From NCBI GenBank assembly GCA_038087875.1, contig CM075996.1, positions 3,846,001 to 3,910,000 of the forward strand: 64,000 nucleotides of DNA. The letters run 5' to 3'. Shown one piece after another: positions 1 through 64,000 of this stretch. The notes below the pieces were generated by a model that saw only the letters and a list, made by a program, of their open reading frames with translations, made no database searches and was not told the DNA's origin. Both the position numbers and the translations under genes were made by a program. Position 1 is the first letter of the stretch, and each line of letters opens with the position of its first letter. Source of the DNA: Malacoraja senta. Its lineage: Eukaryota.

Positions 1-363
1 CTGCGTGGGTTTTCTCTGAGTGCTCTGGCTTCCTCCCACCCACTCCAAAGACGTACAGGTTTGTCGGCTAGTCGGCTTGGATACAATTGTGAATGGTCCC
101 CAAGTGTGTGTAAGTCAGCGTTGGCGTGCGGGGATCGCTGGTCGGCACGGACTGGGTGGGCCGAAGGGGCCTGTTTCCGCGCTGCATCTCCAAACTAAAC
201 TAAACTAACAAAGAAGAAATTTACAAAAAATAACATTCTCTTTTTCCAAAATGGAAATCCAGTTTAACATTGCTCCAAAAATTAACGTTTGGGCTCCAAG
301 AACCGTCCTCAAGGCCCAGCTGAGCCCCTCGCAGAGGTCTCTCTCTCTCTCTCTCTCTCTGGT

Positions 364-521
364 TTACTCTCTCTTGCGGAGAATGGCGTATATTACTCCG
401 CTGATGAGGGTCAAGGGGAAACAGAGCCAGGCCAGGATGTAGGAGGACCCGTACCACCCAGTCTGGGCTTTGCTGTGGAAGGAAATGGTGTAGATGGCGG
501 CTGCGATCACCACACACAGAC
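364..521 (-). CDS. EMP1: EMP1-like coding exon 4 (TM4 and C-terminus)
   Basis: ttcttgcAG acceptor. Encodes (C)[51 protein letters not shown]. The spliced CDS is 78+97+141+158 = 474 nt = 157 aa. That length and the KGNRF motif fit EMP1 as I recall it; the RKRE end is PMP22/EMP3-like, so the symbol is less certain (~0.7) than the family. Confidence 0.9.
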
Positions 522-663
522 CTGCAAGAAGGACACAGGCATCATTAATTACCCCACACGAGGCTTTGGACACAAGGCGCGGAGACCGGCCCCGTCGGCC
601 CGTGAAGTCCGCGCTGGCCGCAAGACTCGGAAGAAGACATCTTTAATTACCCCGCGGACTTAC

Positions 664-804
664 AGGAGAGCAGCTGGAAGACTCCCGTGAAGATGAAGCG
701 GTTGCCTTTCTTCAGGGTGAAGAGCTGGCAGATGAAGACAAAGAAGCCACAGCAGCTGAAGATGACGGCGAGGACCATGCTCGCTTGCACAGCCTGCAGG
801 CAGT
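664..804 (-). CDS. EMP1: EMP1-like coding exon 3 (TM2-TM3); not in the ORF track
   Basis: ttttccAG acceptor, 141 nt, GTAAGT donor (663-658). Manual translation gives (D)[46 protein letters not shown], and the phases match both neighbouring exons. Confidence 0.92.
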
Positions 805-857
805 CTGGAAAAACAAAACACAATCAGTGGTAAACCTCAGCAGCCCAGAGAGCCTCA

Positions 858-1993
858 TGTCGACTAATGCGGGTCCCTTACAGTCAGAGACAGGTGAATT
901 TATAATGGGAAACAAAGAAATGGCAGAACAGTTAAACGAGTAAATTGGTTCTGTCTTCACTAAGGAAGACACAAACAATCTCCCAGAAATACTAGGGGAC
1001 CGAGGATCCAGTGGGAGGGAGGAACTGAAGGGAATCCACATTAGTCAGGAAATGGTGTTCGGTAAACTGTTGGGGCTGAAGGCAGATAAATCCCCAGGGC
1101 CTGATGGTCTGCATCCCAGAGTACTCAAGGAGGTGGCCCTAGAAATCGTGGATGCATTGGTGATCATTATCCAATGTTCTCTCAGATTCTCTCAGACTTA
1201 AAGATAGCGGAGTCAGGGGATATGGGGAGAAGGCAGGAACGGGGTACTGATTGGGGATGATCAGCCATGATCACATTGAATGGCAGTGCTGGCTCGAAGG
1301 GCCGAATGTCCTACTCCTGAATCTATTGTCTATTGTCTCTCGACTCTGGATCAGTTCCTGTGGACTGGAGGGTAACCAATGTAACCCCACTTTTTAAGAA
1401 AGGAGGGAGAGAGAAAACAGAGAGTTATAGACCAGTTAGCCTTATATCGGTAGTCGATTATTAAAGATGTTATAGCAGCGCATTTGGAAAGCAGTGACAA
1501 GCGGTCAATATATATATATACAACGTATATTACCAATTTAGACGAGGGATTTAAATGTGACATCTCAAAATTTGTGGATGACACAAAGCTGGGTGACAAT
1601 GTGAGCTGCGATGCGGATGCTATGAGGCTGCAGGGTAACTTGGATAGGTTGAGTGAGCGGGCAGATGCACGGCAGATGCAGTATAATTTGGATAAATGCG
1701 AGGTTATCCACTTTGGTGGCAAGAACAGGAAGGCAGATTATTATCTGAATGGTGTCAGATTAGGAAAAGGGGAAGTGCAACGAGACCTGGGTGTCCTTGT
1801 ACATCAGTCACTGAAAGTAAGCATGCAGGTACAGCAGGCAGTGAAGAAAGCTAATGGCACGTTGGCCTCATTGCGAGAGGATTTGAGTTTAGGAGCAAGG
1901 AGGTCCTACTGCAGTTGTACGCGGCCCTGGTGAGACCGCACCTGGAGTATTGTGTGCAATTTTGGTCTCCTAATTTGAGGAAAGACATTATTG
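858..1993 (+). mobile_element. CR1-clade LINE ORF2 fragments in an EMP1 intron
   Basis: KSPGPDGLHPRVLKE, ISKFVDDTKLG, RDLGVLV and [15 protein letters not shown] motifs; frameshifted and interrupted by a CR1 3' tail at ~1196-1337. Confidence 0.9.
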
Positions 1994-2554
1994 CAGGTCC
2001 CCGTGACCTGTGTGGGTTTTCTCCGGGTGCTCCGGTTTCCTCCCACGTTCCAAAGACGTGCAGGTTTGTTAGTTATTCAGCTTTTGTAAATCGCCCCTAA
2101 AGTGTAGGATACGACACTTAGATAACATAGAACTAGTGTACGGGTGATCGATGGTCGGCACAGACACGATGGGCCGAAGGGCCCGTTTCCACGTTGCAAC
2201 TCTAAACTAAATGTAATGAGGTAGGAAGGAACTGCAGGTGCCGGTTTAAACCGAAGATAGACACAAAATGCTGGAGTAACTCAAATGTCATGAGGGGCAG
2301 ACACAGGGGAGGTTGCCATCTAGAATGGAATAGCTGGGAAGTGTGTCGAGCGAAATTCCTGCAAATCCCAGAACAAGCTAGTGTGCAGAGACAAGACAAC
2401 AGTTTCTTGTTGTGTTTAGTTTAGCCTGTAACCACTAACGCGTGTAATTCTAGAGATCCCAGCCAAGTGGTGGGTGGGGACTTGATGCCTGATTTCACCA
2501 GCAGGTGGTGCCAGTGAGTCAGCTTGAAAAAGACCATATGTCCAGGTCACGTCT

Positions 2555-3332
2555 GGAGACATGCACACACGCAGATACGCACACACGCATGCAGACACAG
2601 GCAGATACGCACACACGCAGATACACACACGCATGCAGACACAGGCAGATACACACACACGCAGATACACACACGCATGCAGACACAGGCAGATACACAA
2701 AGGCAGATACACACACGCATGCAGACACACAGGCAGATACACAAAGGCAGATACACACACACGCAGCTACACACACACGCACGCAGACACACAGGCAGAT
2801 ACACAAAGGCAGATACACACACACACGCAGCTACACACACACGCATGCAGACACACAGGCAGATACACAAAGGCAGATACACACACATGCACAGGCAGAC
2901 ACACACATATGCACATGCAGACACACACACACAGGCAGACACACACACACATGCACATGCAGACACACACACATATGCACACACAGGCAGACATCGCAGG
3001 CAGACACACACACAGGCAGACACTCACACACAGGCAGACATCGCAGGCAGACACACACACAGGCAGACACTCACACACAGGCAGACACACACACACACGC
3101 ACAGATCTACAGGCAGATGCACACAGAGACACGCAGACACACGCGAACACACAGATACAGACACACACAGATACACACACAGACACACGCGAACATACAG
3201 ACAGACAGATAGACACACAGACAGATACGAACACACAGATACAGATAAACAGACATGACTGGGATACACAGACACAGACAGACACATACATAGACACACA
3301 CAGACGGACACACACACACACACACACACACA
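2555..3332. repeat. Complex CA-rich microsatellite (GCAGATACACAC / CAGGCAGACAC units)
   Basis: Read directly; source of spurious HT/CV-rich ORFs. Confidence 0.95.
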
Positions 3333-4370
3333 ATCCCAGCTGGAAAAGGGTGATGTGGACAGATTTAAGCCTAAGGGAAGGAAAGATGAACAAGGACAGT
3401 GAGCTGTAAATAAGAGTGAGTACAAGCTTGATAAGCAGTGCTTGATTTAGCAAGGGAAAAGGGCAAATACACTGTGTGGAGTTTGTATGTTCTCCCTGTG
3501 ACCAGGTGGGTTTCCTCCGGGTGCTCCGGTTTCCCTCCACATCTCAAAGGTGTGCGGGTTTGTAGGTTAATTGGCCCTCTGTAGATTGCCCCTAGAGCAA
3601 AAGTGGGATAACACAGAACCAGTGTGAATGGGTGATCGATTGATTGATGGTCGGCCTGGACTCGATGGGCTGAAAGGCCTGTTTCCATGCTGTATCTTTA
3701 AACTAAATACGAATTACTGCTCAGGCATTTCAATACAACCCATTTGCATCTAAGGGTGGCACAGTAATGGAGTTGCTGCCTTAGGGCGCCAAGGACCCGG
3801 GTTCGATCCTGACTACGGGTGCTGTCCGTACGGAGTTTGCACGTTCTCCCTGCAACCACGTGGGTTTTCTCCAGGTGCACCAGGGTTTGAACGATTAGTT
3901 TAAAGATACATCGCGGAAACAGGCCCTTCGGCCCGCCAAGTCTATCTGACGCACTCGGGACCATTTACAGAAGCCAATTAACCTACAAACCTGCACGTCT
4001 TTAGAATGTGGAGGAAGCCGGAGCACCCGGAGAAAACCCACGCAGGTCACGGGCAGAACCTATAAACTCCGTACAGACCAGCACCCATAGTCAGGATCGA
4101 ACCCGGGACTCAGGCGAATGTGCCGCCCACATTCCAAAGACGTGCTGGTTTGTAGGTCAATTGGCTTCTGCAAATCGGCCCTAGTGTGTTCGATCCGAAA
4201 CTGGGATAGCACAGAACTAATGTACCGGTGATGGATTGTCAGCATGGACTCTGTGGGCAGAAGGGCCTGTTTCCAAGCTGTATCTCTAAACTCAAACTTG
4301 TCCCGAGAGCAGGAGACGACCTGAATGTAAATCAAAAAGCTAGGATGTTGTCTATGGCAAGTGTTCTTAC

Positions 4371-4467
4371 CATCCAAATCCTTATAGACTACGGTGGCAC
4401 AGGTGCCGTTCCCATGGAAACACTGCTTCCAAATGTCCATGCTGTAGCCGGCTGTGCTCCACCAAGC
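4371..4467 (-). CDS. EMP1: EMP1-like coding exon 2 (first extracellular loop)
   Basis: CAG acceptor (AG at 4469-4468), 97 nt, GTAAGA donor. Encodes AWWSTAGYSMDIWKQCFHGNGTCATVVYKDLD, with the PMP22/claudin W..W..C..C signature and an N-G-T glycosylation sequon. Confidence 0.9.
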
Positions 4468-4575
4468 CTGTTGGCAGAACAAATAGTCAGCATACAGGGT
4501 GAGAATAGTCAGCATACAGGGTGAAAATCCATCCTACCACAACCAGAGAGCAGTGCTCACTCAGTCTTAATCCTT

Positions 4576-5150
4576 CTGCAGAGAATTGTGGATGCAGCCC
4601 AGACCATCACACAAACCAACCTCCCTTCTATTGACTCCATCTACACCTCACGCTGCCTCGACAAGGCCAGCAGCATCATCAAGGACCAGTCTCACACCCC
4701 GGCCACTCCCCTCTTCTCCCCTCTCCCATCGGGCAAAAGGTACAGAAGTGTGAAAACGAACGCACACACCTCCAGATTCAGGGACAGTTTCTTCCCAGCT
4801 GTTATCAGGCAACTGAACGATCCTACCACAACCAGAGAGCGGTCCTGAACTACTATCTACTTCTTTGGTGACCCTCGGACTATCCTGTACCCTGTGGATG
4901 GCCCGATGGTAATCATGTATTGTCTTTCTGCTGACTGGTTAGCACGCAACAAAAAGCTTTTCACTGTACCTAGGGAGCAGTCCTGGGTTACTATATACCT
5001 CACTGGAGACCCTCGGACTATATTTGATTGGACTTTACCTTGCACTAACTATGATTCACGTTATTCCCTTTACCCCGTGTATCTGTACACCGTGGGCAGC
5101 TTGATTGTCATCATGTATTGTCTTTGCACGCAAAAGCTTTTCACTGTACC
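4576..5150 (+). mobile_element. Rex1-related degenerate 3' fragment
   Basis: LPSIDSIYTSRCLDKASSIIKD..LPSGKRYRS..RFRDSFFPAVIRQLN. Related pieces lie at ~8110-8336(-), 26752-26945, 40427-40590 and 58870-59120. Confidence 0.8.
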
Positions 5151-5812
5151 ATAGAAACATTGAAAATAGGTGCAAGAGGAGGCCATTCAGCCCTTCGAGC
5201 CTGCACCGCCATTCATTGTGATCATGGCTGATCGCCCCCTATCAATAACCCGTGCCTGCCTTCTCCCCATATCCCTTGACTCCACCAGCCCCTAGAGCTC
5301 TATCTAACTCTCTCTTAAATCCCTCCAGTGACTTGGCCTCCACTGCCCTCTGTGGCAGGGAATTCCACAAATTCACAACTCTCTGGGTGAAAACGTTTTT
5401 TCTTACCTCAGTCTTAAATGGCCTCCCCTTTATTCTAAGACTGTGTGCCCTCCCTGGTTCTGGACTCGCCCAACATTGGGTACCTCGGTACACGTGGCAA
5501 GATAAGATAAGATAAGATAAGATATACCTTTAATAATCCTTTACAGGAAATTACAGCGCCACGACAGCTTCAAGACAGACATAACACCACACATTTCCTC
5601 AAATAGCTTCCATACTTAACAAGTTAAAATACAAGTTAAAATACAAGTTAAAATACAATTAATGAAAAAAAGAAGAAAAACCCCCCCATATAAACTAAAC
5701 ATCCTATGCACTCTTACGAGACTTTTTACGGAAGCCAATCAACCAACAAACCTGCACGTCTTTGGAGCGTGGGAAGAGTCCGGAGCAACCCGGAGAAAAC
5801 CCAGCTGTTCAC

Positions 5813-6425
5813 TGTACCTCATCCACACATTCATCTCCTCCCGCCTAGATTACTGCAACTCCCTTTACACCGGCATCAGCCAATCTTCCCTGTCCCGCCT
5901 GCAACTGGTCCAAAATGCCGCAGCGAGACTCCTGACGGGCACCCGAAAAAGGGACCACATCACCCCGATCCTCGCCTCTCTCCACCACTGGCTCCCTGTG
6001 CGGTTCCGTATAAACTTCAAGATCCTCCTCCATGTCTACAAGGCCCTCAACGGGCTTGCCCCCACCTACATAAAAAGTCTTCTCACCCACCACTCCACCT
6101 CCAGGCCCCTCAGATCGGCCGACTTGGGGTTGCTGAATATCCCACGGTCTAGGCATAAGCTCAGGGGCGACCGCGCCTTTGCGGTTGCAGCCCCTAGACT
6201 GTGGAACAGCATCCCCCTTCCCATCAGAACTGCCCCCTCCATCGACTCCTTTAAGTCAAGACTAAAGACTTATCTATACTCCCAAGCCTTTCCTGACGTC
6301 CTCTGAGTGAGGGCTACATGTATATATGTATGTAGTTTGTTTTGTTTGTGCTATTCTTATAACAAATGTAAAGCACTTTGGCCAACGAGAGTTGTTTTTT
6401 AAATGTGCTATATAAATAAATGTGA
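5813..6425 (+). mobile_element. L2-clade LINE 3' fragment
   Basis: HTFISSRLDYCNSL..LQLVQNAAARLL..HITP.L..LHHWLPV..GDRAFAVAAPRLWN..FKSRLKT, followed by the L2-type 3' end GTAAAGCACTTTG..TGCTATATAAATAAA. Confidence 0.92.
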
Positions 6426-6561
6426 CGACTCGACAATTTCCGAAGCATTAAACTGGGGGATGGAGATGGGAGATGACTTCTCCCTAGCTCTTCACTTCAT
6501 CGGTGTCAGAGTCTACCGGGAGTGAGGAAAACCGAGAGCAGGAGTCCAGCTCCACACTTAC

Positions 6562-6639
6562 GCTGTTAGCCGTGGATATAATGAGGAAGATGATTGTGCT
6601 AAGGTGCAGGAGGAAGATGGCCACCAGTAACATCAGCAT
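6562..6639 (-). CDS. EMP1: PMP22/EMP-family tetraspan protein (probably epithelial membrane protein 1), coding exon 1 of 4
   Basis: ATG at 6639 (context ccaacATG). Encodes MLMLLVAIFLLHLSTIIFLIISTANS (TM1), 78 nt, followed by a GTAAGT donor (6561-6556). A likely acceptor (polypyrimidine + CAG) puts the exon start near 6688, so a non-coding exon lies further upstream. Confidence 0.9.
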
Positions 6640-6944
6640 GTTGGATCCACCGAGTTGTCTGGGGGCAATTTCTACGCAAAAAGTAATCCTGCGGAGAGTA
6701 GAAAAATAGTTAAGACACTTCATGCAAATCTGGAACAAGATAAAAACATCATCCGATTTATCTGTTTAAGAAAGAACTGCAGATGCTGGAAAAATCGAAA
6801 GGCAGACAAAAAATGCTGGAGAAACTCAGCGGGTGAGGCAGCATCTATGGAGAGAAGATTTGGGGCGTTTCCGGTCGAGACCCTTCTTCAGACCAATCTC
6901 CGATTTATATTGTGTAGGAAGGAACGGCAGATGCAAGGTAAACT

Positions 6945-8108
6945 TAGAAACATAGACAATAGGTGCAGGAGGAGGCCATTCGGCCCTTCGAGCCTGCACC
7001 GCCATTCATTGCTATCATGGCTGATCATCCCAATCAATAACCTGTGCCTGCCTTCTCCCCATATCCCTTGATTCCACTAGCCCCTATCTAACTCTCTCTT
7101 AAATCCATCCAGTGATTTAGCCTCCACTGCCCTCTGTGGCAGGGAATTCCACAAATTCACAACTCTCTGAGTGAAAACGTTTTTTCTCACCTCAGTCTTA
7201 AATGGCCTCCCCTTTATTCTAAAACTGTGGGCCCTGGTTCTGGACTCGCCCAACATTGGGAACATTTTTCCTGCATCTAGCTTGTCCAGTCCTTTTATAA
7301 TTTTATATGTTTCTATAAGATTTACCCTTCATCCTTCTAAACTCCAGTGAATACAAGCCTAGTCTTTTAAATCATTCCTCATATGACAGTCCTGCCATCT
7401 CAGGGATCAATCTTCAGAACCTACGCTGCACTGCCTCAATCACAAGGATGTCCTTCCTCAAATTAGGAGAGTGCAAGGTAAACATAGAAACATAGACAAT
7501 AGGCGCAGGAGTAGGCCATTCGGCCCTTCGAGCCTGCACCGCCATTCAATATGATCATGGCTGATCATCCAACTCAGTATCCCGTACCTGCCTTCTCTCC
7601 ATACCCCCTGATCCCTTTAGCCACAAGGGCCACATCTAACTCCCTCTTAAATATAGCCAATGAACTGGCCTCAACTACCTTCTGTGGCAGAGAATTCCAC
7701 AGATTCACCACTCTCTGTGTGAAAAATGATTTTCACATCTCGGTCCTAAAAGACTTCCCCCTTATCCTTAAACTGTGACCCCTTGTTCTGAACTTCCCCA
7801 ACATCGGGAACAATCTTCCTGCATCTAGCCTGTCCAACCCCTTAAGAATCTTGTAAGTTTCTATAAGATCCCCCTGAATCTTATAAATTCTAGCGAGTAC
7901 AAGCCGAGTCTATCCAGTCTTTCTTCATATGAAAGTCCTGCCATCCCAGGAATCTGGTGAACCTTCTCTGTACTCCCTCTATGGCAAGAATGTCTTTCCT
8001 CAGATTTGGTGACCAAAACTGTACGCAATACTCCAGGTGTGGCCTCACCAAGACCCTGTACAACTGCAGTAGAACCTCCCTGCTCTTATACTCAAATCCT
8101 TTTGCTAT
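6945..8108 (-). mobile_element. Two tandem CR1 3'-end fragments
   Basis: GESRTRAHS..VVNLWNSLP..FKRELD peptide plus the CR1 3' UTR (CCATGATCA..GAAGGGCCGAATGGCCT) with TTGTCTA/TTTCTATG tails. Confidence 0.88.
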
Positions 8109-10510
8109 GTAAAGCCAGCAAAGTCCAATCGAGGATAGTCCAAGGTAGATAGTAGTTCAGCACTGCTTCTCTGGTTGTGGTAGGATGGTTCAGTTGCCTG
8201 ATAACAGCTGGAAGAATCTGACCCTGAATCTGGAGGTGTGAGTTTTCACACTTCTGTACCTTTTGCCCGATGGGAGAGGGAGAAGAGGGAGTGGCCGGGG
8301 TGTGACTGGTCCTTGATATGTGCTGCTGGCCTTGCCCAACTGCGGATGCTGGTTTATACTGAAGTTGGACGCAAAGTGCTGGAGTAACCCAGCAGGTCAA
8401 GGCAGCATCTCTGGAGAAAAAGGAATAGGTGACATCAGGCCGCTTTGCAAATGTTACCCTGCGTGTCACTTTTTTGTTGTTGTAATCCAGCATCTGCAGT
8501 TCCTCATGTCCACAGCTGGGTTCAAGACAGAGACGGCAACCTGCAGTCCTGTGTGGGTGGAACTGGACGGGCCAGGTCCCACAGAGGGAGCACAATCAGC
8601 GGCAGAGTTGCTGCATTAACAGCACCAGAGCCCCGGGTCCCAGGTTCGATCCTGACTACGGGTGCTGTCTGTACGGAGTTTGTACGTTCTCCCCCCCCCA
8701 AGATCTTCGGTTTCCTCCCACACTCCACAAGACGTGCAGGCGTGGGAGTTAATTGGCTTGGTATTAAAATGTAAAACTGTCCCTAGTGCGTGTAGATAGT
8801 GTTAGTGTGCGGGGATCGCTGGTCGGAGCGGACTCGATGGGCCGAAGGGCCTGTTTCCCCGCTGTATCTCTAAACTAAAGGTGACGTTTTGGGTTCTTCT
8901 TCAGAATCAGAATCACACTTTATTCGCCAAGTATGTTTTGCAACCCTATACGAGGAATTTCTTCTTCTTGCGTATGGCGTGCCCACTGCCTAAAGTTGTA
9001 GGGCAACTTGTTCCATTTGATCTTATTCGATTGTGCACGCCGGGTTGATTGCATTCGTCGAAACAGGGCGGACCACGTGAAGGTTGCAATCTTCCAGCCC
9101 AACGTTTTGGGTTGTACACTGGGGACGATCAGCCATGATCACATTGAATGGCGGTGCTGGCTCGAAGGGCCGAATGGCCTACTCCTGCACCTATTGTCTA
9201 TTGTCTACACTCGAGTCCGAAGAAGGGTCCCGACCTGAAACTTCAGGCGTCTGTCTGTGTGTCCTTTTTGTTGTTGTTGTAATCCAGCATCTGCAGTACC
9301 TCGTGTCCACAGCAGGATTCAAGGCAGAGATGGCAACGTGCAGTGTGTTGTGTATCGGGAACGGGGCAGGTCCCACGGGGGAGGCGAGGTCAGCTAACTG
9401 GGACTAAAGGTCGGAGGGTTGCAGCCTGCTCCGAGACTGCCTCCCTCCCTCCCCCATCGCCACCTGCTGTAACATGAACATCCAGCCTCTGCTGTGCAGC
9501 TGCCCGTTAGTTAACAGCCACATTAGCCTGCACACACACACACAGTCACGCCGGCCCCATCTCACCCAGCCCCTTCTATCATGTCCACCGGACCTCGCTG
9601 TAACACATTGCTGGGGTAAACAAATTCCTGCCTCAGATAAAGGCAACCACTGGTTTTTTTTAAATCACACGAAATACGGCCATCAATGCCAGCACCGCCA
9701 ACAATGTTCAGTTAGAAACACAGAAAACATAGGGAAAATAGGTGCAGGAAGAGGCCATTCGGCCCTTCGAGCCAGCACCGCCATTTAATGTGCGGTGCTG
9801 GCTCGAATCTTAAACCAGAAACAGGGGAGACACACAGTTTAAGAATAAGGAGTAAGCCATTTAGAACAGAGACGAGGAAACACTTGTTCTCACAGAGAGT
9901 GGTGAGTCTGTGGAATTCTCTGCCTCAGTGGGCGGTGGAGGCAGGTTCTCTGGATGCTTTCAAGAGAGATCTAGGTAGGGCTCTTAAAAATAGCGGAGTC
10001 AGGGGATATGGGGAGAAGGCAGGAACGGGGTACTGATTGGGGATGATCAGCCATGATCACATTGAATGGCGGTGCTGGCTCGAAGGGCCGAATGGCCTAC
10101 TCCTGCACCTATTGTCTATTGCAGGAAGCGGCCATTTGGCCCTTCGAGCCAGCATCACCATTCAATGTGATCATGGCTGATCATCCCCAATCAGTACCCC
10201 GTTCCTGCCTTCTTCATCCATATCCCTCAGCGGGTCAGGCAGCATCTATGGAGAGAAGGAACGTGTGTCTTTCTTCGGAGTAAACCAGCATCTGCTGCCT
10301 CTTCCAATGTGTAAGTATTTTGGAAGGAACTGCGGATGCTGGTTTACACACGCATAAAAACAAACAACAGTAGTACAAAATTATGGGCAACGGTCAAGGA
10401 ATACCAGGCAGCGGGACAACTCGCTACATTCATACACATGTGATGGGAAACACACAGAGCAAGTGTGGAATGTGAAACGGCATTCTCTCTCCAGTTACTA
10501 CTCACCCCTC

Positions 10511-11480
10511 CCCTCTCTCTCTCACACACACTATCTCTCTCTCTCTCTCACACACACTCTCACACACACTCTCTCACACACACACTGTCTCACACACACT
10601 CTCTCTCACACACACACACACTCTCACACACACACTCTCTCTCCCACACACACTCTCTCTCCCACACACACTCTCTCTCCCACACACACTCTCTCCCACA
10701 CACACTCTCTCCCACACACACACACACTCACACACTCTCTCTCCCACACACACTCTCTCCCACACACACACTCTTTCCCACACACACTCTTTCCCACACA
10801 CACTCTCTCCCACACACACTCTCTCCCACACACACACTCTCTCCCACACACTCTCTCCCACACACACACTCTCTCCCACACACACTCTCTCCCACACACA
10901 CTCTCTCCCACACACACACACACTCACACACTCTCTCTCCCACACACACTCTCTCCCACACACACACTCTCTCTCCCACACACACACACTCTCTCCCACA
11001 CACACTCTCTCCCACACACACTCTCTCCCACACACACTCTCTCCCACACACACACACACTCACACACTCTCTCTCCCACACACACTCTCTCCCACACACA
11101 CACACACTCTCTCCCACACACACACACTCTCTCCCACACACACTCACTCACACACACACTCTCACACACACTCTCTCTCCCTCTCACACACTCTCTCTCC
11201 CTCTCACACACTCTCTCTCCCTCCCTCTCTCCCTCTCTCACACACTTTCTCTCTCTCACACACACTCTCTCTCTCTCACACACTCTCTCTCTCACGCACT
11301 CTCTCTCTCACGCACTCTCTCTCTCTCTCACACACTCTCTCTCTCACGCACTCTCTCTCTCTCACTCTCTCTCTCTCTCACACACTCCCTCTCTCTCCCA
11401 CACACACTCTCTCCCACACACACTCACACACACTCTCTCTCTCTCTCTCACACTCCCTCTCTCTCACACACACACACACA
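10511..11480. repeat. (CT)n/(CA)n compound microsatellite
   Basis: Read directly (CTCTCTCCCACACACA units). Confidence 0.95.
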
Positions 11481-11907
11481 GATTCCTGCCACAGCGAGCG
11501 CTATCGGGACTCTTTAAAAAAAACATAACTGATTCAAAACATCTGTTTTAAAGTCGAGATCCCCGCGTTCATCCCTAACCGGGGGGGGGGGGGGGCGAGG
11601 TTTACAAAACCATTCTGGAAATAAAGAACTCTTTCTCTTAAACCGTCGTAAACATACAAATCTCACCCCTGCAATTCCCATTAAGCTAGAAAATTATGTT
11701 TTAAGCAATCGGACAAGAGGCTCCGTGAAATATTCGACCCCCAAGTCCTTTACATCCGTGAAGTTGGGGCCGTTTTCAACTTAAACTCCAACGCGTTGGT
11801 GCAGATAGGTCGCTCGCAGTTTACAGCTGAATGTCACTTTCTTCCACTGAAAAGATCATTCTCTCCCACTTGGTCCCGGGGTTGAGGGGAGGAGGGGGGT
11901 GGGGGGT

Positions 11908-12107
11908 NNNNNNNNNNNNNNNNNNNNNNNNNNNNNNNNNNNNNNNNNNNNNNNNNNNNNNNNNNNNNNNNNNNNNNNNNNNNNNNNNNNNNNNNNNNNN
12001 NNNNNNNNNNNNNNNNNNNNNNNNNNNNNNNNNNNNNNNNNNNNNNNNNNNNNNNNNNNNNNNNNNNNNNNNNNNNNNNNNNNNNNNNNNNNNNNNNNNN
12101 NNNNNNN
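11908..12107. other. Assembly gap (200 N)
   Basis: N-run. Confidence 1.
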
Positions 12108-13877
12108 CTTCTCTGCCCCCGTGAGAAGAGGAGAAAAACACACACTCTTCTGCGTAGGAGAGGAGCTGGTTTAAACCGAAGATAGACACAAAAACGCTGG
12201 AGTAACTCAGCGGGACAGGCAGCATCTCTGGAGAGCAGGAATGGGTCTCTTTTGGTTGAGTTTTACACACTGCCTCTTGTGCCTGAATTATTTAGACAGA
12301 CTCACCAGCGGTCCCTTGTATCCCCTCTCTCTCCCGTCCCTCCCACCCCCCTTCCTCGCTGTCCTGATAGTTTCACTCTTCGCATCCCTTCGTTGTCACC
12401 TCCTCCACAGCCAACAATGGACCCTTGTGGGCTCCACCTTTCCTTTGCCATCTCAGTGCTGGCACTGATCTGTCCGGAAACTTTTCACAACCACTAGTTT
12501 CCCATTTCGGGCCCGAGGCCCTTCTTCAGACCGAGTGCCCGGAGAGAGGGAAACTGGGGGCATGAAAAGGTACAGGACAAATCAGAGCCGGCACCAATGA
12601 CCGAGGAAAAGGTGGAGCCCACAAGGGTCCATTGTTGGCTGTGGAAGTGGTGACGGCGAACAGTGTTTGATTAACAGACTGACTGGTGATGATATTATCT
12701 GTGATACAGGTGAGAGGGAATCTAGAGGTACGAAAAGGATTGGAAACAAGAGGTCACAGCCTCAGAATTAAAGGACGTTCCTTCAGGAAGGAGATGAGGA
12801 GGAATTTCTTTAGTCAGAGGGTGGTGAATCTGTGGAATTCTTTGCCACGGAAGGCTGTGGAGGCCAAGTCAGCGGATATTTTTAAGGCAGAGATAGATGG
12901 ATTCTTGATTAGTACGGGTGTCAGAGGTTTATGGGGAGAGGGCAGGAGAATGGGATTGGGAGGGAGAGATAGATCAGCCATGATTAAAATGGCAGAGTAG
13001 ACTTGATGGGCCGAATGGCCTAATTCCGCTCCTATCACTTATGAACAAATCAGTGGCGGCACCGATGACCAAGCAAAGGCGGAGCCAACAATGGTTTAGA
13101 GTATAGAGATACAACATGGAAACAGGCCCCTTCGACCCACCGAGTCCATGCTATCCATCGATCACCCATTTTCACACCAGCTCTATGCTATAATCACTAT
13201 CACGTCCACTCTCCAGCACACTTGGGTCAATTTACAGAGGGGCAATTAACCACGTCTTTGGGATGCGGGAGCGAAACGGAGCAGCCGGAGGAAACCGGAA
13301 ACCCACGTTGTCACAGGAGAACGTGCAAACTCCACACAGTCAGCCCACTGATTCATTCTGTACCTTTCCACACCTCCCATTTCCCTCCCGCCCCCCACCC
13401 CCGACTCTCAGTCTGAAGAAGGGTTCGACCCGAAACGTCACCCATTCCTTTTCTCAGAGAGATCTTGGCAACGTACGTGTGGAATTACCCGATTTCATTC
13501 TGCATTTTGGACGCCACAGCCAGATCCAGGTGGAAGATTATGTTTCCTAGGCGCCCCTGTACAATAAGATTCCTGGAATTTGCATGGGCTGTTGATGAGA
13601 GATACTGTAAGGAATTGAAATGGTGCAGGAAAAACGAGAAGAAAAAAAAAGGCAGACAGGAACTGAGCAGCTAGCTTTGATCTGTCATTTTTCTACGTAC
13701 AACATTCATTCAACAATTTGTCTCGCCGCTGATCGTCCCAAGGTATGTGCAGGGAGGAACCGCAGATGCTGGTTTAAAGTGAAGACAGACACAAAAAGCT
13801 GGAGTAACTCAGCGGGACAGGCAGTATCTCGGCAGGAAAAGGAACTCTACTGCTTGCGCCACTGTGTGTATGTATAA

Positions 13878-14075
13878 TCTATATTACTAAAACTCTGATC
13901 TTGACCACTTCCTGTTCTGTATATTGATTTTAGAAAAACGCTGCCACTTACGGCTGTGATTTTTGGCCATCTTACTCAGAGTCCCCCTCTGCTGCGTAGG
14001 ACGAGCATATTTCCCATCGATGAAAAATAAAAGAATTATTAGTGTTTAAAAATGTTGAGATTCTCTCTCCTGTCG
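13878..14075 (+). mobile_element. Possible non-autonomous Helitron 5' end
   Basis: A|TCTATATTACTAAAA start resembles Helitron 5' termini; no matching 3' hairpin/CTRR was seen. Confidence 0.35.
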
Positions 14076-14619
14076 ACACAGCTTGTGTGTGTGTATATAT
14101 GTTTGTGCAGAGTTTGCACGTGATCCCTAACAACATACGTTGCTCAGCTTTCCTCCATAGTGAGCACAGTGAAGGCTGTCAAGATTCAAGAGCATTTTAT
14201 TGTCATATGTACTGAAACGGAACAACGAAATTCTTACTGCAGCAACACTTTAAAAAGTTCAATAAATGGAAGACCCAATATGGTGCAAAAAAGGACAAAA
14301 GTAAGACCAAAGTCCCTCGTTCAACCGAGGCAGTTTACAAAGAGACCCAAGCTTAGTGTAGGAAGGAACTGCAGATGCTGGTTTAAACCGAAGAGAGACA
14401 CAAAATACTGGGGCAACTCAGCAGGACAGGCAGATCTCTGGAGACACCCTTCTTCAACTCGAAACGTCACCCAGTCCTTCAGTCTTAAGAAGGGTCTCGA
14501 CCCGAAACGTCACCCAATCCTTCTCTCCGGAGATGTTGCCTATCCCGTTGAGTCACTCCAACATTTGTGCCTAACATCCCACCGATTATTCACTGAAACG
14601 ACTACTTCAGGGGCTGGTT

Positions 14620-15022
14620 GAAGCTTCTGCGTCGTTTGGAGCTTCCCGACATCGGTCTCTACCCGAGGCTGCGAGCTCCCCGATGTTGGAAACCGCAGGC
14701 TGCGGTTGGAGCGTCGATCCCAGGCAAGGGATCGGCTCCCATGGTAAGTCCACGTTCCCCGCGGTGTGGCTCAAAGTCGGTCCCCAGCGAGGCCGCCAGC
14801 TCCACGATGTTAGGCCGCAGAGCGACCGGAGATACGACCCGGAAAACAATCGCATCTCCGGCAAGGTAAGAGATTGTGAAAAGGTTTCGCCTGACCCCCA
14901 CATAAAACAAACCAGAGAACATTAACACAAACTTTTATAACACACTAAAAAAAACACACAAAAAACGAAAAAACAGACAGACCGTTGGCGAGGCTGCCAT
15001 CGCTGACGGCGCCACCCGGTGG
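14620..15022. repeat. Unclassified GC-rich dispersed repeat
   Basis: Related to ~39720-40215 (shared CGCCAGCTCCACGATGTTA, GAGATACGA..GGAAAA.AATCGCATC, GGTAAGAGATT, CCCCACATAAAACAA). A second GC-rich family is shared by ~47340-47970 and ~63430-63680. Confidence 0.7.
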
Positions 15023-15540
15023 ATGTATGTACAATGTGTAATTTGTGCTGAGTGTTGTTTGAATCTATGGGTCTGCGATGCTGTTTTCATTGTACCTGCA
15101 TCTCACTGTACTCGTGCAGATGAAGAGAAACTCAAGCTGACTTGGCGTGAGGCGGGAGATGAGGATGTTACATTCTCCCAATATTCTGCCCCTCAGGACT
15201 ATTTACAGCACCTTCCCTACCCCCCTCCCTCCCTCCCTCCCTCCACCAAGCCAGTGCCATGCAACCGAGAGGGAGTTCCAAATGTCACCTGTAGGTGGTG
15301 GTGTTTTCAACATTTGGCATCACAGGGTTCCAGATCTGGAGGAAAACACAACTGGACGTGCATTGTTAATCTGGGGATGAGAAGGTGCAGTTGGTAGGAA
15401 TTCTTCCCATCCTGGCTACGGATCCTGTCTGCACGGAGTTGGCACGTTCTCCCTGTCACCGCGTGGGTTTCCTCGGGTGCTCCGGTTTCCTCCCACGTTC
15501 CAAAGGCGTGCAGGTTTGTAGGTTTCGGAAGGAACAGCAG

Positions 15541-16275
15541 ATAATAGACAATAGACAATAGGTGCAGGAGTAGGCCATTTGGCCCTTCGAGCCAGCACCG
15601 CCATTCAATGTGATCATGGCTGATCATCCGTCTAATGTGTATTATGTTGAAATTGGCTTTTGATTTTTTAATTTATGTATGTACATATATGTTATGTATA
15701 TGTGTATGTGCGTATATGTGTATATGTATGTATGTATATATGTACATGTATATGTATGTATGTGTGTATGTATTTATGTATATATATGTATATATATAAT
15801 TTTCCTTTATTTATTATTCATTTTCATCTTTTCTTTTCTTCTTTTTTTTAATCGTTCGAAATAAAAAGATATCAAATCAAATCAAATCAAATCCACAATC
15901 AGTACCCCGTTCCTGCCTTCTCCCCATATCCCCTGACTCCGCTATTTTTAAGAGCCCTATCTAGCTCTCTCTTGAAAGCATCCAGAGAACCCGCCTCCAC
16001 CGCCCTCTGAGGCAGGGAATTCCACAGACTCACCACTCTCTGTGAGAAAAAGTGTTTCCTCGTCTCCGTTCTAAATGGCTTACTCCTTATTCTTAAACTG
16101 TGTGTGGCCCCTGGTTCTGGACTCCCCCAACATCGGGAACATGTTTCCTGCCTCTAGTGTGTCCAAGCCCTTAACAATCTTATATGTTTCAATGAGATGC
16201 CCTCTCATCCTTCTAAACTCCAGAGTGTACAAGCCCAGCTGCTCCATTCTCTCAGCATATGACAGTCCCGCCATC
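15541..16275 (-). mobile_element. CR1 3' fragment interrupted by an AT-rich/microsatellite insert (15631-15892)
   Basis: LGLYTLEFRRMRG..RTRGH motif and (TTGTCTA)n tail. Confidence 0.85.
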
Positions 16276-17509
16276 CACGTCCCCGCTCTCATCCTGGGTT
16301 CTCATCCTGACTACGGATCCAGTCTGCACGGAGTTTGTACGTTCTCCCTGTTTCCTCCGGGTGCTCCGGTTTCCTCCGGGTGCTCCGGTTTCCTCCCACG
16401 TTCCAAAGGCGTGCAGGTTTGTAGGTGTCGGAAGGAACAGCAGATGCTGGTTTACACCGAAGATAAGACACCAAGTGCTGGAGTAACTCAGCGGGACAGT
16501 CAGCATCTCTGGAGAGAGGGGATGGGTGACGGTTCGGGTCGAGACCTTTCTTTAGACTGAGAGTCGGGGGGGGGGGGGGAGTCTAGAGATATGGAAGGGT
16601 AAGGTGTGAAAACACAGATCAAGGGGGACAATACTTAAGGAACATGTTGAAGAGCTGGAGAGCAGGAGGAATCACAGAGGTTACTTTGTTTTGAAAATTA
16701 TTTCTAGTGTGTAGGATAGAACCAGCAAACAGGTGATCGTTGGTCAGCATGGTCTCAGTGGGCCGAATGGCCTGTTTCCACGCCGTATCTCTAAACTAAA
16801 CTAAACATTTTGGACAGTTCTATTTTCAGTTTCCCCACAGTTTGCACTATTACAAAGGACTTATCTTCATTTAACATTTCTTTCCCTCTCTCTCTGTCTC
16901 TCCCCCACCTTAGTTCTCCGATTAGTTTCACTGTCCTGATCAATTTTACTGATTGTCTGCCTCCTTGTCACCTTCCCCTCAGCCAACAATGAACCATTCT
17001 ACATTTCCTTGATCATCTACATTTCCTGCTCCGATCTGTGTCGGAAGGAACTGCAGATGTTGGTTTACACCGAAGATAGACACAAAATGCTGGAGTAACT
17101 CAGCGGGACAGGCAGCATCTCTGGAGAGAAGGAATGGGTGACGTTTTGGGTTGAGTCTGAAGAAGGGTCTCGACCTGAATGGTCACCCATTCCTTCTCTC
17201 CAGAGATGCAGCCTGACCCGCTGAGTTACTCCAGCATTCTGTCAAGTCAAGTCAAGTCACTTTTATTTCTATAGCACATTTAAAAAACAACTCTCGTTGG
17301 CCAAAGTGCTTTACATTGGTGGAGATACTAACGTTCTGCTTTGTGTCTGCTTTGATCTGTCATTTTCACACCTTACACAGTATCTCTGGACTCCCTCTCC
17401 CCCCCCGACTCTCAGTCTGAAGTTTAAAAACAGCTGGCAAAAGTGTGTCCCAAATTCACGCAAAATTGTTTATGCTAAAATTCAACGCAGCGGATGAGGG
17501 CCCGCTTTC

Positions 17510-17610
17510 AGTATCGGGAATGACCCTCTGCTGAATACGTGGGCAGACCAGTGGGGAACTCCCTTTCTGGGAACACTTGTCCCGTCAACTTCTGGGAAAG
17601 ATTAGTCATG
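17510..17610. promoter_or_regulatory. Candidate cytokine-responsive enhancer (kB + tandem GAS + AP-1-like)
   Basis: GGGGAACTCC 17553-62, TTCTGGGAA 17565-73 and 17590-98, TTAGTCA 17602-08, all within a non-repetitive island. Confidence 0.4.
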
Positions 17611-18622
17611 ATGCAACGCAGCGACGGCTGGTCTCTTGACCCTAATTGCTAAGTGTTGCATGAACCAGGCATGTTCAATGAAGAAGATGGTCCCAAAATG
17701 CTGGAGTAACTCAGCGGGACAGGCAGCAACTTCAGACTCAGAGTCGGGGGAGAGGGAGTGTAGAGATAATAGACAATAGACAATAGGTGCAGGAGTAGGC
17801 CATTCGGCCCTTCGAGCCAGCACCGCCATTCAATGTGATCATGGCTGATCATCCCAAATCAGTACCTAGTTCCTGCCTTCTCCCCATATCCCCGGACTCT
17901 GCTATTTCTAAGAGCCCTATCTAGCTCTCTCTTGAAAGTATCCAGAGAACCTGCCTCCACCGCCCTCTGAGGCAGACAATTCCACAGACTCACCACTCTC
18001 TGTGAGAAAAAATGTTTCCTCGTCTCCGTTCTAAATGGCTTACTCCTTATTCTTAAACTGTGGCCCCTGGTTCTGGACTCCCCCAACTTCGGGAACATGT
18101 TTCCTGCCTCTGGTGTGTCCAAGCCCTTAACAATCTTGGTCGAAAGGTCGAGACCCTTCTTCAGACTCAACCCGAAACATCACCCATTCCTTCTCTCCAG
18201 AGATGCTGCCTGTCCTGCTGATTTACTCCACCATTTTGTGTCTATCTTCGGTTTAAACCAGCATCTGCAGTTGTCCTCAGTGCCATGGTCCCCAGTGTAT
18301 CAGACTGTGTGGGCACAAAGACAGGGGTCTCGTTGCTCATGAACAGCTTTTCAGAAGCTCAGCAATCAGTTCCTAGTCTCAGGAGAAGGTAGTCCCAGAT
18401 TAGTTTATTGTCACGTGTACCGAGGTACAGTGAAAAGCTCTTTTGACGTGAGCTAACCAGTCACCCAGAGAGTTGTGAACCTGTGGAATTCTCTGTCACA
18501 GAAGGCAGTGGAGGCCAATTCACTGGATGTGATCAAGAGCGAATTAGATTCAGCTCTTTGGATGAAGGGATTCAAGGGATATGGGGAAAAAGCAGGAACG
18601 GGGTACTGATTTTGGATGTTCC

Positions 18623-20133
18623 TTCAACATCTGCCCACTCACCCAACCTATCCAAGTCACCCTGCAGCCTCATAGCATCCTCATCGCAGCTCACACTGCC
18701 ACCCAGCTTTGTGTCATCCGCAAACTTAGAAATGTTACATTTAATTCCCTCGTCTAAATCGTTAACATATATTGTAAACAACTGGGGTCCCAGCACCGAG
18801 CCTTGAGGCACTGCCTGCCATTCTGAAAAGGACCCGTTAATTCCAACACTTTGCTTCCTGTCTGCCAACCAGTTCTCTATCCATGTCAATACCCTACCCC
18901 CAATACTATGTGCTCTAATTTTGCACACTAATCTCTTGTGTGGGACCTTGTCAAAGGGTTTTTGAAAGTCCAGATACACCACATCCACTGGCTCTCCCTT
19001 ATCCATTCTACTTGTTACATCCTCAAAAAATTCCAGAAGATTAGTCAGGCATGATTTCCCCTTCATAAATCCATGCTGGCTTTGACCGATCCCATCACTG
19101 CTTTCCAAATGTGCTGCTATAACATCTAATTAATCGACTCCAGCATCTTCCCCACTACTGATGTAAGGCTAACTGGTCTATTTCTCTCTCCATCTTTTCT
19201 TAAACAGTGGAGTTACATTGGCTACCCTCCAGTCCACAGGAACTGATCCAGAGTCGAGAGAACATTGGGAAATGATCACCAATGCATCCACGAGTTGTCG
19301 GGCCACCTCCTTGAGTACTCTGGGATGCAGACCATCAGGCCCTGGGGATTTATCTGCCTTCAGTCCCAACAGTTTACCTAACACCATTTCCTGACTAATG
19401 TGGATTCTCTTCAGTTCCTCCCTCCCACTAGATCCTCGGTCACCTAGTATTTCTGGGAGATTGTGTCTTCCTTAGTGAAGACAGAACCAAAGTACTCGTT
19501 TAACTGTTCTGCCATTTCCTTGTTTCCCATTATAAATTCACCTGTCTCTGATTATAAGGGACCTACTAATCTTTTCCTTTTCTACATACCTATAGAAACC
19601 TTTACAGTTTTCAGTTTTTATATTCCCCGCAAGCTTCCTATCATGCTCTTTTCCCCCCTCTTAATTAACCCCTTTATCCTCCTCTGTTGAGTTCTAAATT
19701 TCTCCCAGTCCTCCGGTTTGCTGCTTCCTCTGGCCAATTTATGTGCCTCTTCCTTGGATTTAACGCTATCCTTGACTTCCCTCGTCAGCCACGGTTGAGC
19801 CGCCTTCCCCGTTTTATTTTTTCGCCAGGCAGGGATGGACAATTTCTGGAGTTCATTCATGCAGTCTTTAAATCTTCGCCATTGCATCTCCACTGTCAAC
19901 CCTTTAAGTATAATTCGCCCATCTATCCTAGCCAATTCCCATCTCATACCTTCAAGGTCTCCTTTATTCAAGTTCAGGACCCTAGTCCCTGAATTAACCA
20001 TGTCACTCTCCATCCTAATGCAGAATTCCACCATATTACAGTCACTGTTGCCCAAGGGGCCTTGCACATCAAGATCGCTAACTAATCCTTCCTTATTACA
20101 TAATACCCAGTCTAGGATGGCCTGCCCTCTAGT
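18623..20133 (-). mobile_element. CR1-clade LINE fragment (endonuclease end to RT)
   Basis: ILDWVL..PLGNSD, KSPGPDGLHP, QHGFMKGKSCLTNLLEFFE, YLDFQKPFDKVPH, VPQGSVLGP, FADDTKLG; several frameshifts. Confidence 0.92.
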
Positions 20134-20156
20134 CAGTATATATATGTATATATATA

Positions 20157-21767
20157 CAGTGGCTTGCAAAAGTTTTCATACCCCTTGAACATTTCCACAT
20201 TTTGTCACGTTACAACCACAAACGTAAATGTATTTTATTGGGATTTTATGTGATAGACCAACACAAAGTGGTGCATAATTGTGAAGTGGAAGGAAAATGA
20301 TACATGGTTTTCAATTTTTTTTACAAATAAAAAACTGAAAAGTGTCGCGTGCAAAAGTATTCAGCCCCCCTGAGTCAATACTTTGTAGAACCACCTTTCG
20401 CTGCAATTACGGCTGCAAGTCTTTTGGGGTATGTCTCTACCTGCTTTGCACATCTAGAGACTGAAATTTGTGCCCATTTTTCTTTGCAAAATAGCTCAAG
20501 CTCAGTCAGATTGGATGGAGAGCGTCTGTGAACAGCAATTTTCAAGTCTTGCCAGAGATTCTCAATTGGATTTAGGTCTGGACTTTGACTGGGCCATTCT
20601 AACACATGAATATGCTTTGATCTAAACCATTCCATTGTAGCTCTGGCTGTATGTTTAGGGTCGTTGTCCTGCTGGAAGGTGAACCTCCGCCCCAGTCTCA
20701 AGTCTTTTGCAGACTCTAACAGGTTTTCTTCCAAGATTGCCCTGTATTTGGCTCCATCCATCTTCCCATCAACTCTGACCAGCTTCCCTGTCCCTGCTGA
20801 AGAAAAACATCCCCACAGCATGATGCTGCCACCACCATGTTTCACAGTGGGGATGGTGTGTTCAGGGTGATGTGCAGTGTTAGGTTTCCGCCACACATAG
20901 CGCTTTGCATTTAGGCCAAAAACTTCAATTTTAGTCTCATCTGACCAGAGCACCTTCTTCCACATGTTTGCTGTGTCCCCCACATGGCTTGTGGCAAACT
21001 GCAAACGGGACTTCTTAAGACTTTTTTTCAACAATGGCTTTCTTCTTGCCACTCTTCCATAAAGGCCCAATTTGTGGAGTGCACGACTAATAGTTGTCCT
21101 GTGGACAGATTCTCCCACCTGAGCTGTAGATCTCTGCAGCTCCTCCGGAGTTACCATGGGCCTCTTGGCTGCTTCTCTGATCAATGCTCTCCTTGCCCGG
21201 TCTGTCAGTTTAGGTGGACGGCCATGTCTTGGTAGGTTTGCAGTTGTGCCATACTCTTTCCATTTTCGGATGATGGATTGAACAGTGCTCCGTGAGATGT
21301 TCAAAGCTTGGGATTTTTTTTATAACCTCACCCTGCTTTAAACTTCTCCACAACTTTAACCCTGACCTGTCTGGTGTGTTCCTTGGGCTTCATGATGCTG
21401 TTTGTTCACTAATGTTCTCTAACAAGTGGACTCTCACAGAACAGCTGTATTTATACTGAGATTAGATTACACACAAGTGGACTCTATTTACTAATTAGGT
21501 GACTTCTGAAGGCAATTGGTTGCACTGGATTTTATTTAGGGGTATCAGAGTAAAGGGGGCTGAATACTTTTGCACGCCACACTTTTCAGTTTTTTATTTG
21601 TAAAAAAATTTGAAAACCATGTATCATTTTCCTTCCCACTTCACAATTATGCACCACTTTGTGTTGGTCTATCACATAAAATCCCAATAAAATACATTTA
21701 CTTTGTGGTTGTAACGTGACAAAATGTGGAAAAGTTCAAGGGGTATGAATACTTTTGCAAGCCCCTG
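20157..21767 (-). mobile_element. Full-length Tc1/mariner DNA transposon (IR/DR type, Passport-like), 1611 bp
   Basis: ~213-bp TIRs at 20157-20369 and 21555-21767 (CAGTGGCTTGCAAAAG.. / ..CTTTTGCAAGCCCCTG), each with an internal direct repeat (GCAAAAGTATTCA). TA TSDs at 20155-56 and 21768-69. Confidence 0.97.
20375..21393 (-). pseudogene. Tc1 DD34E transposase, inactivated in the N-terminus
   Basis: True start MKPKEHTRQVR.. at 21393. There is an in-frame TGA at 21330-21328 and a 1-bp deletion in the A-run at ~21314-21321 (89 rather than 90 nt to the downstream frame). The remaining 309 codons are open, with GRPPK, WSDETK, QQDNDPKH and SPDLNPIE (D-34-E). Confidence 0.93.
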
Positions 21768-21769
21768 TA

Positions 21770-22305
21770 TATACACACACACACACACACACTGACACAC
21801 ACAAACATACGCACACACGTACGGCAACACACACACAAGTACACACACACATACGCACACACACACGTACACACGCGTACACACACACACACGTACACAC
21901 ATACAAGTACACACACACATACATACACACACACACGTACACACGTACACACACACAAGTACACACAGACACACGTACACACGTACACACGTACACACAT
22001 ACAAGTACACACACACGTACACACGTACACACACACAAGTACACACACACATACATACACACACACACATACACACGTACACAAGTACACGCAGACACAC
22101 GTACACACGTACACACACACACACGTACACACATACAAGTACACACACATACATACACACACACAAGTACACACACACATACATACACACACACACATAC
22201 ACACGTACACACACACAAGGACACACGTACACACATACACACACACACACACGTCCACACACACAAGTACACACAGACACACGTACACACACACATACGT
22301 ACACA
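21770..22305. repeat. CA-rich microsatellite (ACACGTAC/ACAAGTAC variants) abutting the Tc1 right end
   Basis: Read directly. Confidence 0.95.
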
Positions 22306-24401
22306 AAAACCCCCAATAATTGTGCAATGATAAGTCATAGAGTGATACATAGATGATTTTTAAACACCAAAATGCTTAAGTTATGGTGTGCGTTCATTGT
22401 TAATAGTTCTGGTAACATCCCACATCCTGTTTTCTTTACAATCTCTTACCACTGCGCAGGCCGCAGGCTGCACTTGTGGCCTATTAATTACAGACCAGAA
22501 AGAATACATGGGGTTTTTTTCCGACACTTTTATCTAAGTAAAATTTCTAATTTTACACCGAATGTCTGTGCGCCTTCATTGACTGGCAAAAGCATGGCTG
22601 GCAAAGTGTAACGCACCTGGTGAAATCTGACAGCATTTCTCCGGGAGGTTATCTTTGTCCGTATGCCTGGCTTACTCGGAAAGTCTTGCATTCAGTCTTC
22701 AAGCTTGCGGATTTCCTAGAATCTCATCGAATTAAATAGCAAAGGTCACAGCTGCTAAATTTACGAAACCTCTGCTCTCCGAATATAAATACCAGAATGC
22801 AAAGCTGGGCTAGTGAGAAGTGATATTTTCAGATGGTGGTAAAAGGCAACAAATTATTCACTGTAGACAAAAAATGCTGGACAAACTCAGTGGGTGCAGC
22901 AGCATCTATGGAGCGAAGGAAATAGGCAACGTTTCCTTCGCTCCATAGATGCTTCTGCACCCGCTGAGTTTCTCCAGCATTTTTGTCTACCTTCGATTTT
23001 CCAGCATCTGCAGTTCCTTCTTAAACAAATTATTTACTGTTATCTTCATGGAGTTGTGCAGCCCAGAAAAGGGCCCTTCTGCCCATCAATGTCAATGCCA
23101 GCCTTTTCGATCATCTGAGCTAATCCAATCTGAGGAAGGATGTGCCATTCAATGTGATGATGGCTGATCATCCACAATCGGTACCTTGTTCCTGCTTTAT
23201 CTCCATACCCCTTGATTCTGCTAGCCCTAAGAGCTCTATCTAATTCTCTTGTTCAGGTGCACCCATCAATTCACACCACAGGCTATGGATCATATACTAG
23301 GGATTGGGACTGACTGCAAGATAGATTTTGGCTGAATCAACCTCATTGTGGAGGAGTGCATCATTGATCCATCGGGTTAAGTCCTGGGATGACATGGTTG
23401 TCCTGTAAGGAAGGGTTGAGGAAGATTGGTTTGCACTCGCTGGAGTTTCGGAGAACAAGAGATGAGCTTTAAGGAGAGAAGGAATGAATGGGTGACGTTT
23501 CGGGTCAAGACCCTCCTTCAGACTACCTCAGCAGTGGCACAGGATGTGATGAGTTCTGTACAAGTCAACACTGAAGAAGGATCGCCCATTTATTCATTCT
23601 CTCCAGAGATGCTGCCTGTTCCGCTGAGTTACTCCTGCTTTTTGTGTCTACAGTATCTTCAGTTTAAACCAGCATCTGCAGTTCTTTCTTACACAAGAGA
23701 TGATCTATCCACAGAAGCACGGAACAGCAGATGCTGGTTTTCCAAGGAAAGACACAAAATGCTGGGGTAACTCGCTGGGTCAGGCGGCATCCCGGAGTAA
23801 CATGGATAGATGAAATATCGGGTTGGAACCGTTCTTCAGACCTGATCTTTACGTTTACAGATACAAGGTGGAAACAGGCCCTTTGGCCCACCGAGTCCGT
23901 GCCGACCAGCGATCACCCCTGTACACTAACACTATCCTACACACACTAGGGACAGTTTACAATTTCGACCAAAGCCAATTAACTCACAAACCTGCACGTC
24001 TTTGGAGTGTGGGAGGAAACCGGAGCACCCGGAGAAAACCCACGCAGGGTCACGGGGAGAACGTACAAACTCCGTACAGACAGCACCGGTGGTCATGATG
24101 GAACCCGGGTCTCTGGCGCTGTGAGACAGCAACTCTACCGCTGCGCCACCGTGCCGCCCCATGTTATGAGAATTGATAGCCGAGTTGCTGCGAGATTGTC
24201 TCCATAATGTGGATCGTTCTAGGCCATAATGGGCGATGGTTTTACCACCCAGAAATAAGATTAGAAGTTCTTTAAGCAGGGAATATTGGAAGAGTGGGGG
24301 TGGGGATGTGAGTTTCGCCTTGTACAGGTCTCATCTCATGCCACTGCTGAGATAGGTCTGTAGAAGGGTCTTGATCAGAAACAGGGATAACATATCCTTT
24401 A

Positions 24402-24633
24402 GGTAGACAAAAGTGCTGGAGAAACTCAGCGGGTGCAGCAGCATCTATTAGAGCGGAGGAAATAGGCAACGTTTCATGCCGAAACCCTTCTTCGACATAA
24501 GGGTTCTGAAGAAGGGTTTCGGCCCAAAACGTTGCCTATTTCCTTCGCTCCATAGATGCTGCTGCACCCGCTGAGTTTCTCCAGCATTTTTGTGTACCTT
24601 CGATTTTCCAGCATCTGCAGTTCCTTCTTTAAC
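24402..24633. mobile_element. Fold-back copy of the short Penelope-like (hammerhead-core) repeat
   Basis: Two inverted ~95-bp arms, CTGAAGAAGGGTTTCGGCCCAAAACGTT core, flanking duplication ATAACATATCCTTT/ATAACATATTCTTT. Dozens of related fragments occur across the window. Confidence 0.65.
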
Positions 24634-27282
24634 ATAACATATTCTTTGGTAGCTTAGGGGTCTTTGTCTTGCTTTTTCTTATTTTTCTCTCTTTCTTCCT
24701 CTTCTTTTTTCTCTCTTCTTTTCTTCTTTTTAAAAAAAAAAAAATTGATTTAGGTTCTAATGTTAAAAATGAAGTTGTACAATAAGTGTACAACTGTTAT
24801 GTCGATCGCCATATCCTTGTACAATCGCTTCTAATAGAATTAATTTTTTTTTTAAAGAAAAAAACTGGGATAACATGGAACTAGTGTACGGGTGATCGAT
24901 GGTCAGCATGGACATGATGGGCCGAAGGGCCCGTGTCCGTGCTGCAGCTCTAAACTAAATGTAATGAGGGGCCGACTCAAGAGGAGATGTCCATCCAGAA
25001 TGTAATAGCTGGGAAGTGTGTAGAGTGTGGTAGCTTCGTGCTTGCAAATCCCAAATTGAACTAGTGTGGACACAAGACAACTGACGAAAGGTGTCGACCC
25101 GAAACGTCGCCCATTCCTTCCCTCCAGAGATGCTGCCTGGCTTGCTGAGTTACTCCAGCATTTTGTGCCTATCTTTAGCAGTTTAAACCAGCATCTGCAC
25201 TTCCTTCCTCCACCTTCCGGGTCTCGTTGCTCACCACAGGTCTACTGGAGGAGTGCAGAACCTTCCATTCTGTGCTGCCCCGCGGCTTTACAAAGCAGAA
25301 AGAATGGCCATGGCACTCCAGAGTAGAAGGCAAGTCTACACGACCAAACAGAGGCTGCACAAGATGGCCCAGTGAAATCCTCAACACACATTGGAAAGGA
25401 AAAGAGAAATTCCAGATCATTTCTCCAGCCCATGAACCTCATTTATAAGGTTGTAACTGACAGGAACAGAATCAGGCCATTCAGCCCATCAAGTCTACTC
25501 CGCCATTCGATCATGGCTGATCTATCTCTCCCTCCTAACCCCATTCTCCTGCCTTCTCCCCATAACCGACACCCGTACTAATCAAGAATCTACCTATCTC
25601 TGCCGTAAAAAATATCCACTGACTTGGCCTCCACAGCCTTTGGTGGCAAAGAATTCCACAGATTCGCTGCAGTCTGACAAAAGAAAATCCTCCTCATTAA
25701 AAATATCTCCATTCCATTTCATTTCTCCATTACAGCAATTTGTCCGCGTGTGTGTGTGTGTGTGTGTGTGCATGTTTTTTATTCAGCTTTGACAAACATC
25801 ATCAGTCCATCAGCAAAACCCTAAATTATTTTTTTAAATTCTGTATACTTTAGGCTTTTATAAGTTCTGATAAAGAAAATAGGCCATATCTAACCACAGT
25901 GCATTCTTGCAGTGTTTCTTAGTATTTGATTATATCTGTTCCTGGAATTCACTTCAATAGAGATAAAGCAGTTTCTTCAAACCACAGAGCTCCAAGACAA
26001 CCTGTCAGAGCTCCGTTACCCTGGTCTAGTTAGATTTCGCAATGATAAGACTTAAAGGGGAAGTCCACAGGGTTGGTCCGTGGATATCTTCAGAAGCTCA
26101 GGTGATTTAGCTTAAGTGAGTGCCAGCATATGGAAGATTAGTTGAGTTTGGTTTAGAGATACAGCACGGAAACAGGGCCCTTCGGCCCCACCGAGTCTGC
26201 ACTGACCAGCGATCCCCGCACACGAACACGTTACCCTAACGCACACTGAGGACGAATTTACATGTAGACCAAGCCGAGTAACCTGCAAACCTGTATGTCT
26301 TTGGAGTGTGGGAGGAAACCGAAGATCTCGGAGGTGACGGGGAGAATGTACAAACTGTGTACAGAAAGCACCTGTAGTCAGGATCGATCCCAGGTCTCTG
26401 GCGAGTGAAAGGCAGCAGCTGTACCGCTGTGCCATCGTGCATAGGCCTTAAGTAGGCCGGAGGCCACATCTTCACATACGGAAGGGTGACTATTTACTTC
26501 TTTGAGTCTTTGGTTCTTCTCAAGCAACCCATGTTGTTCCAGCTCTCTATTCTTTCCTCATATTACTTTCTCCTTCAATTATTTATCAAAGTTTATCCAT
26601 CTGGGCAGAGTATGCCAAATCTCAAAGGCACTCCTACCCGGAGGACATAAATCTACGGACGGACGGCATTTCGGAACGGGACCCTTCTTCAGACACTGAT
26701 GGGTGGGTCCAAAGAACGATCCTGACCTGAAACGTCGCCTGTCCATTCCCTCCAAGGCCAGCAGCATAATCAAGGACGGCCACTCCCGCTTCTCCCCTCT
26801 CCCATCGGGCAAGAGGTACAGAAGTGTGAAAACGAACGCACTCCTCCAGATTCAGGGACAGTTTCTTCCCGGCTGTTATCAGGCAACTGAATCATCCTAC
26901 CTCAACCAGAGAGCAGTGCTGAACTACTATCTACCTCATTGGAGGTTGTATATGCTGTATGTCATGTTGTTACTTGTGGGTGGAGCACCAAGGCAAATTC
27001 CTTGTATGTGAATACTTGGCCAATAAATGTACTTACCTACTTACTTACTTATCGGAATACCTTTGATCAGACTTTACTGGATTTTATCTTGCACTAAACG
27101 TATTCCCGTTATTCCTTTCATCATGTATCTGTGCACTGTGGATGGCTTGAGTGTAATCATGTATTGTCTTGCATTGGGCTGAAGGATCAGCTGTGTGACT
27201 CCATTTCCATTTCCATCTTTCACAACGATTCCATGAACGGCTTGTGACCTTCTGAATAGTGATTTATTTGTAGCTTAGATTT

Positions 27283-28918
27283 GATTAGTTTAGAGATACA
27301 TCGCGGAAAAAGGCCCTTCGGCCCACCGGGTCCACGCCGGCCAGCGATCCCCGCACATTAAAACTAGCCCACTCACACTAGGGACAATCTTACATTTACA
27401 CCAAACCAATTATTCCCTAACTTCAAATAGTCCTCGCTCTCCCACTCTCTCCATCCCCTCCTCCTTCCCAGTTCTCCCACCAGTCTTACTAACTCCAACC
27501 ACATTCTATCTCTATCTCTGTCCCGTCAACAGTCTGAAGAAGGGTCTCGACCCAAAAACGTCACCCATTCCTTCTCTCCAGAGATGCTGCCCGTCCCGCT
27601 GAGTTACTCCAGCATTTTGTGTCTACCTTCGATTTCCTTCATAATTAACCTACAAACCTGCACGTCTTTGGAGTGCGGGAGGAAAGCGAAGATCTCGGAG
27701 AGAACCCAAGCAGGTCACGGGGAGAGCGTACAAACTCCGTATAGACAGCACCCGTAGTCGGGATCGAACCCGGGTCCCTGGCGCTGTGAGGCAGCAACTC
27801 TACAGCTGTGCCATCGTGCTGCACTAGTGGAAACATCCTCTCCACATCCACTCTATCCAGGCCTTTTCTGGACAGGATAGAATCTTGCGCCTTGGGTTAA
27901 TTTGATCAGTGGTGAAGGACTGTGAGAGGCAGGTATCTACCGGGGAGCTGACGTGTAGGAATCTCTAAGGTACACAAAAATGCTGGAGAAACTCAGCGGG
28001 TGCAGCAGCATCTATGGAGCGAAGGAAATAGGTAACGTTTCGGGCCGAAACCCTTCTTCAGTGTAGGAATCTCTGTCTTGTTTAACAGATACAAGTGAAA
28101 GAGTTAATGGCTTGGATAATCTCTGAAGTGACAACATGGTCCAATTTGCTTCTCTGGAATTTTCCCTGCACTTTAGGGGATTCCCTGTTCATCAGATCTT
28201 TGAGATGTTATATCCCGATAACAGCCTTGTCACCGTTATCATTCACTGGCCTCGTTTGCACGGTGGCGCAGCGGTAGAGTCGCTGCCTCACAGCGCCAGG
28301 GTCCCAGGTTCGATCCCGACCACGGGCGCTGTCTGTAAGGAGTTTGTACGTTCTCCCCGTGACCTGCGTGGGTTTTCTCCGCGATCTTCGGTTTCCTCCC
28401 GCACTCCAAAGACGTACAGGTTTGTAGGTTAATTATGAAGGAAATCGAAGGTAGACACAAAATGCTGGAGTAACTCAGCGGGACAGGCAGCATCTCTGGA
28501 GAGAAGGAATGGGTGACGTTTCGGGTCGAGACCCTTCTTCAGACTGATGTCAGGGGACAGAGATAGAGATAGAATGTGGTCGGGGTTAGTAAAACTGGTG
28601 GGAGAACTGGGAAGGAGGAGGGAATGGAGAGAGAGAGAGGGAAAGCAAGGGCTATTTGAAGTTGGAGAATAATTGGTTTGGTGAAAATGTAATATTGTCC
28701 CTAGTTGTGAGTTGTCCCTAGTTGTAGTGCGGAGTTTGAACGTTCTCCCCGTGACCGCGTTTCCTCCCTCACTCCAAAGGTTTACAGGTTAATTGGCTTG
28801 GTATAATTGTAGATTGTCCCTAGTGTGTGTAGGAAAATGTGAGGGTGCGGGGATCGCTGGTCGGCGCGGACCTGGTGGGCCGGTGGGCCTGTTTCTGCTC
28901 TATCTCTAAACCAAACGA
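27283..28918. repeat. Inverted pair of composite SINE copies carrying the same nested insert
   Basis: Arm 27283-27822(-) and arm 28255-28918(+) share identical insertion junctions (GTAGGTTAATT|ATGAAGGAAATCGAAGG.. and ..CTATTTGAAGTT.G.GAA|TAATTGGTTTGGTG). Confidence 0.85.
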
Positions 28919-30045
28919 AACATGGATCATCCAGGTTCTCCAGAGATGCTGCCCGATCTGCTGATTACTCCAGCACTTTGCATATTTACCAGCACCTGCG
29001 GTTCCTTGTTTCAAAACTCTGCTGCAAGTGAGTAACGCAAACATCAATGCGCAGCCTCAAGCGCATAATTAATACAAATACATTTATTTTGTTCGACAAT
29101 AAATATTCTGTACATGTAAACTGAACAGCTAAAATGCACAGTGCAAAATGAAAATCCATCAAGCAAACAGAAAAACTTCCAGGCATGTCACTAAGAACAC
29201 GATCAACATATAGAAGATAAGGTACAAAGTGCTGGAGTAACTCAGCATCTCTGGAGAGAAGGAATGGGTGTCAATTTGGGTCAAGACCCTTCTTCGGTTC
29301 AAAGAGCAGAAAGACAATACATGATTACAATCGAGCCATTGACAATGCATAGATACTTGATATGGGAATAACGTTTGGACCTCAACGGGGTCCAAATGAC
29401 AAATTTGTCCAAAAGACAAATAAATTGTATTGTATTATTGTATTGTATTGTTTAGCACAAGGTAAAGCCAGCAAAGTCCAATCAAGTGTTTGAGAAGGAA
29501 TTGCAGATGCTGGAAAATCGAAGGTAGACAAAAGTGCTGGAGAAACTCAGCGGGTGCAGCGGCATCTATGGTGATATGGAGATCTATGGTTGTAGTTCCT
29601 TCGCTCCATAGATGCTGCTGCACCCGCTGAGTTTCTCCAGCACTTTTGTCTACCTTCGAAAGTCCAATGAAGGATTGTCCGAGGGTCACCAAAGAGGTAG
29701 ACAGTAGTTCAAACCCAAACCCCCCCCCAAAAAATAGATTCCAGTTGGCAAACAATGAGTGAATCTCACTCTCAGAAAGAATTAAGACGTCAGCCATACT
29801 GGTCACATCATGAGACCCACTTCCTTCAGTGCCTGTCGAGAGTTGGTGAGCATTCGCTGCTGTGTCCCCCATGACCCATGCACTTCCCTAATGCCAGGTA
29901 TCCTGAAAGACGGCACATCATCCTACCACAACCAGACAGCACAGTGCTGAAATACTATCTACCTCTTTGGTGACCCTCGGACTATCCTTGATTGGACTTT
30001 GCTGGCTTTACCTTGCACTAAATGTTATTTCCTTATTTCCTTATT

Positions 30046-30430
30046 CTTATAGAAACGTACAAAATTCTTAAGGAGTTGGACAGGCTAGATGCAGGAAGAT
30101 TGTTCCCGATGTTGGGGAAGTCCAGAACAAGGGGTCACAGTTTAAGGATAAGGGGGAAATCTTTTAGGACCGAGATGAGGAAAACATTTTTCACACAGAG
30201 AGTGGTGAATCTCAGGAATTCTCTGCCACAGAAGGTAGTTGAGGCCAGTTCATTGGCTATATTTAAGAGGGAGTTAGATGTGGCCCTTGTGGCTAAAGGG
30301 ATCAGGGGGTATGGAGAGAAAGCAGGTACAGGATACTGAGTTGGATGATCAGCCATGATCATATTGAATGGCGGTGCAGGCTCGAAGGGCCGAATGGCCT
30401 ACTCCTGCACCTATTTTCTATGTTTCTATG
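30046..30430 (+). mobile_element. CR1 3' fragment
   Basis: LIETYKIL..RTRGHSLRI..FKRELD..GYGEKAG. Other copies of this type lie at ~5151-5480(-), 9828-10120(+), 12745-13045(+), 17766-18137(-), 31712-32086(+), 35962-36310(+), 37272-37787(-), 40966-41382(-) and 62492-62931(-). Confidence 0.88.
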
Positions 30431-32934
30431 TTTATCTATATACCTGTAAATGGATCGATTGTAATCATTGCAATGTCTTTCTCGACCCGAATCGTCTCGA
30501 CCCGAAACGTGACCCATTCCTTCTCTCCAGAGATGCTGCCTGTCCCGCTGAGTTACTCCAGCTTTTTGCGTCGATTTTCAGGTTTAGCGAGGAAATTGGA
30601 AAATTTAATGCGTTACAATTCGGATTGACAATAATCAATAAGTTAGAATAGAATTAGCTAAGATTGTGGATTTTAATCGGGTTTTTTTCCTCCCAATAAC
30701 TTTGCATCAACAGTTGGCATATGAACTTTCTTAAGAAATATAACGAAGAACATAAAATAAGTATTACGATGAAATGTTCTAACAAGCCAAACTCGCACTC
30801 ATTTTTCAGAGTTTACATTCAATCTGAGTACTTCCCTCAGCTGGACTGTGTTACCTTGATCAGGCAATGAGTGGTCTCAACCCGAAACGTCACCCATTCC
30901 TTTTTTCCAGAGATGCTGCCTGACCCGCTGAGTTACTCCAGCACTTTGTGTCTATTTTCGGTGCCAATCATAAGATCATAAGTAATAGGAGCAGAATTAG
31001 GCCATTCAGTCCATCAAGTCTACTCCGCCATTCAATCATGGCTGATCTATCTCTCCCTCCTAAATCCCGTCTCCTGCCATCTCCCCATAACCTCAGACAC
31101 CCGTACTAATCAATAATCTATCCTGATCTATCTTGGTGTAATGCAGCATCTGCAGTTCCTTCCTACACATTGGTTATAATAATGTTTAGTTTAGTTTAGA
31201 TTAAAGATACAGCGCGGAAACAGGCCCTTCGGCCCACCGAGTCCGCGCCGACCAGCGATCCCCGCACTCTTACACTATCCTACACACACTGGGGACAATT
31301 GTTACATTGATACCGAGCCAATTAACCTACAAACCTGTACGTCTTTGGAGTGTGGGAGGAAACTGGGGAAAACCATGCTGGTCGCGGGGAGAACGTACAA
31401 ACTCCGTACAGACAGTACCCGTGGTCAGAATCGAACCTGGGTCTCTGGCGTGGTGAGGGGGCAACTCTACCGCTGTGCCACTGTGCTGCCCAGGTGAAGG
31501 CTATTCAGCCCATCGTGCCTGTGAGCTACCTATCCCAACCCCATCTGTTACTCCAAGTCCTGCAGGTCACAGATCTGAGTAAGTATTCTGGTGTATGTTT
31601 TATTTGAAACGTATCGAGTGTTTCTGCCATCTCCCCTTCAAGCGGTGAGTTCCAGACACCCATCCACCGGGTGAAAAGATGTTTTCCTTCTCTTCCCTCT
31701 AACCTGCCGAATAAGATTGTTAAGGACTTGGACACGCTAGAGGCAGGAAACATGTTCCCGATGTTGGGGGAGTCCAGAACCAGGGGCCACACAGTTTAAG
31801 AATAAGGAGTAAGCCATTTAGAACGGAGACGAGGAAACACTTTTTCTCGCAGAGAGTGGCGAGTCTGTGGAATTCTCTGCCTCAGAGGGCGGTGGAGGCA
31901 GGTTCTCTGGATGCTTTCAAGAGAGAGCTAGCTAGGGCTATTAAAAATAGCGGAGTCCGGGGATATGGGGAGAAGGCAGGAACGGGGTACTGATTGGGGA
32001 TGATCAGCCAAGATCACATTGAATGGCGGTGCTGGCTCGAAGGGGCCGAATGGCCTACTCCTGCACCTATTGTCTATTGTCTATTGCCTACTTCAAGCTT
32101 TAAACTCATGCCTGCTCTGAATTGAAACTCAATCCAGCGAAACAGACTGGTGTTTGTTCTATCGAGGCTCCTTGTAATTTTATGGACTTCAATTTAAGAT
32201 TCCCCTCAGCATCCTCTGTTTAAAACTTAACATCCCCGCTCCAAGCCGGTGTGGTCTGCGGTCGATGAGGGGACCATCGTGAAGGGAGGGGGGGGTGGGG
32301 GAGGGGAGGGGGAAGGACAATGAATAATGGAGGACTTTGCCTGGGGAGACGGCCATGAGGTGGGGGGGGGGAGGAGGAAGCAACAATGGAGGAGATGGAG
32401 GAGGTACTTTGTAACTTTTGTCAGCGTCCTTTATGTGGCGACTATTCGCATACCTTGCAAAGACTTTCACTGTGCCTTGACACATATGACAATACAGTAT
32501 TCCATTCATATCTCTCCACCCAACATTGTTCTGATCACCATGGTTACTCATTTGCCACTTCTCACCGCACCGGTTCGACTTTTACATCTTTAAAACGATG
32601 CATCAAAATATATTAATTTATATCATTAAAATGTTGAACGGAATTATATTGCAGGCTGCTTCAGCTTCAGATGGAACCTCGAAAAGCCACGGCCTTGCAT
32701 TGGCAACGATTTGCGTGAAAGAATTGACCGGAGGCACTCAGTACTCTCTCGTTTGTGCCCCTTGTTCTCCCGGTGAGTGTCTGTTTTATCGTGGAGCGTG
32801 TTGGCTCCAAGCCGCACTTATGCGAAAGGGTCCCGACTCCTGGCTCCACGTCGCCCGTAATCCGTAGCACTCAGCGCTCGCTCCCCTTCGATAGCCCAAA
32901 CTGGATTCGGTGCCGTGGGGCGGACTGAGCACGA

Positions 32935-33126
32935 GATGCCCAGATCTTCATTTGAAGATGCCTTGATCTTCATCTGAAGATGCCCTGGTCTTCATCTGAA
33001 GATGCCCTGGTCTTCATCTGAAGATGCCCTGGTCTTTATCTGAAGATGCCCTGGTCTTCATCTGAAGATGCCCTGGTCTTCATCTGAAGATGCCCTGGTC
33101 TTCATCTGAAGATGCCCTGATCTTCA
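32935..33126. repeat. 22-bp minisatellite (GATGCCCTGGTCTTCATCTGAA) x ~8.7 in the putative SOCS1-like 3' UTR
   Basis: Read directly; near-perfect copies starting about 100 nt downstream of the stop codon. Confidence 0.95.
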
Positions 33127-33224
33127 GCTTGCCTCCGCTGTGCTCGGACAGTAGTCACGATGAACTGGTTCATCCGCCATGACAAGAGGAAAAGACTTCC
33201 TTCACCCTCGTGCCTTCATCCGAG

Positions 33225-33818
33225 TTATATCTTGAATGGAAACTCCTCGATGTACTTCTGGAGACTGGGCATCAGGGGAAGTTTAGCCACGCCATCCCTC
33301 CCAAAGTGGCGGATGATATTCCTCCTGCAAAGCTGCTGCAGTTTGGGCACGGGGTCTTTCCGCAGCGGCGAGGTGAAGACGATGGCGTTGCCCCCGTCGA
33401 ACACGAAGGGCTTCCCGCGGCTGCAGTCCACGCAGTGCTCCAGCAGCTTCACGATGCAGTCAAAGTGGGCGTTGTCGAACCAGAAGAGCTCCCTCTTGAA
33501 CTGCACCCGCATGCTGACGGGCCCCCTGCGGGCACGGACGCTGAGGCTGAACAGGTGGTCGGACCGGGTGCTGTCGCGGACCAGGAAGGTGCCCAACGGC
33601 TGCGCTGCCAGCAGGGCGTGGGCCTTGTCCACGGGCAGCGGGCCCCAGTAGAAGCCGCTCTCCTCCAGTCGACGCAGGCTCCGCTCCACCACCCCCCACT
33701 CCTCGTCGTGGAAGATGCGGAAGCGGGTGGTGGGCTCCGGTGGTGGGCTCCGGAGGCGGGGCGGGCCGGACCGTCGCACGCTTGCCGGGGCAACCAGGTG
33801 AGACCTCCCTCCGATCAT
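33225..33818 (-). CDS. Suppressor of cytokine signalling 1-like protein (KIR-ESS-SH2-SOCS box), 197 aa
   Basis: Intact single-exon ORF with KIR-like TRFRIF, GFYWGPL, SH2 core GTFLVRDS, FSLSVR..GPVSMRVQF, FDCIVKLLEH, SOCS box PKLQQLCR..LPLMP..YIEEFPFKI. There is an in-frame upstream TGA. An acceptor (cacacAG, AG at 33880-33879) lies 60 nt 5' of the ATG. Confidence 0.93.
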   Translation of the reverse strand: MIGGRSHLVAPASVRRSGPPRLRSPPPEPTTRFRIFHDEEWGVVERSLRRLEESGFYWGPLPVDKAHALLAAQPLGTFLVRDSTRSDHLFSLSVRARRGPVSMRVQFKRELFWFDNAHFDCIVKLLEHCVDCSRGKPFVFDGGNAIVFTSPLRKDPVPKLQQLCRRNIIRHFGRDGVAKLPLMPSLQKYIEEFPFKI

Positions 33819-33819
33819 C

Positions 33820-33852
33820 TCACAGACACCACCAGCTCCACGGAGGTCCCAT
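33820..33852 (-). promoter_or_regulatory. Upstream ORF (MGPPWSWWCL*) in the 5' UTR of the SOCS1-like gene
   Basis: ATG at 33852 in acgATGG context (A at -3, G at +4). The TGA ends at 33820, 1 nt before the main ATG at 33818. Confidence 0.65.
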
Positions 33853-33989
33853 CGTCAACCTCTGTCTCGGTAAACGTCCTGTGTGTGGGTGGGGGGGGGG
33901 GGGGGAAGAGGACAGTGTTACCAAAGTGTTACCAAAACGTCTGAATTCACTGGTCGGGGTGGAACCCTCTCCAAGACAGACGTGAAGCT

Positions 33990-34331
33990 CACTGTTTGAC
34001 CTGTTTTAACAAAATGTTAAATGGTCAGCTCGACATAGATTACAAAACCTACACCAAACCCAAACCAATTAGGAGCAGACGAGGGCATTCGATCCAATTT
34101 GTGATTCCAGCTACCAAGACAGATGTGTACAGCAATTCATTCTTCCCCCGCACAATTAAAGCATGGAATAATCTCCACCCTACCATAGTTACCCAACCAG
34201 ATGCAACTAAATTTAAGGTAGCTCTTTCTTCCCAAAAACCCTTTCTGGCTTAAGTCCTCCCTCCACCACCTCCAGTTTAAATTCCATTTGGAATATTTTG
34301 GAGGACCAAGAACCAAGAACCAAGAACCAAG
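33990..34331 (+). mobile_element. Divergent CR1/L2-group LINE 3' end with (CCAAGAA)n tail
   Basis: RSRRGHS..YSNSFFPRTIKAWNNL..FKVAL C-terminal motif and a tandem 7-nt tail at 34306-34331; lies in the SOCS1-like intron. Confidence 0.7.
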
Positions 34332-34819
34332 ACAGATGCATGAGATAAAACCCGTCTTTTATAGAGGTGCGTAAAATCACGAGGGGAATACCTTGCAGGG
34401 TCTCTTGCCCAGAGTAAGGGGAAACATAGAAAATAGGAGCAGGAGGAGGCCATTCAGCCCTTCCAGCCAGCACCACCGTTCAATATGATCATGGCTGATC
34501 ATCCAAAAATCAGTAACCCATTCCTGCTTTTTCCCCCATAATCCCTTGATTCCGCTAGCCCTAAGAGCTAAATCTAACTCTCTCTTGAAAACAAGGGGAA
34601 AATCGAGAACCAGAGGACAGAAGGTTAAGGTGAAGATGGACCATTGGAAACTATATTGAGTTCATGTCGGTGACTTTGTCGACACACTATACGTGGCGAC
34701 TCTTTGCATATTTGTGTATTGTATGAACCAGAACCAGGGGCCACAGTTTAAGAATAAGGGGTAAGCCATTTAGAACGGAGACGAGGAAACACTTTTTCCC
34801 CACAGAGAGTGGTGAGTCT

Positions 34820-35314
34820 ACAGGTGCACAGTAGAGAGCATGCTGACCGGTTGCATCGTGGCTTGGTTCGGCAACTTGAGCGCCCTGGAGAGGAAAAGAC
34901 TACAAAAAGTAGTAAACACTGCCCAGTCCATCATCGGCTCTGACCTCCCCACCATCGAGGGGATCTATCGCAGTCGCTGCCTCAAAAAGGCTGGCAGTGT
35001 CATCAAGGACCCACACCATCCTGGCCACACACTCATCTCCCTACTACCTTCAGGTAGAAGGTACAGGAGCCTGAAGACTGCAACGACCAGGTTCAGGAAC
35101 AGCTACTTCCCCACAGCCATCAGGCTATTAAACCTGGCTCGGACATAACACTGAACTTTACTAGCCAATACTGTTATTTGCACTTTATCAGTATATTGAC
35201 CATTGTGTATATATTTATAGAATGCCTTGTAGTCAATGCCTACAATGTTCTGTTGTGCTCAAGCAAAGCAAGAATTTAATTGTCCTACCAGGGACACATG
35301 ACAATAAACTCACT
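34820..35314 (+). mobile_element. Rex1/Babar-type LINE 3' fragment nested in a CR1 tail
   Basis: LTGCIVAWFGN..LQKVVNTAQSIIG..DPHHPGH..LLPSGRRYRS..RFRNSYFPTAIRLLN. TGAGTCT is duplicated at both junctions of the host CR1 (34735-35530). Confidence 0.88.
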
Positions 35315-36749
35315 TGAGTCTGTGGAATTCTCTGCCTCAGAGTGCTGTGGAGGCAGGTTCTCTGGATGCTTTCAAGAGAGAGCTAGATAGGGCTCTTAAA
35401 GATAGCGGAGTCAGGGGATATGGGGAGAAGCCAGTGGTTGGGGATGATCAGCCAAGATCAAATTGAATGGTGCTGCTGGCTCGAAGGGCCAAATGGCCTA
35501 CTCCTGCACCTATTGTCTATTGTCTATTGAATACAAAACAGAATTTCACTGTACCAAGTACACGTGACAATATAGTAGCAATCGACACGAGTGTGTTAAA
35601 TGGCACACTCGTACCTGCTTGGCAGTATGTTCCAGGCACCTACCCACTCTGTAAAACACCTGCCCTGCATACATCCTCTAAACCTTCCCCCTGTCACCTT
35701 AAAGTTACAAATCTAAAGTATCTCATATTTTTGAGTAGGTTGAGCTGGCTGGGACTCTATTCCTTGGAGTGCAGGAGGATGAGGGGTTCACAAGTTATAG
35801 GAGTAGAATTAGGCCATTCGGCCCATCGCGTCTACTCCCCCATTCAAGCATGGCTGATCTCTGCCTCCTAATCCCATTTCCCTGCCTTCGCCCCATAACC
35901 CTTGACACCCGTTCTAATCAAGAATTTGTGTATCTCTGCCTTACAAATATCCACTTACTCGGGGTGATCTTATAGAGGTGCGTAAGATCATGAGCTGAAT
36001 AGATCGGGCAGATGCACAGAGTCTCTGGCCCAGAGTAGGTGAATCGAGGACCAGAGGACAGGGGTTTAAGGTGAAGGGGAAAAGATTGAATAGGAATCTA
36101 AGGGTGGTAGGTGTATGGAACGAGCTGCCAGAGGACGTCATTGAGGCTGGGACTATCCCAACATTTAAGAAACAGTTAGACAGGTACATGGATAGGACAG
36201 GTTTGGAGGGATATGGACCAAACGCAGGCAGGTGGGACTGGTGTAGCTGGGATATTTGGCTGGTGTGGGCAAGTTGAGCTGAAGGGCCTGTTCCCATGGT
36301 GTGTCACTCTATTTCTACCCTGGGATAAAGGTTCAGACTGTCCGCTGTGTTATCCTAGAACTCCCTTACTGGCACTGGGATCACGGAATCACATTTAACT
36401 CATGTAGTCTATGCTCATGTCAAAGATCACGGGTTTGAAGAAGGGTCCAGACCCGAAACGTCACCCATCCTATTTCTCCAGAGATGCTGCCCGACCCGCT
36501 GTGTTACTCCAGCACTTTGTGTCAATCTACGACGAATATCTAATCCCACCTTTCAGTTTGGAGGCAAAGATGGCTCAGCGGTAGTTTTTGTCGATCTTCA
36601 GTGTAAACCAGCACCTGCAGTTCCTTCATGCACAGCATGGAGCATGACATTGTTAAATACATATTTTTAAACTCCCAAGTTTTGACTGGTCCACAGAGAT
36701 AGCGCTATCCGAGAGGCATTTAAAATGTGTTTTTAATCTTATCGTATTG

Positions 36750-36990
36750 TGGGACTGCGCGGCACGTACATTCCCGCCCTGACTTCTTAAGAAACCGAGC
36801 GCTCAAAGCCGCGGAAATGCAAATTACAATATTGCACGTTTACATCCCGAACGGCTTCTGAAAACCCTCAAAGTACAGCTCGCAACAAAACCGCCCTGGG
36901 CCTTCCACGTTTCCTGTTGTCCACGTTACGGAAACCATCGCTTCAGTCCGCAAGCTGCCACAATTTCCAGAGCGTTTGTCTCGCCGCTGA
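36750..36990 (-). promoter_or_regulatory. Candidate promoter/non-coding first exon of the SOCS1-like gene
   Basis: Unique CpG-enriched island ~3 kb upstream of the coding-exon acceptor. Contains CCGCCC at 36774 and 36891, TTCTTAAGAA 36784-93, ATGCAAAT 36817-24 and a possible minus-strand donor GTACGT at 36769-64. Confidence 0.3.
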
Positions 36991-39900
36991 GTCCTTCTTC
37001 AGACTCAAATTATTAGTTAGCGGAGACTCATCATGCTTCTTTTTCTTCAGTTTAGAGATACAGCGCGGAAACAGGCCCTTCGGCCCACCGAGACCGCACC
37101 GACCAGCGATCCCCGCACACTAACACCAGCCCACACACACTAGGGATTATTTAGACCTACACCAAGCCAATTAACCGACAAACCTGTACGCATTTGGAGT
37201 GTGGAAGGAAACCGAACATCTCCCACGCAGTCACGGAGAGAACGTTCAAACTCCGTACAGACAGCACCCACAATAGACAATAGACAATAGACAATAGGTG
37301 CAGGAGTAGGCCATTTGGCCCTTCGAGCCAGCACCGCCATTCAATGTGATCATGGCTGATCATCCCCAATCAGTACCCCGTTCCTGCCTTCTACCCATAT
37401 CCCCTGACTCCGCTATTTGTAACAGCCCTATCTAGCTCTCTCTTGAAAGCATCCAGAGAACCTGCCTCCACCGCCCTCTGAGCAGAGAATTCCACAGACT
37501 CACCACTCTCTGTGAGAAAAAGTGTTTCTCGTCTCCGTTCTAAATGGCTTACTCCTTATTCTTAACTGTGGCCCCTGGTCCTGGACTCCCCCCAACATCG
37601 GGAACATGTTTCCTGCCTCTAGCGTGTTCCAAGCCCTTAACATCTTATATGTTTCAATGAGATGCCCTCTCATCCTTCTAAACTCCAGAGTGTACAAGCC
37701 CAGCTGCTCCATTCTCTCAGCATATGACAGTCCGCCACCCCGGGAATTAACCTGTAAACCTACGCTGCACTCCCTCAATAGCAAGAACGTCGGGATCGAA
37801 CCGTGGTCTCCGGCGCCGCTGCAAGCGCTGTAAGGCAGCGACTGTCCCACTGCTCCGCCGTGCCGCCCACCTTCACGGTATCAACACTGGCTCAGATCGC
37901 GCTGCTCTCTCTCTCACCCCTGGTTTAAGTCTCACCTCAGAAAGGGCTAAACACCTAAATCAACACAACATTTCATTGCATCACTCACTGAGCTGGCAGG
38001 AGATGTTTGGGTTGAGGTATTAAACTGACCTCACCTCTCTGGTGAATGTAAGCTCTGTTACACCTCTCCCAAACGGGATGGGAGTTGGCTTAGTGCCCTC
38101 GTGCGAGATTTATTCCATAATAGTTACCTAAAAGAAATCATCTGGTACTTACTTGATTTCACAGCTGCTTGGACAAGTTTGCAGAGCACAAATTATCTGC
38201 CACATGATATTGTACATAACATTTAAAATTACTTAAATGACTGTAAAGCACTTTGGAGTTATCGGAAATCATCAAAGCCATGATATGTTCATAGGTTATA
38301 GGAGCAGAATTAGGCCATTCGGCCCATCATGTCTACTCCGTCATTCTAACTTTCTTTCTCAACCCCATTTTTTTCCCTGCCTTCTCCCCATAACCCCTGA
38401 CACCCGTACTAACCAAAAATCTATCTATCTCTGCCTTAAAACTATCCACTGACTTGGCCTCCACACATTTCTATGGCAATGAATTCCACAGATTCACCAC
38501 CCTCTGATTAAAGAAATTCCTCCTCATCTCCTTTCTAAAGGAACGTCCTTTTATTCTGAGGCTGTGACCACTGGTCCAAGACTCTCCCACAAGTGGAAAC
38601 ATCCTCCCCACATCAACTCTATCCAGGCCTTTCACTATCCAGGTTAAGCTTCAATGAGGGTACACAAAATGCTGGAGAAACTCAGCGGGTGCAGCAGCAT
38701 CTATGGAGCTTCAATGAGGTACCCCTTCATCCTTTGTAAAGGTTCAATGAATATTTTATTGTTACGTGCACCAATTAAGGAAACAGTGACACTCGATTTC
38801 CACTGTACCTTATATAAGTACAAATTAAAACACATGTGTCTGAATAATTCCGACCCTAAGCATTGTCAGTCCATTTCCCTCCACCGATGCTGCCTAACCC
38901 AATGAGTTCTTCTCGCGCTTTGTTTTCTGCAGATAGATATATATATATAAAAGTCTATTTCTTTTAAAAGAGTTCCTCTTGAAACCACATCCTACTCCAT
39001 TGTAAAGCTGGCATTTCTCACACTAACTATTTCTTTTCGACCGATTTGAACAGGTGTTTGCAAGTCAGTTTGGACAAACAGGGACAATATTTGCCCTGTA
39101 CTCATCCAACTGAAACTTGTTTGTACAATACAAGTTTGTAAACTTAAATGTCAGAGCGGAGGAGGCAACATTCAAGTGTCGAGAGTGTTTTATTGCCACA
39201 TGTCCCAGATAGAACAATGAAATTCTTACTTGCAGCAGCACAACGGAACAGGTTCATGAGCAGCTTTGCTAAAACCACACAAATAATCCAAATAACTGCA
39301 AATATTCAAGTCCCAGACGGGAAAGTTTAGTTTAGTTTAGTCCAGAGCTACAGCGCGGAAACAGGCCCTTTGGCCCACATCGACCAGCGATCCGACACAC
39401 ATTAACGCCATCCAACACACACTGGGGACAATTTACAATCCTACCAAGCCAATTAACCTCCAAACCTGTACGTCTTTGGAGCGTGGGAGGAAACCGGCTC
39501 ATCTCGGAGACGACCCGCGCAGGTCATGGGGAGAACGTATAAACTCTGTACAGACAAAGGTTCAAAGGTCTGTTTATTGTCACGTGTACCAATTAAGGTA
39601 CAGTGAAACTCAAATTACCATACTGCCATACTTTTTTTTAAAAAGCAACAAGACACACAGCCACATAAAAGTTAACACAAAGTCTAATCTTCTTCCTCTT
39701 CCTCTTCATTCTCCGCGATCGGGGCAGTCGAACCATCCGCAGTCGGGGCGATTGAAGCTCCCGCAGCCAGTGATCGAAGCTCTCGCGTCGGTGCGGTCGA
39801 AACTCCCACGTCGGGGCGGTCGAATCTCCTGCGGCTTGGCGCTCCCGAAGTCGGTCTCTAACCAGGGACCGCGAGCTCCACGATGTTATAGTTCGCAGCC

Positions 39901-42900
39901 TCCCGCGGTTGGAGCTCCGAGGTCGACCCCCGACAGCGATCGCCAGCTCCACGATGTTAAGTCCTGCAGGCTCCCGCGGTTGGAGCTCCCGAAGTCGGTC
40001 TCCAGCAAGAGGCCGCGGTGCGGACAGAGATACGATACGGGAAAAAATCGCATCACCGTCGAGGTAAGAGATTAAAATGTCTCCCCCAACCCCCCCCCCC
40101 CCCCCCACCCCCCACATAAAACAAGCTAAAGAACACTAAAAACATACATTTAACACATATTATTAAACAACAAAGAAGGAAGGGGCAGACAGGCTGTTGG
40201 CGAGGCGGCAATTGCGGACAAGATGGCAATCGAATCTCTGGCGCTGTGAGGCAGCAACTCTACCGCTGCGCCACCATGCTCATCCACTGCGGTTGTCCTC
40301 TATAATTTTTTCCTGATGACACACTAAACTGTGGGCCCCTTTGTATCTTCATCGTTGAATGTAAAAACGTCTGGAACTTTTCAAAGACTACCATCCCTCT
40401 TAACTAATTCAACAAGATGCGAAATACGTTGGATTCACTGGGGGTGGTCTCGGAGGGGAGGATGCTCCTCAAACTGCGGAGCATCCTGGACAATACAGCT
40501 CACCCCCTCCATGACGCACTGGTCAACCTGAGGAGCACCTTCAGCAACAGACTGGTTCCACCAAGATGCAGCACAGAACGCCACACCAGTGAGCCCACGA
40601 CCGTTTGGTTTTGTGATATAGGTGAGGAAATACAAACGGAAAGACTGAAAAAACAATGCTTTATTGACTAAAGATCGTCTAGATAGCTAAAATTAACCAA
40701 TTTCACCAAATGCTAATAAAAAAGTGTTCCCATGCTGAACTAAAAATAAAATCTTAAGAAGTTCAAACCCAATCTATAACATATTAAACATATCTTGTTT
40801 GCACGCTCCATCTGCCAGTAGTTTACTTTGGGTTGTTACGTTAATAGGCCAACATTTCTCCACAGTAAATTACTTCCATCTATCTGTAATTTAATTTATC
40901 AATGTGGGAACAGAAGGCCATTCAGTTTTGGCTTCAGAAGGCCTGTAGTTTAGTTTACATAGATACATAGAAAATAGGTGCAGGAGTAGGCCATTCGGCC
41001 CTTCGAGCCTGCACCGCCATTCAATATGATCATGGCTGATCATCCAACTCAGTATCCCGTACCTGCCTTCTCTCCATACCCCCTGATCCCTTTAGCCACA
41101 AGGGCCACATCTAACTCCCTCTTAAATATAGCCAATGAACTGGCGTCAACTACCCTCTGTGGCAGAGAGTTCCAGAGATTCACCACTCTCTGTGTGAAAA
41201 AGTTTTTCCTCATCTCGGTCTTAAAGGATTTCCCCCTTATCCTTAAGCTGTGACCCCTTGTCCTGGACTTCCCCAACATCGGGAACAATCTTCCTGCATC
41301 TAGCCTGTCCAACCCCATAAGAATTTTGTACGTTTCTATAAGATCCCCTCTCAATCTCCTAAATTCTAGCGAGTATAAGCCAATGAGTATTAGATGTACA
41401 GCGCGGAAACAAGCCCTTTGGCCCACCGAGTCTGCGCCGACCAGCGATCCCTGCACACTAACACTATCCTACACAAACTAGGGACAATTTTACATTTATA
41501 CCAAACCAATTAAACTACAAACCTGTACGTCATTGGCGTGCGGGGGAAAACGGAAGATCTTTTAGAAACCCCACACGGTCACAAGGGGGAACGTGCAGAC
41601 TCCATACAGACAACAGCTGTAGTCAGGATCGAACCCGGCAGAGACCCGGGTTCGTTGCTGGCTATGGGTGCAGTCTGTACGGAGTTTGTACGTTCGTCCC
41701 GTGTGGGATTTCACTGGGTGCTCTGGTTTCCTCCCACGCTCCAGTGCTTTGTGACAACTTCAACCATTGGTTAGCGAAATCAATATTCATGCTGTGTAGG
41801 AAGGAACTGCAGATGCTGGTTTAAACCGAAGATAGACACAAAAGGCTGGAGTAACTCAGCGGGACAGGCAGCATCTCTGGAGAAAAGGAATGGGTGAGGT
41901 TTATGTACTAATTCTAAACAAGATAGCGATTTTCGGCAAACCTACTCACCTCTTATGCACAAGATGCAGGAGTAACTCAGCGGGACAGGCAGCATCGCTG
42001 GAGAAAATGAATAGGTGACGTTTCGGGTCACACTAGTGTCTGAAGAACGGTTCCAGTCCGAAACGTCACCTATTCTTTTATCTTTGGATATTTTTAAGGC
42101 AGAGACAGATAGATTCTTGATTAGTACGGTGTCAGGCGTTATGGGGAGAAGGCAGGAGAATGGGGTTGGGAGGGAGGGAGAGATAGATCAGCCATGATTG
42201 AATGGCGGAGTAGACTCGATGGGCCGAATGGCTAATTCTGCTCCTATCACCATGACCTTGTGACCTCTGTGACGAAGTCTCCGCTTGGTGCTCTGATTTG
42301 CCTGCACAACCCTAAAGATGCATTGGGATGTCAACTGGTCACTGTACATTACTCCTTAACCTGGGTAAGTGGAGAAAGAATGGAAGGGGAATGTCGACGG
42401 GCCCGTGGGGAAGCATACATTGCAGGAGCTTAGGGGGAAATGGAGCGATGGAATTGTGTGGCTGAGAGATGAAGCATTCACTAAATGGCCTTCCGTGGTG
42501 CAATAAGGAATAAGCAATGACGGAGTAGATTTGATGGGCCGAGTGGCTTAATTCTGCTATCTCTATCAATCTATCTATCTCTGCCTTAAAAATATCCATT
42601 GAATTTGCCTCCACAGCTTTCTGTGGCAAAGAATTCCACAGATTCCCCACCCTCTGACTAAAGAAATTCCTCCTCATCTTCCTAAAGGAACGTCCTTTAA
42701 TTCTGAGTCTGTGACCTCTGGTCCTAGACTCTCCCACTAGAGGAAACTTCCTCTCCACATCCACTCAATCCAGGCCAATACACTGTACTGAACTCCAGCA
42801 ACGTAACACAGATCATGGATTTCGAGTTTGCTGATCTCGAGCGGAAGTATTAAAAGCTAAATTCACACAACACATGCTGACAATGGAAGGCAATACCCCG

Positions 42901-43612
42901 AGGAAGTGTCTGAGCTACAGTTCGAATCTGATCCCTGGACAAGCTCTTTTTCAACTCAGAAGACAGACACAAAACAGCTGGAGTATGTGTAGGAAGGAAC
43001 TGCAGTGGCTGGTTTAAACCGAAGATAGGTACAAAATGCTGGAGTAACTCAGCGGATCAGGCAGCATCTCTGGAGAAAAGGAATAGGTGACGTTTTGGGT
43101 CGAGACCTCTATTCTTTCCCCATAAATATGCAATTACTTTCTCCTTCAATTATTTATCAAAGTTTATCCATCCAGGCAGAGTCTGCCAAATCTCAAAACA
43201 TGTTGGTGAAAAGGACATAAATCTATGGATAGACGACATTTCGGACGGATGGGTCTAATGAAAGATCCCGACCCGAAACATCGCCTGTCCATTCCCTCCA
43301 ACGATGCTGCCCGAGGAAGGGTCTCGACCCAAAACGTCACCCACTCCTTTCCTCCAGAGATGCTGCCTGACCCACTGAGTCACACCAGCCTTTTGTGTCT
43401 ATCTTCGGTGCAGACCAGCATCTGCAGTGCCTTCCTACACACACTCCTTCAACTCAGCTCCCTGGTGTGGAGCTGTCAATCTAATATCTGTATCGCTCGT
43501 GACTAGAGTTCTTCAGATGAGTCAGAAGATTGTGGGCGAAAATCCCACCCCACATTTACAAATCTGGACGGAGGCTCCAGTGCAGTATTGAAAGATCGCT
43601 ACTCCTGGAGAT

Positions 43613-43761
43613 CTTCTCCGTGGGTTGTCACCTTGTCGTGGCGGAGAAGCTCGTGTGTGGTCCTGAGATCCTGAGAGCGATGCCGTCTGGAGCTGTGCTC
43701 CTGGTAGGGCCACCCATGGCGGTAAGGTCGAGGGGGAGGTCTCTGACAAAGAGTCAATCCA
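43613..43761 (+). ncRNA. Putative HDV-like self-cleaving ribozyme
   Basis: P1 CTTCTCC(43613-19)/GGAGAAG(43643-49); P2 TGGGTTG(43621-27)/CAATCCA(43755-61); P3 ACC/GGC around L3 TTGTCGT; long P4 region; J4/2 GA-C(43747)-AAA. Confidence 0.6.
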
Positions 43762-44014
43762 ACCGAGACCTCGACGGTGGAACATGCGGAGGACGATGGC
43801 TGACCTTAGTGGAGCGTCACAACGGCTGGGAAGGCGGATGAAGGCCGTAGCAGAAAAGGGTCCTCGGTCGTCTTGGACTCCACGCCCACTGGATCCTGAC
43901 CCAGATCTGTCAAGGACTGTCTGTGCACCAGTCTCCCCTCGTTAAACAAAGTCACGCACTGGCGTCCTCCATGAGAGGACAGTCATACTCGTTTCGAGTG
44001 ACCTCCGAAGATTT
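43613..44014 (+). mobile_element. RTE/BovB-related short non-autonomous retroelement with 5' HDV-like ribozyme fold
   Basis: TSD CTGGAGAT at 43605-43612 and 44015-44022. The 5' part (CCTTGTCGTGGC..TAGGGCCACCCA..GGTC..CTGACAAA..TCCA) resembles, from memory, the 5' region of BovB/Sauria-SINE/Rex3-type RTE elements. Confidence 0.75.
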
Positions 44015-47000
44015 CTGGAGATACTGCCGTTGAATAAAAACTGAGCTTTTGCTTGTTCTCTGAGTGGCATAAAGGACGGCAGGGTAGTTAGTTACCACTG
44101 TTTGTTTGCCTTCATTAATATTTATATCTCAATCAATGAAACCCTCACACATTGCTGTTTGTGGGAGTCTACTGACAGAAACTGACTTGTGTTTCTTGAA
44201 TTAACATAAGGTTAACACTTGAAGTACTTCAACTGTATAATAATGAGAACTCTCGAGACTTTCAAAAGATAATTTATCTTATAATCTAAAGTCTTTTCTA
44301 TTCTTGGATATTTTTTAAATTATTACATTTTTCTGGGATGCGCGCATTAGCGGCCAAAGCAATAATTAGCGCTGTCGCTAAATTTTCTCGCTGATCCGAC
44401 ACAGGAGGGTCTTTAATAGAAGATTATTAAAGATCCTCCTACGTGCTGTGTAGGAAGGAACTGCAGATGCTGGTTTACACTGAAGTTGGACACAAAATGC
44501 TGGAGTAACTCAGCGGGTCAGGCAGCATCTCTGGAGAAAGCGAATAGGTGACGTTTTGGGTCAAACCCCTTCTAAGTTCATGTTCATAAGTGACAGGAGC
44601 AGAATTAGGCCATTCGGCCCATCAAGTCTACTCTCCCATTCAATCATGGCTGATCTAACTCTCCCCCTCAACCCCATTCTCCTGCCTTCTCCCCACAATG
44701 ACACCCGTACTAATCAAGAATCTATCTATCTCTGCCTTAAAAATATCCATTGACGGCCTCCACAGCCTTCAGCGGCAAAGAATTGGTGCTTGGGTTTCTC
44801 CCACTCCAAAGACTTACAGGTTTGTAGTTTAAATGGCTTTGGTAAAAATTGTCAATTGTCCCTAGTGTATAGGATAGTGCTAATGTGTGAGATGATAGCT
44901 GGTCGGCACACACTCGGTGGGCCGAAGGGCCTGTTTCCGTGCTGTATCTCTAAACTAAACTAAGCAATCAACTGCTCTTAGATATGAAGATAGGACATCA
45001 ACCTCAAGCGTTAACTGTTCGCTCCACAGATACATCCGAACACCAGACCGCTCCATCCACGACCACAAGCAAGCAGATTGTGGACGCAGCCCAGACCGTC
45101 ACACAAACCGACCTCCCTTCCACTCTGGCGCTGTCATTGCTGTAAGGCAGCAACTCTACCGCTGCGCCACCAAGCTGCACCAGCGCTTCTATTTTACTTT
45201 TTGACGTATGACATTCACAAACCTAACACCAACACTTTAATCGGCCAGTGAAATGAAGCCATTAATGGAGAGCAGCTGTTTGCTCGCACTTAAATCAACC
45301 CCGTTGACCTCAAAGGAAGAGAGCAAGTGGTGCTGCCAACAAGCTCAGAACAACAGAAGAAAACCATGCGTTTTATAGGGAAAAAAGTTAAACCATTCTT
45401 AAGTTTTAGATTAAAGATATTGCTGGGCCAACACACTAAAGTACGTCATGCAAAACAATAAAGATGCTGGAACTCTGAAAGGAGGCAAAATAAGCCGGAA
45501 ACATTTAGCATTTGCAGAGAGCAAAACACTAGTGAATGCTTCAGGTCAATGCTTGCAGTAGGGTTAGAGGATGGCATCTTTCCCCAAAGGAAATTAATAT
45601 TCAATCCGGGACAAGCGTTTAAAAATAGTAATGAAGAAAATAATGGCATTGAAAGATGGCAAAGCCCTTGGACCAGATCTTTATATCAATTTTAAAGGAA
45701 GTACAATTAAAAAAAACCACTGCAGATAGTCTAACTATAATTTTACAAAGTCCTCTTGTTTCAGAAGCCATTTCTTTAGATTGAAATTGAACCAAAAGAC
45801 TGCAGATGGTGCGAATTTAAAAGGAAAGCTTACAGTGTTGAGAATCATCTGCAGAGATAGGAACAAAGCCAGTGGTTTAAGTCAATGACTCCTCATCAGA
45901 ACTGCTTGATGATGGGACATTGACCTGAGACTTTAACTTGTGGACTTGCAGGTTAATTGGCCTCTGCCAATTGTCCAGATAGTGTGGGTTAGAACTAGTG
46001 CATGGGGTAATTGTTTGTTCAGCACGGACTCAGTGGGCCGAAGGGCCTGCTTTCACCTTGTATCTCCAAAACTAAAATAACTGTTTCTCTCTCCACAGAT
46101 GCTGGCTGACCCGCTGGAGTGTTTCATGAAGTTACTGTTTACTTTCAGAGTGGAGGTTTCTTTAACTTGCGGTAGGGCTGCTGCCTCACAGCGCCAGAGA
46201 CCCAGGTTTGATCCTGACCTCGGGTGCTGCCTGCGCAGAGTTTGCACGCTCTCCCTGTGACCTGCGTGGGTTTCCTCCGGGCGCTCCAGTTTCCTCCCAC
46301 GTTCCAAAGACGTGCAGGTTTGTCGGTTAATTGACTTGAGAATACATTGTAAATTGTCCCCGGTGTGTAGGATAGTGCCAGTGTACATGGCGATCGCTGG
46401 TCAGCGCGGACTCGGTGGGCCGAGGGGGCTTGTTGCCACGTTGTACCTCTGAATGTAAAGATCAGGTCTGAAGAACAGTCCCAACTTGAAATATCACCGA
46501 CCCTTGTCCTCTGGTATGCTGCCTGACCCGCTGAGTTATTCCAGCATTTTCGTGTCTTTCCTTGGTAAATTGTCCCTAGTGTGTAGGATGGAGGCAGTGT
46601 ACGGGTGATCAATGGTCGGTGTTGACTCGATGGGCCGAAGGGCCTGTATCCACGCTGTATCTCTAAGCTAAACTAAACTAAACTCTCCACATCTGAATCC
46701 TTGGCATTCCGGCATTCCATCGCAAGGCCGAAGATGCAGAACACAAAGTATTTTAAACAAGGTCGAAGCTCGGACAGTTTAGTGGGACTTGCTATCCTGA
46801 CTCCCATATGGTGTATGATTTGTTTGGGCGGTGGGGGGGGGAGGGGGGGGGGCATGTGATTATGGCACTGTATGTCAGCAAGAGATTAAATAATACCTAA
46901 GGTTGTCAGAGACGGAGGATTTGTTGTTTACCAGTATATTGCATACGCACTGCGTAATCGACTCACAGACATGCATAGAAATAGTCTAGAACAGCAGAGT

Positions 47001-49293
47001 GGTGCAGCGGTAGAGTTGCTGCCTCCCAGTGCCAGAGTCCCGAGTTTGATCCTGACTGCGGGTTCTGTCTGTATGGAGTTTGTACGTTCTTCCCGTGACC
47101 TGCGTGGGCTTTTACCTCCCACTCTCCAAAGGCGTGCAGGTCTGTGGGCTAATTGGCTTGGAATAATTGTAAATTGTCCCGAGAGTTTGTGGGATAGTTT
47201 TAGTGTGCGAGGATCGGACTCGGTGGGCCGAAGGGCCTGTTTCTGCGCTGTATCTCTAATCTGACAATGTGGGAAAGGTGCGGTACAATCTCCAGCAACA
47301 GGTGTTACAAAGCACCTGGATAAAATAGTCCACACTCAATCAATCAATCCATTTTTATTTATACGGCACATTTAAAATCAACTCACGTTGAACCAAAGTG
47401 CTGTACACAGAATAATTTGGGTTGCCATACAGCCACACAAATAAAATGTAAAGCACAACACACTATAGAATTTAAAATGAACGTCCCCCCCCCCCCCCAT
47501 AGCGGAATCAACGTTTCCCACTGTGGGGGAAGGCAGTAAAAGTTCAGTCATCTTCCTCTGTGTTCACCCGTGGTCGGGGCATATTTGAGGCCTCCGCAGT
47601 TGCCGCAGCGGAGGCCCGATGTTTCAGGCCCTCTCGCCGGATGATGGAACTCCGGCGTCGGAAGAACACTCTCAGCGACTTGGAGTTTCCGAATCGGCTG
47701 CTTCCTACCGGAGACCGCGGCTCCCGGAGTCCACAGGCTGAGCTGGGCGGAGATTCACACTGGCGACCTCGGCGAAAGATCCCAGGCCTCCGCGATGTTA
47801 AAGTCAGCGGAATGTCCGCAGCCACAGCTCCGCGATGTTGGAGTCGGCGGTCTCAGCTTACCACACGCCGATCCTCGGTAAGGCACCGCCTGCTCCGCGA
47901 TGGTACTTCAGCGCTGCGCTGCCACCGCCGAAGCTTCTGGCAGGAAAGGCCGCGCCAATCCAGTTGGTAGGCCGCCAATAGATTATATTTAGGTCATTTC
48001 ACTATTTTTAACGTCACACAATCATGAAAACTGATGCCACTATCTCTCTTGCAAATTTCACATGGTTAATTCATCTTGGGATTCACACCTCCAGACAATT
48101 CTGAGCCAATCCTGCCGTGCATTTCCTCACCAAAGGATAGGGTTTCTTTGCGTTAATCCTTGCGACTCCATTCAACACTTCAGACAGATCACGTTTCAGT
48201 CTTCTGTCCAAGGCATTTTTGTGCAATCTTATATCGTGATTTGTGCAGGGAGCAACACGCTGGTGTAAACCGAAGATAGACACAAAATGCTGGAGTAGCT
48301 CGGCGGATCAGGCAGCACCTCTGGAGAGAAGCAACGGGTGACGTTTCACAACTTTTTCTCCCAGAGAGTTGTGAATCTGTGGAATTCCCTGCTACTGGAG
48401 GCAGTGGAGGCCAATTCACTGGATGTATTCAAGGAGAGTTGGATAGAGCTCTTAGGGCTAATGGGATCAAGGGATATGGGGAGAAAGCAGGAACGGGGTA
48501 CTGATTCTGGATGATCAGCCATGATCACATTGAATGGCGGTGCAGGCTCAAAGGGCCTACTCCTGCACCCATTTTCTATGTTTCTATGAAACGTCATCCA
48601 TTCCTTTTCTCCGGAGATGTTACATCACGTTTTCATCTTTAAAGGTCCTGTAATGTTTCAGGTGGTGACACTTCCATAATCATCGTTCTGTGATCAATTC
48701 TGGTGGGTCGGGCTATAGGGTGAATCAATACTTGGATCCGGTTTCCTCCCACACTCCAAAGACGTACAGGTTTGTGGGCAAATTGGCTTCGGTAAAATTG
48801 TAAATCGCCCCTAGTGTGTGTGTGAGATCGTGTTAGTGTGAGGGGATCGCTGGTCAGCGCGGACTTGTTGGGCCGGTGGGCCGAAGTCCATGCTGTTTCT
48901 CTAAACTAAATAATCATCTGATTAAACCAGATGGACTACATGTGCTCAAATTGTGCATTCCTTCTCCCAGAGATGCTCCAGCGTTGCTCCAGCATTTTGT
49001 GTCAACATATGCCCAAATTATGCAATCCGCAGAGACCAAAGAACCGACACTCATTGTATGGTATGTGAAGACATTAACAGTGTTGTGGCATAAATCCAGA
49101 TCTCAGCTCAAGTCACAAGAAATATTCAAATCCTATTCATGGTCTTCTGCACATATTGTAGCAAGTTTTCTCTGAGTACCATTTGTTCCTGTAAAGTTAT
49201 TGTGGAAACAAAGTTTGCTTGCATGCAAGAAAAGACACAAAGTGTCTTTCAGTCTGCTCTCAGTTCGAAGAAGAGTCCCGACCCGAAACGTTA

Positions 49294-49414
49294 AACCCCT
49301 GTCCCACGGTACGAGTTCATTCCAAGAGCTCTCCCGAGTTTGCCCTGAATCGAACTCGGAGATTTACGGTAATGGCCACTCGTCGGTACTCGGGGCTCTC
49401 GTGGACATTTTTCA
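49294..49414. mobile_element. Left-end fragment of the same MITE family as 62173-62489
   Basis: Near-identical to 62173-62297. Confidence 0.8.
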
Positions 49415-49564
49415 AGTGAATGATACCGTGTAACAAACCAATACAAAGTGCCGCACTTAGTTTGGCGCGATGGAGCACTTCGACCACTTTCGGTCCAACC
49501 CTCTACCGGTTTCCAACTTTGTCGACACAGGGGATTGCAGATGCTGGTTTACCAAAAGAGACAA

Positions 49565-49866
49565 GGTGGCCAAGCGGTAGAGTCGCTGCCTCACAGCGAA
49601 TGCAGCGCCGGAGACCCGGGTTCGATCCCGACTACGGGCGCCATCTGTACGGAGTTTGTCACCTTCTCCCCGTGACCCGCGTGGGTTTTCTCCGGGATCT
49701 TCGGTTTCCTCCCACACTCCAAAGACGTACAGGTTTGTAGGTTAATTGGCTTGGTAAATGTGAAAATTGTCCCCAGTGGGTGTAGGATAGTGTTAGTGCA
49801 CGGGGATCGCTGGTCGGCGCGGACCGGGTGGGCCGAAGGGCCTGTTTCCGCGCTGTATCTCTAAAC
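49565..49866 (+). mobile_element. Full-length tRNA-derived SINE (HE1/V-SINE-like)
   Basis: Pol III A box (GGTGGCCAAGCGG) and B box (GGTTCGATCCC), V-SINE-like core (GGAGTTTG..TTCTCCCCGTG..GGTTTCCTCCCAC..CCAAAGAC), CR1-like tail GGGCCGAAGGGCCTGTTTCC, (CTAAA)n end. Confidence 0.9.
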
Positions 49867-50778
49867 TCTACTGAACTCGAAATAACCAGAGTAACTCAGA
49901 AGGTCAGCCAGCATCTCTGGAGGACCTTGGATAGGTACCATTTCGGGTCAGGACCCTTCTACAGACGGCATCAGTTTCATGCACGCCTCCTCTGACATTA
50001 TAATATTAAGGTCATACGGTATAGAAACAGGCCCTTCAGCCCACCATGCCCATTCTGCTTGTTGTATCTACCTACACTAACCCCATTTGCTCGCATGAGG
50101 TCGGTGGCCTTCTTTGCTTTAATGATTCATGTGCTGGTTAAATGCTGTGAGCGTATCTGCCCTAGCCGCCTCTTCACGCAGCTCATTTCAGACAAAACCA
50201 CCCCCTCCGTGCTCTCTGCCGTTCAGACACATCTTTCCCGTAGTGCGGCAGCCAGCACTGCATGCAACACTCCAGCTCCACCAACGTTGCAACGTGACAT
50301 GTGTAGGAAGGAACTCAAGATGCTGGTTGACACGGAGGAGGGACACAAAAAAAAAGCTCGGCGGGACAGGCAGCATCTCTGGAGAAAAGGAATGGGCGAC
50401 GTCTCGGGTCGAGGCCCTTCTTCAGACTGTGAATCAGGGGAAGCGGGAGACTAGAGATAAGGAAGGATAAGGTGTGAAAACGACAGATCACACACCTTAC
50501 CCAACCACATTTCTACAGTCAGAAGAAGGGTCTCAACCTGAATCACCGGCCATTCTTCTCCCCAGAGATGCTGCCAGTCCCGCAGAGTTACTCCAGCATT
50601 TTGTAACATGACATCCCTGCCCATACATTCTATGCCACAACTGATGGAAGACAAGCATCCCAAATACATTGTTTACAGTATTCACCTGCGCTGCCACTTT
50701 TAGGGATTCACGGCCACTTTCAGCGATTTATAGATTTGTACCCCAAGGTCCCTCTGTTCATCAAGACCCCCCCCCCCC

Positions 50779-51060
50779 CCAAGACCTCAACGGTGGAACA
50801 GGCGAAGGACGATGGCTGACCTTAGTGGAGCGTCACGACGGCTGGGAAGGCGGATGAAGGCTGCAGCAGAAAAGGGTCTCCAGTCGTCTTGGACTCCATG
50901 CCAATGGATCCTGACCCAGATCTGTCAAGGACCGTGGGGTGGCTGTCTGTGCACCAGTCTCCCCACGTTGAACAAAGTCACGCACAGGCGTCCTCCATAT
51001 AGGGAATAGCACCCTGGAGACACCCATGGGCAGCCATGGCCGAAGGGGGCCTAAGAAGAT
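50779..51060 (+). mobile_element. 5'-truncated copy of the same RTE-related element (lacks the ribozyme region; different 3' tail)
   Basis: High identity to 43763-43972 (GACCTC.ACGGTGGAACA..GACGATGGCTGACCTTAGTGGAGCGTCAC..AAAGTCACGCAC). Confidence 0.85.
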
Positions 51061-52702
51061 AGCTCTACCATTTACTCGAATGTCAATAGACAATAGACAA
51101 TAGGTGCAGGAGTAGGCCATTTGGCCCTTTCGAGCCAGCACCGCCATTCAATGTGATCATGCCTGATCATCCCCAATCAGTACCCCCGTTCCTGCCTTCT
51201 CCCCATATCCCCTGACTCCGCTATTTTTAAGAGCCCTATCTAGCTCTCTCTTGAAAGCATCCAGAGAACCTGCCTCCACCGCCCTCTGAGGCAGAGAATT
51301 CCACAGACTCACCACTCTCTGTGAGGAAAAAGTGTTTCCTCATCTCTGTTCTAAATGGCTTACTCCTTATTCTTAAACTGTGGCCCCTGGTTCTGGACTC
51401 CCCCAAATTGTCCTAACATTTTTTTGCCTCCTGAAATGTTTCACATTGAACTTGTCAGAATTAACTTCCATTTTCTCAGGGAGTGTCCCGAGCCCAAAAC
51501 GTCACCCATGCCTTTTCGCCGGTCATGGTGCCCGACCCGCTGAGTTCCTCCAGCACTTTCTGTCTACCTTCCATCTTCACATTGGTCGGCCAAACTTGCA
51601 GCCGATGGGTATCGTAGCAAAATATTGAAACTGCTTCTTTATCTGTCTCACTCTACGGTTAGGCTGGGGCAAAAATACAGTAAACATTCGGGGACATTTA
51701 GGAAAACAAAGTTGTGGTTTATTGCAAAGTTGGGTGGATTTGACAGCATGTGGTGGCTGGGATAGTGAAGATGCTAAATCAATACTTTCAAGAGAGAGCT
51801 AGATAGGGCTCAAAGATAGCTGAGTCAGGGGATATGGGGAGAAGGCAGGAACGGGGATTGGGGATGATCAGCCATGATCACATTGAATGGCGGTGCTGGC
51901 TCGAAGGGCCGAATGGCCTACTCCTGCACCTATTGTCTAGTGTCTATAATTGGGCGGCTGTTGTGTTGCTGCCATACAGCACCTGCAGCGCCAGGGCCCC
52001 AGGTTCAATCCTGACTAAGTATGGAGTTTGTACGTTCTCCCCGTGACCCGCGAGGGTTTTGTCCGAGATCTTCGGTTTCCTCCCGCACTCCAAAGACGTA
52101 CAGGTTTGTGGGTTCATTGGCGTGGTGTATTGTGTAAATTGTCCCGTGTGTGTGTGCGTGTGTAGGGTAGGGTTAATGTGTGGGGATCGCTGGTCACCAC
52201 GGACTCGGTGGGCTGAAGGGCCTGTTTCTGTGCTGCATCTCTAAACTAAACAATTCCTAGTCGGTCTGCTCAACCTCCCTCAGGCTGCCTCCAAACCCTG
52301 TGGAGCTCACCTCACATCTGCTTTCAACCGAATTCTTATCAAATTTCAAGAATCTATGAAGCAACGAGTTCCAGGAACTTCAGCAGGTTCCTAGTTGACT
52401 GATGGAGGGGAACCTGCACATTTAGTTCAGCAGTGTCAGTTCAATTTTACCATGAACATCCAGGAAGTTGACATATTCTGTTGTAAGAAATCTGCTGCAT
52501 GTAAGAATTGCATTGTCCTATCTGGGACAATTGACAATAAAACACTCTTGATGTCCCTTGACTCTTGGATGTCTCCGAGGTTTGGTCCCTGATCTGTCCT
52601 TGGTTAGTTGTTGCTGGCTCAGCCAATTCCTCCCGGCAGCATGTGGCAAAATGGGATAAGTCAAGGGTCCAAGAGCATTATTGCTATCTACAGATATTCC
52701 TA

Positions 52703-53089
52703 AGCCCTGTCCCACTTAGGAGACCTAAACAGCAACCTCTGGTGACCTTGCCGCCACCCAAGGTTTCCATGTGGTCACCGGAGGTTTTGGCCACTCTCCC
52801 TAATGGCCGAAAGTGGTTTCCGCGTGGTCGAGGCTTCATCTAGGTTGCTGCTATTTTTCCATCATGAATAAAACCGGCCTTGACTAAAAATAGGTTGCCG
52901 TTTTAAAAATCTATCATTTTTTAGTCGCATGTCTAGTCGAAGCCGGGTTTCTTCATAGTCGAGGAAGGTTTTCAACATATGCGTGGGAGGTGGTAGGAGG
53001 TTGCAGGTCAACTCGACCTTGATTTTTTTTTGGGTGGCGGGCAAGGTCACCAGAGGTTGCTGTTTAGGTCTCTTAAGTGGGACAGGCCC
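52703..53089. mobile_element. MITE with ~58-bp TIRs (PIF/Harbinger-like)
   Basis: Left end GCCCTGTCCCACTTAGGAGACCTAAACAGCAACCTCTGGTGACCTTGCC.. is mirrored by ..GGCAAGGTCACCAGAGGTTGCTGTTTAGGTCTCTTAAGTGGGACAGGCC. No coding capacity. The superfamily is inferred from the termini only. Confidence 0.85.
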
Positions 53090-55097
53090 TCAATGGTACG
53101 ATACTTTATTTGTCACACGTCGCAAGGTGCAGTGAAATTAATTTGTGTGCACTGTTCAGTACAAGTATCACTATACATAAGCACTTAAGATATTCTTACT
53201 GATATGACCTTGAATTTGGCAATACCAAATTATGGCGCTCTTCCACACCCAGACAGACTCACAAACGCAAATCACCCCCGAGAATGGATTCAACGCCTTT
53301 ATTCATTCAGATGAGTGCATCCAGGATGGGGATAGACAAATGAAGTCTGATGAAGGGTCTCGACCCAAAACGTCACCTAATCCTTTTCGCCAGAGCTGCT
53401 GCCTGACCCGCTGAGTCATCAGGTCATAAGTGCTAGGAGCAGAATTAGGCCATTCGGCCCATCAAGTCTACTCTGCCATTCAATCATGGCTGACCTATCC
53501 CTCCCTCCTAACCCCATTCTCCTGCCTTCTCCCCATAACCCCTGACATCCGTTCTAATCAAGAATCCATCTATCTTTGCCTTAAAAATATCCATTGACTT
53601 GGCCTCCACAGACTTCCGTGGCATGAAATTCCACAGATTCACCACCCTCTGATTAAAGAAATTCCTCCTCATCTCTTTCCTAAAGGAATGTCCTTTAGTT
53701 CTGAGGCTGTGAAACTCTCCCACTCCCATTCCGTCATCTTAACTATTCGGTACGTTATGTCGATAACGTCTACCTTTGTGTCTATCTTCGGTGCAAACCA
53801 GCATCTGCGGTTCCTTCCTACACTTCCAGTTCGGGGAATGGTCACAGCACAAAAGCAGTCTTTTGGCCTGTCGAGGGCAGACCAAGCAGCGTTATGCAAG
53901 ATCACCCGAGCTCACTCCACTCCCTGAACTTCCGCCCCGCACCCTGCATCCAGGATGGGGAAGCTGGGTCACATACTGACCCGGCTTCCTTTTGATCGCC
54001 ACCACTGAATCTACAACTACCGCTGCATTCCAGAACCCGACCACTCTCTTTGTCTCAAATAATGGTCCTTGCACCCAGAAGCTAAGCATGCAGTGACCAG
54101 AACAACCACAAAGCCATGTCATGTGATCAGGGTCGGAGATTAGTACAACTTTATCTTGCGCTAAAAATTATTCACGGTATTCCCTTTTATAATGTATCTG
54201 TACAATGTGAATGGCTCGATTGTAATCATGTATTGTCTTTCCGCTGGCTGGTTAGCACGCAACAAAAAGCTTTTCACTGTTCCTCGGTACACGTGACAAT
54301 AAACTGAACTCAAACTGTTACAAATATCTTGAAGCATAAGAGGGCTCTGTCTTACCTGTTTGCGGTCATCGGCGGTGAAGCGCGGCGTCGCCGGTAGCAG
54401 GGACCGCACGGCAACGGTGAGAGCGGCGAGCCTATCCACTGGAGCGCCGCACGGATGCTGCGCGGGGGCCGAGTAATTCAAACACGGCGGGTCCCACGTG
54501 CTTGCGGTAAGTAAAAAAAAGGGCGGGCTGACTGCGATGACGTCGGCCCGCCGCACGTGACTCACCAGCGGCGGCTGTGGCGGCGGCCGTCCTGATCGCG
54601 GCGCTGTAGCGGTGGCTGTGCCTGCGGCCGTGCCGCACACGTGCCTCACTGGCGGAGGCTGTGGCAGTGGAGGTTTGACGCACGGCGCTCGAGCCACACT
54701 GGCGACGGCCCGTGCGGGCGGCCGTGCCGCACTCGTGCATCACTGGTGGAGGTTGTGCGGTAAGATTATAGTTTTCAACATTGTCGGTTTTATTTTAGCA
54801 CCGTGCGGTGTTGGGAACACCACCGCACGGCCCCGGAATTGTACGTTCTCACGAGTGCGCGGTCTATGGCGGCAGATTCTTCCCGTTTCGCCGCCAATGA
54901 CCGCAGACTCGTGAGACAGGCCTTTAACACTCCAACGAAGAAGGATCCAGAAACATAACGCCACCTCTCCATGTTCTCCAGTGTTGCTGCCCCGACCTGC
55001 TGAGTTACTCCAGCATTTTATGTCTTTCATTGGTAAACCAGATTCTGCCAGAACCAGAACCAGTTCCTTGTTTCTACACTCCACTTAAGGCCATTTT

Positions 55098-55421
55098 TAG
55101 TTTAGTGTAGTTTAGTTTAGTGATACAGCGCGGAAACAGGCCCTTCGGCCCACCGAGTCCGCACCAACCAGCGATCCCCGCACATTAACACTATCCTACA
55201 CACACTAGGGACAATCTACACCTACCAAGCCAATACACCTACACACCTGTACATCTTTGGAGTGCGGGAGGAAACCGAAGATCTTGGCGAAAACCCACGC
55301 GGTCACGGGGAGAACGTACAAACTCCGTACGGACAGCACCCGTAGTCGGGATCGAACCCGGGTCTCTAGCGCTGCAAGCGCTGTAAGGCAGCCACTCTAC
55401 CGCTGCTCCACCGTGCCGCCC
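55098..55421 (-). mobile_element. Full-length tRNA-derived SINE (HE1/V-SINE-like)
   Basis: Same structure. More copies lie at ~1-208(+), 1998-2210(+), 3474-4290 (cluster), 8586-8878(+), 23855-24160(-), 26144-26436(-), 31185-31490(-), 46168-46680(+), 46997-47260(+) and 51950-52250(+). Confidence 0.9.
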
Positions 55422-56019
55422 TATATTTTGCTGTCAGCATTGGTGTAAAACTGTTGAAATTGACTCTGCTGCCTGTTTGATACCACACTCTGCTCTTAAT
55501 CCATTGAAGTCATTGCAGATAGACACAAAACGCTGGAGTAACTCAGCGGGACGGGCAGCATCTCAGGAGAGAAGGAATGGGTGACGTTTCGGGTCGAGAC
55601 CCGTCTTCAGACTGATGTCAGGGGAGTGGGCGGGACAGAGATAAAATGTAGTCGGGGGACAGTAAGACTGGTCGGAGAAATGGGAAGGGGGAGGGGATGG
55701 AGAGAGAGGGAAAGCGAGGGCTATTTGAAGTTGGAGAAGTCATTGCAGAGTTGCTCAAGAAACAGTTGATTGAATATTCACCATTATGTAATCAGTCAAA
55801 TTCAATAGTCAGCATTGCAGGAGTTTTGAAAGAGTTCCTCATTTTGCACAAAGTGGAGATATTTCATGATCTCTACATTCAATTTTCACCCATGTTCTGA
55901 GTATTTCCACAAATTATTCGTATTTCTCTTCACAATTTCACATTTTTAATTTCACCTTGTTTCTCTCGGTCTTTGGTCGGATGGAGACAACTTACAGATG
56001 TTTTCCCAGAACCTCTGCA

Positions 56020-56410
56020 AATACTGGTACATGTACATGGTCTTTTTTTTTTTATTATTTAAAAGGGAACTAGAAGGGAAAAAGTGAGAAGTGAAAAGAT
56101 AGCTCGAAATAGACCAAAGAAAAGACCCAAAGTAGTGTGGCCAAAAGATATAGAGATAAAAAAAGAGAAAGAGAAAGGTGGAGATATACCTGCCCCTCGT
56201 CCCCCCCCCCCCCCCCCCCCCCCCACCTCACCCAGCCCGGCATTTAAATTTGTGTTGTACCATGCTATTCTTGTAAGAATTCGGTGAAGGGTGTCCATGT
56301 CTTGAGAAATTGATCTGTTTTTTTCCGCCGAAACAAACCTGATGTTTTCCAAATGTAGTGTCTCGGACATGTCTGTGATCTACATCTTCACTGTAGGGAC
56401 TGTTGTCTGT
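56020..56410 (-). mobile_element. L1-clade LINE 3' fragment
   Basis: The minus strand reads VPTVKM*ITDMSETLHLENIRF..FLKTWTPF, typical of non-mammalian L1 ORF2 ends, followed by a G-rich/pyrimidine-rich UTR and AATAAAAAAA. Confidence 0.65.
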
Positions 56411-57505
56411 ACAAGGTCATAAATGAGAGGAGCAGAATTAGGCCATTCGGCCCATCAAGTCTACTGCGCATTCAATCATGCCTGATCTATCTCTCCCTCC
56501 TAACCCCATTCCCCTGATGTATCTCCAAACTAAACTGAACTAAACTAATCTTTAAGGGCCCTGAGGAAAAGAATACTTGGACAACGTCAACCCAGTTCAT
56601 ATTGCACAACTCACCAAGGCTTCTTTTGACAGCAGCTTCCTATCACGAGGATGATGCAAAGGAGTCAAAGGTCAACTGGTCCATGGAAGCCAAGAGCCAA
56701 GTCGATGACTACATGAAGTGTCACAACGTGGGCATACAACAAATCCTCATAAGGTCATGAGTGATAGGTGTAGAATTAGGCCATTCGGCCCATCAAGTCT
56801 ACTCCGCCATTCGATCAGGGCTGATCTGTCTCTCCCTCCTAACCCCATTCTCCTGCCTTCTCCCCATAACCCCTGACACCCGTACTAATCAAATATCTAC
56901 CTATCCCTGCCTTAAAAATATCCATTGACTTGGCCTCCACAGCCTTCTCTATGAGACACAATACAAACACCGACATCATGTTAGATCTGTCCCACTCCTG
57001 GAATCTTAAGATAAATATTGACGCACTGTACGCACACACATATAAATACTGACCCATTCCAGGGACCACATTATAAAGGTTGGTGTATTCAGAGGACACC
57101 CTCCCATATAAACGCTGTTGCATGCCGGGACCCATGTATAAAAAATGTCACACTTCATAAGTTCATATGTGATAGGAGCAGAATTAGACCATCACATCTA
57201 TCCACCATTCAATCATGGCTGATCTATCTCTCCCTCCTAACCCCGTTCTCCTGCCTTCTCCCCATAACCCCTGACACCCGTACTAATCAAGAATCTATCT
57301 ATCTCTGCCTTAGAAATATCCATTGACTTGGCTTCCACAGCCTTCGGTGGTCATGAATTCCACAGATTCACCGCCCTCCGACCCACTTCTGGGACCCCCC
57401 CCGTGTAAACCCTGCCGTGCTCCCGGCACTCTCACACTCGCTGATCCCAGTGCACTCTCAGGACACTTGTGCAAACACTCTTGCACTCCCAGGGAGTGCA
57501 AAATC

Positions 57506-57908
57506 TTAGTCCGACCCTATTGATTTTTGGGCACCCGGTACAGAGGGGGGAGGGTCGGCAGGGAGGAGGGGGGTCTCCCTGTCGGTCTGCTCCTGGGCCT
57601 GGCCAAGATGGCCATTCGCGGGTCCAGACAGCGGGCAGTCGACAGCCGCACAGCGGTCGGCTGCCTGCCCCTCTTCCGGGGTTACGTCCGTGCCCGCGTG
57701 TCCCTGGAGAGGGAACACGCGGTGACTCTGGAGGCCTTCCTGAACGCTGGTCGCCGCGGGAGGTCGAATGTATTGTTGATAAAAATGTTAATATTTTAAT
57801 ATGATAACTTTGTTTGTAAAATGCCAATATAGGCATTCTTTGATCGTGTTACTACTTAGTATTTGTGTTTGTTCTGAATAAAAGCATTTTGTATGGGGGG
57901 AAAAAAAA
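57506..57908 (+). mobile_element. Tx1/L1-clade LINE 3' fragment
   Basis: SPTLLIFGHPV..GLLLGLAKMAI..CLPLFRGYVRARVSLEREH..ERW, then AATAAA and an A-tail. Degenerate TSD GGGAGTGCAAAATC / GGGAATGCAAATC. Confidence 0.8.
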
Positions 57909-59855
57909 GGGAATGCAAATCCTCCTGGAACCTCCTATGTACAGTAAATACGGCCCCAAACAGTGGATGAGTCAACAAGGTTAGAGCACGGGGGATTTGG
58001 AGGTAATAAACCAGTTTGAAAATAGTTTTTTGGATAGAAAGTCAAGGGTGAGAATGGGTGAACCTCTCACAAGTTGGCAGGCTGTGTGCACTAGGACACT
58101 GCATTACATGTTTGTTAATATGTAGATAGCGTACTGCCATTAACAGGCAACTGTTAATCATCCTACTACAACCAGAGAGCAGTGCTGAACTACTTGACCA
58201 GACTTTGCTGGCTTTACCTTGCACCCCCTTATCCCCTTATCATTTCATCTATACACTGTATACAATGACAAATAAAGGAATCTCTAATCTCTAATCTCTA
58301 AACGGCTAATTATCGTGTATTGTCTTCCTGCTGACAGGTTAGCACGCAACAAAAGGTTTTCACTGTACCTCGGTACACGTGACAAAAGACTAAATTGAAC
58401 TTTCTTCTCCTCCCACCCCCCATCAGTCTGAAGAAGGGTTTCGGCCCGAAACGTTGCCTATTTCCTTCGCTCCATAGATGCTGCTGCACCCGCTGAGTTT
58501 CTCCAGCATTTTTGTGTCTACCTGGGATTTTCCAGCATCTGCAGTTCCTTCTGAAACACTAAATTAAACTTTTTTATTGAATGTGAAGTTAGTTATTTGT
58601 CCTCTGGCATAAGGGTGCATAGGTAGTTTAGATAGTACTTTGGCATTGGTTTTCTTGGTTGAGCACTTACTTATCCTGGTGTTTCAGCACAAGCACTTTG
58701 TTTTTATAACAGTAATATAATATCAAAATCATTTGGCTGATAGGGTCTCCAAGTTGATGTGGGAAAGGAGGAGAATTTAAAAACTTGGGACTATCCTCGA
58801 TCGGACTTTGCTGGCTTCACCTCGACACACTTCGTAAAGACTAAAGCTGTAGTTGTGCCTTCCACCACCTCAAACACCCATAAATCATGAACCAGAGAGC
58901 AGTGTTGAACTACTATCTACCTCTTTGGTGACCCTCGAACTGTCCTTGATCGGACTTTGCTGGCTCTACCTACCTTGCATTAAACATTATTCCCTCATCA
59001 TGTGTCTATACACTGTAAACGGCTCGATTGTCATCATGTGTTGTCTTTCTGCCGACTGGTTAGCACGCAACAAAAGCTTTTCACTGTACCTCGGTACACG
59101 CGGCAATAAACTAAACTGAACAGGGACATGGTTGATGAAATATAATGTCGGAAATGTGAGGTCATCCACTCCAGTGCATGGAACAGTAAGGCAGATTATT
59201 TGTTAAATGGTAAAAGATGTATGTTGATGTTGACTGGGTACTGAGGTGTACGTACACAGTAGACTCTTGATCGTGCGGATAGGCTCGGGGTACAGGATCA
59301 TATGGATCAGTTATATAACCATAACATCACGGAAACAGGCCATCTCGGCCCTTCAAGTCCGTGCCGAACAGTTGGTTCATTGGGCAGAGCAATGGCAGAT
59401 GGAGATGAATTTTAGGTGAGAGGATGATGCTCTCACCAAAGATAGACATAACTACCTCTTCTGGCAGCTTGTTCCATAGACCCACCACCCTCTGTGTGGA
59501 AAAGTTACCCCTCTGATTCCTATTAAATCTTTTCCCCCTTCACCTTGAACCTGTGTCCTCTGGTCCTCGATTCAATAGACAATAGGTGCAGGAGTAGGCC
59601 ATTCGGCACCGAGCTAGTACCTACTCTGGACAAGATTCACCTACTCTGGACAAGAGACTCTGTGCCTGCCCGATCTATTCCTCTCATTATTTTATACACG
59701 GGTTGGCACTGATCCGCTCATACCCACCGCCTCTAACCCCGGCATCCTGGGGAAATGGAGTCGTCTCTACTGACTGCACTTTGCGGATACCAGCATACTA
59801 TACCACCGGTCACTATACCCACGGTGTGTAGGAACGAACTGCAGATGCTGGTTTT

Positions 59856-60254
59856 CACTGAAGATAAACACAAAATGCTGGAGTAACTCAGCGGGACAGG
59901 CAACATACACTGAATATAGACACAAAATGCTGGAGAAACTCAGTGGGTCAGGCAACATACACTGAAGATAGACACAAAATGCTGGAGAAACTCAGTGGGG
60001 ACAGGCAGCATACACCAAAGATGGATACAAAATGCTGGACTAACTCAGTGGGTCAGGGAGCATACACTGCAGATAGACGCAGAATGCTGGAGTAACTCAG
60101 TGGGTCAGGCAACATATACTGAATATAGACACAAAATGCTGGAGAAACTCAGCGGGACAGGCAACATACACTGAAGATAGACACAAAATGCCGGAGTAAC
60201 TCAGTGGGTCAGGCAACATACACTGCAGATAGACGCAGAATGCTGGAGTAACTC
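59856..60254. repeat. 52-bp minisatellite x ~7.5, inverted relative to the 60872 array
   Basis: Unit CACTGAAGATAGACACAAAATGCTGGAGTAACTCAGTGGGTCAGGCAACATA; period 52 (59901, 59953, 60006, 60058, 60110 ...). Confidence 0.92.
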
Positions 60255-60871
60255 CGTTTACTGGCGGTCCCGGGCACCGCGGGTTTAGACAATACTTGGG
60301 AAGCAAAGGTAGACAAAAGTGCTGGAGAAACTCAGCGGGTGCAGCAGCATATATGGAGCGAAGGAGATAGGCAACGTTTCGGGCCGAAACCCCTTCTTCA
60401 GACTTGGGAAGTAAATGCCGCCTGACCCACTGAGTTAGTTACTCCAGCATTTTGTGTCTATCTTCGGTATGTCCCAGCCTGGGCCGCTCGCTATAAGCCC
60501 AGTGATTCCCATTCCACGCCAGTCCCGCTCTTGTGTATGTGACGGCTCCTCCCGGTGTAGAACTAACTGTCCCCGGGAATATCCCCCCCGTCGTTGTGCA
60601 GGAAAGGAACAGCCCGACGCTGGTTTAAACCGAAGAGAAGACACACAAGATGCTGGAGTAACTCAGCGGGACAGGCAGCATCTCTGGAGACCGGGAACGG
60701 GGTTGGGGGCGAGACAGGTAGGTGCTGCCTGTCCCGCTGAGTTACTCCAGCATTTGGTGTCTCAGCTTCAAAGCAGCATCTGACTGCAGTTCCTTCACAC
60801 ACAAGGTTTCTTTGCAGTCTGAAGAAGGGTCTCGACCCGGAACGTCACCCATTCCTTCTCCCAATAGATGC

Positions 60872-61546
60872 TGCCTGTCCCCACTGAGTTACTCCAGCAG
60901 TTTGTGTCTATCTTCAGTATATGTTGCCTGTCCCCACTGAGTTACTCCAGCATTTTGTGTCTATATTCAGTATATGTTGCCTGTCCCCACTGAGTTACTC
61001 CAGCATTTTGTGTCTATCTTCAGTATATGTTGCCTGTCCCCACTGAGTTACTCCAGCATTTTGTGTCTATCTTCAGTATATGTTGCCTGACCCCACTGAG
61101 TTACTCCAGCAGTTTGTGTCTATCTTCAGTATATGTTGCCTGTCCCCACTGAGTTACTCCAGCATTTTGTGTCTATATTCAGTATATGTTGCCTGTCCCC
61201 ACTGAGTTACTCCAGCATTTTGTGTCTATCTTCAGTATATGTTGCCTGTCCCCACTGAGTTACTCCAGCATTTTGTGTCTATCTTCAGTATATGTTGCCT
61301 GACCCCACTGAGTTACTCCAGCATTTTGTGTCTATCTTCAGTATATGTTGCCTGTCCCCACTGAGTTACTCCAGCAGTTTGTGTCTATATTCAGTATATG
61401 TTGCCTGTCCCCACTGAGTTACTCCAGCATTTTGTGTCTATCTTCAGTATATGTTGCCTGTCCCCACTGAGTTACTCCAGCATTTTGTGTCTATATTCAG
61501 TATATGTTGCCTGTCCCCACTGAGTTACTCCAGCAGTTTGTGTCTA
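60872..61546. repeat. 53-bp minisatellite x ~13
   Basis: Unit TGCCTGTCCCCACTGAGTTACTCCAGCATTTTGTGTCTATCTTCAGTATATGT; starts at 60872, 60925, 60978 ... 61508. Confidence 0.95.
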
Positions 61547-61829
61547 ACTTTAGGGGTAACGTTCGCCTTTCGTGTCTCAGAGACCGGGGGCTGCGGTTCG
61601 CTCCTTTACCAACCCTTGATGCAGATCATTACAGGTTTCTCTTTGAACAATTTTCTTGAAAAATACCTCTTTCTTTGAGATAGAAAAACGCAATTCCGTC
61701 TGAAGAAACGTTTCGGCCCGAAACGTCGCCTATTTCCTTCGCTCCACAGACGCTGCTGCACCCGCTGAGTTTCTCCAGCAGTTTTTGTCTACCTTCGCTT
61801 TTCCAGCATCTGCAGTTCCTTCTTAGACC

Positions 61830-62029
61830 NNNNNNNNNNNNNNNNNNNNNNNNNNNNNNNNNNNNNNNNNNNNNNNNNNNNNNNNNNNNNNNNNNNNNNN
61901 NNNNNNNNNNNNNNNNNNNNNNNNNNNNNNNNNNNNNNNNNNNNNNNNNNNNNNNNNNNNNNNNNNNNNNNNNNNNNNNNNNNNNNNNNNNNNNNNNNNN
62001 NNNNNNNNNNNNNNNNNNNNNNNNNNNNN
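61830..62029. other. Assembly gap (200 N)
   Basis: N-run. Confidence 1.
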
Positions 62030-62172
62030 GAATCCCCCACACCTCGTTTATAGTATTGGAAACTGGAAGAGTCAAGGTTTATGTGTTAAATAAATTCCAA
62101 CACATTTGTCCAATTATATACGTCATTGCTCTTCAGTGTTTATTCCTAAATCAATGTTCCCAGACAACTTAA

Positions 62173-62489
62173 ACCTCTGTCCCACGGTACGAGTTCATTC
62201 CAAGAGCTCTCTCTCCCGAGTTTGCCCTGATTCGAACTCGGAGATTTACGGTAGTGGCCGCTCGTCGGTACTCGGGGCTCTCGTGGACATTTTTCATCAT
62301 GTTGAAAAATCTTCACGAGTCTTCCCGCGCTTACCTGCCGTTATCGAGTCTTCCCGAGTACCTGCCGTTAGCGCCAAGAGACGTCCCTGAACTCCGACGT
62401 ACCCGCTACGTTCATTCTCCGTGCTTACCACGAGTTTGATTTTTTTAAAACTCGGGAGTGCTCTTGGAGTGAACTCGTACCGTGGGACA
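62173..62489. mobile_element. MITE of a related TGTCCCAC-TIR family; right tip clipped by a CR1 tail
   Basis: TGTCCCACGGTACGAGTTCATTCCAAGAGC..CCGAGTTT is mirrored by AAACTCGGGAG.GCTCTTGGAGTGAACTCGTACCGTGGGACA. Confidence 0.85.
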
Positions 62490-64000
62490 TTGAAACATAG
62501 AAACATAGAAATTAGGTGCAGGAGTAGGCCATTCGGCCCTTCGAGCCTGCACCGCCATTCAATATGATCATGGCTGATCATCCAACTCAGTATCCCGTAC
62601 CTGCCTTCTCTCCATACCCTCTGATCCCTTTAGCCACAAGGGCCACATCTAGCTCCCTCTTAAATATAGCCAATGAACTGGCCTCGACTACCCTCTGTGG
62701 CAGAGAGTTCCAGAGATTCACCACTCTCTGTGTGAAAAAAGTTCTTCTCATCTCGGTTTTAAAGGATTTCCCCCTTATCCTTAAGCTGTGACCCCTTGTC
62801 CTGGACTTCCCCAACATCGGGAGCAATCTTCCTGCATCTAGCCTGTCCAACCCCTTAAGAATTTTGTAAGTTTCTATAAGATCCCCTCTCAATCTCCTAA
62901 ATTCTAGAGAGTATAAACCAAGTCTATCCAGGGCCATTACTTTGCCAAAGGCTGGACAAATTGAACATCTTGCAATAGGCAGTGTACAGCTGGATTCTGA
63001 AACACCCAAAGCCATTTGAGGACAAGAATTACAATCCTTTGTGTAAAGAAGATCCTCCTTATCCCAGCCCTGGTTCTAAACTCTCCAATGCGAGGAAACA
63101 ATCTCTTCCCATGTAAAGCACTGTTAACATGAATAAGACTTGAAGTTCATTTTGCAACACCCCCTGCCATTCACTTCTACTGGGTTACAGTGGCACTTGG
63201 TGTCTTCTTATGGAAATCAGTTCAGGTTCAAATTACATTTCAGAATCAGAATCAGAATCTCGTTGGCCAAAGTGATTTACATTTGTTATAAGAATCACAC
63301 TTTATTCGCCAAGTATGTTTTGCAACATTCGAGGAATTTCACTGGCCAGGTCAGTCACACAATTAAAACGCAACAGATGGAAGGCGAAATAAAGTTCAAG
63401 TCCTTCCCTTGTGTTCTTCCTTGGTCGGGGACATTTATTGTCACAAACACCAAATGGTGCAGTGAAATTTGAGTTACCATACAGCCACACAAATAAACTA
63501 AACAGAACACACCACGCCATAGAATTTAACATGAACATCCCCCATCCACGTTTCCCACCGTGAGGGAAGGCAATAAAGTTCACTCATCTTCCTCTTTGTT
63601 CGCCCGTGGTCGGGGCCTTTGAGCCCTCCGCAGTCGCCGCTCCGGGGGGCCCGATGTTCAGGCCCTCTTGCCGGGACGATGGGATGATCAGCATCTGCAG
63701 TTCCATGTTTCTACATTCTTTTTTCCACGCTTTAGATTTGCAATTAGATCGTTAATATGTCTGCCACCTACTCTACTTTGACGTACCATGTGTAATGTTT
63801 AGGAAGGAACTGCAGGTGCCGGTTTACACCGGATAGTTGAGTTGTCTGGGAACATTGATTTAGGAATAAACACTGAAGAGCAATGACGTATATAATTGGA
63901 CAAATGTGTTGGAATTTATTAACACATAAACCTTAACTCTTCCAGTTTCCAATACTATAAACGAGGTGTGGGGGATTCCCTGTTTAGTTTCTCAACTCAG

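Follow-up and report, generated by a model that had tools for sequence, protein, structure and literature searches.

The element at 43613-44014 on the forward strand of the analysed window (the whole 64,000-nt stretch of DNA) is very probably derived from an RTE LINE of the same genome by a deletion that left only the two ends. Its first 150 bases form an HDV-type fold with covarying helices, which likely frees the RNA immediately before C43613. The element is flanked by an exact 8-nt duplication, the 5' copy of which directly abuts C43613. The parts named in the first-pass annotation (the duplication, P1, P2, P3, L3, P1.1, and C43747) were all recovered by direct reading at the positions given here.

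43605-43612 (+): 5' target-site duplication of 8 nt, CTGGAGAT, ending in T at -1 (sequence)
43613-43972 (+): 5'-most 360 nt of the parent RTE LINE, 5' UTR including the predicted ribozyme fold (87.6% identity to L257:534-901 and 64% to the 5' UTR of the sister LINE L229)
43613-43619 (+): 5' strand of P1, with C43613 as +1 and predicted cleavage position (family comparisons)
43621-43627 (+): 5' strand of P2 (descriptor and covariation)
43630-43642 (+): P3 and 7-nt L3 (descriptor and copy counts); P3 strands 43630-43632 and 43640-43642 and L3 43633-43639 by direct reading; G43635 is the P1.1 partner of C43650
43643-43649 (+): 3' strand of P1 (family comparisons)
43650-43746 (+): J1/4 and the expanded, branched P4 domain, with helices 43681-43687/43718-43724 and 43689-43693/43697-43701
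43747-43750 (+): J4/2 with the predicted catalytic C43747, then AAA (C in 53/53 scored family copies)
43755-43761 (+): 3' strand of P2 (descriptor and covariation)
43973-44014 (+): last 40 nt of the parent LINE, a predicted hairpin and a decayed (GAT)n tail (90% identity to L257:4382-4421)
44015-44022 (+): 3' target-site duplication of 8 nt, CTGGAGAT (sequence)
50779-51065 (+): second copy of the family, 5'-truncated, with the alternative tail B (window self-comparison)
9100-8965 (-): member of a 116-nt family; further members at L032:1086-1201 (-) and in L353-L364

The window (1-64000) is dense with other interspersed repeats, with up to 57 overlapping self-matches.

Several RTE families related to the element were identified in the genome. 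A DUF6451 search found two with homologous heads, R1 and R2, neither of which is the parent. A third short family, S3, came from a pattern search, and its longer members run on into a frame that encodes endonuclease and RT (R3). Patterns for further variants of P3 and L3 each picked up a single mutated copy of one of the families described in this analysis. With the R3 endonuclease as the query, a family of about 55% identity was reached whose members carry the head of the 43613 element itself. One of them, L257 (3888 nt, with a 12-nt duplication), contains endonuclease and RT domains in broken frames and matches the element in two parts, positions 1-360 to 534-901 and positions 361-400 to 4382-4421. 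The identical two-part match is present in L256, L259, L260, L261, L262, and L264. The element originated by one internal deletion, in which the parent's first 360 nt were joined to its last 40 nt, and the RTE-related origin proposed in the first-pass annotation is borne out by these seven loci. About 500 nt upstream of the parent-LINE copy in L256 there is another head of this type (5341-5202, -), older and decayed.

Neither a tRNA head nor an A box or B box was found in the element. A Pol III SINE can be ruled out since both boxes are missing and the first 360 nt are wholly LINE-derived; on sequence grounds the element is a bipartite non-autonomous RTE. The LINE-derived ends and the missing boxes likewise agree with the earlier description of a non-autonomous element without a Pol III head. 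Judged from its domains, the parent falls in the RTE clade, as indicated by the endonuclease and RT, by a head shared with Repbase entries (compared by eye), and by the homologues of the sister LINE, which are EN-RT proteins of about 1060 aa, several of them named CFDP2. CFDP2 holds an RTE/BovB endonuclease. Internally deleted derivatives that keep the head were also observed for R1, R2, and R3 (L127-L206); those of R2 measure about 305 nt and those of R3 about 465 nt, and the R1 derivatives vary in length.

A first look at the 1.94-Gb genome gave 2911 candidates for the family of 43613-44014, of which 40 were scored and show 90-100% identity. Among 55 distinct loci, 33 end in tail A (a hairpin followed by (GAT)n, as in the 43613 copy), 19 in tail B (a hairpin followed by (AAG)n), and 3 in neither. 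The deletion junction was matched by pattern in 28 copies from these loci and is the same in 24 of them, which points to one founding deletion. Under a strict rule, a target-site duplication is found at 17/55 loci versus 3/218 mismatched-flank controls, and the same rule gives none at the other 38. The 30 best tail-A loci diverge by 0.7-4.2% from the majority, and the 43613 copy by 3.6%. In contigs from four of 24 public runs, coverage halts at the element ends. The element belongs to a dispersed multi-copy family with one shared junction and with duplications.

The tail-B subfamily (window 50779-51065; L032-L057, L208-L227) has the same head and body as the tail-A copies. Tail B resembles the 3' end of another RTE-like family (L266 and L272; 88% over 33 nt), indicating an exchange of tails between families. 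No LINE continuation was found among the 20 loci collected with the tail-B pattern, and the head of the donor family was not found when looked for. A rough duplex test around the deletion breakpoints revealed no end-joining helix better than controls, 77/300 of which were as good.

The position of the 5' end was examined in two kinds of locus sets. In four sets obtained by searching with the head, which are biased towards complete heads, C occupies +1 in 45/55, 23/25, 24/25, and 25/29 loci, and conservation is lost upstream of it. In sets fetched without the head, copies start at +1 to +3 in 13/20 loci for the tail pattern (two pairs in this set being duplicates), 9/14 for the parent LINE, and 17/24 for the sister LINE; the remaining loci are 5'-truncated or unmatched, and the upstream flanks are only 24-26% identical. 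No common extension 5' of P1 was seen in either kind of set. The claim that the element begins exactly at the first base of P1 thus holds, as most copies collected independently of the head start there and their upstream sequences are unrelated. A T at -1 is present in 29/55 loci and lies inside the duplication in five of nine flush cases; because it is not fixed and often falls within the duplication, we do not assign it to the element.

The first 150 bases follow the double-pseudoknot order, with a 7-bp P1 starting at +1 and crossing P2. A descriptor of the HDV-type fold, composed after the element had been seen and so measuring specificity only, has a single match in the window when both strands are searched, at 43613, and none when 32.8 kb of other DNA is shuffled ten times. 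Rfam gave no HDV-type match at E<=5, and the nested folding energy is unremarkable at z -0.81, a calculation that cannot show a pseudoknot. Covariation was analysed across four related RTE head families, S, R1, R2, and S3. Structure-anchored scripts were used to count the pairs in both helices, P1 and P2, because the MAFFT alignment A1 misregisters the 5' strand of P1 in two families. At the family level, 28/28 pairs of P1 are Watson-Crick, with both sides changed in five of seven columns, versus 9-17/28 in slid controls; in P2, 28/28 are paired, 26 of them Watson-Crick, versus 6-13 in slid controls. For P3, P1.1, and P4 together, 94% of the cells are paired versus 83% in shuffled and 37-55% in slid alignments, and 113 cells are changed on both sides versus 35.5 in shuffled ones. 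The number of pairs with double changes, 11/27, is not above chance, being matched by 190/500 shuffles. On this alignment, from which the P4 structure had itself been predicted, the large P4 covaries across the four families. The comparison of copies across the families supports covariation of P1 and P2, which the first-pass annotation had named as a check, and the two helices that it placed in P4 covary as well. Coming from four related families, these values are strong indications and not probabilities.

The core of the fold is nearly constant. P3 and P1.1 are invariant across the four families, save for the first P3 pair of R1, which is A.A in 24/24 copies. In the 53 family copies, 155 of 159 P3 pairs are formed; the 43613 copy forms two of three (direct reading gives an A43630.C43642 mismatch), as does R1 throughout. 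P1.1 is G-C in 53/53, 24/24, 25/25, and 27/28 copies of the four families. The reversed pair, C-G, occurs both in this genome's 116-nt family and in the metagenome locus L289, which supports P1.1. In the family copy at L207, both bases of the first P3 pair are changed, from A-U to G-C. The unpaired positions U-U..C-G-U in L3 and C-N-A-A in J4/2 are kept in the four families, the C followed by N-A-A occurring in 53/53 copies of S, 25/25 of R2, 27/28 of S3, and 17/24 of R1. The catalytic role of C43747, which is separated from P1 by 97 nt, is inferred by analogy with HDV-like ribozymes. Judged from the letters, P2 could also be extended up to P3 across a bulge by pairing T43628-C43629 with G43751-A43752.

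HDV, CPEB3, and R2 ribozymes have a G.U or purine-pyrimidine pair at +1. The four families have C:G instead, which excludes the canonical subtype only. This C+1:G pair, the U-U-G opening of L3, and the long P4 had been called atypical; they are indeed present, but the arrangement is less surprising than it seemed, since all are fixed in the four families and a precedent exists for C+1. In active trypanosomatid (Pr77) ribozymes, cleavage has been mapped to a start at C1, and a C1-A mismatch goes with low activity (PMC4035085, in part); a single-pair P1.1 is described for L1TcRz in the portion available of PMC3185411. The A.C mismatch of the 43613 copy is seen in 3/53 family copies, at a pair where R1 is always mismatched. 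The suggestion that it may have disabled this copy is not supported, as R1 has A.A in 24/24 copies and still a precise start; because R1 is mismatched at the same pair and yet mobile, the A.C mismatch does not show inactivation. In the 43613 copy, pairing of the flank with either P1 or C43650 is predicted, and flank interference of a similar kind is reported for L1TcRz in the same portion of PMC3185411.

We propose that copies would be transcribed by read-through from host promoters and that the fold would cleave the RNA at -1/+1 via C43747, leaving a compact 5' product that may withstand decay. The protein of the parent LINE would then recognise the 3' hairpin and (GAT)n tail and insert the element in trans by target-primed reverse transcription, and complete copies would start at +1 as a consequence of this cleavage and insertion. 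The modelled fold is likely self-cutting. Several points speak against this explanation: in R1 the catalytic position reads C in only 17/24 copies and P3 has an A.A pair, the flank of the 43613 copy is predicted to interfere with the fold, Rfam gives no match, and the full descriptor fits only 2 of 33 metagenome RTE loci, neither of them of the C+1 type. The main rival holds that the fold is real and mainly a protective or protein-binding 5' module, the start being set by a Pol II promoter inside the 5' UTR, with slow cleavage or none. Pr77 of L1Tc would offer a parallel, as it is described as promoter and ribozyme with start and cut both at +1 (PMC3185411, in part), and a stable HDV-like fold is reported to improve the use of R2 templates (PMC11331408, in part). 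The large P4 also covaries though P4 is nearly absent from the 116-nt family, which hints at some other job for it. Protection alone, however, would presumably not need the unpaired positions of L3 and J4/2 that are kept in four families, and we regard this rival as rather improbable.

Still less probable, and indeed very unlikely, is that the head is an inherited relic, the ribozyme having mattered for the parent LINE only and the short element having spread through its 3' tail alone. The low divergence of the copies from the majority is too small to show selection on the short element, and the exchange of tails fits such a spread; yet the complete head is kept with both tail types, most copies start at +1, and the short derivatives of R1, R2, and R3 keep their heads too. 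The idea that a loose pattern fits an ordinary Pol III-headed SINE by chance, with which the missing Rfam match and the folding z of -0.81 would agree, retains almost no probability: the element has no tRNA head or A/B box and stems wholly from LINE ends, P1, P2, and P4 carry compensatory changes, and the covariation together with the parent LINE refutes this explanation.

Other ribozyme-like heads were observed in the same genome and in metagenome loci. A second very short family, of about 116-140 nt plus (AAG)n and with 1382 first-look candidates, starts exactly with a minimal canonical HDV-like fold with G.U at +1, a C-G P1.1, and almost no P4. The descriptor fits 11 of 12 of its loci, and several have duplications of 9-12 nt. 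In the metagenome, 33 of 80 RTE loci, those with the N-terminus, were examined. HDV-like P3/L3 cores occur in ten of them (L275, L288, L289, L290, L291, L296, L297, L298, L303, and L323), 600-1100 nt upstream of the ORF, and the full descriptor is found in two, both of the G+1 type. Most of these cores are canonical, and in some of them J1/2 is long, measuring 282 nt in L289; no clear C+1 type was seen among the 33 loci.

A wider possibility, which we hold only tentatively and consider rather doubtful, is that vertebrate RTEs, BovB and the families from crocodiles and the coelacanth among them, have in common one undescribed, active HDV-like subclass with a flipped core (C+1:G and a G-C P1.1) and a conserved, branched P4 of 95 nt with a second job. 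Binding of the RTE protein and the start of cap-free translation would be candidates for this job. If true, such a module would explain why two-ended RTE miniatures are frequent (at least four families here) and why the heads accept foreign tails. The genome offers a matched set for comparison: besides the parent LINE, it contains two short derivatives that differ in their tails, three sister families whose helices are compensated, and, as a contrast, a minimal head of canonical type. Cleavage by the flipped form with its large P4 would add an abundant ribozyme subclass that Rfam misses. It would also matter for RTE-based gene writing, where the templates make use of the 5' and 3' UTRs of the element itself according to the available part of PMC13708176. 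Should this form fail to cleave, the fold would be preserved for some other purpose, which would be informative as well.

Among known systems, the closest in layout are the bipartite non-autonomous RTEs of Kojima 2018 (PMC5786205), which in the parts available list RTE-N2_Lch, RTESINE1/2, WALLSI3, and Bov-A. Like the 43613 element, these consist of RTE 5' and 3' ends only, retain the extreme 5' end of the LINE, carry a microsatellite tail, and show tail exchange, and a 5' ribozyme is given there as the likely reason that the LINE 5' end is kept. By eye, the head of the 43613 element matches the 5' ends of RTE-3_Crp, RTE-1_Crp, RTE-14_Lch, and BovB in the accessible supplement of the same paper; the available parts neither draw nor test the fold of this head, nor do they name the family or its parent. 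In the literature covered, which did not extend to Ruminski et al. 2011 or one review, no paper drawing or testing this head was found. Cleavage by RTE ribozymes at the 5' junction is stated in the part available of PMC3774820, and for the RTE HDV-like ribozymes of Ruminski et al. 2011, as cited in other papers, the cut coincides with the RTE 5' junction, as in the predicted fold of the element.

The R2 SIDEs and R2/R1 hybrid SIDEs of Drosophila, as described in the available part of PMC3414825, combine a 5' ribozyme with a LINE 3' end, and the hybrids carry the tail of another LINE, as tail B does here. They are site-specific in rDNA and rare, whereas the 43613 family is dispersed and abundant; the R2 SIDEs, tail-swapped hybrids included, are a direct precedent. 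Pr77 of L1Tc/NARTc and SIDER (PMC3185411 and PMC4035085, each in part) shares with the 43613 fold the C at +1, the single-pair P1.1, and an orientation of P1 unlike that of HDV and R2, and it is kept in non-autonomous derivatives and active in vitro. Pr77 is 77 nt long, belongs to the Ingi clade, and has promoter activity, whereas the 43613 fold spans about 150 nt, has a branched P4, and occurs in an RTE. In conclusion, internally deleted LINEs with ribozyme heads are already known from SIDEs, NARTc, and the elements of Kojima 2018, and the residual interest of the present element lies in the flipped core of its predicted ribozyme and in the conserved large P4.
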